A model generated the notes under the pieces. The model worked only from the letters and a program-made list of their open reading frames with translations. It had not been told where the DNA came from and made no database searches. Position numbers and translations under genes: made by a program. A DNA stretch of 63,871 nt, the filler included, from Octopus bimaculoides (lineage: Eukaryota), in NCBI RefSeq assembly GCF_001194135.2. It is 5 parts of 4 records of this genome, joined end to end, with 100 filler letters (N's around TTAATTAATTAA, not from the genome) between each part and the next. Parts side by side here need not be neighbours in the genome. Positions count along the whole stretch, not along the records: positions 26,160 to 50,734 come from NC_068990.1; 4 more parts are not named here. One strand, written 5' to 3'. Position 1 is the first letter of the stretch, and each line of letters begins with the position of its first letter. Below, piece after piece: positions 1 through 63,871 of the stretch.

Positions 1-223
1 ACAAGACGCCATCGTCTCAAAATAAAAATGGCTAGAAAGCCGAAATTGATTTTTAAAACCTGGAAATGTGCCACACAGGGCAGATATCCGTTGCAAAAAA
101 CTTGCACCAGAGAGTCTATAAGTTGTTATACAACTTTCTATATAAAATAAACTTTACAAACAAACTTTTTAAAACATAAAAAAGGCAAAACTTACGGAGC
201 CGACACGTCTACCGTCTGTCCAT

Positions 224-295
<72 letters not shown>
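224..295. repeat. (GATA)n microsatellite
   Basis: Uninterrupted tagatagata run. Confidence 0.95.
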
Positions 296-540
296 GTGTG
301 TGTGTGCATAACGGTTAACTTAATAAAGGACACCAAATGTAACAGATATGTAACAGGTAATAACAACAGAACCACGGAGTCAATAACATAAGTTAATAAC
401 AATCGAGAAGGCTAAATACTTCTTGGACAAATGGTAAGTCTTTAGACGTTCTAAAAAAAATTTTTCGGAGTTTGTCTTTGAAGAAAGCGTGGGAAATTGC
501 TTCTGATAACGTGAGAGCGTGAGATTACGAGTAAAAAAAA

Positions 541-630
541 TCGTGAGACGACTTTGCCGTGAGACGACTTTGTCGTGAGACGACTTTGTCGTGAGACGAC
601 TTTGTCGTGAGAAGACTTTGTCGTGAGACT
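541..630. repeat. 16-bp tandem repeat (TCGTGAGACGACTTTG), about 5.6 units
   Basis: Units start at 541, 557, 573, 589, 605 and 621 (partial). The run contains GTCGT-GAG-ACGAC mini-palindromes. Confidence 0.9.
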
Positions 631-759
631 TGGCGAGTCCACAAGTATCATTCACACTTGACTCGTTGTCACCATCGAAATCTATCTATACCTCATAGAA
701 TAAATAAATAAAAAGAATGGTTTCAAAATTTGGTAGAAGGCAAACAAATTTAGAGGAAG

Positions 760-870
760 ATGAGTGAAATCGATTACATTGACTCCAGATACTTGGTTTA
801 TCAACTCCGAAAAAATAAAAGTCAAAGTCGACCACGGCGGAATATGGACTCAGAACGGAATGAGCCAAAA
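760..870 (-). mobile_element. Degenerate fragment of tRNA-derived SINE family B
   Basis: aatcgattacattgactccag...caaagtcgaccacggcggaatatggactcagaacg matches the other family B copies. Confidence 0.55.
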
Positions 871-930
871 ATAACAAAATTCAGAAATAAACTAAGACAA
901 ACATATATTTATTGTCACTTTTCTCAACAG

Positions 931-1022
931 CAGCAACAGATGAGGTGGTGATTTTGTTGAAGAACGACAATGAAGATTGGTGGGATTATCGGGAAAATGG
1001 GATAAAACGTAGTTGGTTCTGA
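931..1022 (+). CDS. Candidate exon encoding an SH3-like segment (possibly frameshifted or pseudogenic)
   Basis: Strong acceptor ttgtcacttttctcaacAG ending at 930. The only open frame reads (x)ATDEVVILLKNDNEDWWDYRENGIKRSWF*, which fits the SH3 pattern xxGDxIxVL..NEDWW..GWFP. Weak donor at 1009. Confidence 0.4.
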
Positions 1023-1587
1023 AACATATATATGGGTGTGTGCAATTTTATAAATATAGGCGAATGCAAATTTATCTGAATTAAATAGTCAGGATGATAT
1101 AAAAGTTTAGTAGAAACTTTTAACAATGAAAGATTTCAGTATACAGAACGTTGATGGTTTTTCTTATGTTGTGACATTGTTACTATACTTGCATAAGTTT
1201 GTGTTGCTTTTATTGAGCCACATACAATTGTCCTTGTAGATCAACTGGGAGAAACAGACCTATTTTATTCAATAACTTGACATTGAGATTTATTAATAGG
1301 CATTGTGAAAGTCACTGGGATTGGAAACTACAAGAGCGTAAAGGCAAATAGCAGAGTGGTGTCAGGAGGTTCAATTTAATTCACGGCACGGTGACATGCT
1401 TTCGATAGTTCACCTTTCTGTGACAATGTTGCCCTCAGTCGAGCGTTCACAAACATAGATTAGTAGAATTCTTACTCTATTATTTGCAAAGCACATTTGA
1501 GCGTATTGAAATATCACTATAGTATTGCGACACATTCCTTTCCAGTTTATTTTGTTAAAATTATGATTTTCGAATTGCCACCCTTAC

Positions 1588-1588
<1 letters not shown>

Positions 1589-1667
<79 letters not shown>

Positions 1668-1776
1668 CTCTCTTTCTGTCTGTTTCTCTCTCTCTCTCTC
1701 TGTCTCTGTCTCCCTCTCTATCTCTGTCTCCCTCTCTATCTCTGTCTCCCTCTCCCCCTCTCTCTCTCTGACTCAC

Positions 1777-1814
<38 letters not shown>

Positions 1815-1816
1815 TC
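1589..1816. repeat. (CT)n microsatellite with degenerate 18-bp higher-order units
   Basis: Directly visible. Confidence 0.95.
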
Positions 1817-1944
1817 TAATTGTCGATAGCTCCTTTATTTGTTCTTTTCCTGTCTTTTTTTATTCTTTCCGATGGTTCATATTTATTCATAACATATATG
1901 TGCAGAAAAACAAAGGCATTACAATGTTTAATAATTATTCCATA

Positions 1945-2154
1945 TTTTGACACAAGGCCAGCAATTTCAGGGCAGGAGTAGGTCAATTTCATGGACTCCA
2001 ACGTTCAACTGGTACTTATTTTATCGACCCTAAAAGGATGAAAGGAAAAGTGAGCGAAAGTGGAATTTGAATTCAGAATGTAACGAGTAAAAACGAACGA
2101 AATGCCGCTAAACATTTTGATCGGCATACTAACGATTCCGCCTGTTCGCCGCCT
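1945..2154 (-). mobile_element. tRNA-derived SINE family B (Meta-domain-like core)
   Basis: Minus strand carries a GGCGGCGAAC head with A/B-box-like motifs, a CTTTTCCTTTCATCCTTTTAGGGTCGATAAAATAAGTACCAG core and a GGCCTTGTGTCAAAA tail. Confidence 0.8.
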
Positions 2155-2298
2155 CTACAGTGTTTAATAATGGTTGATTGTATCAGTTAACAGTGTATTG
2201 TTGTTTAAGGTTTAAATTGTTTACTCCGTTTGCTGTGGATTGAGAAAGCAGTGTGTCTGAGAGAGGCGGAATAGAAAGAAAAAAGTATTATATATATA

Positions 2299-3145
2299 TC
2301 TACTACGTATGTCGGAAATTCTGTCTATGGGTGTGCTTGTGGAGTTGTTAGCTAACTCCTCCTACATCGTTTAATCGATTTCGATGAAACTTAACACGTG
2401 AGTAGAACTCACGTCTGGAAACCTCATGACATACTCAGATTGTTGAAAAAACTCGATAATAGGACCCCTGGAAGGCATCCTCATATATATCTAATATACT
2501 TCGTTTTAACAGTCAAGGAAAATAACCCATTCAATTTTCTTAATTCATTTGGTATTAATCAAATTGAGTATGCTTATTTCTGAGTATTTGAACTGTTAGA
2601 GTTATTTTCGCAATTTATCCAGTACAGCCCTTAAACAAGTAAACAGTATTTTCCTAAATAATAGATCCACTTATTTCGGTTAGTGACTTATTCGCGAATA
2701 TACCAACACTAGTGCCACTGAGGGTAATATTTTCTGGGAACGCACAAAAGACTTTTTCAGAGTTATTATCTCATATCTGATTAGCCTGTTATTACGTAAC
2801 ATGCTTTAAGATTTTAGTGTACATACCCTATTAGTATTTCCTCTTAATTTCTATATACTCTGGGAATGCATTAAATCCCTTTTCGGCGCTGCTTTATTTG
2901 AATTCTTACTATCGGGTAACTAATTTCATGTTATTACATAACTGACTTCACAATTTGGGTATTCATAACTGAATGGGAATTCCTAAACACAAGATCCTGT
3001 GTAAGACAGTTCGGTATTCTCTGAAAATGCACAAAAACCGGTTTAAGGGCAACATACTTTGTATTGTTGTTATTGGATTAGCGAAACAATTATGAGAACG
3101 GAACCAATGGATAAGCCCCGCTTTCCCAAGAATTACCGGGTACAC
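2299..3145 (+). mobile_element. Non-autonomous Helitron-like element, long form
   Basis: 5' A|TC start after (TA)n. 2300-2480 is about 80% similar by eye to 17081-17250. The 3' cccaagaattaccgggtacac matches the 3' hairpin of the 17-kb copy. Confidence 0.6.
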
Positions 3146-3977
3146 ACACACGCACACGTACCCAACACCTACAACCCCACACAAACACACGCACGCACAT
3201 CCACATACACCCATACACACGCACCCCCCTCCACACACAGAAGACACACACACACCGGCACAAACGAACCCACATATACACACATACAAATGAACCCGCA
3301 CATAACTCCTACACATACACAACACGCACTCACACACACACATCCAAGTATACATACATACACACACGCACACACATCACACACACACATACAAGACACA
3401 TACACACACATGTAGAAACGAACTCACTTACACACACATGCAAATGAACCTACACACAACTCCTACACACACACACACCCAGGTGCACATACATGTACAC
3501 ACACGCAAGTGAACCCACACATAACTCACATACACACACAACAAACAGTGACACATACACGAACACATACTACGCATATACACGCACACACACACACACA
3601 CACACACNNNNNNNNNNNNNNNNNNNNNNNNNNNNNNNNNNNNNNNNNNNNNNNNNNNNNNNNNNNNNNNNNNNNNNNNNNNNNNNNNNNNNNNNNNNNN
3701 NNNNNNNNNNNNNNNNNNNNNNNNNNNNNNNNNNNNNNNNNNNNNNNNNNNNNNNNNNNNNNNNNNNNNNNNNNNNNNNNNNNNNNNNNNNNNNNNNNNN
3801 NNNNNNNNNNNNNNNNNNNNNNNNNNNNNNNNNNNNNNNNNNNNNNNNNNNNNNNNNNNNNNNNNNNNNNNNNNNNNNNNNNNNNNNNNNNNNNNNNNNN
3901 NNNNNNNNNNNNNNNNNNNNNNNNNNNNNNNNNNNNNNNNNNNNNNNNNNNNNNNNNNNNNNNNNNNNNNNNNNNNN

Positions 3978-4004
3978 TGGGGACAAACACAGACATAAAG
4001 GCAA

Positions 4005-4061
<57 letters not shown>

Positions 4062-4282
4062 ACATATATATATATATATATATGTATGTACGTATGTATG
4101 TATCTACGTATATATACGACGGGCTTCTTTCAGTTTCCATCTATCAAAATCCACTCACAAGGATTTGGTCGGTCCGAGGCTATAGTAGAAGACACTTGCC
4201 CAAGATGCCACGCAGTGGGACTGAACCCAGAAACATGAGGTTGGGAAGCAAGTTTCTTATCACACGCATACGCTTGCGCCTA
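3978..4282 (-). mobile_element. tRNA-derived SINE family A (CORE-like) with internal (TA)n/(TG)n
   Basis: Minus-strand head GGCGCAAGCG..., GGGTTCAGTCCCACTGCGTGGCATCTTGGGCAAGTGTCTT core, then internal microsatellite. The 3' part runs into the N gap. Confidence 0.8.
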
Positions 4283-4794
4283 TGTATATACACATCTACC
4301 AAATCCAACGATTCTGGTCATCTGATAAGCTAGCTTTCTGTATTTACACTGATTTGTGAATATACAAGTGATTTGAATAAATGTGTTCGTCTCTCATGCC
4401 TTATGATTTTTTTTTATGGTTTATATAGTCCCCATGAAGAAACTTCATTAATAGGATCTTTTGGATTTCAACGACTTGGACACTGTGTTACACATATCTG
4501 TATTGGATTACAATGCATTCTCATAGCCATGTCCGTTAGAGGAGCTTCCTGTGATTCCCACACAATTCTCTGAACCCGCATGTTTCCCTACAAATTTTAT
4601 ATCTATACAAAGAATAAAGGGGTGGTCATGACTTGAATAAAAACTATTTAGTATTTTCATCCTTTTGAGGGATTCATTGTTAATAATTTTTCATTATTCA
4701 TAATGAACGCCTCAAAGGTGAAAACGCTAAATAATAGTTTTTATCCAAATCCTGACTACCTTCGTACACCACTTCAAACATATATGCATATACC

Positions 4795-4993
4795 TGCGTT
4801 TGTGAGTCTTTCTGTTTGTCTTCCACTACCGCTTGACAACCGGTGCTGGTTTGTTTACGTCCCCATAACTTAGCTGTTCGGTTCGGCAAAAGAGCCCGAT
4901 AGAATAAGTAAGTACCAGGCCGTTCGGTAAAAACACCTTTTTGCGGCGGTGCTCTAGCATGGTCGCAGTCCAATGGCTATAACAAATAAAAGA
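4795..4993 (+). mobile_element. SINE family A, 3' half
   Basis: cgcttgacaaccggtgctggtttgtttacgtcccc...gcggtgctctagcatggtcgcagtc. Confidence 0.75.
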
Positions 4994-5203
4994 TATGTAA
5001 TGAATATGTTTATTTTATGCGCGTGATCCCCTAGTCCGTAGAGAAATTTGTCTTTCATGAAACTGGTCAGTGATGCAAAAAAGGTTAGAACTATTGGTAT
5101 ATCAAAATAAAACGAGGAAGCTTTCCGACCAAATTATTCAACGTACTATAAATGGCAGCCAAAATACTCCTTCAATCACACTATCCTATAATAATTAGAT
5201 TGA

Positions 5204-5414
5204 TTTCAAATTTTGGCACCAGGCCAGCAATTTCAGGGGAGGGGTAAGTCGACTACATCGACTTCAGTATTCAACTGGTACTTAATTCATCGACTCTGAA
5301 AGGATGAAAGGCAAAGTCGAACTCGGTGCAATTTGAACTCAGAACGTAAAGACGAACGAAACGCTGCGAAGCATTTTGCCCAGCGTGCTAACGATTCTGC
5401 CAGCTTGTGACCTT
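5204..5414 (-). mobile_element. SINE family B
   Basis: Full head, core and tail. The head abuts the (AAT)n tract at 5415-5497. Confidence 0.85.
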
Positions 5415-5432
5415 AATAATAATAAAAATAAA

Positions 5433-5497
<65 letters not shown>

Positions 5498-5499
<2 letters not shown>

Positions 5500-6462
5500 T
5501 CTTTGATTAGTTACGAGGGCTCACATACAATTTCATTAAAGGACATGCAACAACATAAAAGACAAAAACGGGACGACACAATGGGTTTAAATAATTTCTT
5601 TATTAGCCACAAGGGTTTACATTAAGAAAAACATTATGGACAATACAGGACAAAACAAAGAATGTGTGTGAGTATGTATGTGAGTGTGTGTTGTAAACAA
5701 GACTAACAAAATTTTTTAAAAAAACAATCAACAATGTGTAATCCTCAATAGAGGGGAAACGTTCGAGGGTTGCTCATGGAAAAACTCCACAAAAACCATA
5801 GGTACCCAGACTTTTGGGATAGGTGCTTTTTTTCCTCTCCTTTTTTTCCAACTACAGGCGTATGCTCAGGGCAGGTCCGTTCACTCGTTCCATTCTCACC
5901 ACTTTCATCCACTTTTCAGCCAACTGGCTAGAAGACAACATTTCCCCCTTGTACCCTTATTTTCCTTTTCAAGTGAATCTTGAAGATGTCGATTAGGGAC
6001 TGATCAAAGAGAAAAGTGTTTGTCTTCAGCCTCTTCAATATCGTCCAACATTCAATTTCTTTCTCCATTGCCACCAAGGCATATAAACACAGCTTTTCCT
6101 TCCCGGTTAAAGGAAGGCGGCGGTGCGATTTTCACTATAGTTTCAGTTGACAGCCTGATCCGTCCTACACGCGACAGCAGGTATTCGACATAAACCTACA
6201 GGTCAACAATGCTAGGGCACTGGACGAGTGCATGCAGGACCGTCTCATCGTTCTGCACACATCTCAGACATGCTCGGCTGACGGCACTTCCGCGCCTTTA
6301 AAGTTTATCTCGGACAGGCAAAGCTCCCCGGTAGCACTGCCAAGCCATAGATTTTTGGAAATTATCCATCGGTCCCGGGCCGAAAGTTCTCTGGAAAGAG
6401 CGGCTAGCTGATCTTCGATGCCCAAGGTCTCCTCAAGAACTTCGTCGCAATTTCTCTCCACT
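5498..6462 (-). pseudogene. Tx1-clade (L1 superfamily) LINE 3' end: ORF2 C-terminus, 3' UTR and (TTA)n tail
   Basis: Minus strand reads CLRCVQNDETVLHALVQC (CX2CX8HX4C knuckle) ... KWMKVVRMERVNGPALSIRL* (stop 5852-5854). Tail motif CCCTTGTGGCTAATAAAGAAAT at 5594-5615. Confidence 0.8.
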
Positions 6463-6844
6463 GTTTGTTGGCACTCCGTCGCTTACGACGTCGAAGGTTC
6501 CAGTTGATCCGATCAACGGAACAGCCTGCTCATGAAATTAACGTGCAAGTGGCTGAGCACTCCACAGACACGTGTACCCTTAACGTAGTTCTTGGGGATA
6601 ATCAACGTGACACAGTGTGACAATGCTGACCCTTTGAATTACAGGCACAGTAGAAACAGGAAGAGTGAGTGAAAATTGTGGTGGAAGAGTACAGCAGGGT
6701 TCGCCACCATCCGCTGCCGGAGCCTCGTGGAGCTTTAGGTGTTTTCGCTCAATAAACACTCACAATGCCCGGTCTGGGAATCGAAACCGCGATCCTATGA
6801 CTGCGAGTCCGCTGCCATAACCATTGGGCCATTGCGCCTCCACT
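6463..6844 (-). mobile_element. tRNA-derived SINE family C with (CAA)-type tail
   Basis: Head GGAGGCGCAATGGCCCAATGGTTATGGCAGCGGACTCGCAG...GGTTTCGATTCC has A and B boxes, followed by about 300 bp of non-tRNA body. Confidence 0.75.
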
Positions 6845-6968
6845 NNNNNNNNNNNNNNNNNNNNNNNNNNNNNNNNNNNNNNNNNNNNNNNNNNNNNNNN
6901 NNNNNNNNNNNNNNNNNNNNNNNNNNNNNNNNNNNNNNNNNNNNNNNNNNNNNNNNNNNNNNNNNNNN

Positions 6969-7103
6969 TTTCATCGACCCCGAAAGGATGGAAGGCATAA
7001 TCAACCTCGGTACAATTTGAACTCAGAACGTAAAGACGGACGAAATGCCGCTAAGCATTTTTTTTTGTTTTTTTGCCTGGCGCGCTAACGATTCTGCCAG
7101 CTC
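6969..7103 (-). mobile_element. SINE family B, partial (next to a gap)
   Basis: catcgaccccgaaaggatggaaggc...aacgattctgccagctc. Confidence 0.8.
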
Positions 7104-7198
7104 AATAACAAACAACTTGACACATTGAGCCTGGTGGCTTTTGGTGAGAACAGAAAAGTCACGGCCGGTCGCCCTTGATCACAGGTCCATCAAATCTA

Positions 7199-9033
7199 TA
7201 GGGGTTGGACAAAATTGAAACACCTTAAAATTTCAAACAAATTTATTTTAATATGGGATAGGACCGCTGGAATCCTGTGATGTGTGGACTCGTACAAAGT
7301 TTGAATTGTTTCAAAAGGAATTTTTGTCCATTCTTCAGCTGAAACAGTTTCCAGCTCTTGTAGTGATGATGGTGAAGGATATCGACTCCTTATTTGTCTT
7401 TCTAAAATGCACCGTAAATGTTCAATAATATTGAGATCTGGGGACTGTGGTGGCCAGATAAGATGTTCGATTTCACTAGAATGTTCCTCGTGCCATTCAG
7501 TAACAACTTTAGCTGTGTGAATTGCTACATTATCATCCTGAAAGATTGCATTTCCCTCCGGAAATACTTCCGCAACCATAGGATGAATTTGATCAGATAA
7601 AATGCTTAAACAGTCTTGACTATTAATTCTGCCATGAAGGGAAACCATTGGGCCGGCGGATTTCCAAGATATAGCCCCCCCCCCCGCCAGATCATCACAG
7701 ATCCTCCTCCATGTTTAACATTTGGAAGAAGGCAGCCTAGGTCAAATGCTTCTTTTGGCTGTCTCCACACATATACTCGGCTGGTGGTTGGAAATAAGGT
7801 AAAGAATGACTCGTCCAAGAAAATAACAATCTTCCACTGCTTTAGGAACCAATTCTGTAGGTTTTTACTCCNNNNNNNNNNNNNNNNNNNNNNNNNNNNN
7901 NNNNNNNNNNNNNNNNNNNNNNNNNNNNNNNNNNNNNNNNNNNNNNNNNNNNNNNNNNNNNNNNNNNNNNNNNNNNNNNNNNNNNNNNNNNNNNNNNNNN
8001 NNNNNNNNNNNNNNNNNNNNNNNNNNNNNNNNNNNNNNNNNNNNNNNNNNNNNNNNNNNNNNNNNNNNNNNNNNNNNNNNNNNNNNNNNNNNNNNNNNNN
8101 NNCTGAAAGTTTGGGCTTTCTTCCGGAGTTTTGTTTCGACGAGAAGGTTTTTCCCTCTTTCTCAAAGGCTGTCATTACTTTCGAGACAGTACTTCTATAT
8201 ACACCAAACATTTCAGTTGTTTTCTTTACGCTAGCGCCTGCCATACGAGCACCAACAATTTGACCTCCTTGAAAGTCTTATAGATCTGTCATTTTAAGGA
8301 TCTATTTTAAAACGGGGGCGCCAGTATTTTCTTAACGAAACACTAACGAAACACTTTGAAACTTGGGACACTGGTAGAATGTGTCATATAAAACATCTTT
8401 TACTCTTAGTCTTCTTAACAAAAAAAAGGAATTCGTAAGTTATTCCATGTTAAAGTTGTCGTATTTCTGTAATTTCAACCAACCACTAACGTCTATTCAG
8501 CTGAATAAGAGTTACTGCTGGGCAGTCATAAATATGTTATTCCCTGTGACATATTTCATCCGGTTTAATCGTAATTTATATGCATATATTGTTTATATAA
8601 TATATTACGCTGTGCGTATCTATGTGTGTAACAATTTTAGAGTTCGGATTCTCGAGTTAGGGTTAGTTTTAGGGTTAGGGTTACGGTTACGGTTAACAGT
8701 CTAGTTAGGGTTAGTGTTAGGGTTAGGGGATTAATACGATATACACCGTTACAGCGCTAACTGTTTTCAACTGAATAGACGTCAGTGATTAGTACCCTAA
8801 CCCTAACCCTAACCCTGGCGCCCCCGTTTTAAAATAGATCCCATTTTAATGAATTTTGATTACCTTTTTCTGGTGATATCTGAAAGAAACAGCAATTTTA
8901 GCAAATCATATTAAGCAACACTAATAATAAATAAAAAAAATATAAAAATAAACAAGCTTTTGACGGTTTTATAGATACTTCAAAATTATGATGCTATGAT
9001 GCTAGTTGTTTCCATTATTTTGTCCAACCCCTG
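7199..9033 (-). mobile_element. Tc1-group DNA transposon with DD36E triad (Incomer-type); transposase decayed; MITE nested
   Basis: TIRs (C/T)AGGGGTTGGACAAAAT at 7199 and 9033 with TA on both sides. Minus strand reads MTDL*DFQGGQIVGARMAGASV..., FLDESFF, FQDDN-(36 aa)-IIEHL. Confidence 0.9.
8298..8841. mobile_element. MITE with 27-bp perfect TIRs, 8-bp TSD and internal TTAGGG-type repeats
   Basis: TIR GGATCTATTTTAAAACGGGGGCGCCAG at 8298-8324 and 8815-8841. TSD CATTTTAA at 8290-8297 and 8842-8849. Degenerate (TTAGGG)n at about 8657-8730 and (CCCTAA)3 at about 8795-8815. Confidence 0.9.
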
Positions 9034-9190
9034 TATAACTTAACATTCCTCCTACCACCCTGTGTTTTGTACACAATCTGTNNNNNNNNNNNNNNNNNNN
9101 NNNNNNNNNNNNNNNNNNNNTGTATGTACTCTCCCACTTGGTTGTATGTTTTGTTTATCGGCCTGTGTGTGTATGTGTGTGTGTGCGTTT

Positions 9191-9229
<39 letters not shown>

Positions 9230-10514
9230 GTAGATAGATAGTCTTTTTAAACAATGCGCATACTTTCCCACTTGGTTGTTTTGTTTATAATACGCATATA
9301 TAATAAGTAAGATACATAGATAGTATTTTTAAACAATGCGTGTACTTTCCCACTTCATTTTGCTTATAACACGCAGACAGACAGACAGACAAACAGGCAG
9401 GCAGGCAGATAGATAAGATGCCTTTGAATGTGAGGTTTTCTTTTATCAATACTGCTGGTGCTTTGTGTTTTCTGTTAGGTACTTGTGTGAAGGCCGAGTG
9501 TGAGATATATTAGAATAAATAAATAAGAAGACAGAGTAAGAGAGAGAGAAGCAAAGAAAGTGAGAGAGGAGGTGAGGAGAAAAAATGATAATTTCTGAAA
9601 ACGCCAAGCATTTTTGTATGAAGAACGGATCTGTTGTCGCTGTGGAGCCAAGAGAGGAATATGTCAGAAAGAGAGAGAAATGTTTTTTTTTCACCACTAT
9701 GTTTCTCTTTCTCTGTCTCTATTTCTCTGCACTCTCTCTCTCTCTCTTTATCTCTATATTCTTCTGCACTCACTCTATTTCTTTGCACTCTCTCTCCCTT
9801 CCACTATTTCTCTGTACTTTCTCTCCCTCTCACTATTTCTCTGCGTACACGCACACTCACACGCGCGCACACTCTCGATCTCTTTCTCCGAACTCTCTCA
9901 TCCTCTCTGTCTTTCTCCGAACTCTCTCATCCTCTCTCTCTTTCTCTGAACTCTCACTTCCACTCTCTTTCTCTCTCTCGCCTCCTCTCTCATTAAAATG
10001 CTCTCCATTTTCAATGCAGATTTTATTCTATTTATCATTATGAGGGCCGTCTACAATTTAACGATGAATCTACGCGAAAGAGAGTTTTATTTTGTTTCTG
10101 ATCTCTTAATATGTGTCATGTAACAAACATGACCTCGTTATATGACGGGAGGAAGTATAATTTTCGGAAACCCGATATCTCTCTGGTAATTGTTTTTCTT
10201 GCAAACTAGACCAAGCAGTAAATAGCAGCAGTAGTTTTAAATGTTGAAGTCATCAAGTAGAGCAGTCAATTGCACGTAGCGTGTACAGCTTTTCTGCGAG
10301 CATCGATTAAATGCTGACAGCAAAATGATTGCCTTACATCAGATTTACATTGCTGGTTATCTCTCATCTTTCTCTTTCATGTCAGGTATCTCAGATTTAT
10401 TTATTTATTCATTTTAGCACTGAACACAGCAGAGGAAATATGTTTCAAATATGGAGGATAGTTACTCATCTGGATGGCCAGCTCATTGTCAACAAATACA
10501 CATATTCACAAGAT

Positions 10515-10556
<42 letters not shown>

Positions 10557-11381
10557 NNNNNNNNNNNNNNNNNNNNNNNNNNNNNNNNNNNNNNNNNNNN
10601 NNNNNNNNNNNNNNNNNNNNNNNNNNNNNNNNNNNNNNNNNNNNNNNNNNNNNNNNNNNNNNNNNNNNNNNNNNNNNNNNNNNNNNNNNNNNNNNNNNNN
10701 NNNNNNNNNNNNNNNNNNNNNNNNNNNNNNNNNNNNNNNNNNNNNNNNNNNNNNNNNNNNNNNNNNNNNNNNNNNNNNNNNNNNNNNNNNNNNNNNNNNN
10801 NNNNNNNNNNNNNNNNNNNNNNNNNNNNNNNNNNNNNNNNNNNNNNNNNNNNNNNNNNNNNNNNNNNNNNNNNNNNNNNNNNNNNNNNNNNNNNNNNNNN
10901 NNNNNNNNNNNNNNNNNNNNNNNNNNNNNNNNNNNNNNNNNNNNNNNNNNNNNNNNNNNNNNNNNNNNNNNNNNNNNNNNNNNNNNNNNNNNNNNNNNNN
11001 NNNNNNNNNNNNNNNNNNNNNNNNNNNNNNNNNNNNNNNNNNNNNNNNNNNNNNNNNNNNNNNNNNNNNNNNNNNNNNNNNNNNNNNNNNNNNNNNNNNN
11101 NNNNNNNNNNNNNNNNNNNNNNNNNNNNNNNNNNNNNNNNNNNNNNNNNNNNNNNNNNNNNNNNNNNNNNNNNNNNNNNNNNNNNNNNNNNNNNNNNNNN
11201 NNNNNNNNNNNNNNNNNNNNNNNNNNNNNNNNNNNNNNNNNNNNNNNNNNNNNNNNNNNNNNNNNNNNNNNNNNNNNNNNNNNNNNNNNNNNNNNNNNNN
11301 NNNNNNNNNNNNNNNNNNNNNNNNNNNNNNNNNNNNNNNNNNNNNNNNNNNNNNNNNNNNNNNNNNNNNNNNNNNNNNNNN

Positions 11382-11746
11382 CGGGATCACTGCCAGAGCA
11401 GCGGTCTTGCTCCTGTGCCGGTGGCACATAAAATGTACCTTACTGGCACTTGTGCCGGTGACATGTGAACAAAACATTGTCTGACTCCTGTGCAGGTAGC
11501 ACATAAAAAACACCATTTGAGCGTGGCTGTTGCCAGTACTGCTGGACTGGCCCTCATGCCAGTGGCACGTAAAAAGCACTCACTACACTCTCAGAGTGGT
11601 TGGTGTTAGGAAGGGCATCCAGCTGTAGAAACTCTGCCAGATCAGATTGGAGTCTGATGTAGCCATCTGCTTCGCCAGTCCCCAGTCAAATCGTCCAACC
11701 CATGCTAGCATGGAAAGCAGACATTAAATGATGATGATGATGATGA
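11382..11746 (+). mobile_element. RTE-type LINE/SINE 3' tail with tandem 65-70-bp units and (GAT)n end
   Basis: gtggttggtgttaggaagggcatccagctgtagaaac...catgctagcatggaaagcagacattaaatgatgatgatg. The same tail recurs about 9 times in the window. Confidence 0.7.
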
Positions 11747-12214
11747 TATTCATATATATTACAGTTATGTTGAAACGCGAAATGGGAAAGTGCAGTATTA
11801 ACGACAAAACATTTGTGGAATAAATGATGGGCTAATTTGTCTATGTGACATTTCATGCATCCATTTGGAGGATTCCAGGCCCTAACCTGTCAAGGAAAAT
11901 TGGGGTAGGAGTAGGTGATTTTTTAACGCATCGTAAAGCTGTCAGTGGATATACTCTCCTTTGCGACGATCGGCGCCGCATCTAACACAACCCATCGTAT
12001 GGTTGACAGTCGAATGAATGTAGATGTAATGGAGATATTGTACGTAAATGGGCACATTCCAAAAAGGGGCTGCAATGAGAGATGGCAACGTTGCCATTGG
12101 ATTGCTGGTGTGGCTGTAGAATAAGAAACATAAACTGATCCTATTCAGTCACATGAGAATATGTAGTAATGAATTACTTGAAAAAAATAAGGTGTAATGG
12201 CTTACCATGTGGTT

Positions 12215-13494
12215 GGTGAGAGTAATTGGAGAATACATTTTGAAACTAAAATCCATGAAGGAAACTACTTTGTTGATGCAGTCTTCGGATTTGTTGGTAT
12301 TATGCCGAATGGTATCCATCTTCACCATTCACAATGAGCAGTGGATATTGGAGCACATCATAGGATGTAGTAATTCCTACAAAACCGCTTGGTAAACAAT
12401 ATTCTTTGTTTTCCCTTGCAAATAGATTTTTTTTTTGCTTCTCTCTCTAGAGCAGCCAACATTTAATTGCCATGTGAAAAACATGACTCTTTCAAGTGAA
12501 GTCCTACCACAGACATTGTTTGACCCTGGGATTTATTGATAGACATTGCAAAGCTGATACAAATAGGAAATTGCACTCTTCTGAAGGAAAAAGGAATTTC
12601 TGCTCCTGATGGAATGAGAGGAGTCTAGGATATGAAAACAACATCTCCTTTTCCACATCCAGAGAGAATGGTGGCATCATCTTCTTTACCACCAGGTGTG
12701 TCACACTGTAGAGTGTTGGTGGATCCAAATTCCTCAATAACATTACTGGAGTCCCCACTTTAGGTTCCAATCTGTTCCTGGAGGCTCCAATGAATTGAGA
12801 AATCCTGTTGGATAATTTACCACCTCTTCTGGATCTGGAATTGTATCAACTGACTTATAGATGTGAGGACTTCCAGGAAGGTACTGCAGCAGCTGCTCAT
12901 TAATTTTACTTACAGTGCTGTTTTTTGCAGCTAGTATTGCTCTTTCACACAGCCAATTGAGATTGTGATAATTTTTCAACCAATGGAGGATCTCCTCTTT
13001 GGAGACATTATGTCAAGAAATATGATGTAATAAAATGAGATGACAATTATGTGTTAATAATGAAATGACAGTATAAAAAGGTAAATAATATCAGTATCTT
13101 AGCAAATTTTAAGAAATACATACAATGAACTGAGATGACACTTATGTTAATAATTAATTGTCAATAAAAAAAACATTAATTAATATCAATATTTTAAAAA
13201 GATGAAAAATGTTCAGCAGATTAATCATGCTGGATGTGAGAGAGACAATCAATTTCTGAAAGTTACTTCGCAAAGAGATACCTTCCTTCTCCATGTAACC
13301 CAGGAAAAGGTATTTTCTGATCCCAGAGGGCCCATTACACATAATGTGAAAAATTTTAAGAGTTTAAAACCATCTCTGAAACATAAGAAATGTATGTTCC
13401 CATTTTGGAGAAAATCAGTTGCAAACTTCAGAAGTTATCAGTTGCAAACTTCAGAGGGTTTACACACACACAACCTCACTTTTATATATAGATA
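12215..13494 (-). pseudogene. Helitron deletion derivative with Pif1-like helicase C-terminal remnant
   Basis: Minus strand reads WLCERAILAAKN...YPTGFLNSLEPPG, LKVGTPVMLLRNLDPP and GKTKNIVYQAVL*, then SYDVLQYPLLIVNGEDGYH. 5' TCTATATATAAAAGTGAGG near 13494. Confidence 0.85.
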
Positions 13495-13495
13495 G

Positions 13496-13529
<34 letters not shown>

Positions 13530-13789
13530 ATACACACATATATATACCTGAGTCGTCTAATAGACCATGAGTCAGGGAAAAAATGCACTCGTATATTTGT
13601 CAATAGAATGGGTATATTATCCAAAATATATATATTTATAGATGAGGATGGTCATTTTGCTAATAAACAAGCACTATTTATTTGATCTTTACTTTAGCAT
13701 AATTATTATTAGTTTATTTGGCAGAGATCTTTCATCACATCGTGACCTCTTCTTGTCATGTCTATTCCATCTTGTCATATATATGGGCT

Positions 13790-15207
13790 GCAGCTTTGCC
13801 CATCCCAAATCTTATCAGAACAACCAGTGGGGTAACCACCTGAAACAAAAGCAGCAACAAAATAGAAGGAAATCATCAAGCATGAACCTCCAGGGTAATA
13901 GTGCACCAACAGGAAGAAATGCATCTCAAAAGAGTAGGAAAAGAGATCAGCGCATGCACTCTGCACCCCTCAAAAAGTGATATGCAGAGGCTGTACGAAC
14001 TGCAGTTATCGAGCAACGGTTTTTTTTTTAACATGGCCCAGAAGATAGTGATGCAGCTAACATGGATGCACAGGATGCAAACTCAAAGCCATGCATTTCA
14101 ATGCACAAGAATATCTCAGGGGACAGGCCCAGGATGGCACCACAAAATCCTACCCAGATATCACGCCCATATTCCTATTGAACATCAAAGGTCTGCTAAA
14201 GCTCAGGAACAGAGGTAAAATTCTGTACCTGAAAGAGCTTGCTGCATGCAACCAAGCAATATGCATGGCACTCACTGAAATGCATCTAATCCCTAATATA
14301 ACAGATGTCTGTATTTCATACAGACAGAAGAGGAAGAAACCACAGTGTAGTTGCTATGTACATCCGTGAAGATGTCACACCTCTTGTATTACTGTCACAT
14401 TCAAACTCAGTTTGTGACACCTTGATAAGACATATAAAACAAGTTGATGTAGTTGTATGCACAATATATCATCTGTCAAATACCATGAAATATGTCAGCA
14501 AATTTGAGGAGAGTCTCAGCCACATAGAAGAGGTATTAACAAACCTTGATCAATACATCAATATACTTCTGGGTGACTTCAACTTTCCAAATGTTAAATG
14601 ACTGGAACGCCACATCCTCTCTGGGATGTCACTGCATGAACAAAAGCACATACAGTCATTACTGGAACTCTCTAATATGCTGTTCATGGAACAAGTGATA
14701 CTCATGCCAACCAGGGGAAACAACATCTTAGACATTTGCTTCACAAATAATGTGGACCTTATTCATACTGTGAGGGTGACACAGCACTCTCAGACCACAA
14801 CATTATGGAAATTAAGTATGTATGGTCCTAAGCAAACTGCTAGTAACTATCAGAAAGACTCAAGCAACGTCTGACCTGAATTTCAATAAAGCAAAATGGG
14901 AATCAATCTGCAAAAAGATTCACAAACGAAACTGGTCCAACATCCTATGTATGCAAGACATTGACTTGAAACTAAGTCAGTTTATGTCAACAGTGCAAAC
15001 TATATGCACTATTAAATACACCCCAGAAAGAAAAGCCAGCATACCGACAAACAAGATTCCCAGGGATAGAAAAATCCTTATGAGACGCAGGTCAAAGGTC
15101 TCAAACCAGTTGAATAGACAACTGAAGGATAGGGAGAAGTCTGTTTTAGTACAGACACTCCTAGAAATCAAAAGCAAGATCAAACTCTCTAATGAAACGG
15201 AAAGAGC

Positions 15208-15250
<43 letters not shown>

Positions 15251-15300
15251 ACAGAGCTGTGGAAAGCATAAAAACAAACCCTAAAACTCTATAAATTTGC
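13790..15300 (+). pseudogene. CR1/L2-group LINE remnant (AP endonuclease region)
   Basis: LLNIKGL...ALTEMHL, ILLGDFNFPNVK, EQVILMPTRGNNILDICFTNN, LNFNKAKWESI and IKTNPK in shifting frames. Confidence 0.8.
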
Positions 15301-15334
15301 AAAAGAAACAGCTACAATACAATAGAGTGAGCCT

Positions 15335-15525
15335 ATGTACAAGAGAAATGTGTCTGCATGGATGATGGTGCACTTGCATTTAATGATTCTGCAAAGAAAG
15401 AGGCTCATTCTGAAAGACTGCTGAATGTTGAGAATGAATGGGAGGAAGAGAGCCCGCCAAATGTTGACCAAACTGAGGGAGCAGCTATCCAAATTGACAA
15501 TACCTTGGTAGATAAGTCTAGTTGA
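15335..15525 (+). pseudogene. RTE-clade LINE ORF fragment
   Basis: EKCVCMDDGALAFNDSAKKEA...RLLNVENEWEEESPPNVDQTEGAAIQIDNTLVDKS. Confidence 0.6.
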
Positions 15526-16235
15526 TGTGGCTCATTAGGATTTAGATTATACAAGAACAGCATAACAAATTGCCTCAGTCTCTTGCAAAGGTCTTAATTC
15601 AATGCATGTTCAGATATGTATACACATAAATATATGTGTAACTATTGAGAATATGTATGTAGGTGAGTGTATGTATGTATGTATGTATGTATGAATGGAT
15701 GCATGCATGTATGTATGTATGTATGTAAGTATGTATGAATGGATGCATGCATGCATGCATGTATGTAATTATCCCAAGTATGATTAAACTGCATCCAGTA
15801 GTAGAGCCCTGGTTCAGGAGTTTCCAGGATTTCCAGGCAGATGGAATCACCTTTTATCCGCTATTATTCCCAAGTCTACTCTGACCCATAGTAATAGCAC
15901 CTGTCAAAGATCCAGCTATGGATAAATTAGCATATTAGACCTTGCCTACCTATGCATGTGAAGACTGAATCAGGCGGACCCTGTGGAAGAAACCTTCATG
16001 GTTAAACAGAGGGGAAATCAGCTGCTGCAACGCATTTTGGAGTGCAGAGAGCAAGATGAAACAAGTAAGACATTTTGGTCATCTACTGCATCTGTCTCCA
16101 TCCCAATGTTGTCCAGGCCTAGTCTTACCACTGAATTGATGACAGTCACAAATGAGAGAGTAAAGATGATGATGTACAACTCCACTTCAAATAAAGACCA
16201 TGTGAATCTTCAGTCATCCTTAAGAATGGCTAGAT

Positions 16236-16594
16236 CAGGGGTTCTCGACCATTATTTTATTTATGGACCCCCTTGATTACTATCTTATTCTGGTTGACCC
16301 CCATAGCCATTCAATGTCTAAAACTAATTTTATAGAAACTTCTTTCAAAATATCTACTTAGTTTTTCACACATTAATTTGTGTAGGTTGAACTATGTAAA
16401 ATGTTAAAAAAAGAAACCTAACTGTTTCTTGCAATAAATACCAATATAAACATCAAAAGAAAAATTTTTTCAAGGGCCCTTAAAATGCTATCCTAGATCC
16501 CCAGTTTATTTTTTTTTTGTTGAATGAACCCCATCCAAAATCTTATATGGACCCTCAGGGGCCATGTGGACCCTAGTTGAGAACCACACCACTG
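16236..16594. mobile_element. hAT (Buster/Charlie-type) MITE
   Basis: CAGGGGTTCTCGACC...GTTGAGAACCAC(ACCAC)TG ends. Imperfect 8-bp TSD GGCTAGAT/GATTAGAT with central TA. A partial copy lies at 20516-20645. Confidence 0.7.
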
Positions 16595-16859
16595 GATTAG
16601 ATGGTCCTCGAAACATGTATGCAAGTATGTGTGTGTGCATGGTACTTTGAGCAAATGTCCTCTACTACAGCCTCAGTCTGACCAAACACTTGTGAATAGA
16701 TTTGAATGACAAAAGCTGAACAGAAGCCCATCAAATATGTGCACACACACACATCTGCTCCTTGTCCCACTATCATAGTTTCTTATCCCTCTATTTTATA
16801 CCCCACTCAGTTGAGGTGGTGGGGTCTTATCTTGCAGGTACTTGATGACCTCAATGATC

Positions 16860-17047
16860 CTGGTGTCACATAAAAAGTACCCAGTACACTTTTTCAAGTA
16901 GTTGGTGCTAGGTAGGGCATCCAGCTGTAGAAACCATGCCAAAGCAGACATAGAATCTGGCACAGCCTTCTTGTGTGTCTGTTCCTTTCTCAAACCATCC
17001 AACCCATGTCAGCATGGAAATAAGGTATTAAATGATGATGATGATGA
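16860..17047 (+). mobile_element. RTE-type 3' tail
   Basis: ggtagggcatccagctgtagaaaccatgcc...aaatgatgatgatgatg. Confidence 0.7.
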
Positions 17048-17079
17048 TATATACACATACATACATATAAAAGTATATA

Positions 17080-17328
17080 TCTACTACATATGTGGAAAAT
17101 CGGTGTATGTTTGTTTGTGGCATTGTTAGCTAACTCCTCCTACATCGTTTTATTGATTTTGATGAAACTTGACACATGAGTAGAACTCATGTCTGGAAAC
17201 CTCGTGACATACTTAGATTGTTGAAAAAATCAATAATACAGCCCCTGGAAATTGCTTTCTTATATCAGAGTAATAAGGCATTTCAATAGAACATCTTTAC
17301 CCCGGGAATTACTGGGTACACCAGCTAG
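17080..17328 (+). mobile_element. Non-autonomous Helitron-like element, short form
   Basis: A|TC start at 17080, CCCGG-GAATTA-CTGGG hairpin at 17301-17316, CTAG end at 17325-17328. Confidence 0.7.
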
Positions 17329-17584
17329 ATATATATTTATCTTTTATCTTTTACTTGTTTCAGTGACTAGACTGTGGCCATGCTGGGGTGCCGCCTTGAA
17401 TTTTTAGTCGAATGAATCAACACCAGTACTTATTTTTTAAGTGTGGTACTTATTTTGTTAGTCTCTATTGCTGAACCACTGAGTTACAAGGACACAAACA
17501 CACCAACATCGGTTGTCAAGTGATGATGGGGGCATAAACAGAGACACAATGACAAAGGCACATAGACATATATGTACTGATATA

Positions 17585-18837
17585 CAGGGTGCATAAGATA
17601 TTTGAGGACAGATTAAAGTTTATAAAAAAAAACAGATATAGAACAACAGATAATAACTTTATTTATCAAAAAATGCTATGAGGATAGAAATAAACCTTTT
17701 CTATAATGTTATTCAATAAAGCCACCTTCAGCTTCAACAACTGCTTCTATATGAAATCTAAGTCAACTACTTGCTTGAATCAAGTGGTCTTGGTTCATTT
17801 TGGACATTACTCTGACTATGACAGCTTTCAAAGAATCTTTGCTGTTATGGGTGTGTTCATTTGACCTCTCTCAACAACGCTCCACATGTAATAGTCCAAT
17901 GGATTAAGATCTGGAGAATTAGGAGGCTAAATGTTAGGGGTTATGTGATCATGAACATTTTCAGCCATCCATTCCTGTGTTACTAGAGCCATGTGTGATA
18001 GTGCAGAGTCTTACTGGAACACATATAACCTTCCATTGCATACACTGTCTATCCAGGGCTTAACAACTGTTTCCAGGACTTCAATGTAGGTGGCAGAGTT
18101 AACTCTAAGGCCTTGTGGAAAGAAGTAAGGAGGCATTACATGTCCTTCATTGCTGACAACCCCTAAAATCATGACAGTTGCAGGAAATTTTGTATACATA
18201 TCACTTGGAACTTCAGAAGGATCTGCACATAACCATCTGTTATTTCTTCTGTTAACTTTTTGATCTTGATCGAAGTTTTTCTCAATTGAGAAAAACCAAA
18301 CCAAATCTTCTGCTGGATTTTTCAGTTTGTTTAAGAACCTTTTAAGATTTGATGTAGTGATTTTCTTTTGCTTTTTCTGACCTTTCCATGTCATATAAGA
18401 CTTATATCTGATGTCGTCATGAAAAACATTTCTGACTGTTCCTTCTGACACATGGAGATCTTTTGCAATTGACCTTATGGACTTTCTGGGATTATAATCA
18501 AGGGTCTGTTGAACTTGCTGGATACATTCAGGTGTTCTGATGATTTCAGAGTGTTTAGAATGCTTTTTATGCTTTGATACTGGTGATACGTTTCCATCTT
18601 CAGTCTCTAACTCCTTACAAACTTTGTAGATGAAAGATCTGGCAACTTTTCAAAATCAAGATATTTCTAAATCGCTATGCTCCACCTTTATAACCACAAT
18701 AACAGCATGCCTCTTCATTTCTTGAGTAAGCTGAGGGTATGCCATTATCATTTTCTGGAACAAAGATTATACAGAGTTATTAAAAAATGCAGCAATGACC
18801 CCAAAAATGTATGCCCTCAAATATCTTACGCACCCTG
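17585..18837 (-). mobile_element. Full-length maT (DD37D) Tc1/mariner transposon with decayed transposase
   Basis: 26-bp TIRs CAGGGTGC(A/G)TAAGATATTTGAGG(A/G)CA and TA TSDs at 17583-84 and 18838-39. FQ*D-(37 aa)-NPLDYY with in-frame stops. Confidence 0.92.
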
Positions 18838-18986
18838 TACATATGACAGGTTTTCTTTCAGTTTCCATCCACCAAATCCACTCACAAGGCTTTGGTCAGT
18901 CCAAGGCTATACTTGCAGACACTTGCCAAAAGTGTCATGCAGTGGGACTAAACCTGGAACCATGTGGTTGAGAAACAAGCTTCTTA

Positions 18987-19217
18987 TTTCTTTGTTGCTC
19001 ACAAGGGGCTAAACATAGAGGGGACAAACAAGGACAGACAAAGGGATTAAGTCAATTACATCGACCCCAGTGCATAACTGGTGCTTAATTTATCGACCCC
19101 GAAAGGATGAAAGGCAAAATCGACCTCGGTGGGATTTGAACTCAGGACGTAGCAGCAGACAAAATACCACTAAGCATTTCGCCCGGCGTGCTAACGTTTC
19201 TGCCAGCTCGCCGCCTT
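18987..19217 (-). mobile_element. SINE family B, complete, with 20-bp TSD and Tx1-like tail
   Basis: TSD GTTGAGAAACAAGCTTCTTA at 18967-18986 and 19218-19237. 3' end CCCCTTGTGAGCAACAAAGAAAT. Confidence 0.9.
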
Positions 19218-19999
19218 GTTGAGAAACAAGCTTCTTACCACACAACCACGCTTGTATATATATGCACACACACACACACACAACATACATATACAGGTAT
19301 ATATATCATATGAGCAAGTTTGTATGTGTATACTTGATTCATATTGACTGCTAAATTCTTTATCCAAAAAGCCAAAATAAAAACAAGATTTGTTTTGAAG
19401 CACCCATTTGTCAGTGGGTCAGTTATACAAAAGTCATACACGTGTGTGTGTGTGTGTGCACTTACACTTTTGGCTTTCTTTAGTGGCTCATTAGGATTCA
19501 AATCATGCTGGTGCACATAACAAGCTGCCTCAATATTTCACTATAGGTCTTATTTCTCATTTTTTGTGTGTAACTGTTGCCATCTCCACTGCCACTGGTG
19601 CTAAATTTCTGAACTTAACTATTCTAGCTCTCTCTTTCTATACTTTGTGGAAAGCTTCGTATTTTCAGTCATTCTCCCCAGCTCTCTCTATTATTAATTA
19701 TTTCTCTTCTTGTTTTATTCTCTCTTTATCACCACTTTTCCCCCTCCCTCTTTCCAAATATGTCTCTTTGTTATATATTTTCCTTTTGTCTCAGTTTTAT
19801 CCTTTCTCTTTTCCCCTAGAATCAGTTGTATAATGACAGTATTAGCAACTTTGATGTAGAGCTGCTGTTGATTATGATATAACGGCTTATTTTAATATAA
19901 GCAGAAAGACAAATTTTGTGGACATGGATTTAAATTGTAATCACAGTAAAATGTATTTTATTTCTTTTATAAGGAATTGGCCACAAATGATTTGTAGGT

Positions 20000-20248
20000 A
20001 AAGTTCCCTTCTCAAGTCATACTGACTAATAAGGGCTGGTTTCCCAGTTTCCACAGCACATATATTCCCCACCTGGACAGTACACCAGTCCATCGCAGAA
20101 TTACTCATTTTTGCCAGCTGAGTGGACTGCAGTATTGTGAAATGAAGTGTTTTGCTCAAGAACACAATGAATTGCCTGGTCCAAGAATCAAAACCATAAG
20201 CTTACAATCAGTAGTCCAACACCCTAACCGCTAAGCTATGTGTCCGCA
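20000..20248 (-). mobile_element. tRNA-derived SINE (further family)
   Basis: Minus-strand head ...tagcttagcggttagggtgttggactactgattgtaag..., then gttcttgagcaaaacacttc core. Confidence 0.6.
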
Positions 20249-20651
20249 TTAAACGATATATCCATCAATAATGCCATGGAAAAAAGTAGACTCGCCACAT
20301 GCACACAATTTTTTCTTGTTTATAGGTGAGATTCACTTCAATGAAATCGATTCCCATAATATTTACAGAGCTCTCAGACCCATGCAGGGTGAAAGAGTTC
20401 TTCAGTATTGTTAAAACTTAGGTGGTCCATGGTCTCTGTGATGCACCAAATGGTTTCCAATGCCAACATTTGTCAAGGAGACACAACTAGGTGAAAATCT
20501 CTCTCCTTCTTATAGACCAGTGGTTCTCAACCAGGCTCCATATAGCCCCTGAGGGCCCATATAAGATTTCTGGTAGTCCACAAAACAAAATAATTAAATT
20601 GGGGATCCAAAATAGCATTTTAAGAGTCCTTGAAAAAACAAATGCTTTAGA

Positions 20652-20794
20652 TGTGGGAGTGGCTGTGTGGTGAGTAGCTTGCTTACCAACCACATGGTTC
20701 CAGGTTCAGTCCCACTGCATGGCACCTTGGACAAGTGTCTTCCATTATAGCCTTGGGCAGACCAAAGCCTTGTGAAAGGATTTGGTAGATGGAG

Positions 20795-20836
<42 letters not shown>

Positions 20837-21672
20837 GCTTAAAAGAGTTCCAACACTGTCTGTTTTTTATGTTTTATTTATATTCCTGCAGAACTAATGT
20901 GGGGTATAGAATATGGAATATACAATATATAATATGATATACAATATACAATATAAAATAAAATAAAATAAAAATGGATGGCACCATGAAAGAAAGTATT
21001 GAATGTAGATGAAATATTGAGTGTTCAATATAAAGGATCAAATATACAAATAGGGAAATAGCCCTGAAACTCGAGTCGCCTTTATATATATATATTTATN
21101 NNNNNNNNNNNNNNNNNNNNNNNNNNNNNNNNNNNNNNNNNNNNNNNNNNNNNNNNNNNNNNNNNNNNNNNNNNNNNNNNNNNNNNNNNNNNNNNNNNNN
21201 NNNNNNNNNNNNNNNNNNNNNNNNNNNNNNNNNNNNNNNNNNNNNNNNNNNNNNNNNNNNNNNNNNNNNNNNNNNNNNNNNNNNNNNNNNNNNNNNNNNN
21301 NNNNNNNNNNNNNNNNNNNNNNNNNNNNNNNNNNNNNNNNNNNNNNNNNNNNNNNNNNNNNNNCAAAATAATATATTCCTCTATACACAATCATACAAAA
21401 AAACCCACCTTTTTTGTATTTATTTTTACTCGCATATATATGTGTGTATGTGTGTGTGTGTGTGTGTGTGTTTTCGTGTGTATGTAATTGTCACCCCAAC
21501 ATCACTTGACGACTGATGCTGGTGTGTTTACGTCCCTGTAACTTAGCAGTTTGGCAAAAGAGACCAATAGAATAAGTACTAGGCTTACAAAGAATAAGTC
21601 CTGGGGTCGATTTGCTCGGCTAAAGGAGGTGCTCCAGCATGGCTGCAGTCAAATGACTGAAACAAGTAAAAG
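20652..21672 (+). mobile_element. SINE family A (head 20652-20800, 3' half 21460-21672) split by microsatellite and gap
   Basis: ggagtggctgtgtggtgagtagcttgc...; gctccagcatggctgcagtcaaatgactgaaacaagtaaaaga. Confidence 0.7.
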
Positions 21673-21789
21673 AATTGGTATGCATTGCAAGAAGCAGCTA
21701 GGTTTCTTTCTCTAACCTCCACAATTTAATGCGTGAAAAACAAAATAGGAATTTTGAAAGAAGTTTCTATAAAACTAGTTTTTAACCAT

Positions 21790-23345
21790 CAAATGGCTAT
21801 GAGGTCCACCAGAATAAAATAGTAATCATAGAGGTCCAAAGATAAAAAAAATGGGTGAGAGCCCCTATTATAGACAATAAGCATCAGAGGATGGAGGCTT
21901 CTAAATAGTGCATGGGTAGAATTGAAATTGACAACATAATTCCCCAATGCCCATTCCTGACCAAGACATTTCATGTACATATCAATTTTAAGTTCTGCAA
22001 TTAAATAAGGTCCATGAAATATGCCTGAAAATATATTGTCAAGGTATCTAATGTTGCAATGTTTGTTCTGATGCAGTAAAAAGCCACAGTAAAGTTTACC
22101 AATTCCAGCAAGACCAAACAAGAACAATGCTACAGCAGCAATGGGATTTTCTGACACTTCATCATCTTTCTTATTGATGAAGGTATCCCAACATTCAACA
22201 ACTTAATGTCTACTTAGAAAATAATTAGTGAGTTTACTTCACTCAAGCAACTTTTGCATAGCAAACACAGACAGGGAAAACAATGCTTACAACCTTTTTC
22301 CAAGCTGTGCCAGTATGATCCCTCTGTAAAGCATTGCTGTCCCATCAGAATTATTCCTTCCTGATGAGTGATGGAGATGAAAAAACTTCTATCAGGTTGT
22401 AGAAGGCCAACCTCATATGAGTTTTGACAGTACCATTGGAAGAGAGTATAAATAATGCACCAGCCAACATGAATGCTTCTTTCAATGAAGTGGGGTGTTC
22501 AAGATCATTTCAAGATCATTTCAAGATCATCAAATATTCAACAGTGAAATTTGCACTGTCTATAGAGACATGCTTTATATTCGGATTCCTGGAGAATGCT
22601 GCTGAGTAGGAGGCAACATAGTCAGAAGATTTTGTATCTCAAACAGCCAAAAGTCATAGGATTCTTTTCACCATTTCATTAATAAAACAACATGAACCAT
22701 CCCATATGCTTCAGTTTTGATTCAAATATTCTAATGACCTTGCCAACGAGTTCAAAGAACAATCTCACAGAAGTACTGTAAGTAGGTTACTCAAATGAAA
22801 TCTTTAGTGCAGCTCTTATTGACAAACTTAAAGATATAAATGGCCAAGGACTTCAAAAATGCAACAACTCTCAACCGAACAACACTGAAAACAATAATCT
22901 TACAGCAGAAATTTTGAAAGAGACATCTTATAATGTTGATACATTAACAGTATGTGTTGATAATGGTCCAAACTCACTGCAGCTCAGATACTAGCCTATT
23001 CTGCTATTTTTACAGGGTTCAGTAACAAGAAACTTGAATTTGCTTCTTTGATGTTCATGGTGTAACTGGAAAGATATTTTGATTTAGTCTTGTTGTTTAC
23101 TAAAATCTGTCAACGTGAAAGTATAGCTATTATAGTTGTTTCTTCGGGTGTCATCACCACACTTCTTTCTGTAGCTATGTCATACATTCTATCTTTAAGC
23201 TTCTCTTTGACTTAAGTACATGACTAAGAATTTGGGAACCAGATATGTTCTTAAGAGATGCTAAATGGTTGACTGAGATGAAGGCACAATGGTACACTAG
23301 AGAACTTTGAAAGCACTGGAAGGTATATTATAGGACTTCCATGAC
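21790..23345 (+). pseudogene. Helitron RepHel remnant (Rep C-terminal part to helicase motif I)
   Basis: YRQ*ASEDGGF, EIDNIIPQCPFLTKTFHVHINFKFCN*IRSMKY, FDVHGVTGKIF (Walker A-like), IAIIVVSSGVITTLLS. Many stops and frameshifts. Confidence 0.8.
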
Positions 23346-23613
23346 AAGGGTTCAAAGTGGAAGGAGTATCTTCAGTGTTGCAACCCCACCCTCTTACATA
23401 TATATATGTGCGTGTGTATGTGTCTGTATATATATATATATATNNNNNNNNNNNNNNNNNNNNNNNNNNNNNNNNNNNNNNNNNNNNNNNNNNNNNNNNN
23501 NNNNNNNNNNNNNNNNNNNNNNNNNNNNNNNNNNNNNNNNNNNNNNNNNNNNNNNNNNNNNNNNNNNNNNNNNNNNNNNNNNNNNNNNNNNNNNNNNNNN
23601 NNNNNNNNNNNNN

Positions 23614-23804
23614 TAAAGGGGTAATGATTCATGTAAAAACAAAATAATGGGTTCGTTAGGTTAAGTTTTATTTGTAATACACAGTTGCTTTGAATTTGCT
23701 TCAGAAAGAGGTCTACATTTGTGATGGTTACTTGGGGTGGAGGCACTAGAAATGTAGCCTGGGTGTCAAGGGGGTGGCAGCCCGAAAAAGTTTGGGAATC
23801 ACTG
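23614..23804. mobile_element. hAT-type MITE right end
   Basis: Ends aaaaagtttgggaatcactg. Confidence 0.5.
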
Positions 23805-23814
23805 TTCTATAGAG

Positions 23815-23965
23815 TGATTAGCATTAGGAAGTGCATCCAGCTATAGAAACCAAGCCAAAACAGACTGGAGTCTGGTGCAGCTCTCTGGCTTACCAGTTAC
23901 AGTCAAACTGCTTAACCCATGCCAGCATGGAAAACGGATGCTAAATGATGATGATGATGATGATG
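23815..23965 (+). mobile_element. RTE-type 3' tail
   Basis: gcattaggaagtgcatccagctatagaaac...aaatgatgatgatgatg. Confidence 0.7.
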
Positions 23966-26059
23966 ATATATATATACATACATTCATACATATAATGGGT
24001 TTTTTTCATTTTCCGCCTACTAAATAAATCCACTCGTTTATATCTCTATATTCCCTGCCTTAAACCTATATCCCTATATTCCCTGCCTCACACTCTTGAA
24101 AACTTGCCTGATCTTCTGTTCCTATCTCCCTAACTTGTTCCTCAGTGCCCATTGCCCTCACTCACATTCACCCTCCTGTGCCTTCAGGGCATGTCACCTC
24201 ACTTCATCACAATTGTCTTCTTTCCTTTTCCAGATGCTGTAAAGTCTCAAGCAGTCCTGTTAATTCACTTGATGACTTCAACTAGTGTGTTTTAGCACTA
24301 CCTCCCAGCTACACAATTACACATAGCTGAATACCGTACTTGACTGGTACCCAGTTGGATAGCAACTAATTCTGTATTGGTTTTTCATTTCAACTTGGAC
24401 TTCAGATCAGCAAATAGCGCCAATGCCCTTCTGGGTCCAGAATTCACATTTTCAAATTTTATCTCTTGTCATATTGCTTCAGTGTCAGCCACTTTCCTTG
24501 GCATGTTACCCTTAATGATATTGTCAAACATGGTTTGGACAAAATTGGTTTTCTGTGGGGATCAGCAAATGACTCAATGAAAGACATTACAATTTTCCTG
24601 TTCTGAGACAACAAGTCTTTCGTCTGGGATGCAACCTGCAACAATATTGTCTTTAGTGTTAGTCTGGTGAAGTCAAGACTGCATCTAGATGTTTACAACT
24701 GCATCAGACCCACAAAATACCAACTGTTCTTCAAAAGTGCTTTTTTTTTCTCTCCGTGCCAAAACAAGCCCCACTCAAGTTGACTGACATAAAAATTGCC
24801 ATCCATAGAAATGAACCCTGCATATTGCAATGACTCTTAAACACATCTTGTTTATCATTCTTTGGCATTTTATCTGCCGGAACTACAAAATATTTGCAAT
24901 ATTTAACACTTACAGTATGTCTATATCAAATATAAGTCATAAGAAAAAAATGAATGTTGTTTATATTAGTTTTTTTTTACTCAATATAACAGTAACANNN
25001 NNNNNNNNNNNNNNNNNNNNNNNNNNNNNNNNNNNNNNNNNNNNNNNNNNNNNNNNNNNNNNNNNNNNNNNNNNNNNNNNNNNNNNNNNNNNNNNNNNNN
25101 NNNNNNNNNNNNNNNNNNNNNNNNNNNNNNNNNNNNNNNNNNNNNNNNNNNNNNNNNNNNNNNNNNNNNNNNNNNNNNNNNNNNNNNNNNNNNNNNNNNN
25201 NNNNNNNNNNNNNNNNNNNNNNNNNNNNNNNNNNNNNNNNNNNNNNNNNNNNNNNNNNNNNNNGTGCGTATGTGCTCGTGTGTGTGTGTGTGCATGCGTG
25301 TGCGTGCGTGCGTGCGTGTGCGTGCGTGCGTGCGTGTATGCATGTATAACCAAACTATTTATTTATTTTGTATAGAATTATAATATTTTTATAAATATTT
25401 TTCACAAAGCTTTCTTTCCAACACTGATAAAGCTTTATTTCATATTTAATTTAATTTACTTTAAAAACTATAGCCAGGTTGATGCTTTTTTTTTATATTA
25501 CCCGTCATACTATAATTTTATTCGTACTTTAACATTTTTATTCTATTTCAACAATGTGTCCTCATTTCTCAATTTTTGTTGTTTTCTTCTGCCTTCCAAG
25601 CTAATGCCTAACAGCAGCCATAACTTCTACCTTAGTCAGCATACAGTTGCTTGCGTTCACATGCTGCTATTCCATGCACTTCACATAACGTTGAAGTAAA
25701 TAAATTCAGTGGAAACGAAGCAGTTAAGGTTAATATACTCCGACTTCATCATTTGGCAACCTTTCTATCTCAAGAGTTATATACTGTCGTATATAACTTG
25801 AGATAGAAAGGGATAGATCTCTCAATCCCTCATTTCATATTGTCTACTTGGCAAGGCATTGTTATGCTTTTAAAGATCCTGTTAATTAAATAATTGCTAT
25901 AGTTAATAAAATGATTTCTTGCTTAGGTTGATAGGATATTTTATTACATTCGTTATCTATCTATCTATCTATCTATCTATATCTATATCTATATCTATAT
26001 ATATAAGTATGTACATATATGTGTGTATACATGTATATATATTCTTTGTATTATTACAT

Positions 26060-26159
26060 NNNNNNNNNNNNNNNNNNNNNNNNNNNNNNNNNNNNNNNNN
26101 NNNTTAATTAATTAANNNNNNNNNNNNNNNNNNNNNNNNNNNNNNNNNNNNNNNNNNNN
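26060..26159. other. Artificial scaffold-join linker (44 N + TTAATTAATTAA + 44 N)
   Basis: Palindromic six-frame stop 12-mer at 26104-26115 inside a linker of exactly 100 bp. Identical at three other sites. Confidence 0.95.
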
Positions 26160-26289
26160 TGGGGCTCTGCCTTGAGGGGTGGATTTTGTCAAGCAAATCC
26201 ACAGGGATGTAAACAAATCAACATTCATTGTCAGGCAATGGTGGGGACCAAAATCAGTCACATGGATGACTGGATGGACAGACGGACGG

Positions 26290-26483
26290 ACTGGCCTTCG
26301 TGCCGGTGGCATGTAAAAGCACCCACTACACTCTCGGAGTGGTTGGCATTAGGAAGGGCATCCAGCTGTAGAAACTCTGCCAAATCAGATTGGAGCCTGG
26401 TATAGCCATCTGGTTCACCAGTCCTCAGTCAAATCGTCCAACCCATGCTAGCATGGAAAGCAGACGTTAAACGATGAAGATGA
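26290..26483 (+). mobile_element. RTE-type 3' tail
   Basis: gtgccggtggcatgtaaaagcacccactacactctcggagtggttggcattaggaagggcatcc... Confidence 0.75.
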
Positions 26484-26503
26484 ATAGTAATAATAATAAT
26501 AAT

Positions 26504-26720
26504 GGCTTCAAATTTCAGCACAAGGCCAGCAATTGTGGGGTGAAGGGTTAAGTCGATTACATCAACCTCAATATTCAACTGGTCCTTATTTTATCAACCC
26601 CAAAAGTATGAAAGACAAAGTCGACCTTGGTGGAATTTGAACTCAGAAACGTAAAGACAGATAAAATGCCACTTAACATTTTGCCCAGCGTGCTAACAAT
26701 TCTGCCAGCTCACCTCCTTA
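26504..26720 (-). mobile_element. SINE family B
   Basis: Full head, core and tail, with (AAT)n at the tail side. Confidence 0.85.
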
Positions 26721-26744
26721 ATACTAATAATTATAAGTATTATT

Positions 26745-27036
26745 ATTATTATCATTGCCTAACGCTGGAGATGTACTACAGTGTCAGCTGTTCACTACCA
26801 GTGAACTAAGGTAACACCCCTTATTTTTCGAGCACCTTCCAGAGTATTCCGGTGGTTCCAAGCAGTGCTGTTTTCTGCAAGTGCTCCACCCTTATTGCAG
26901 CCCCTATTTGTTCCACGTACTTCTCGAGATGTTTGCTCACTGTTCCCAGGGCTCCGACAATTATTGGTATTACTAGCACCTTTTTCATCGACCACAACTG
27001 CTTTACTTCCCAAGCTAACCTGTCATATCTCTCGAC

Positions 27037-27045
<9 letters not shown>
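26745..27045 (-). pseudogene. R4/Dong-clade LINE 3' end (restriction-like endonuclease C-terminus)
   Basis: RYDRLAWEVKQLWSMKKVLVIPIIVGALGTVSKHLEKYVEQIGAAIRVEHLQKTALLGTTGILWKVLEK* (stop 26821-26823). (TAA)n flanks both sides on the element's sense strand. Confidence 0.8.
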
Positions 27046-27070
<25 letters not shown>

Positions 27071-27997
27071 CTACACTAGCAACAACAGTTGAAAGAGGCA
27101 TCTTCTGCCTGGTTGGCCAGCTTGAGAGAAATAGTTGATAGATCTCCCTCAAATCACATTTTTTCCACTGTCTTCAGAAAATAAAAGGAACAAGACATCG
27201 TTTGATGTAGTCTTTGGTGGACTGTCTCAGGAAAGAAAATAATGATAGGACTGATCATGTGTCTGCTCAATCAGAGCTAAACAACAACTACTACCACTAC
27301 AACTACTACCACTACAACTACTACCACTACTACTACTACTGCGGTCATCATTAGTGCATATTAATTTCCCTCCCCTCCCCGCCATCATCGCCATATTTTC
27401 TTCCGGCTCAGTAAAATCTCAGTAAATTTTCCTATAAAACTCTTCTGGAGATGAAGATCTTTATCTGTTGATGTTGGAGTTTGACGTCTTTCATGTCAAG
27501 CAGGAGTTTAATCAGGGGCATTATTACATCACCAGTAATTAAAGACTAAAACTGGTTGTTATTGCCCTGCCGGAGGAGAAGAGAGAGAGAGAGAGACTGT
27601 GTGGGGGGATGTGGTGGTGGTGGTGATTTTAAAGTAAATGGTGATTGGGATGATGAGATACTTGTGCTGTGGCAGGGGGAGGGGAGTGAAACTATTAATA
27701 ATAATGGTGGTGGTGGTGATCTTTGCAGTGATTGGAGTACTTGTGGTTGCCATGGTGACTGAGAATGATGCAGTAGTTTTGACTGTGGTAGCAGTAGTAG
27801 TTGAAAGTGATTGACTTGGTGACTGACATCTCTGTACACTATTGTCTTTGTGTCTTCAGTGGTGGTGGTGACGGCGATGGTGGTGGTGGTGGTGGCGGCG
27901 GTAGTGACAACTCTAGTGTCATTAAGAGCTTTAATTACTTTCTTCCAATGGAGAAGGGTTTCAATGTGACCCCAAATAACCAGCATCACACAGGCTT

Positions 27998-28088
27998 TTA
28001 TCTTTTATTTGTTTCAGACATTTGACTGCGGCCATGCTGGGGCACCATCTTGGAAAATTTTTAATCAAATAAATCAACCCCAGTATTT

Positions 28089-28143
<55 letters not shown>

Positions 28144-28345
28144 TCACTCACTCACTCACTCACTCACTCACTCACTCACTCACTCACATGACAGGCTTCT
28201 TTCAGTTTCCATCTACCAATTCCACTCACAAGGCATTGGTTGGCCAAGGTCTATAGTAGAAGACACTTGCCCAAGGTGTCATGCAGTGGGACTGAACCTA
28301 GAACCATGTGCTTGGGAAGTAAGTTTCTTACTACACAGCCACACT
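27998..28345 (-). mobile_element. SINE family A with (CA)n/(CTCA)n expansion
   Basis: Tail gtttcagacatttgactgcggccatgctgg and head ...ctacacagccacacttgcac. Confidence 0.8.
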
Positions 28346-28764
28346 TGCACATTTAAATTAATGAAATATATGCATAAATTATAAAATAGGTAAAATAAAT
28401 TAAATAATAAATACATAGATGGGACTAATTGAAGAAATAAAATAGTCTGGATTGATAAACGGTCTCGATTTGAAAGTTAGTCAAATATTCTGGACAAACA
28501 AATATGCAATACTGGCCCCTTCTTTTTAACTGTTTATCCCTTTAGTAGAAGAGAATCTTAAGTTTTACTGGGTGCAGGGTGATCTCACTGCTGCATCCAG
28601 TCCATGCTGTAAAAGTGGCTGGCATTAGGAAGGGCTTCTGACTGTAGAAACCATGCCAAGGTAGACATTGGAGCATGATGTAGGCTTTGAATTAGTTGGA
28701 TCTTTGAAAATAGAAATAATACATTTCTAAATCTCTCAAAGAGATTTATACAGTAGCAGCACAA

Positions 28765-28989
28765 TAAAGTGATGGTATGTTGTCAACTTAATATGACAGT
28801 CCCACGAAAGGGAAGAATGCTACTGTTATTTAGCCCTAGGAAACACTGTTTCCTGTTGGACTTGAAACATGAGGACACAGGAAATGTGTCAAGTCCAACA
28901 GGAAACGGTGTTTCCTAGGGCTAAATAACAGTAGCATTCTTCCCTTTCGTGGGACTGTCACATTAAGTTGACAACATCCTATCACTTTA
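28765..28989. repeat. 225-bp near-perfect inverted repeat (foldback/MITE-like)
   Basis: Arms of about 105 bp with only about 5 mismatches. The central 88-bp arm pair differs at 2 positions. Loop is about 13 nt. Confidence 0.9.
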
Positions 28990-29467
28990 GTTGGATCTTG
29001 TTGAGTCAAACTAGCCAACCCATGCCAGTAACCCTTTTAGGGTTGATGGAATAAGTACCGGTTAAATACTGAGGTTGATGTAATTGGCTTACCCCACCCT
29101 TCGAAATTGCTGGCCTTGTGCCAAAATTTGAAACCAATATTTAGGATGATGGTTTATAATGAACCCTCCCTCTGTTCTCTCTCTCCCCCTCCTATTCTCC
29201 CTTTCTCTTCTCTCTCTCCCTCCCTCTGTTCTCTGTCTCCCTCTTTCTTTTCTCTTTCCTCTTTCTCTACTCTCTCCTCTCTCCCTTTCTCTTCTCTCTC
29301 TCCCCCTCTCTCTGTTCTCTTTCTCTCTCCCCCTCTCTCTGTTCTCTTTCTCTCCTCTCTCTCTCCTCTCTCTCTGTTCTCTCTCCCTCCCTCTCTCTAA
29401 AATTCTACCTAATTCTTCATTTCCCATTTTTTCTCCCCTTTCTCATTCTTCTCTTTCTCTCCCAAAG

Positions 29468-29724
29468 GTTGCTTGACACTCATGGGAACAATTGTGATGG
29501 CAGTGAAAGGAAAAGATTACCTTTACGCCATGAAAACTCATAATTACCGAACAATAAACAATTTTCCAACTTTGACAAACGTTGACCTCACCGGACAATT
29601 AACGGTCGGCTGGTCCTTGGCCCTGGCCATAGTCTCTGGGTGCTTCACCCTGATAGGCTTTGGAATTTGGTTCACAGAATATCAAGTCTTAAAAACTGCT
29701 GAAGAAAACAACAATACCAGGTGA
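29468..29724 (+). CDS. Exon of a PMP22/EMP/claudin-clan tetraspan membrane protein (TM3, loop, TM4)
   Basis: Long pyrimidine tract plus cccaaAG acceptor at 29467. Phase-1 exon reads GCLTLMGTIVMAVKG...LTVGWSLALAIVSGCFTLIGFGIWFTEYQVLK, with the GWSxxLA motif typical of clan TM4. It ends either at TGA 29722-24 or at donor CAG|GTGAGG after 29720. Confidence 0.75.
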
Positions 29725-30974
29725 GGATAAAACAAAAAAGAAGAAAACTGGACAAAAAATAAAACAATTGGACAAAAAAAAATATTGAAAAGAAAAGAAA
29801 AAGAATACAAATGTTTGTTTTGAGAATCTCAGAACAAGAATTGATGATGTGTATGGAACATTTGGAGTCAAAAGATATATTTTTATTTATTTTGGTTTTT
29901 CTTGTTTTTATTTAATTTAAATTTTTTTTTAGTTTTATTTATTTATTTATTTTTGAAGATGAAGAAAAATTTTTTGAAGAAAAGGAAAAAAATATTTTTA
30001 AATGTTTTCTTTTTTTTTTAAATTTTATCTATATAATTTATAAATCTAATTNNNNNNNNNNNNNNNNNNNNNNNNNNNNNNNNNNNNNNNNNNNNNNNNN
30101 NNNNNNNNNNNNNNNNNNNNNNNNNNNNNNNNNNNNNNNNNNNNNNNNNNNNNNNNNNNNNNNNNNNNNNNNNNNNNNNNNNNNNNNNNNNNNNNNNNNN
30201 NNNNNNNNNNNNNNNNNNNNNNNNNNNNNNNNNNNNNNNNNNNNNNNNNNNNNNNNNNNNNNNNNNNNNNNNNNNNNNNNNNNNNNNNNNTTATTGACCG
30301 CTCCAAAAAGGTGAAAGGCAAAGTCGACCTCGGTGGAGTTTGAACTCAGAACATAGTGACAGGTGAAATACCATTAAGCATTTCGTCCAGTACGCTTATT
30401 AACTCTGCCAGCTCACCACTAAATAATAATAATAATAATAATAATCTTTTCTACTCTAGGCACAAGGCCTAAAATTTTGGGGGAGGGGGCCAGTCGATTA
30501 GATCGACCCCAGTATGCAACTGGTACTTAATTTATTGACCCTGAAAGGATGAAAGGCAAAGTCGACCTTGATGGAATTTGAACTCAGAACATAGTGACAG
30601 GTGAAATACCATTAAGCATCTCGTCCAGTGCGCTAATAACTCTGCCAGCTCACCACCTTAATAATAATAATAATAATAATCCTTTCTACTTTAGGCACAA
30701 GGCCTGAAATTTTTGGGGAGGGGAATAGTCGATTATACTGACGTCAGTACTCAACTGGTACTTCTTTTAAGAACAAAAAAAGAATCAGAAGAATACTTCT
30801 TCGAAATAATTCATTCTAATTTTGACACAAGGCCAGCAATTCTGAGGGGCAGGGGCCCTGAGAAGGTGAGCAAATCAATTACATCAACCCACGTACTCAA
30901 CTGGTACTTTATTTTATCTACCCTGAAGGAGTGAATAATAATAATGTTTCAAATTCTTTCAGCTCACTGTCTTC

Positions 30975-31010
<36 letters not shown>

Positions 31011-31851
31011 GTTTCTAATTTTTGACACAAGGCCAGTAATTTTGAGAAAAGGGTAGTTGATTACATCAACCCCAATGCTCAACTGGTGTGTATCTTATCA
31101 ACCCTTTATTGACCCCAGAATGGATGAAAAGCAAAGATGACTTTGATGGTATTTGAACTCATAATGTAAAACTAAAAGAAATATCTCTAAGCATTTTGTC
31201 CAAAACACTTCTGATTCATCATCATCATCATCATCATTTAATGTCCACCTTCCATGCTAGCATGGAACGGTTTTATAAGAGCTGGCCAGGCTGAAGTTTG
31301 CACCAGACTTCTGTGACTGTTTTGGTAGGATTTCTACAGCTGGATGCCCTTCCTAACACCAACCACCCAGCAGAGTGGACTTAGTGTTTTTTATGTGGCA
31401 CAGACACAAATTCTGCCTTAATAATAATCCTTTCTACCATAAGCACAAGGCATGAAATTTTGTGGGGAGGGGCCAGTCGATTACATCAACCCCCAGCCCT
31501 CAGCTGGTATTCATTTCATCAGCTCTGAAAGGATTAAGGGCAAAGTTGACCCCAGTGAAATTTGAACTCAGGACATAAGGAGCTGAAAGAAATGCTTAGT
31601 AGCATTTCATCCAGCTTCAGGTTCTACCAGCTCTCACCACCTTCTGAATTATAACAGCTTCAAATTTTGGCACAAGGCCAGCAATTTGGGGTGGTGGAGA
31701 TAAGTCAATTATATTGAACCCCATCATCAATCAACTGGAACTTAATTTATCAACCCTGAAAGGATGAAAGGCAAAGTTGACCTTGGTGGAATTTGAACTC
31801 AGAATATGCAGATGGACAGAATGCTAATGATCCTGCCAGCTTGCTGCTCAA

Positions 31852-32073
31852 CCCTTTTGTTACCAATCCAGCTGAAACTGGCTCTGGCTCTATTGTATAA
31901 ATGTTTTGTTTTCATAAGTTTTGAATTAAAATCTTCCACCAAACCTTAGTCACAATTTATGTTCCCAACGCTATCTTAATGATAACTAAGTTATTTTAAT
32001 AAATTCTTTGTTATATTTAAAATTAATTGAAAGAAACCCAGAGCATCTCAACAGAAATATGGTAATGAAAGGG
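31852..32073. mobile_element. piggyBac-type MITE
   Basis: CCCTTTTGTTACC...GGTAATGAAAGGG TIRs, flanked by TCAA and TTAA. Confidence 0.8.
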
Positions 32074-32102
32074 TTAATAATGATAATAATAATAATAATA
32101 AT

Positions 32103-32447
32103 GTTTTTTTATTGGCCACAAGGGCCGAACACAAAACAAAGAAGGACATAAAAAACTAGAGATATGAGGTTTATCACTAAAATCAAGTAAACAATAAAAT
32201 AATGATGACAATTAACAATACAATTAACCAATATAATTCACGCAGAACTGGGGGGAGTTCCTCACAGAGACAACCAAGGAACCCCCACACATTCTGGTTA
32301 TCCCGACCACCAGATGCACCTCTCTACTTCTCAACTCGTCCGGTTTACAACTAAGAGTTCAAAGTAGGCCCATTTTCATGGGTCATCCTTATTACATTCA
32401 CCCACCTATCAACAAATTTACTGAGGTGGTGGGGAAGAATTTCCCTA
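32103..32447 (-). pseudogene. 5'-truncated Tx1 LINE (last ORF2 codons plus 3' UTR)
   Basis: KFVDRWVNVIRMTHENGPTLNS* aligns with the C-terminus of the 5.9-kb Tx1 copy. Tail CCCTTGTGGCCAATAAAAAAAC followed by (ATT)n. Confidence 0.75.
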
Positions 32448-33222
32448 TAATAATAATCCTTTCTACTAAAAGCACAAGACCTGGAATTTTGGGGGAGGGA
32501 ACTTGTTGATTACATCAACTCCAACACTTAACTAGTATTTGTTTTATTGACCCCAAAAGGATGAAAGGCAAAGGTGACCTCTGCAGAATTTGAACTCAGA
32601 GAGTAAAGATGGACAAAATGCTGCTATGCATTTTGCCTGATACAGTAATGATTCTGCCAGCTCACTGCCTTAATTATAATAATAATCCTTTCTACTGGAA
32701 GCACAAGGCCTCAAATTTGGTGGGAAGGGATTAAGTCGATTACAATGGTCCCAGTGTATAACTGGTACCTATTTAATTGACCCCCCGAAAGAGTGAAAGA
32801 AAAAGTTGACCTCAGCGGAATTTGAACTCAGAACGTAAGGATGGACAAAATACCACTAAGCATTTCGCCCAACATGCTAACAATTCTACCAGCTCACCAC
32901 CTTTTTAATAATAATAATAATGATCATCTGGTGTACAAAGTGTGTTTAGTGATGGAATTAGTATGTGGTAGATGGGGGTGAGGGTAGCTGTGCAGTTAAG
33001 AAGTTTGTTTTGCAACAATATGATTCTAAGAGTGATCACAATGCACAACACCTTGCACTGGTATCTTTTACCGAAGCCTTGACTGACCAATGCTTTATGA
33101 ATGGAATCTAACCGGTAAGAAACTATGCAGAAGCCCATTATATATGCATACACTTGCGTGTGTGTGTGTGTGCATATGTATGTATATATATATATATATA
33201 TATATCTATATATATATATATA

Positions 33223-33460
33223 CTAGCAGCTAAGCCCGGTTTCACCTGGTCGGTTTGGATGATGTGGCTGTAAAACCTGCTCTGTGTAAACATTCAACTT
33301 GTTTGGCCACGCTTACATTAAAAAGCGATTTTAGAATGACTTTTTTCTGTCAAAATGCTAAAAATAACTGACCAACAAAAAAATACCAAGATTCAACCAA
33401 ATCAAAAAATGAACCCGAATACTAAATGAAGAAAGATTAACTATCCCACTTCCATGTACA
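33223..33460 (-). mobile_element. Helitron-like 3' end
   Basis: Minus strand: CCAGGTGAAACCGGG hairpin, then CTAG|T at 33223 beside (TA)n. The 5' limit is uncertain. Confidence 0.55.
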
Positions 33461-33640
33461 CACACACACATTCACATACCCCCACTTTTACATACACACA
33501 TATATTCACACAAAGTTGAAAGGCTGTTTGATTTATTCTTTTCAGCTTACAATTTTCCATCATCCCACTACCAAGTATGACATCACCCCTTCCTTCCTTA
33601 TTCATCTATCACCCCTTCCTTTCTCATTCATAAACACGAG

Positions 33641-33815
33641 TATTATTATAGCAGATTATCTCGGTAACCATGGGAGCTATGAAAAAAATACAAACCCAGC
33701 AACACCACTGGATCATTCTACACATCTGTGTAATTTTTCGCGCAATTCCACCCAGTCCTTTGACAGTGAATCCCAAGACAAGAAAGAATCGCCTGTGTCA
33801 AATTTATATGTTTAG
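33641..33815 (+). CDS. Probable terminal exon (cytoplasmic tail ending -SNLYV) of the claudin-like gene
   Basis: First AG after a roughly 65-nt AG-free pyrimidine tract (33639-40). It joins the phase-2 donor at 29720 in frame: ...NNNT-S-IIIADYLGNHGSYEK...KKESPVSNLYV*. The acceptor is the rarer GAG type. Confidence 0.5.
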
Positions 33816-33933
33816 ATAATATGTATGAATATATATAATAGATATGTTGTACAGCTCATTCCATCTTTAGATGAAATGGAGGAAGCTAGGTTTTCATTAC
33901 TTTTTTCAATTGCTAACACTATCAGTGATAACT

Positions 33934-33974
<41 letters not shown>

Positions 33975-34347
33975 CTGGGCCAGTTGCAAAGTAACCCCTA
34001 CTTGTGTGATATCATGAAAAAAAAAAAAACGCCCAGTACGCTCTGAAAAGTAGTTGATGCTAGGAAGGGCATCCAGCCAGAGAAATCCTACCATAACAAA
34101 TAGCACAACAGTCCCCTGACTGAATGGATCATGTCAAATCATACCTGCACTGAGAGCATGTTAAATGATGCAGATCACCACATGCATACATACACACTGT
34201 AAAGCAGAACTTTTTAAATATATATTGTAAGCTCTACATGTGTGTATTGAGTACTTTTCCAGTGAATAGATGAACGTTTCATTATACGAGTTATAAAAAC
34301 ACATTAATACACAAACACGTGTGTGTGTATTTTTTTGCCAATGTATA

Positions 34348-34704
34348 TTCTTTTACTTGTTTCAGTCATTTGACTGCGGCCATGCTGGAGCACCACATTT
34401 AGTTGAGCAAATCGACCCCAGGACTTTTTCTTTGCAAGCTTAGTACTTATATGTATTGGTCCCTTTTGCCAAACCACTAGGTTACGGGGACGTAAACACA
34501 CCAGCATCAGATGTCAAGCGATGATGGGACACACACATATATATATATGACAAGCTTCTTTTAGTTTCCATCTGCCAAATCCATTCATAAGGCTTTGGGT
34601 GGCCCAAGGCTATAGTAGACAACACTTACCCAAGGTGCCACACAGTGGGATTGAACCCAGAACCATGTGGCTGGTAAGCAAGCTACTTACCACACAGCCA
34701 CTCC
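34348..34704 (-). mobile_element. SINE family A, near complete
   Basis: Tail, internal microsatellite and head are all present. Confidence 0.85.
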
Positions 34705-35399
34705 TATATATATATATATATATATATATNNNNNNNNNNNNNNNNNNNNNNNNNNNNNNNNNNNNNNNNNNNNNNNNNNNNNNNNNNNNNNNNNNNNNNN
34801 NNNNNNNNNNNNNNNNNNNNNNNNNNNNNNNNNNNNNNNNNNNNNNNNNNNNNNNNNNNNNNNNNNNNNNNNNNNNNNNNNNNNNNNNNNNATATATATA
34901 ATTTTATCAAGAGAAAATCAAAATCCCATTATTTTCAAATAAAATATAACTTGTGTAGTATTTACTCCTCAGTGAGTTATCCAGGCAATCCCATTGTCAC
35001 TGCCAGCAATAAAAAAAAAGATCCAGCTATCAGTCTGGAGGAAACCTGCAATCAATACTTGTGATATAAAACCTACAGATATATAACTGCCATAGTCTGG
35101 GACTGCAGTATACTCATTCTATAGCTTACAACTTGTGAAATGAGATTGTAGGATGTGTAAACTATGTTCAACAGCCTGTACTTGGTATTTAAAACACCAG
35201 AGAATATATTTGACTGGGATACAACTGATCGTTCTAAATACTGCAGTTAGTTGTTTGCTATATAACCCTACAGGATGTTTGGGATAAATTTGACAGTTTA
35301 CATAAAAGGAGAAGAAAACAATATCCAAAAATAAAAGCAATTTTAAAAAAATCAAAAAATATCAAAACTCAAATCACAATCAAATGGAAATTGTAGTTG

Positions 35400-35820
35400 T
35401 AGCCGATACCAGTGCCACCTGACTGGCTCCCATGCTGGTGGCATGCAATAAGCACCATTCATACGTGGGTTGTTGCCAGTACTGCCTAACTGACTCCCCG
35501 TGCTGGTGGCACATAAAAAACACTACCTGAATGTGGTTGATGCCAGCCCTGGCCCTGACTGGCACCTGTGCCAGTAGCACATTAAAAGCACTATCCGAAC
35601 GTGGCCAATGCCAGTGCTACCTGACTGGTTCCCCATGTTGTTGGCACGTAAAAAGCAACCACTCAGAATGGTTGGCATTAGGAAGTGGCATCCAGCTGTA
35701 GAAACATTACCAGATCAGATTGGAGCCTGGTAAGGCTTCCTGGCTTGCCAGTCCCCAGTCAAACCATGCAACCCATGCCAGATTGGAAAACGGATGTTAA
35801 ATGAGGATGATGATGATGAT
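35400..35820 (+). mobile_element. RTE-type 3' tail preceded by four tandem 68-bp units
   Basis: Units begin tgccag and contain (g/c)tggtggca; the tail ends in (GAT)n. Confidence 0.75.
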
Positions 35821-35824
35821 TATG

Positions 35825-36550
35825 GCTGGGAGATAACAGTTCGCTCAAGAGAGCTGCCCTCAACTGCCACCAAAGACTGGTCTGGAACCTGATGCATGCC
35901 AAGTGTCTCTGGGAAGATCTTTTTCCCTGTGTCCATGGAAGATCTCTGAACACCTCCTTGCCCTTGGCTACCAGCTCAGCCTTGGGGTTGCAGAAAACGG
36001 AGTTAATGTCTTTCTTAGCCATGCCCCACACATAGTAATCTAAAGGATTACAATCAGGGGAATTAAGATGCCAGAAATTCTCCAACAACCTCTTCTGAGT
36101 CTTTCTGGTGGTACAGCACCAAGCTGAATATTGCTGTCATGGATATGGCCTTCCAGCAACAACCCTCTCCAGCCAGGGATTGACCACAGTCTCCATCAGC
36201 TTCACAAAACTATCTGAATTGAGCCTCATTTCCTGTTCAAAGATGTGGGGGGCAGTATGACATCACCCTCAATGGAGACACACCCAAAGACCTACTGACC
36301 ACAGCCTCGTAGTCTCTGTTGCCGCTGTCCATGCCACATCTTACAGCTTTTATAGTGTTCATAAAGCTTTGAGCAGCAGTCATGATGTCAGCGTTTTGAT
36401 ACTCAGCCCAAATCATCATGATACAGGTAAATGTTTTCCAATATTCAAATGGCTTCCACTCCTCTGAGTCAGTAACTTTTCTCAACTACATCTTTAATCT
36501 TTATGCTCTTCAATGCTGTCGACTATTCACAAGGTGTTCCCAAAAGAAGG
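35825..36550 (-). pseudogene. Second maT/DD37D-like transposase remnant with internal deletions
   Basis: GCVSIEGDVILPHIFEQEMRLNSDSFVKLMETVVNPWLERV..., NSPDCNPLDYYVWG. Confidence 0.8.
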
Positions 36551-36842
36551 AGACATAAAAATGTCATCAAATTTAGCCAAAACACCTATGGTGTGTATAG
36601 CAGATTGCTTTACACACCATTGTCCAGTGTAATCATCACATCATAGTTCAGGCCACTGTATATACCCATGCACTATATCATGATATATAAGCCTATCTAT
36701 ATTATACAAAACCATTTTATCATTTTATCATGACATTGTTGCTTCAGTTTCATTTCCATTAGAACAACAGTTTAAATTTTCATTTTATTTTTTTATACTC
36801 TCTCCTTTCCTTTCCTTACCCTCTCTCTCTCTCCCTCTCTCC

Positions 36843-36873
<31 letters not shown>

Positions 36874-37089
36874 CTCATTCTCTTTATTTGCTTGAAAGAA
36901 TGGTAAACCATTATCTCCAGTTATGTTTTACTGAACGTGTTGTCAACATCACAGCATATCACATAACATAGCAGACCCTGTTAATGTCTTATCAATTGTA
37001 ACATTAAACTGCACAAAGGTTTCTAGTTAATTACACTAACGAGCATCCTAGAGTATGTGCCTATGTGTGTTCTGGTCATTTTTGTTTAA

Positions 37090-37303
37090 TCCTTTATCAT
37101 CCAGATTACTCTCTCAAATATACTGTTTGTTTATTCACATTTGTTTTCAATTAATCATGCATTATCTCATAGCTTTGAGATTTTCAAGATGTGATTGTTT
37201 ATTTTTAGAATGACATTGCAAGGTAAGTGTGAGAGGCTGGATCTAGCTGCTTTGAACATTGATAATATTTTGACTGGATATGGCCAGTTTAAATGCTAAA
37301 GGA
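37090..37303. mobile_element. piggyBac-type MITE (second family, degenerate)
   Basis: TTAA|TCCTTTATCAT...AATGCTAAAGGA|TTAC. Confidence 0.65.
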
Positions 37304-38247
37304 TTACCAACTGTTTTTCCTTGCTTGGGGTTAATTGAAGCAAAAGCTCTATGCCCAGATGCTCTTCCTGTTTGTCTTTTTTTAAGTTATGGATTTTTCC
37401 AGGGGAATTCAAAAGCACAGAGCCAATGGATGAAATGTCAATGAATGTCACTGTTTACAGCTCCATATCAGTTATAAACATTCCCATAGACAGACTTACA
37501 TATATATATATATAGAGAGAGAGAGATATGTATGTATATCAAAAGGATGTGTTATAATACTATTCCACAGCCACAATCCAATAATACTATTCCACATATA
37601 CACAAACAGCCATACCAACATCCAACATACCTCCATCAACAGCTTCCCCACGGATATCATTATGGTTTTGATACCTGGGCAGTACCATTCAATCCAGTGG
37701 TGCCAACAGCACTAAAATAAGTGTTGTTTGGTAACAAACAAACAAACCACAACTTTCAAACACATTTACCCTACGTACAACCATATTGATAAACAAATTC
37801 CATAAGTAAATTACAACCCCCTCCTAAATACATAACTAAACAGCAACAACTCTATACACATCATAACTGAAAAGCTCCGATTTCTAGGACTCAGAGTTGC
37901 TCATTTTCGATCTTCAGTTTTTTTAATAGGAAATAAGAACAAACATCTTGTCCTTAGACAAGATGTTTAACTCGATCTACAGCCTGAGGTTTTATGCATA
38001 ATAAAGACTTTATTTTTTACTCACTGGAAAAAAAAATTGTTTTGTTTTCGTTGGTATTTAATTCATTACGTTTGAGTCCAGTTTGCCATAATTTCTTATG
38101 TTTCACAGGTCACAAGCATCTAATTTGTCTCACACACATGCACAAGCAGACTTACATACATACATATGTATATATTGGGGGGAGTGCTATACAGATTTTG
38201 TATCCCTTTCAGGGGATTCATAATGAAAATAAACTATATGAATTATC

Positions 38248-38470
38248 TTCATCATCATCATCAGTTCACATCCACTTTTCCATGCTTGCATGGCTAACCA
38301 GAGCTTATTAAGGCTCGTTTTCTACAGTTTGATCCCGTTCCTGTCATACCTCTTGTTTCCAAGAAAGTAATATTTCTCCATGGCCAGACATGTTTTCATA
38401 GAAAACTGAAATAGAGAAGACATTGCTTGTCAGTTACAATCATTCATAACAATCACACAATGTCAAGAGA
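38248..38470 (-). mobile_element. RTE-type 3' tail (variant)
   Basis: (TCA)n followed by catccacttttccatgcttgcatgg. Confidence 0.6.
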
Positions 38471-39357
38471 GTCACACACACACTGACACATATGCATCTC
38501 TCTCTCCATATACGAGCGCAAACAAGGATATATGATGAGAGTTCACATCACAATCACATTGTACTGGGTCAATCCTACTGCATGGCACCTTGAGTTGACC
38601 TTATAATTTACACACACGCACGACATATGAGACAGTGTCAAACCATCATCATCATCATCATCAATCTATTATACTCTCCAACCCTCAGGCCACATCAGAC
38701 TGTCTTCATTAAAACACTCTTACTTCACTGCCTCTCTACCCCCAGCCATCCCCCTCCTTCTTCTGGGTCACTTCTATTATTGCTCACCACCTATTTTTGC
38801 TTTTGTCCCATCCCTTACCTTTGTCCACTGCTCCCCCTCCTGACTCCACCCCCAAATAGCCCTGCTACTTTTCCCATCATGTTCTGGCTCCTAGAAACTA
38901 TGGATTCTCAAGAAACATTACCTAATTCAGATCAGGAAACCCCAAGCTGTATTAGACCTAATGAAGGCTTGGCTGTCTTAACAGTATTGTTGGCCCTCAG
39001 GCAAATCGTTACACTGGACCCTATACTACTTATTGACAGCAAGCCACAGCATACATAGATCGGAAATGGATCCAGTGTACCCATCCTTAAGGCAGCAATG
39101 GGCTTGGAAATATATTAGAAAACACTTGCCCTAAGTGGTGTGCAGTGGGACTGAACCTGGAGCCAAGTGGTTGCAAAACGAATTTAACCACTCAGCTATG
39201 CTTTGCCTATTTAATGTCATGGATTGTTTAGAATAAAAATGGACAAATAGATTTAATATCCTAATGTATTCGCTGATTGATGATAAATCCTGTATGTTGT
39301 GTGTATTAATTATATATTAGCAGGACCTGTGAATATTTCACAGAATTAATGGTAAAC

Positions 39358-39444
39358 CTGTTGGCTTATTTCTGAAAACTTCATCCAAAAAGCCTGAAAG
39401 TGTAGCCTGTGTTGTGTCTGTATGGAAAGATAGTCGCTCATCTG
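39358..39444 (-). CDS. Candidate 87-nt symmetric exon, product unknown
   Basis: tttctttcacttttcaatgagcAG acceptor (tandem NAG) and CAG|GTTTAC donor. Open frame (x)DERLSFHTDTTQATLSGFLDEVFRNKPT(G). Confidence 0.25.
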
Positions 39445-40261
39445 CTGCTCATTGAAAAGTGAAAGAAACTGGAATACGATGATTACTTAATGCATTTTAT
39501 ATATACACTTTATATACTTTATGTACAATTTCATAGACTTAATACACAGCACTCACGAAATAAATATTTATGCTTCTTTTTCCATTTTCCCCATAAACAA
39601 AAATATCCCGTACATATGATACAACCTTTAGTTAAATTGCATATATCTGCCATGTAAATAAGTGTGAATATTTTGCGGATTTGCACTTACACGCATGCGT
39701 TAAGTGATGGGTGACATAAAAAAAACTTAGTTCGATTTTTAAAAATACACTTTCTCTATCCAATCACCATCATCTTCCCCCCCCCCCCCTCTCTCATTCT
39801 GTCTTTAATCTCACCATCAGAACAACACCCTTCTGCTAAAAATATATCCTTAACTCACCTCCCCTACCTTCAGCTTTTTTTTTAGCAACGTAACAAATAT
39901 TACTTTCGCCATACCTCACGTTGGACGCTTCTCTCTCTGTCTTTTTCTTTCTCCCTCTTCTGTCTTACTCTTCGCCTAATCCTCTTTTTCTCTCCCCTCT
40001 CTTTCCCTTCAACTAATCACGTGAAGGAGTTACTGATAAGCTACGTAACGCAATGATAAGCAGAATTACTATACAATACACACGTATTAATAATGTTACT
40101 AAGACAGTGTAGAACAGTTATCTCCCTTACATCTGGTGTCAGCAATGGCCGTTGATAGAGGAATGATGAGACGTGAAAGTCAAAGGAATTGAACTCGGCC
40201 ATTATCTTTCCGACGCTTTAATAATTATGCCACCTCGCCAGCTTGTAATCTAGTATAATAA

Positions 40262-40475
40262 TTGTTTCTACTTTAGGCACAGGTCTGTAATTTGTGGTGA
40301 GGGAGATTGTCGATTACATTGACCTCAGTACTCAACTGGTACTTATTTAATCGACGCCGAAAGGATGAAAGGCAAAGTCGACCGCGGTGGAATTTGAACT
40401 CAGAACGTAAAGACGGGTGAAAGGCCGCTAAGTATTTTGTCCGGTATGCTAACGATCCTGCCAGCTCGCCGCCTT
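40262..40475 (-). mobile_element. SINE family B
   Basis: Full head, core and tail. Confidence 0.85.
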
Positions 40476-41228
40476 ATGAGTTTGTATAATAATGACGTAC
40501 AGAAGAGAAAATAAATAAAACAAAATATCATTTTCTATGTAGAAGATGTTCCTGATGTACTTTTAACGTTATGGCGTTGTTGGTTGCTAAGCTCGAGTCA
40601 AACATGATCAGAGCAATAGTCGATGCTCTTGCCGTGACCATCTCGTCTTATTTGTCAAGTGTTTATCGTTTTTATAAAGCAGTCGTGGGATATAATTTGA
40701 GGAAAGTTCAGCGGTCATTTAAAGTCCCCCCCCCCCTCATACACACACTGACACATAACATAAGAACCATGCGACATACGGATTTTCTTAACTAGAGTAA
40801 TTAATAACTATCAGAAAAGATAACTCTTACGTAATACTGGATGAAGAGTTATCTCCCTTGCTCAACGATTTCCCAAGTATTTCAAAATCAAAAATATTAA
40901 TTTTTGAGAGTATCCACAATCATTAAAATTTCTTTCTGACCCCAACAACGAAGACTTGTTCTACTTCAGTGCTGAATATTATATCCTGCGTTGACGTATC
41001 TCAGTCTCAGACATACATGGCGTAAAAGAACCTAAATTATAAACATCCTTAGCAATAAGAAATTCTTACGAAGTTATTTCCAATAAATGTTTGTTTTATA
41101 CTGTACTTGATCGCATAACAGACGCAAAATCGTATGAGACACATCCGATTTCAGCAATGCGTATTCAGGAAAAAGAGCCTCAAAGACAAAGTTAGTGTAT
41201 GGGAGGCCAAACTTTGTTTTTAAAAAAG

Positions 41229-41697
41229 GGCACTGTCATGCTATTAGCTGTCAGAAGTGAAAGTGCTCACTGCTAGTGAAGTATGTGTCTGTCTGCCTGC
41301 ATGCCTGTTGCTGGCCTGTCGATTCTTTGGCTACTGACAGCTAATACCATGACTGGCCGGAGCGAGCTATATGTCTGTCTGTCTCTCTCTCTATCTATCT
41401 ATCTATTACTCGAAAGTTCGCGCGTCCGCGCTAACTAGTCGTGAGTAGAAAACACAAATTTAATATAAAAACATATTTCCTGAAATTGCAAATTATTTAA
41501 AATATAAAAATATAATTTTCAACAGAGAGAATTTATCAAAATAGAAAACAAATGAAGTTTGAAGTTTAAAAATAATAGGATCGACCACTCACGACTAGCT
41601 AGCGCGGACGCGAGTACCCTTATACTCTGTGTTTTCAAACGCATGGATATAGGTGTCAAATTTGTTCCAATAACTTTCGAGTAATAGATAGATAGAT

Positions 41698-41728
<31 letters not shown>

Positions 41729-41852
41729 TATAGCTCGCTCCGGCCAGTCATGGTATTAGCTGTCAGTAGCCAAAGAATCGACAGGCAGACAGACAGATAC
41801 TTCACTAGCAGTGAGCACTTTCACTTCTGACAGCTAATAGCATGATAGTGCC
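41229..41852. mobile_element. Foldback/MITE with about 220-bp TIRs and GGCAC...GTGCC ends (Merlin-like)
   Basis: Left arm 41229-41446 is the reverse complement of right arm 41587-41852 (with an insert of about 57 bp). Flanks TAAAAAAG and AAAAAAAG match at 7 of 8 positions. Confidence 0.8.
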
Positions 41853-42287
41853 AAAAAAAGTGCATTTTATACGGTATTTGATCCAGTCAACACTTTTAGA
41901 TTTAGACAAAAATATTAAGGCTTCCCATTTTGTTTACGCGGTGCTACTTTGGCATTTGATCTACAAAGGAAATTACTTTAGGTTATCTTTTAGTTTACTC
42001 TTCAATTTCTAAAAACCCGTAAAATATTGGCTAAAGATATTTACAATGTGATCGGCGACGAGACGAAGGCAGTTGCATTTTTACAGGGAACCAACACTGA
42101 ATTCCCGTCATTTCTTAACAAAAAGAAAGGTGCCACTTTAGAGTATGGTCTAAAATTTAAAAGGAGACTGCTTTATACGGTTTTCTTAGTATTAAAATAG
42201 TATGAAAATGGAAAGTAACCTTAAGTGTCTCTTTTGTAGATTACACGCCAAGATAGCTCCGTCTTGAAACGAACTTGGACTAACATA

Positions 42288-42662
42288 TAGGCGCATGCGT
42301 GGCTGTGTGGTGTGAAGTTTTGCTTCCCAACCACATAGTTCCAGGTTCAGTCCCACTGTGTGGAACCTTGAGCAAGTGTCTTCTACTATAGCCACGGGGC
42401 GACCAAAGCCTTGTGAGTGGATTTGGTAGATGAAAACTGAAAGAAGCCTGTCATGTGTGTGTGTGTGTGTGTGCGTGTGCGTGCGTTTGTCTGTGTGTCT
42501 GTTTGAACCCCACCATCGCTTGACAACCGATGTTGGGGTGTTTATGTCTCCATAACTCAGTGATTCGGCAAAACACACCGATAGAATAAGAACTAGGCGT
42601 ACAAAGAATAAGCCCTGGGGTCAATTTGATCGACTAAAGGCAATGCTCCACCATGGCTGCAG
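42288..42662 (+). mobile_element. SINE family A
   Basis: taggcgcatgcgtggctgtgtgg head through ccatggctgcag. Confidence 0.85.
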
Positions 42663-42679
42663 TGTGTGTGTGTGTGTAC

Positions 42680-42948
42680 AGAAAATTGGAAAATTTTTGG
42701 TATTATTTATTTATTCACCATTACACGTGTTTCATTTGCTAATAGGAATTACGAAGTTTATCACTGTAGACATGTAAGAAAAATAAGAAAGTTTAAATAA
42801 TGCAGTATTATTCAATTTCTCACTTTGAGGAATTTGTAATAGGAAATCTCTGACATGTTTATCTAATATGTAAAACTTTGTAATTCCTATTCACAAACGA
42901 AACATGTGTAATGGTGAATAAATAATACCAAAGAATTTCCAATTTCTT
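42680..42948. mobile_element. AT-rich MITE with about 80-bp TIRs
   Basis: gaaaattggaaaatttttggtattattt...caccattacacgtgtttc matches the reverse complement of 42870-42948. Confidence 0.75.
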
Positions 42949-43123
42949 GCTTTATAACTCATCAAATAATAACTCAGCAAATCATATTTCCATACTTCTC
43001 ATTTTTAATGTATAGTTTGCATCAACACACAGCAGCAACTGAGACTACATACTGAATTGTAATAATGGAATAAGCAGACGTGTTGCAAAAGGAAACATCC
43101 GGGATTTACCCTACCTACCTACC

Positions 43124-43188
<65 letters not shown>

Positions 43189-43282
43189 GAAGCATTAAGA
43201 AGCTGATTAGAAATATTAGAGTGAATCTTAACAGCTCGAAATGAATTTGTTTCAATATGTCTGTATATAATAGCTGATTTCA

Positions 43283-43640
43283 TAGGCGCAGGAGTGGCTG
43301 TGTGGTAAGTAACTTGCTTACTAACCACATGGTTCCAGGTTCAGCCTGAGCAAGTGTCTTCTACTATAGCCTCGGGCCGAACAAAGCCTTGTGGGTGAAT
43401 TTGGTAGATGGAAACTGAAAAAAGCCCGTCGTATATGTGTGTGTGTGTGTGTGTGTCTGTGTTTCTCCTCCCCACCACCAATACCATCGCTTGACAACCA
43501 CTAAATTATGGGGACTTAGCGATTCGGCAAAATACAATAAGTACTAGGCTTACAAAGAATAAGTCCTGGGGTCGATTTGTTCGACTAAAGACGGTGCTCC
43601 TGCATGACCGCAGTCAAATAACTGAAACAAATAAAAGAAT
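43283..43640 (+). mobile_element. SINE family A
   Basis: taggcgcaggagtggctgtgtggtaag head through gaaacaaataaaagaat. Confidence 0.85.
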
Positions 43641-44195
43641 ATAAATATATATATATATATCGGCCTAGCTATTCAAATTTGGGTAAAGTGGATCGAATCC
43701 ACTTCACGCCTGCCAGGTTCCTACATTATATATATATATATATATATACCTTGGGGTTATTATTTTAAATCAAAATTAAGAATAACAACGGAACATTTAC
43801 TCAAATTTATTGTAAAATTCATTTTGTGTGATATTTTACAATATATGTGTGGAGAGAGAGGTGGGGGAAGAGAGAGGAAGAGAGTTGTAAAGTGAAGTCG
43901 TATGGACTAATTGGTCTGGAGAAATGGCCAGAACGCTTTGATGTCGTTATCTCAACTGGTCACCTTCGATCAATAAGGATGCTATTTTCCCGTTTGCCTC
44001 AAGTAGATATGAATCGCGATTTTCATTTTCCACCCACGTTTCCAGCTGTCATGAAAGCAATGTTTAGATTTCCGGTAACAATGATCCATGGTTCTAACAA
44101 AGCAGCTGAGAGCTTCATCCTTATATAGCTGATGCCTTCTTTCAGTCAATCAAGAACGAAGACAAAATCCCTCATCGTTTTAAAGATGGTAACAG

Positions 44196-44280
44196 AAGGC
44201 TGGAGGGTTATATCAGCTGAAATGTTGTGTTAACAACAAACAAGATCAGGACAAATATCCGTCAAATGTAAATAATGAAC
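44196..44280 (+). mobile_element. Penelope-like terminal repeat fragment (truncated hammerhead region)
   Basis: gaaggctggagggttatatcagctgaaatgttgtgttaacaac matches 60821-60900. Confidence 0.6.
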
Positions 44281-44654
44281 AGACCAATGATCTAAAGCAT
44301 TCCAAACGTGACCATCCTATATTTTTAACAGTTTCTCAAGCAACATATTTTTGTTAAAACAGAATAGGATGTGATCCGAGGGAACTTTGGCTGCTATTTC
44401 TAGCTGGTAGAAAAACCAGTAGAGGCTTTTTCTTAGTGACTCTGTGTGTGTGTGTGTGTGTGTGTTTGGTATGTGTGTGTGTATGTATGCATGGTATTGA
44501 TATATGTTTTGTATTGCGTGCGTGTGATTCCTTAAAACTAAGAGTAAGAAAAAAGAAAGCAAAAATAATAAAGTTTGGAAATTCCTCTGCTGGCTGATTA
44601 GAATATTTTAAGATTATTCAAGTTGCTAATATTCCAGGTGCGGCAGAAAAACTC

Positions 44655-45381
44655 CGATTTTTTTATGTAGTGTTTTTGGTACCGAAACACTTTCAAACTT
44701 CGAATACTTGTATATTTTGTGTTACAGAACAGATAAAAAATTTTGTATTCGAAGTTATTTCATGTAAAAAATTGTCGTATTTCGGTAATTTCAACTAATC
44801 ACTGACTACGCCGTGGAATGTAAACAACGGTGTCAGGGGATTTTTTCCCTTGAATAAAATTAGTGCCGTTGTTTGTCAACAAAAACTATCCGTTGTCAAC
44901 AACAACTATCAGCGGTATATATTTCGTTTGTCACTGTTATTTATGACATCGTTCGTGCGTTTGTACTAGTTTTAGCTTTAGGGTTTTAGGGTTAGGGTTC
45001 GGGTCTTAGAGTTAGGGTTAGTTTTAGGATTACGGTTAGGGTTATGATTATTTTTGCCATAACCTTAACCCTAACCCTATAACTCATAACCATAACCCCA
45101 ACCCTAAAACCCGAACCCTAAAACCTTACTAGGGAATAATGATATAATTAAACAGGGAATAACACACTTGACACCGAACAGCACTAACTGTATTCAACTG
45201 AATAGACGTCAGTGATTGGTTGAAATTACAGAAAGACGACAACTTTAACTTTATTAAGAAGTAATTTTTGTTAAGAAGGCTAAGATAAAAAGATGTTTTA
45301 TATGACACATTCTACCAGTATCCCAAGTTTGAAAGTGTTTCGTTAAGAAAACAAGTGTTGCCTGTCAAACCAAAAAGATCC
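44655..45381. mobile_element. Foldback element with head-to-head (TTAGGG)n/(CCCTAA)n core, same family as 8298-8841
   Basis: The reverse complement of 45190-45350 matches 8325-8510. Right end is ...aaaaagatcc. TTAGGG-like at 44977-45046 faces CCCTAA-like at 45058-45125. The left end is uncertain. Confidence 0.75.
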
Positions 45382-45568
45382 GAATTTTTTTAAGACACCA
45401 CAAAACATAAAGACAGTACAAAACGCAAACATAAAATCGGGGTAATTAAAATAAAATGATAATATGCAAGAATGAAAAAAATGAGGCGCAATGTCCACTC
45501 GATCCCCGAAGTCGGATGGTTACATTTATCCAGTTTTTCACTTTTACGTTCAACGTCATGTAAACATT

Positions 45569-46603
45569 TTAACGGTTTTGTAACTCAAAAAATCCAAACA
45601 CTCGCGTTACCTTTCTTCCATTAATCATTGTTACATCCGTCCTTAACANNNNNNNNNNNNNNNNNNNNNNNNNNNNNNNNNNNNNNNNNNNNNNNNNNNN
45701 NNNNNNNNNNNNNNNNNNNNNNNNNNNNNNNNNNNNNNNNNNNNNNNNNNNNNNNNNNNNNNNNNNNNNNNNNNNNNNNNNNNNNNNNNNNNNNNNNNNN
45801 NNNNNNNNNNNNNNNNNNNNNNNNNNNNNNNNNNNNNNNNNNNNNNNNNNNNNNNNNNNNNNNNNNNNNNNNNNNNNNNNNNNNNNNNNNNNNNNNNNNN
45901 NNNNNNNNNNNNNNNNNNNNNNNNNNNNNNNNNNNNNNNNNNNNNNNNNNNNNNNNNNNNNNNNNNNNNNNNNNNNNNNNNNNNNNNNNNNNNNNNNNNN
46001 NNNNNNNNNNNNNNNNNNNNNNNNNNNNNNNNNNNNNNNNNNNNNNNNNNNNNNNNNNNNNNNNNNNNNNNNNNNNNNNNNNNNNNNNNNNNNNNNNNNN
46101 NNNNNNNNNNNNNNNNNNNNNNNNNNNNNNNNNNNNNNNNNNNNNNNNNNNNNNNNNNNNNNNNNNNNNNNNNNNNNNNNNNNNNNNNNNNNNNNNNNNN
46201 NNNNNNNNNNNNNNNNNNNNNNNNNNNNNNNNNNNNNNNNNNNNNNNNNNNNNNNNNNNNNNNNNNNNNNNNNNNNNNNNNNNNNNNNNNNNNNNNNNNN
46301 NNNNNNNNNNNNNNNNNNNNNNNNNNNNNNNNNNNNNNNNNNNATTTCTTCTTCCGTCACCATTTCAATTTTACCGGTTTCGACAGCCTGTGTACGATAC
46401 ACTACTGTCCTCAGAATCTTATTTTCTTTAGTCTCTTTTGGGGGACACAATTTGTACGAGTTTCCCTCAACTTCTATCAAATTCCTGCTTCTGGTCACCT
46501 CCTCCATATCCAACTTGATTAACTTGGTTTCCAGCGGCACTGGCTTCCTCACCGCAGTGGCCTTGGCGTAGCTCTCCATACTGGAGACACTACCACTTGC
46601 CAT
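45569..46603 (-). pseudogene. LINE ORF1-like 5' region (probably Tx1/L1 group), spans an N gap
   Basis: MASGSVSSMESYAKATAV...RTVVYRT...; after the gap TDVTMINGRKVTRVFG resembles the pre-knuckle segment of L1/Tx1 ORF1. Continuity across the gap is unproven. Confidence 0.45.
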
Positions 46604-46719
46604 GGCTGGGGAAAATGCAGCAGCTCACGTGAAATACAACCGTAATAATTCCACAAAAATTACAATTATTCACCGAGACAGTTTTCACAAAGTAACACAA
46701 TATTCACAATAATTCACAG

Positions 46720-46782
46720 AGACGTTATACCGCTAAGCAGTTCGACCGACGTGCTAACGTTTCTGCCAGTTCACCGCTTAAC
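46720..46782 (-). mobile_element. Family B SINE head only (A box, no B box), abutting the ORF1 5' UTR
   Basis: Minus strand AAGCGGTGAACTGGCAGAAACGTTAGCACGTCGGTCGAACTGCTTAGCGGTATAACGTC, then non-SINE sequence. Confidence 0.8.
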
Positions 46783-47112
46783 TAGTAAAATATTATCTAC
46801 CTGAAAACACCATCACCATCTGTTTAAGCTCATTATCGCCACATCAATTGCCCTCTAAAATGGGGGGGGGTCTACCGCACCCTGTTCTATTAAATGGAAA
46901 TCTCGCCTAAATACAAAGACATAACTACATATTGATGCCTCACCTCTCGCTTCGTTTTCCCATAACTTTCCAAAAAGTTTATATTTTTTACTGAAACTTC
47001 GCTCAGATACGTTTTCGAATGTGTAGATTATATTTACGTCGACAAAATTTAGAAAAATCATTTTTGGGGAGTATTTCGGACCGTTCTTTCTCCTCCATCT
47101 CCTGCCCTTTGT

Positions 47113-47460
47113 CCCCTGGGTAAGAGGTAGGTGCTTCATCTAGCATGCCACAGTCTGCGACTCCTTTGTTCCTTTCCACATCCTGGATGCTGCAGTAAAT
47201 GGGAGGATCTTTGCTTCTGTGGTTGAATGGAATAAAATCCTTAAGTATTGCTACAGGCTGAAGAAATAGTTACCTGTAGCATTTAAGACATTTGGAGTGG
47301 ATGGTCCGCTAACAACGAAGTTCTTGTCATCGGTGGCGCCTCGCCCAACCAAGGTGTCAGGTGATGTCCGCGAGGGTGCTTGGCTGTTCTAACACCTTAG
47401 CCCCACCTTCGCTCGCGGTAATACCGCAAGCATGTTGGCTTGCTTCAGCAGGTTCCGTTC
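47113..47460 (+). pseudogene. CRE-clade LINE C-terminal (restriction-like endonuclease) remnant
   Basis: One frame: PWVRGRCFI*HATVCDSF...PVAFKTFGVDGP...SGDVREGAWLF*HLSPTFARGNTASML. Confidence 0.75.
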
Positions 47461-48971
47461 AACTTTGTGACGTGCATCTCCATTGGTGTTTTTTTCTCTT
47501 TCTTTTTAGTTTTCCTTTTTTCCTTTCCGCTTCTCTTTCTTTTTCTTTCTTCCTCTTTTACTCCCGGTTTTGGGATTGGACTTTTAATGTAGTTTTGTAC
47601 TGTAATATGTATCGTATATTTATCTGCTTTTTATCTTTTACTTGTTTCAGTCATTAGACTGCGGCCATGCTGGTGTATCGCCTTCAAGAACCTTTAGCTG
47701 GACGAAGTGCCACCACCGGGAAACGAACTCACAACCTTACGATCGTGGGCCAAATACTCTCACATGTTAAGTTAATCTCAAAATAAAACGTAAATAAATA
47801 AAATAACAGCGATTTTAGGGAAGATAGGGTCTAGTCGATTACATCGACCTCCAGGGTTCAACTGGTATTTATTTTATCGACAGCGGAAGGAATGAAAAGC
47901 AGAAGTCGCCCTCAGCGGCATGACAGACGATGTAAATGATGGCTGGCTGGATGAATGGATTCTGAAATTACACTTTACATCAAAGAAAGAGAGAGAGAGA
48001 GAAAGAGTAGAAACGAGATACAGAGAGTGTTAACATAAGAGGTGCAAGATGAGCGCACATACGAGGCTTGGTGGCGCACAACGGGTAAAAGAAAGCGACA
48101 GAGAGAAAGAAAGAAAGAGGGAGAGAGAGAGAGAAAGAAAGATAGAAAGAGGGAAGGAGGAAGAAAAGGGAGAGAAAGAAAGAAAAAAAGAAAGGAAGCA
48201 AAGAAGAAAAATTCATAGCTAGAGGAAAGAGAATGTGTGTGTGTGTGTGTGTGTTTGAAATTCACGGTGAGAGTAAATTTTTCAACTTTTTGTAAATGTT
48301 ACTTTTTACATTTTGCATATTGTTTTATTTAACGGTAATAAATATTTTTTCTATTGAAAAGTTGGTATTCCATCGTTTTGCATAAGCTCCAAAAAATTTG
48401 ATAACAGCTAAATTATGATTATTGAATGCATGGCCATATTTCTTGATATTACCCATAACTGCAAAAGTATACTTCTAAATCTTGCTGTCTTGGGAGGGTC
48501 GTTACACCAACAATAATGATACACGCACTGGTTTATTATCACTTCTTTATTGTTAGTTAATTGCTTAAATATCTAACCTACTTACTATTCGATTGTTTGG
48601 TTGGTTATTAATCGATTGTGTTAAGCAATTAATCAGTCGTTTGTTAGTCAACCAGTGTGTGTGTGTTTATTAGTATCGGTGTAATGGCCCTCCCAAGACA
48701 CAAGACTTGTTTCAACACACGAATTCACATCAAGAACCTAGCAAACAAAATACATAGACCAAGTATACTTCCGCAACATATACGTTTTGAACGAGAATGC
48801 AAGAAAACGTGGCCAATGACCACCACTCTACGGACCACCACTCTACAGACCACCACTCCTCAGTAAATAGATTTTCATTGAGTCATAAAAATAAGAGACA
48901 AACGGAGCCAGAATAAATAAATGATAAAGAAAAGGTTATAAAATGCAAGAAACATGTTCATAGGATGTTCG

Positions 48972-49390
48972 TAAGGCGGCGAGATGGCAGAAATGTTAGC
49001 ACGCTGGGCGAAATGCTTAGCAGTATTTCATCTGTCTTTATGTTCTGAGTTCATATTCTGCCGAAGTCGACTTTGCCTTTCATCCTTTCGGGGTTGGTAA
49101 ATTAAGTACCAGTTGCATACTGGGGACAATCTAATCGATTGGCCCCCTCCCCAAAAAATGTCGGGCCTTGTGCCTAGTGTAGAAAAGAATCGTTAACACG
49201 ACGGGCAAAATGTTTAGCGGCAGTTGGTTCGTCTTTATATGTTCTGATTTCAAATTCTGCCGAGGTCGACTTTGCCTTTCATTCTATTCGGGAGCAATAA
49301 AATATGTACCAGTTGATTACTGGAATCGGTGTAATCGACTTACCCACTCCCCCACCTAGACTTGCTGGCCTTGTGCTTAAATTAGAATTC
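48972..49390 (+). mobile_element. Two tandem family B SINEs
   Basis: First copy at 48972-49187 runs straight into a head-clipped second copy. Confidence 0.85.
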
Positions 49391-49714
49391 AATATGATTC
49401 GTTTAGCTTCTAAGAAAACCATGATCAAAAACAGCTTTCCAGCATTTTTACTCGGACACAGTGTACCTGGGACTACGTTATTCTGTGTGTCCTTACACTT
49501 TTTTTAAGACAGTAGAGGTTACAATTTGGCTGTTATTTCTCACAGATCGAGCAACCACACAGAGCCTCATCCCGTCACTACCGTCGACTGGAGTTGAGTG
49601 CTGCTGTTTAGCTCTAGGTCGACCGTCGTTGAGCAAACCTTGGGTCATAGACGTGATCATCTTGTCTTTCCGTGGTGTTTCTTGGACTACCTGATCTGTT
49701 CGATTATTATTATT

Positions 49715-49925
49715 GAACTGACAGAATCGTTAGAGCGTGGGAAGAAATGCTTGCAGTGTATTTCTTGCAGTCTTTTACGTTCTAGGTTCAAATCCTGCCG
49801 AGGTCAACTTTACCGTTTATCCTTTTGGGGTCGATAAAATAAAGTACTAGTCCAAGTACTGGTTCGAAGAATCCATTCACTCTGCCTCTAAAAGCTACTG
49901 GCCTTGTGCCAAAGTTTGAAACAGT
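49715..49925 (+). mobile_element. SINE family B (diverged)
   Basis: gacagaatcgttag...ggttcaaatcctgccgaggtcaac...ggccttgtgccaaagtttgaa. Confidence 0.75.
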
Positions 49926-50734
49926 ATTACTATTAAAACGGTTGGTTTAAATTAGAGTTGGTATTCCTACCTGGTTAAGATTTTAGCTGGTATTTCTAGC
50001 TAGTCAAGCAACCACATGGAAGACACGTCTCAGGTCAGTACTCATCCAGATTATAATAAAAGATGGTCAAATCGTGATTAAATCGTCTCTGTTTATTTAT
50101 ACACAGTATATATATCTAAACCCGGATTATCGCGTGTATCCTTTGTTCTTTTAATGAAAGACACCAGACACTGACTTAAAAGATGTCTGGACTATTGTTT
50201 CTAGCAGTTCAAACCATGTATTAAGTGAGTAATCGGCATAACTCCAGAATGGTCCCCCCCCCCCCACTGACTTGGTTTCTTTTTTAATTTTCTGAAATAT
50301 GTACATTTTTCGATGAAATTTTGAAGAGTGTAGATTATGATTAGAAAAAATGTAGATTGATATCTTATAGGTCGTTCTTTAACTCCTCTCTCCCGACTTT
50401 GTTACCAATTCCTGTAACTTTGGCGTTTTTTATTTCTTCCTTAAGAATTATGTTTCAAACATCAGCTTTACGTAATCCACAATTTCAGAAACGTATTTGT
50501 GTGAAATGTCACTAAAAAATATGCATTTTAAAGTCATGAGGAAACAAAATCGGAGGGAGGGGAACGTTCTGAAACTCCTTCAAAAAAGATTTTTTTAATG
50601 TTATCAACATAATCGTATTCTACACCCTAAAAAACGTATTTCTGCAAAATATTTTTTTAAAACGTGTACATTAAAGAAAGTTATGAGGAAACAAAGTCGG
50701 AAGAGAGGAGCGAATGATCTGGGACTCCTAAAAA

Positions 50735-50834
50735 NNNNNNNNNNNNNNNNNNNNNNNNNNNNNNNNNNNNNNNNNNNNTTAATTAATTAANNNNNNNNNN
50801 NNNNNNNNNNNNNNNNNNNNNNNNNNNNNNNNNN
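50735..50834. other. Artificial scaffold-join linker
   Basis: 44 N + TTAATTAATTAA (50779-50790) + 44 N. Confidence 0.95.
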
Positions 50835-51778
50835 TATATGTATATACTTTGGTATTACTCTTTAGTTTATATTTTACATAAATACAAATAATAGGATTCT
50901 ATAGAATTAGGAAAGAAAAGAAATGATAAGCTGATCAATTTTCATGTAAATTTAGAAACTTTTTTATTAAATTAGTTCCCTAAACTTCAAATAATTTACT
51001 GTGTGATATCAGATATGATATCATGCTGTTGACTATTCTGGTTACACTGGAATGTTTTTACTATTTACCACAACCTTATTAACTAAGTAATTCGCTAGTT
51101 GTAAATTCACTGAAATTGAGCCTGCGTAGGAATTTCGTGATCATAAATAATTTCTTGTTTTTAAATACTTCATTTGAAAGACAACATTATAATGCGAGCT
51201 CAACTGATTTGAATCGCATTCACATGGTAGATATGACGTTTGAAGCAAAAGACTTGTATAGAAATTCAATCATGTAATTTCTGCTCATTAACTGAAAAAT
51301 ATATGCAAGTACGTCTGAAAGCAAATGAGTAAAAAATGCCGACTGCAAGCTTGTTTGTATTATCGATGTCAGGAGGAAGTGGCTTTTATGGCAACAGCTT
51401 TCACAAAGTTAGAAAACGCTTGGGTTTTATATTACATTTGGACAATAAGAACGACAGGTGATGTTATATCATAGCAAAAGCAAATATCAACAAAACCCGA
51501 GGCAAGTAAGTATTATAACGTCGTGACTCAACATATTTTATTGTGCGTAAATTTGGTATAGTCAAATATTTAGGACGAGCCTTGGCAGTCAAGTTAAGAG
51601 CAGCATCAGTCTAATGCGGTGCTAGCCAGCTTTATATCAGAGCTGAGTAGATGGATTAATGTGAAATAAAATGCTTTGATCAAGAATACAACTTGCTGCC
51701 TGGTGCACGAATTTAATCCTAGGCATTGTGCTCGTACCTGGTTGCTCGTGCGCCTAGCACACACACATACATATATGC

Positions 51779-51812
<34 letters not shown>

Positions 51813-51816
51813 GCAC

Positions 51817-51864
<48 letters not shown>

Positions 51865-51880
51865 ACCTGACATACTACAG

Positions 51881-51904
51881 GCTATGTCTTTGTGGAGAAG
51901 TGAG
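51881..51904 (+). other. Candidate 24-nt micro-exon
   Basis: ttttacCTGACatactacAG acceptor with a branch-like motif and a GAG|GTAAGA donor. Two frames are open (LCLCGEV or AMSLWRSE). Confidence 0.3.
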
Positions 51905-52990
51905 GTAAGAGAGATTGTTCTATAGGTTTTAGCATCTGATTTGCTTCCTCATATAGCGTTATAGTGTATTTTATGGACCTTTAAAATACGGCAGACTCTG
52001 ATGATGATTTTACACGCATTTCATTTATGGCTGATAATACGCATAACTACTTTGTTTAAGTAATGAATAGTTTTAGAATTGTTATGCATACCTAAGAACA
52101 AGATTTGGTTGCCTATTGGCATCTCGCCTGGTGGGTGGTGAATACTGTTTGTACTGATCATTCAACAGTCCGCCTATCATGCTAGCGTCGAAAATCAATG
52201 AGTCATATTCGGAAAACATTTGTCCTATCTTGTACAGTAAGAGGTATATTGTTTTCCAAATATAAAGAAAGATTTGAAGTTAAATTTTATATACTCTGTA
52301 TCCCCGATATCTTCTGCCCTTTTTATATTCCATACACTCTTATGCTTTGCAATTTTGTGGAATTTCTGTAAAGTCATATAAGATCTTTTCTATTCGCACT
52401 ATTCTTTTTCTATGAATTACACTTTTGTATTACAGTTTTTGTCATTGTCCTCAAATGCTTACGTTTCATGTAACTGCTTTGTACAAGATACTTTCGAGTA
52501 AATGTTGTTTATCATTAGTACCGGAGTGACAGCATGGTGTGTGTGATGCGTGTTGGTGTGAAAGATAAATTTTGTATTCATGTTGAGATTAGAGCTGCTA
52601 TGCTACATTCTGTATCATGTTTTATGAAGACGATTGTTGCTCACTCACTACAGCCCATTCTCTATATATATATTCACATTTTATGGAAGGGGTGTGGTAG
52701 GCTAAAAAACTCTCTTCTGAAGAAACTCAGTGACGCTATGTAAACCACTTGTGACTTTGATGGATTTATGAGGAAGTTTCCACCGAACAGAACTCTCTAC
52801 GTGTAGAGGATGATCGAAATTAGAGTTTGTACCGTTCTTTCCATGTCAGTAGGTACCACTAGGAAAGAATCAACAGTTGGTTCCGATGCCGTTAACATAG
52901 AGAAAGACGAGAATACGGCAAGAGAGTGAAAGCGAGATAGAACTATAAATTATAGAACACAAAGCGTGATACAAGCAAATAGATTTGTAA

Positions 52991-53042
<52 letters not shown>

Positions 53043-53147
53043 CACACATACACACACACATGCATGCACACACACATGCATGCACACACACATGCACACA
53101 CACACACACATGCACACACATATACACGTACATACGTATATAACATA

Positions 53148-53890
53148 CAGGATGTACCAAAAGAAACTGATGGGTTTTAAATTTTAGTAACTTACTTAAC
53201 TTTACAAATATATGCATGAAATTTTGTTACAATAAAAGAGACATAATGGAAATATGCCCAAGTCGAATTTTGCAACACCACTACATTGCATTTGAAAATG
53301 GTTTCGCACGCCCGTGCTCTTTCCAAAACTCGCACCATAACAACCTCAAGAATTTCAGACCTCACTTCTTAGATTTCTCTATCCTTGTTCTTCAGTTGTA
53401 TCAGTGACTCCGGTTTGTTGACGTTAACCCTCTCTTTGAGGTATCCTCGAAATAAAGGAATCCGGGTTAGTCAAGTCTGGGGAAAGTGAAGGACATTCAA
53501 ATTACACCTTGCATATGGTTCCAGCAAGACGGGACAACCGCTCATATCGCAAGAGAGACAATGCAGTTGCTACGGCAGTGCTTTGGAGAAAGAATAATCT
53601 CCCGCTACGGCAATGTCAACTGGCTTTCAAGTCCAGTTGACTTGACTAGCCCGGATTTTTTCTTGCTAGTATAGCTGAAAGAAAGGGTTTACGTCAACAA
53701 ACCAGCGACCCTGTCTCAAAATCTTTAGGGTGTTATGGTACAAATTTTGGAAAGAGCACAGGAGTGTAAAGGTGAAAATGGCTGCTATTTAAGCGATCAC
53801 TTTTCATATATGATGTACTGGTGTTGCAAAATTCGACTTGTGCATTAAACTGACATACATTGATTTGTAAAGTTCAAGAAGTTATTAAAA
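53148..53890. mobile_element. DD41D (rosa/Visitor-type) mariner derivative made of two outward-facing 3' ends
   Basis: WFQQD-(41 aa)-DFF on + at about 53510-53665. 53148-53480 is a diverged reverse complement of 53630-53890. TA|CAGGATGTACC end at 53148. Confidence 0.8.
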
Positions 53891-55357
53891 ATGTATATAT
53901 GGGTATATATGCATATATATATATATAANNNNNNNNNNNNNNNNNNNNNNNNNNNNNNNNNNNNNNNNNNNNNNNNNNNNNNNNNNNNNNNNNNNNNNNN
54001 NNNNNNNNNNNNNNNNNNNNNNNNNNNNNNNNNNNNNNNNNNNNNNNNNNNNNNNNNNNNNNNNNNNNNNNNNNNNNNNNNNNNNNNNNNNNNNNNNNNN
54101 NNNNNNNNNNNNNNNNNNNNNNNNNNNNNNNNNNNNNNNNNNNNNNNNNNNNNNNNNNNNNNNNNNNNNNNNNNNNNNNNNNNNNNNNNNNNNNNNNNNN
54201 NNNNNNNNNNNNNNNNNNNNNNNNNNNNNNNNNNNNNNNNNNNNNNNNNNNNNNNNNNNNNNNNNNNNNNNNNNNNNNNNNNNNNNNNNNNNNNNNNNNN
54301 NNNNNNNNNNNNNNNNNNNNNNNNNNNNNNNNNNNNNNNNNNNNNNNNNNNNNNNNNNNNNNNNNNNNNNNNNNNNNNNNNNNNNNNNNNNNNNNNNNNN
54401 NNNNNNNNNNNNNNNNNNNNNNNNNNNNNNNNNNNNNNNNNNNNNNNNNNNNNNNNNNNNNNNNNNNNNNNNNNNNNNNNNNNNNNNNNNNNNNNNNNNN
54501 NNNNNNNNNNNNNNNNNNNNNNNNNNNNNNNNNNNNNNNNNNNNNNNNNNNNNNNNNNNNNNNNNNNNNNNNNNNNNNNNNNNNNNNNNNNNNNNNNNNN
54601 NNNNNNNNNNNNNNNNNNNNNNNNNNNNNNNNNNNNNNNNNNNNNNNNNNNNNNNNNNNGTGTTTGAGTGTTTTTGTGTCGGTGGGGATGTAGGTGTGTG
54701 TACGTGAGACTGTGCGTATATCTCTTTGTCTGAGTGTGTATGTGTTGTTTTGATCGTCTTTGTGGTGTGTGTGTGTGTGAGAGCAACCGTATGTATGTGT
54801 GAGGGTGTGTACGTATGTGTGCGTATGTGTGTGTATGTATGTGGGCATCTGTGTGTGTGCGTGGGAGTGTTTTGTGTGAGTGTGGGAGTGTTGTGTGTGA
54901 GTGTGGGAGTGTGTGTGTGTCTCTCTGTCTGATATATATATATATATATTTCATGTATATATGCATATATGTGTATAGAAGATACCAACTGTTTAAACAA
55001 TATGAATTACGAAAACAAACCAGTTGAATACGCAAACAACGAGACAAAAAATTAAAGATTTTTTGGGAGCAACAGTCTTCGAAGAATCGTATTGTCATCG
55101 TATGCTTGGAAGAGGTGTAAATAGACAGCCAACACCTGATGAAGGATCGTTCCCTGTTACTTGTCTTGTCTCCATTTTTCCCTCGTTTGCGTATTTCACT
55201 CGTTTGTTTTCTTACTTCTTGTTGTTTACACAGTTGGTGACGTCCTTTACGCATATACAAACACACACACACACACACCCACACCCACACACACACACAC
55301 ACACACACACNNNNNNNNNNNNNNNNNNNNNNNNNNNNNNNNNNNNNNNNNNNNNNN

Positions 55358-55390
<33 letters not shown>

Positions 55391-55458
55391 ATATATGCGT
55401 ACAGTGCGTCACCAACTGAGTAAATAACATGAAGTACGGAAATAATCTAGTTAAATAT

Positions 55459-55970
55459 ATAAGATGGTGAGTCAGGACAGGTATAATTCGCAACACAGGA
55501 ACATGTATCATATATCAAAATGAAGCTGGGCCTCTGTGAATCACATCCCTACTTTTCAACATAGTCATCGTTTCTCTCAATAGCAATGTTCCACCTTCGA
55601 ATGAGAGCATGTATCCCTGCCTCGCAAAAATTCTGTTGACTGTTCTTTGAGCCGCTTCTTCACTACAGTTTCCACTTCATCGTCACTGGAATAATCTTTG
55701 CCTCTCAAGCCCTCTTTCATGGGGCCGAAGTGATGATAGTCCTGTCACGAGGAAGTGAAAACTGTCGTAAAGAATTGGTCAATTTTACGGGGCAGGGATA
55801 CATGCTCTCATTTGAAGGTGGAACATTGCTATAGAGTGAAACGGTATATTGAGAAGTAGGGATATGATCCACAGAGGAGCAGCTTCATTTTGATGTATGA
55901 TACATGTTCCTGTATTGGTAATTTCACCTGTCCTAAGCAAAATGGCATTACTTTTTGACTCACCCTCGTA
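55459..55970. mobile_element. Mariner (DD34D/Mos1-type) foldback derivative made of two 3' ends
   Basis: Minus strand DYHHFGPMKEGLRGKDYSSDDEVETVVKKRLKEQSTEF...GIHALIRRWNIAIERNDDYVEK*. The same 3' end is inverted at 55780-55968. TIR CGAGGGTGAGTCAAAAAG with TA. Confidence 0.85.
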
Positions 55971-57140
55971 TACATACATATATATATGTATATATATATA
56001 TATATATATNNNNNNNNNNNNNNNNNNNNNNNNNNNNNNNNNNNNNNNNNNNNNNNNNNNNNNNNNNNNNNNNNNNNNNNNNNNNNNNNNNNNNNNNNNN
56101 NNNNNNNNNNNNNNNNNNNNNNNNNNNNNNNNNNNNNNNNNNNNNNNNNNNNNNNNNNNNNNNNNNNNNNNNNNNNNNNNNNNNNNNNNNNNNNNNNNNN
56201 NNNNNNNNNNNNNNNNNNNNNNNNNNNNNNNNNNNNNNNNNNNNNNNNNNNNNNNNNNNNNNNNNNNNNNNNNNNNNNNNNNNNNNNNNNNNNNNNNNNN
56301 NNNNNNNNNNNNNNNNNNNNNNNNNNNNNNNNNNNNNNNNNNNNNNNNNNNNNNNNNNNNNNNNNNNNNNNNNNNNNNNNNNNNNNNNNNNNNNNNNNNN
56401 NNNNNNNNNNNNNNNNNNNNNNNNNNNNNNNNNNNNNNNNNNNNNNNNNNNNNNNNNNNNNNNNNNNNNNNNNNNNNNNNNNNNNNNNNNNNNNNNNNNN
56501 NNNNNNNNNNNNNNNNNNNNNNNNNNNNNNNNNNNNNNNNNNNNNNNNNNNNNNNNNNNNNNNNNNNNNNNNNNNNNNNNNNNNNNNNNNNNNNNNNNNN
56601 NNNNNNNNNNNNNNNNNNNNNNNNNNNNNNNNNNNNNNNNNNNNNNNNNNNNNNNNNNNNNNNNNNNNNNNNNNNNNNNNNNNNNNNNNNNNNNNNNNNN
56701 NNNNNNNNNNNNNNNNNNNNNNNNNNNNNNNNNNNNNNNNNNNNNNNNNNNNNNNNNNNNNNNNNNNNNNNNNNNNNNNNNNNNNNNNNNNNNNNNNNNN
56801 NNNNNNNNNNGGAGGGAGGGAGGGGAGTAGGTGGGTAGGTATTGATCTGCTGATATTTTGTCATAGAATTACAACGAAGAAAAAAATAATTACTCGGAAA
56901 CGAAAAGAAGCCGATGCCGACGATATATATCTGTCGTTACATTTAATATGTATGCGTGTGTGTATATATATTTATATTGATTTGTATCGTTGTGCATATG
57001 GATATAAAAGTTTTCATTAATACTATTCCGTTCCGATAAGCCTCCCCTAGCGCTTAGTCTGTCCTGTTTATATTTGCAACCAGACTTACATGAAATTACA
57101 ACTGCTGCGTGGAAAAATTCACACACAATATGTATGTTAC

Positions 57141-57192
57141 CTGTATGACACGGTTTGATCAATGGCCTTTTCAATGAAATCCGACTGCACCC
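57141..57192 (-). CDS. Candidate 52-nt exon, product unknown
   Basis: ccaactagcAG acceptor and CAG|GTAACA donor. Frame (x)VQSDFIEKAIDQTVSY. Confidence 0.25.
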
Positions 57193-58232
57193 CTGCTAGT
57201 TGGCAACAGCAGCAGCAACAGCATTTCTAGAAAGAACAGTCAGATCTCAACCAAATAATATCACACTCTTTTAATAATAAAAAAGCATATTGCATAATAT
57301 TAACATTCGAACACACTGTCTAAACGAAGTCTAGGTGATCACCTAGACTATATTGCTTCTGCTGTGATAAACCCGGCCTTAGAATTATCAACAAGAAGAA
57401 GCATAAATCTCACTTTCTTGCTCGTTATGTACATATATTTATTTTTCTTAGGAGTTTTTCGCTTAGTGATTCGGGATTTTTACTTCGTCTTTAGTTTTAC
57501 AATTTTGAAGCATTCAGTGTTTACATACAATCTGTAATGTTTAGTATGATCTTTATAGGGTTTTTTGATTGTTTATAATATAATATTTATAACTGTCAAT
57601 TTATTCATGTATTGCACATTAAACCAACTTGATTATGATCAGAATATATGTATATTCGAGCTTCGTCTCCTGCCGGGCATCACTTTACAAGCTGTTGCTT
57701 CAAATCAGCATTCTAATTTAACTAACGCCTCGTCAATGTTGTGTATTTACACCTCGGAACATTGTTGTTTCCCATACTAAGATATACATTTTCAAATACA
57801 GGAGTCAATACAGCACAATACTGATAACAATATTAATGGTAATATCTAACATGTAGAATGTATCATATAAATGATATTTCAGTAATCCGCATCTTTTTAA
57901 TGTTTATTGTGAATAGTTACAACCAAATGAATTTCACATGCTCTACTTGAACCCATTTCAGGAAAATGCCTAAACTACTGTGTCTTTATAGGTTCTACTC
58001 CTAAAAGTAAATAATACCATCGAAGAAATCTATCTATTGTATCATTTGAATACATTTTTTGTAAATCTACTACAACCTTTTGCTTGATTAAAATACTTCT
58101 GTATAATTTTCTAATATTGTTTGCTGAGTGGCAAGTAGTAGTAATGCACACTTCTTTCACAGACTGGGATACTTAGCCTTGATGTGCCAACTGGTAGGGA
58201 AAATTGACAACTTAAATATATTATTTCCTTAC

Positions 58233-58335
58233 TTGTGTTATTACCATGATGCACCTTTGCCAGCGAAAGCTGGTTTCTTCTGACCTTTTGCGCGGTTACT
58301 ATTGATTGATACAGTAGAATTCTTTTGGAACCAAA
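58233..58335 (-). CDS. Candidate 103-nt exon, product unknown
   Basis: attcttattttaatatAG acceptor and CAA|GTAAGG donor. Open frame FGSKRILLYQSIVTAQKVRRNQLSLAKVHHGNNT is phase-compatible with 57141-57192. Confidence 0.25.
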
Positions 58336-59959
58336 CTATATTAAAATAAGAATGTTTTGAAAAGACAATGTTGCTGAAATATCACGTCGACTCTTCAGAT
58401 ATGTACATATACAATGTGTATACATATTGTACGTACATTTAAAGTAAAAGAATACATTTTTCGTTGATCAATATCGAAGAACAGCAGAGTTGAATAGCGT
58501 GAATACAAATGTAGATAGTAATTTTGTGCATAAGGAAGCATAAGATAACATATATCGGTAGGGTTTGGCTGTTTATTTTGTAAAGTTTAAAATATATTTT
58601 TAGATCATCTGTTCCCTGAGATAATGACTAATTGTATTTTATAGATATGTTGCCAATAATATTGCAGACAGTCTTCAGTATATTAAATAATTTTCGATTG
58701 TAAAAACTATGCATATCTCTGTAAATATAGATGTGTGCACAATATAGAAATCGTTATATAGACCTTGGGACTTAGGTATATAAACAAAAAGAAAACTAGA
58801 CTGTTCAGTAATTTATGCTATTCTCTACATACAGCCATATCTTAGACTCTGAATTTAGACTCTAATAATCTTGCAGTCTTTAACTGGTCCACTTGGCTGA
58901 TCTGCGGCTCTATATGAGAGGTTTTACATTTAATTCCCTTACGCTAACCGAATAAAATTGTCTCGTATTTATTTTTTCTGTTATGTCTACAACTTTATAT
59001 CCTGGGTGGATAGAATTGGAATTATATTCTGCATCCTCTCTGTTAGTTGTAGGGTTTATTTCTCTTCTGTTTATTTTGTAGGTGTTTATTTTATGGATTA
59101 GTTGTGTCATTATACCGAACAGGGATTGTGAAGATTGTGCCTTGGAAGAGTTGTGTAGGCTGTGTTAGATAATTAGGCGCCAGATATGTACAATATGAAT
59201 TGCTGTATTGGTTCACGTATGGGTTCTACTATATTGTCAAACATAAATTATTTAAGAACATATATTACTTTATTGGTTTGGGGCATTAGAAAATATATGC
59301 TACTCGACTTGCTTTAAATTTCGGGGATATTTTACTGCAGAATGTTTAATGAATTGAGTTATTTTACTGAAAATTAATTTCGTAGGGTATGTTTCAGAGT
59401 TTGTAATATATCACCTGCCATAAAATTCACAGTGTCATGATTACAAAGCGGTGCCTAAGATATTCTTTTGCTTTATTCCAGCATGTCTTTTATGTGCGTT
59501 TGGCTTCTCTATCGTATATGGCTAGCCAATTCTTATTGGCACTGTTCTTCATATAACATATTTATCAAAGTTCATTTGTAATTCAAGTTACCTATTTTCC
59601 TCAACCTAATTTAGGTTAGAACAGAGCGAAATATAAATAAAGTTACATAGATTTCTTCTCCCAAATATTTTCATCCCATCCAGACGCATTGTAACTTTTA
59701 GTATATTCATTCTTTTCTATATAATTTCTCCTACCCAGTGTATTTGAATTGTTTTCCGCATATATCACTTCGATTTTGATATTGGAATGTAGCAAATTTG
59801 CTTAGATTGCTTCTATTGTGGCTGTAACATATATAAATGAGTTCTATATGGTGATATTATTGCCCGTGTCCACTTTTATTATGTCTATAATGGCCAGGTT
59901 TGAATTAGTTATAGTTACTGGATTCACTGAGATTTTTCCCAAAGCCAGCAACATTTAAT

Positions 59960-60130
59960 GCATGGTAAGTCAATTTCATCGACACCAGTGCTCATCAAGT
60001 ACTTATTTTATCGATCCCAAAAGGATGAACAGCAAATTCGACTTCAGCGTAATTTAAACTCAGAAGGTAAAAACGAACTATATGATGTTAAACATCTTGC
60101 CCGGTGTAATGAGGATTCTGCTAGTTCACA
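59960..60130 (-). mobile_element. SINE family B (diverged), head abutting (TTA)n
   Basis: taagtcaatttcatcgacaccag...aaactcagaaggtaaaaacg...gattctgctagttcac. Confidence 0.7.
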
Positions 60131-60143
60131 GCATTTCATATAG

Positions 60144-60193
<50 letters not shown>

Positions 60194-60429
60194 GTTTTTT
60201 TTTCTTCTTTCTTCAAATTTTTTCCCATTTCTCGCCGAGTGTTTTCCGTACACCTAGGGCAGAGAAACGTTGTATGCATTCCCAATTTACACACGCAGAT
60301 TCATAGGTAAAACATGTATTTAAGAAAAAAAAAAATCATGAATGGATGTTGTTTTCACAGCGATAATGCTCTTCTTAGTACATGAGTCGTTCCAGTTAGC
60401 ACGATTTTTTGCACCTCCTGTAGAGATGG

Positions 60430-60529
60430 NNNNNNNNNNNNNNNNNNNNNNNNNNNNNNNNNNNNNNNNNNNNTTAATTAATTAANNNNNNNNNNNNNNN
60501 NNNNNNNNNNNNNNNNNNNNNNNNNNNNN
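60430..60529. other. Artificial scaffold-join linker
   Basis: 44 N + TTAATTAATTAA (60474-60485) + 44 N. Confidence 0.95.
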
Positions 60530-60810
60530 TGTTTATGTGATCTCAAATTTTAAAACAAACACATAATTTTCTTATGGTTTCTTAAACATTCTCTAGAACA
60601 ACACTATGTACAAATGCAAATATATGGTACCCTAGGCATAACACCTACATGAACTTCTAACTTGTTGTCTCTTGAAGTCTCTGGGTGAGACTTGGATCCA
60701 ACTTGTACAAATGCAAAGCAAAAGTCAAACATAAAATAATAATAATAACAATAATAATAACATCGAAAAATACCTTAGGAATGAGAACCCAAGTTCGAAA
60801 TTTCCCCCAA

Positions 60811-60856
60811 GACACTTGATGAAGGCTGGAGAGTATATCAGCCGAAACGTTGTGTT
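60811..60856 (+). ncRNA. Minimal type-I hammerhead ribozyme motif (C3>U variant) in a Penelope-like terminal repeat
   Basis: GACAC-TTGATGA-A-GGCTG(loop)CAGCC-GAAA-CGTT-GTGTT. Stem I is GACAC/GTGTT, stem II is GGCTG/CAGCC, and stem III is a loopless palindromic ACGT. Confidence 0.6.
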
Positions 60857-60980
60857 AACAAGATGAGGACAAATATCTGTCAAATGTAAATAATGTACAT
60901 AATTCCTCATCGCTTAAATATAGAACTATATTAACTCAATGCAAAATTTGTGGGGTTATATCTCCTGAAAGTCTTTCTAT

Positions 60981-61225
60981 GACACAGGTATGGCTGTGTG
61001 GTAAGAAGCTTACTCCCCAACCACATATTTCCAGGTTCAGTCTCACTGTGGGGCACCTTGGGCCAACCAAAGCCTTATGAGTGGATTTGGTAGATGGTAA
61101 CTGAAGGAAGCTCATTGTGTGTGTGTGTATTTGTTTGTCCCCCACCACTACTTGACAACTAGTGTGGGTGTGTTTACATCTCTGTAACTTAGCAGTTTGG
61201 CAAAGAGACCAATAGAATAAGTACC
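60981..61225 (+). mobile_element. SINE family A (partly deleted)
   Basis: gacacaggtatggctgtgtggtaagaagc...gaccaatagaataagtacc. Confidence 0.75.
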
Positions 61226-61255
61226 ACACTTAAAAAAGAAAAAAATTAGTACAGT

Positions 61256-62066
61256 TTTTCTATTCAGGTTGATGAGTCAACAGATCTTATTAATAACTGT
61301 CATGTAGCTTTTGTAAAATTTGTCAGTGAGGGTGAAATTCAAGAAAATTTCCTATGCTGCAAAGAACTACCTGAGACAGATACCTCGTATCTGGAAACAA
61401 GAGGTCTCTCCTGGAAGGACTATGTTGGCATTTGTACTGATGGTACCCCATCAATGGTTGGCTCCATAAAGGTTTTGTTTCTCTTGTAAAACAATAAAAT
61501 CCCAATATAATCTCAACACACTGCTTTCTTTGCAGAGAGGTCTTGGTTTCAAAATCACTTGGAGATGAATTGAAAAAAGTTTTTGACGATGCTACAAAAA
61601 TGGTCAACTTTATTAAACAAAGACCAGTTCACTCCAGAATGTTAAAAGAGTGTGTGAAAGCCTGAACAAAGAACATAAATCTATTGCTATATGCAGAATT
61701 CCAGTGGCTGAGTAGAGGAAAAGTTTTAAATAGGGTGTTTGAGCTGAGAGATGAGTTGCAGAAATACTTTCAAGAAACCAATAGGCAAAATTTTCCTAAG
61801 TGCTTTGAAAACGAAAAATAGCTGCAGAGGCTAAGCTACTTATCAGATATTTTTCATTACATGAATCAACTGAACAAGTCACTGCAAAGCCCCAGAGAAA
61901 ATATACTGGCTTCAAGTGATAAAATTTTTGCATTTAAAAGAAAAGTGGAAAAAACATGTAGCAAAAGGAAATTTTGAGATGTTTCCACTACTTCGTGGGC
62001 TTAAAAGTGAAAAGGGATATCAGAAAATTTCAAGTCTTAGTGAATCCCACCTGGATGTACTATTTA
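61256..62066 (+). pseudogene. Buster-family hAT transposase remnant (ZBED5/SCAND3-like)
   Basis: FSIQVDESTD, DGTPSMVG, THCFLCREVLVSK, QWLSRGKVLNRVFELRDEL, YLSDIFHYMNQLNKSLQ, GNFEMFP. Stops and frameshifts are present; the remnant is cut by the linker. Confidence 0.9.
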
Positions 62067-62166
62067 NNNNNNNNNNNNNNNNNNNNNNNNNNNNNNNNNN
62101 NNNNNNNNNNTTAATTAATTAANNNNNNNNNNNNNNNNNNNNNNNNNNNNNNNNNNNNNNNNNNNN
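62067..62166. other. Artificial scaffold-join linker
   Basis: 44 N + TTAATTAATTAA (62111-62122) + 44 N. Confidence 0.95.
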
Positions 62167-62394
62167 CCATAAATATCGCCATCCATTTAGAGAAAAATTT
62201 GTAGTTTAGAATCAGTAGTTCTTTGACTGCTATTTCTAAATTTTCAGTATGTTGGAGAAGCAACTCAATGCTAATCTCTGTATATTTATGATGATAAATG
62301 GTTTTACCGATAAAGGCTTTTTCATACTGAACTACTTGGCAAAATTGTTAATTATTAATTCTATTATTAATTGACGATTCCCTGCCCTTATTCT

Positions 62395-62431
<37 letters not shown>

Positions 62432-63871
62432 GCAGAAACAGAGAGAGACCAACGTACATATATATATGGACGTACGTATATATTTACATATTTGTGAGTG
62501 TACATATCCGTATTCTTTGATAAATTATGTAAAAAAGAAACATTAATTGAAATCGAAATACCAAAATACAAAATCTATAACTTGAAGCCCCATTTCCAAA
62601 ATAGAAATGCAGAACTCCAGCTCTAATTTAATCAATGATCTTTAGGAAGTAAAAGCACGCATATCAGCGTATTTCCTTGAATTTCATCCTGATGTTAACA
62701 AAAGTCTTACAGATGTCTTTCATTGTGTAAGTTAAGATACGGTATTTTCGCTTTCTTTGATTCAAGTTAACCATCTATTTTCTTCCTTTCTTAACTATCA
62801 ACATAACTACATATATTTAGAATGATACTTTATTTCAATATACGTAATCTCAAATTGCTAAGCATGAGCTGCTGATTATTTAAGCGAATATTAAAGAGTA
62901 AACGAAAAATCCTGTCTATACAATAAATTATAGTAAACTTGGCTCATGCTAACTAAAGATGTGTATTAATCGATTCATACAGAATTATATCACTGTCAAA
63001 AGTAATTGTTTATGGCAGGAATTTCTAAGGTTAGCACATTCGGGTGAGGTGTAATAGATCGGAAAGAGACAGCAAGTGTGTCTTTTCTTTCATCATCGAA
63101 GTGTGCAACAAAGCACATTGTTTCTTTTTTGAAAGTTAATGTTGTGCTGCATTATTTCGATGCTCTTCTAAAATTTCGCTAGTTTCATTCATTGAGCTGT
63201 GGCCATGATAGAGCAACAACACTTAGAGTAAGTGGTTACTCCAACAAATCTTTACTAGTACATATTTTAAGTTTTATAATTTTTGACGAACTGCAATCTT
63301 TCGTGTTTGTAAAGAAACAAAGATTCATTGTCAAATGGTAGTCGTGGAGGGGGGAAGAGAGATACACATACACTCATAAGCACCCAGACAACCTAAACAT
63401 TCACACACACACATTCAAACGCACGCACACATACACTTCCATACATGTATACATACATATATACATACATATATAGATACACATATATATATATATAAAT
63501 ATATATATGACTATATATTTATATAAGGGCATTACTATACAGTAATGCCTCGCGCTTAAAGAGACTTTATAAGTCAACACTACCAAATTAAGCACATATT
63601 TACCGATCGCGAGGGAATGCAACTTTCAAAGCAAACCTCCTAAAAGCTTTTAACTTAACGGCAAACCACTGGTTTCATAATTAATACAGCAAAACTATGC
63701 AGTAAGCTGCATCTTTTATTCATCAGTGCATGTATGGTCAAGACACATAAAGAATAAACAAAAATCAACATACCCTGATGTACCCAACACGGTACAATGA
63801 ATATATATATGAATATATATACATACATATACATATATATACACACACACACACGCACACACACACACACA

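Follow-up and report, generated by a model that had tools for sequence, protein, structure and literature searches.

New Alu copies reportedly insert into the A-rich tails of older Alus, as Jurka (1997) and Levy et al. (2010) are said to have described. In this Alu/L1 system, the SINE tail complements the strand that serves as primer at the favored nick site, so that the tail of an old copy is itself a preferred target, and same-orientation head-to-tail pairs or clusters are found. A second related system is the UnaL2/UnaSINE1 pair, reportedly described by Kajikawa and Okada (2002). Here, as in CR1/L2 pairs, LINE and SINE both carry a short stem-loop at the 3' end and, after it, a short tandem-repeat tail, the stem being kept by compensatory changes; use of the own tail repeat as a preferred target has not been reported for these families. 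Stem-loops with compensatory changes are documented for stringent pairs of CR1 and L2 type (PMC4824008). RTE LINEs and their SINEs, which are active in octopus in the case of RTE elements, have microsatellite-like 3' ends, and the tail influences the cleavage or priming site (PMC6007223, PMC13295347, PMC9115989). Microsatellite-specific LINEs include Dong at (TAA)n, Kibi at (TC)n and Koshi at (TTC)n (PMC3812793). Dong/R4 is a (TAA)n-specific LINE of insects, molluscs and cnidarians (PMC7998251, PMC3812793), and the Dong sense strand carries (TAA)n (primer in PMC3774820). The APE-type LINEs Kibi, Koshi and crocodilian Tx1 insert into microsatellites, at which SINE and LINE copies flank each other; SINEs can use the target of their Tx1 partner and stack on each other, and SINEU is mobilised by Tx1-Mar (PMC4494074).

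We analyzed a window of 63,871 nucleotides from Octopus bimaculoides, in which one piece (positions 26,160 to 50,734, from NC_068990.1) carries a retroposon array comparable to these systems. The array spans about 2.6 kb (30292-32921) and comprises ten copies of a short retroposon family, SINE-B, together with a nested SINE from a different family and a LINE-like 3' fragment of 345 bp (Table 1). Most joins between elements are (ATT)n, read in element sense. The original prediction of many chained copies of one SINE family on the same strand was borne out: the ten copies counted all lie on the minus strand and are mostly (ATT)n-joined, and the LINE-type fragment among them has the orientation and the (ATT)n tail of the array SINEs. 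Since the array continues into Ns, there are at least ten copies; the gap at 30052-30290 is one of three within 24 kb of scaffold. In the window, ATTATTATT occurs 48 times against 0.77 expected from shuffles, and nearly all of its runs are in contact with an element of the SINE-B/LINE-like set.

Table 1 Elements of the array, listed 5' to 3' on the minus strand, followed by SINE-B copies elsewhere in the piece.
Element	Position	Strand	Remarks
(ATT)5, sense polarity	32903-32921	-	immediately 5' of copy J; no SINE-B upstream
SINE-B copy J	32688-32902	-	full length; 3'-end subtype 1
J tail	32673-32687	-	(ATT)3ATAATTA; 5' flank of I
SINE-B copy I	32459-32672	-	full length; subtype 1
I tail	32448-32458	-	(ATT)3; 5' flank of LINE-like fragment
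LINE-like 3' fragment	32103-32447	-	5'-truncated; 345 bp
LINE-like fragment tail	32075-32102	-	(ATT)6 ATC (ATT)2
Intervening sequence	31851-32074	.	224 bp, unique within the piece; parts block J-I-LINE from block H...A
SINE-B copy H	31655-31850	-	subtype 2; internal deletion; 5' flank without (ATT)n
H tail	31644-31654	-	degenerate, TTATAATTCAG; ahead of G
SINE-B copy G	31429-31643	-	full length
G tail and F head remnant	31410-31428	-	(ATT)3, then AAGGCAGAAT (31410-31420)
Nested SINE, different family	31216-31409	-	(ATG)7 tail; inside F head
SINE-B copy F, main part	31010-31207	-	subtype 2; split by (ATG)n-tailed SINE
F tail	30975-31009	-	(ATT)11.7, perfect
SINE-B copy E	30947-30974	-	28-nt remnant; internal deletion leaves 22 nt of head joined to 7 nt of 3' end
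E tail	30934-30946	-	(ATT)4; 5' flank of D
SINE-B copy D	30817-30933	-	subtype 2; 5'-truncated at consensus ~105
Spacer	30768-30816	.	49 bp; degenerate D tail plus other sequence; C 5' flank without (ATT)n
SINE-B copy C	30681-30767	-	subtype 1; 5'-truncated at consensus ~125
C tail	30660-30680	-	(ATT)7
SINE-B copy B	30446-30659	-	full length; nearest to consensus (89%)
B tail	30422-30445	-	(ATT)8
SINE-B copy A	30292-30421	-	5' 130 nt only; cut by N gap 30052-30290
Solo SINE-B copy S1	26504-26719	-	degenerate (TTA)6 upstream; (ATT)5 tail
Solo SINE-B copy S2	40249-40494	-	between 10-nt direct repeats ATTATTATAC (TSD)
SINE-B copies S4 and S5	48973-49393	+	S4 (full length, tail-less) fused directly to 5'-truncated S5; pair flanked by ATG(A)TTCGT
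Solo SINE-B copy S6	49703-49921	+	slightly 5'-truncated; (ATT)4 directly upstream

SINE-B is a dispersed, diverged and non-coding short retroposon, with the copy structure of a SINE. The 19 copies or fragments found in 23.5 kb are 67-94% identical to each other and yield a consensus of 215 bp. Hallmarks of TPRT comprise 5' truncation (C, D, S5, S6, S7 and S8), an (ATT)n tail on most copies and the TSD of S2, after which a head-like fragment lies at 40208-40248. ARAGORN at default settings and Rfam returned nothing for the SINE-B head; at relaxed thresholds only, ARAGORN drew a cloverleaf at consensus positions 13-92, and GAGTTCAAATTCC is B box-like. Rfam miRNA matches, located on microsatellites or telomere-like repeats and below gathering scores, were taken as chance. 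Pattern scans of metagenome, viral and prokaryote genome collections gave no match to the head. The (ATG)n-tailed SINE family that contributes the nested element has further copies at 26315-26483, 34024-34098 and 35669-35820.

Strand and density set the array apart from its surroundings. All 12 array elements lie on the minus strand (two-sided p = 5e-4), as against five minus and four plus for SINE-B copies outside it, and SINE-B density is about 9-fold higher inside, with ten copies in 2.6 kb versus nine in the remaining 20.8 kb of the piece (Poisson p = 4e-7). Retroposons in introns often show an antisense bias, and the piece is SINE-rich, holding other families besides the 19 SINE-B copies, so copies of an abundant SINE might simply have collected in a neutral stretch through chance or tolerance, an intron under selected antisense bias being one example. 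Given the density and the single strand, we regard such passive accumulation as very improbable; exact tail-to-head contacts in one repeat polarity, moreover, are not made by orientation selection. The gene model is itself unsupported: the original prediction had placed the array, provided the gene model is right, antisense within the last intron of a claudin-like gene, for which the ORF at 29473-29724 had neither a Pfam match nor a homologue in a word-index protein search with the putative exon. An 86-aa Met-ORF at 46346-46603 likewise had no match in the word-index protein search.

Pairwise comparison bears on how the copies multiplied. Median identity among array copies is 74.7%, versus 75.7% between array and dispersed copies (Mann-Whitney p = 0.74), and at 69-82% identity the array pairs other than A-B show no greater similarity than is seen with copies 4-18 kb away. 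The 5' ends of array copies fall at consensus positions ~1, ~105 and ~125, copy E is internally deleted, copy F is broken by the nested SINE, and two 3'-end subtypes are interleaved along the array. Identities equal to those of dispersed copies, differing 5' truncations and two subtypes together indicate that the array is the product of independent retropositions and not of tandem duplication, the pair A-B excepted. Local amplification of a SINE-plus-tail unit, whether through tandem duplication or through unequal crossing-over at (AAT)n tails, would find its evidence in that pair: over 130-146 nt the identity of A and B is 93-94.5%, their tails, (AAT)8 and (AAT)7, are similar, and they agree in 14 derived states against most of the remaining copies. 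For A-B a local duplication is a real possibility, if not quite the expected one. For the array as a whole, duplication is refuted by the low identities of all remaining pairs and by truncation points, subtypes and spacers that vary from copy to copy without a common period, leaving this explanation next to no probability. The claim of independent insertions made in the original prediction thus stands, no pair but A-B looking like part of one clade of tandem duplicates.

The position of the array beside a gap also raises the question of assembly. A short-read scaffold might have collapsed or mischained SINE copies there, and the most similar copies, A and B, are those adjoining the gap. We nevertheless hold an artefact to be highly improbable, since reads from copies that diverge by 18-30%, differ in truncation and have unique spacers between them would not be mischained by an assembler. 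A smaller same-strand stack, S4-S5, occurs on ungapped sequence, with S6 on the same strand 310 bp further downstream.

Within the array, the (ATT)n tail of a copy runs straight into the 5' end of its downstream neighbor in element sense, and some solo SINE-B copies elsewhere in the piece also lie just downstream of short (ATT)n of equal polarity. Counted over 19 SINE-B or LINE-like junctions from one locus of 24 kb, sense (ATT)>=3 abuts the 5' junction at nine (47%), versus 0.48% for a random site and strand (p ~ 1e-16). Within 6 nt of the junction, the repeat has tail polarity in nine cases and the opposite polarity in none. The enrichment and polarity that the original prediction had proposed to examine in 5' flanks are thus present within the piece. 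Most positive junctions are those of a SINE adjoining a SINE tail, and independent support comes from two to four solo or leading copies. Among the ten copies without such an element upstream, strict (ATT)>=3 precedes two, J and S6 (p ~ 1e-3), and near cases are S1, with its degenerate (TTA)6, and S2, with its TSD ATTATTATAC. By the threshold used in PMC4494074 (target in >20% of flanks), the junctions of this very small sample qualify, at 9/19 strict; the figure for copies without a retroposon upstream is 2-4/10. Because 5' flanks are enriched in (ATT)n of tail polarity even at sites lacking an upstream SINE, (TTA)n targeting that is renewed with every insertion is the reading that best fits these 19 junctions from 24 kb. 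This preference amounts to a bias, not to strict specificity, and may lie in the endonuclease or only in primer-tail pairing. The original prediction, that the elements target (TTA)n and each copy makes the next target, accordingly held in part: nine of the 19 junctions, those of J and S6 among them, agree with it, and seven B-family copies (H, C, S3, S4, S5, S7 and S8) have no (ATT)n upstream. For H this flank makes it the apparent founder of the second block. The (ATT)5 ahead of J, with no SINE-B further upstream, would be a remnant of the founding target or a TSD; its ATCATTATT is found again at 32075-32083.

Most likely, then, the tails of older copies received the newer ones; such behavior is expected of elements of this type and calls for no new mechanism. 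We think it probable on the whole that one SINE family and one LINE-like element, both of which end in a hairpin followed by an (AUU)n tail, built up the array through a series of independent TPRT events. The machinery of a partner LINE would nick the (AAT)n strand of the (TTA)n.(TAA)n duplex, and the exposed 3' end would pair with the (AUU)n tail of the RNA. Such pairing would fix the orientation and place the new copy inside or right after existing (ATT)n. Each insertion would add a fresh tail, probably along with a duplicated piece of target, so that a site once hit would present a larger target and copies would pile up head-to-tail. For other LINE/SINE pairs, tail-target pairing at TPRT initiation and tail-dependent choice of the cleavage site are documented (PMC6007223). 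The array matches Alu/L1 in these relations of tail, primer strand and orientation and differs from it in the trinucleotide (ATT)n tail, as opposed to poly(A), and in its size, a pile of ten or more being larger than usual for Alu. With Kibi, Koshi and crocodilian Tx1 it has in common the microsatellite target and the flanking of SINE and LINE copies by each other (PMC4494074).

Head-to-tail, same-strand and tail-joined multimers would also arise without any target preference if they were formed as concatemers in a single TPRT event, by a reverse transcriptase that leaves one SINE or LINE RNA at its 5' end or an internal point and resumes on the (AUU)n 3' end of a second. Copying of a read-through Pol III transcript that covers two or more SINEs would have the same result. 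That LINE reverse transcriptases can jump between templates is established (R2, L1 chimeras). Several details fit: S4 runs directly into S5 with no intervening tail and with ATG(A)TTCGT on both sides of the pair, block J-I-LINE is bracketed by a possible TSD, ATCATTATT, the T4 Pol III terminator is missing from the (ATT)n sequence, and the repeat phase before the next element is constant, ending in ...ATT at every junction, as expected if jumps land on RNA 3' ends. As an account of the array we nonetheless judge concatemers to be quite unlikely. Ten or more jumps per event would be unprecedented, tail decay is very uneven, ranging from perfect (ATT)7-11 to TTATAATTCAG, and A and B are far more similar than other pairs, suggesting different ages. 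A TSD flanking a block is equally expected with later landings in internal tails, and S2 and S6 are single copies at ATT-containing sites. Template jumping may still have formed sub-blocks. Against a target preference, (ATT)n upstream of leading copies could itself come from a template jump onto the tail of another RNA.

Against the proposed insertion into (TTA)n by the machinery of a partner LINE, no partner with an ORF was found in the piece. All frames of the LINE-like fragment contain stops, its 3' part is AT-rich, and this single decayed copy has no ORF within ~120 nt of its tail. No second copy occurs in the piece, and its 42-aa ORF had no HMMER match among 1.84 billion representatives. 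That microsatellite-specific Tx1 families are established, as the original prediction stated, agrees with the literature; the microsatellites known as Tx1 targets comprise (TC)n, (TTC)n, (TTCC)n and (TTTC)n but do not include (TTA)n (PMC4494074). Nothing in the piece identifies the fragment as Tx1, and Tx1 is a putative label. Known Tx1 systems differ from SINE-B in that a (TTA)n-specific Tx1 is not reported in PMC4494074 and the SINEU tail is poly(A). RTE resembles SINE-B in its microsatellite tail, whereas the non-coding 3' sequence of the LINE-like fragment measures at least 120 nt, unlike the very short RTE 3' UTRs.

The SINE-B 3' end forms a hairpin with a 4-bp stem and a CTTGT loop, paired in 50/52 cells, whose stem pair 4 covaries (A-T five times, T-A four times). 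The LINE-like fragment ends in the hairpin GGCC-CTTGT-GGCC, followed by AATAAAAAAAC and the tail. In a comparison noticed post hoc, its loop and stem length equal those of SINE-B with two compensatory pair differences, and both elements have a C.A mismatch below the stem and a spacer of 8-9 nt before (ATT)n. CTTGT occurs at 50 sites in the piece, and four Watson-Crick pairs close at only six, namely five SINE-B 3' ends and the LINE-like fragment. Plain alignment of the two 3' ends was not significant (56/500 shuffles were as good). The stem-loop and tail repeat in common are suggestive of a stringent-type pair with a putatively functional hairpin, much as in UnaL2/UnaSINE1 and CR1/L2 pairs, and because the element carries a 3' hairpin, recognition of SINE-B RNA is probably of the stringent type. 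A more specific proposal, namely a new LINE/SINE pair that carries the CTTGT hairpin followed by (AUU)n, has a LINE of the Tx1 or another APE-type clade and is specialized on the (TTA)n strand of the Dong duplex, is rather doubtful at present.

Alu/L1 and target-specific LINEs already illustrate the principle that a tail serves as target. If the bias held genome-wide, it would account for same-strand SINE piles in this SINE-rich genome and for the tight tie of AAT/ATT microsatellites to SINEs. (TTA)n would also join the known microsatellite targets of non-LTR elements, with a polarity distinct from Dong, and the hairpin followed by (ATT)n would become a handle on the autonomous partner of a major SINE family. 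Were the new (TTA)n pair real, two unrelated retrotransposon lineages would keep making targets for themselves and each other, leading to runaway 'SINE trains' and contributing much of the AAT/ATT microsatellite load of the genome. SINE piles are also hotspots for unequal exchange and assembly gaps and confound microsatellite markers.

The piece also contains a putative Dong/R4 element (26757-27036), of a LINE group that the original prediction had left out of account. It is flanked by (TAA)11 and (TAA)5, and relatives at the loci L001 and L002 are 76% identical to it and likewise (TAA)n-flanked. These loci of another organism, reached through the Dong-like ORF, contain no SINE-B. Assignment as a candidate Dong/R4 copy draws on the sense (TAA)n flanks and on a restriction-like endonuclease motif in a relative; Pfam and PDB searches with the Dong-like ORFs gave only a weak zf-RVT match. 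Dong resembles SINE-B in using the same duplex microsatellite and in having the repeat on both sides of its copies. Unlike SINE-B and the LINE-like fragment, which have (TTA)n/(ATT)n in sense, it has (TAA)n in sense, and its 3' UTR (26757-26825) has no similarity to SINE-B and no CTTGT hairpin. Dong as the SINE-B partner was ruled out by this opposite polarity, the unrelated 3' UTRs and the missing hairpin. The upstream ORF of L002 carries a CCHC motif followed by an RKPD...D...K motif.

Ten copies of SINE-B, a ~215-bp repeat, occupy 30292-32921 in the piece spanning 26160-50734 (NC_068990.1; 38% G+C, three assembly gaps), all on the minus strand; ten is a lower bound, since a gap cuts the array. 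The head is tRNA-like under relaxed ARAGORN settings only, with no call from default ARAGORN or Rfam, while orientation is secure because truncated copies all lack the head end and retain the tail end. Passive accumulation of SINE copies and mis-assembly of the array are rival, though improbable, explanations for such an arrangement. A profile search of the remaining 20.8 kb recovered nine more copies or fragments (five minus, four plus), so that array density, at ten copies per 2.6 kb, is ~9 times that outside (Poisson p = 4e-7), and all 12 array elements share one strand (two-sided p = 5e-4). The same-strand SINE array on (TTA)n described in the original prediction was thus borne out. Across the window, ATTATTATT occurs 48 times compared to 0.77 expected from dinucleotide-preserving shuffles, and nearly all (AAT)n/(ATT)n runs of the piece are in contact with these elements.

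Features of the piece, with array elements listed in their own 5'-to-3' order
Feature	Position	Strand	Description
(ATT)5	5' of J		first in array order
J	32688-32902	minus	SINE-B; then (ATT)3ATAATTA
I	32459-32672	minus	SINE-B; then (ATT)3
LINE-like fragment	32103-32447	minus	non-SINE, 345 bp; then (ATT)6ATC(ATT)2
Unique DNA	between tail of LINE-like fragment and H		224 bp
H	31655-31850	minus	SINE-B; then TTATAATTCAG
G	31429-31643	minus	SINE-B; then (ATT)3
F	31410-31420 (head remnant), 31010-31207 (body)	minus	SINE-B; then (ATT)11.7
E	30947-30974	minus	SINE-B, internal deletion; then (ATT)4
D	30817-30933	minus	SINE-B, 5'-truncated; then 49 bp
C	30681-30767	minus	SINE-B, 5'-truncated; then (ATT)7
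B	30446-30659	minus	SINE-B; then (ATT)8
A	30292-30421	minus	SINE-B; enters N gap 30052-30290
S4-S5	48973-49393	plus	full-length, tail-less S4 fused to S5, which starts at consensus position ~17
Dong/R4-like LINE 3' end	26757-27036	minus	5'-truncated; C-terminal ORF ...LQKTALLGTTGILWKVLEK*
(ATG)n-tailed family	26315-26487	plus	
(ATG)n-tailed family	31216-31409	minus	(ATG)7 end
(ATG)n-tailed family	34024-34098		
(ATG)n-tailed family	35669-35820		
(ATG)n-tailed family	38245-38293		
ORF, 86 aa	46346-46603	minus	clean, Met start; enters gap 45649-46343
ORF, 83 aa	29473-29724	plus	clean, hydrophobic stretch

Pairwise alignments gave a median identity of 74.7% among array copies versus 75.7% between array and dispersed copies (Mann-Whitney p = 0.74). 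Truncation points and spacers vary between copies, a common period is absent and two 3'-end subtypes (...AGGCCTTGTGCCTAAAGTAGAAAGG and ...TGGCCTTGTGCCAAAATTTGAAGCC) are interleaved along the array. The copies therefore do not form one clade of tandem duplicates, and unequal exchange between tails is refuted for the array as a whole. The exception is A-B, with 93-94.5% identity, similar tail lengths included, and 14 common states differing from the majority of other copies; this pair represents either two insertions of one young source or local unequal exchange between tails.

We tabulated all 19 SINE-B and LINE-like 5' junctions in the piece, scoring as positive a perfect (ATT)>=3 of sense polarity ending <=6 nt upstream, which a random site and strand in the piece would satisfy with 0.48% probability. 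Nine were positive (A, B, D, E, F, I, J, the LINE-like fragment and S6; p ~ 1e-16), always with ...ATT right before the element, and none of the 19 had the opposite repeat polarity at that position. At most positive junctions the element touches the tail of its upstream neighbor, so these restate the clustering. Independent support comes from copies without a SINE-B or LINE-like element upstream: J, directly preceded by (ATT)5, and, outside the array, S6 (49715-49921) with (ATT)4 and S1 (26504-26719) with a degenerate (TTA)6. In addition, S2 (40249-40494) is flanked on both sides by the 10-nt direct repeat ATTATTATAC, implying that the pre-insertion site was already ATTATTATA. Upstream (ATT)n was absent at seven copies of the family (H, C, S3, S4, S5, S7 and S8). 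The junctions therefore fit a strong preference for (ATT)n, not strict specificity.

The best-supported reading and, in our view, a reasonably probable one is that copies stacked up stepwise on (TTA)n, directed by the tails; the original proposal of (TTA)n targeting is thereby supported in part, as a preference. The (AAT)n strand would be nicked by a partner's endonuclease, and reverse transcription would begin where the freed 3' end pairs with the (AUU)n tail, fixing orientation and placing the new copy between (ATT)n runs. Because each event would add one more tail, the target would enlarge, a putative positive feedback. One-event concatemers, formed by template jumping or from read-through transcripts, appear unlikely, with three features in their favor: the constant junction phase, a block-level target-site duplication, as the J-I-LINE-like fragment block may be bracketed by ATCATTATT, and the tail-less S4-S5 fusion with its common flanking repeat (ATGTTCGT and ATGATTCGT). 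For the latter, either S4's entire tail was consumed by S5 or a dimer arose from a single event. Under tail-directed stacking, the array resembles Alu insertion into Alu tails and target-specific LINEs more closely than Bov-B. This is because Bov-B copies, in contrast to those of the array, seldom lie next to a run of their own repeat (PMC13295347). For RTE-type elements, tail-target pairing and tail-dependent choice of cleavage site have been discussed (PMC6007223).

The LINE-like fragment contains stops in all three sense frames, has no further copies elsewhere in the piece, and its longest ORF (42 aa) matched none of 1.84 billion representative proteins. Its assignment to Tx1 in the original prediction found no support. 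The microsatellites known to be targeted by Tx1 elements comprise (TC)n, (TTC)n, (TTCC)n and (TTTC)n (PMC4494074). The fragment ends in ...TCGGCC-CTTGT-GGCCAATAAAAAAAC-(ATT)n, and SINE-B ends in a 4-bp stem with the same CTTGT loop (50 of 52 cells paired), the outer stem pair covarying between subtypes (A-T in five, T-A in four). Compared as linear sequence, the 3' ends of the fragment and SINE-B show no significant similarity. Their stems differ by two compensatory pair changes and share a C.A mismatch below the stem and 8-9-nt spacing to the tail. The piece contains 50 CTTGT sites, and closure by four Watson-Crick pairs is seen at only six of them, in five SINE-B 3' ends and in the LINE-like fragment. 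From these sequence features, we infer that the hairpin may serve both partners of a stringent-type LINE/SINE pair as a common recognition module.

Octopus genomes are reported to contain Dong-R4, RTE, CR1 and L1-Tx1 LINEs (PMC13282606; PMC9115989). Dong is the known (TAA)n-specific LINE, and its sense strand carries this repeat on the upstream side (primer in PMC3774820). Read in its own orientation, the Dong-like copy has (TAA)11 on its upstream side and (TAA)5 on its downstream side. With these flanks (26738-27069) it adjoins the degenerate (TTA)6 ahead of S1, and the repeat polarity switches between the two at about 26737. Since SINE-B has the repeat in the opposite polarity and a 3' end unrelated to that of Dong, Dong is ruled out as its partner. 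Two 5'-truncated relatives with 76% amino-acid identity, in ENA contigs of another organism (L001, 9658-10329; L002, 8778-10280), are flanked alike by (TAA)16-20 and (TAA)n; SINE-B is absent from both contigs. Just upstream in L002, an ORF shows a restriction-like endonuclease signature, a CCHC motif and then RKPD...D...K. Long runs of (TAA)n/(TTA)n are also numerous in each 20-kb locus. With Dong-like LINE and SINE-B side by side at 26488-27069, two retroposon systems occupy one microsatellite hub in opposite polarities, both using and renewing the same duplex repeat.

A second abundant SINE-like family has an (ATG)n/(TGA)n end after ...CCATGCTAGCATGGAAAGCAGACGTTAAA. One copy is nested within F, splitting it at consensus position ~22, and at 26484-26503 the tail of another abuts that of S1. 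A 68-bp unit repeated 3.5 times (35418-35654) adjoins the copy at 35669-35820, and motif GGCACATAAAAAACAC occurs both in this unit and in the 5' part of the family. Directly beside the array lies a third SINE-like family with a (TG)n(TA)n end (32960-33222, plus; weaker copy at 28219-28345), on whose microsatellite Rfam mir-297 and mir-1277 matches fall below gathering scores (33158-33231).

The original prediction had placed the array, provided that the gene model was right, in a claudin-like gene, a context that found no support: the putative exon, the 83-aa ORF, and likewise the 86-aa ORF, have no homologue by word-index search and no Pfam domain. An ORF fragment at 35759-36088 (minus) has no Pfam match and contains motif NSPDCNPLDYYVWG, which we take to resemble the C-terminal part of mariner/Tc1 transposase. 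A degenerate telomere-like inverted pair at 44969-45125, (TTAGGG)n-like to ~45050 and (CCCTAA)n-like from ~45057, carries Rfam MIR8706 matches below the gathering score. Just downstream of S7 (29023-29141, plus, 5'-truncated) lies a long impure (TC)n or CT-rich array of 27-61-bp periodicity (29164-29398).
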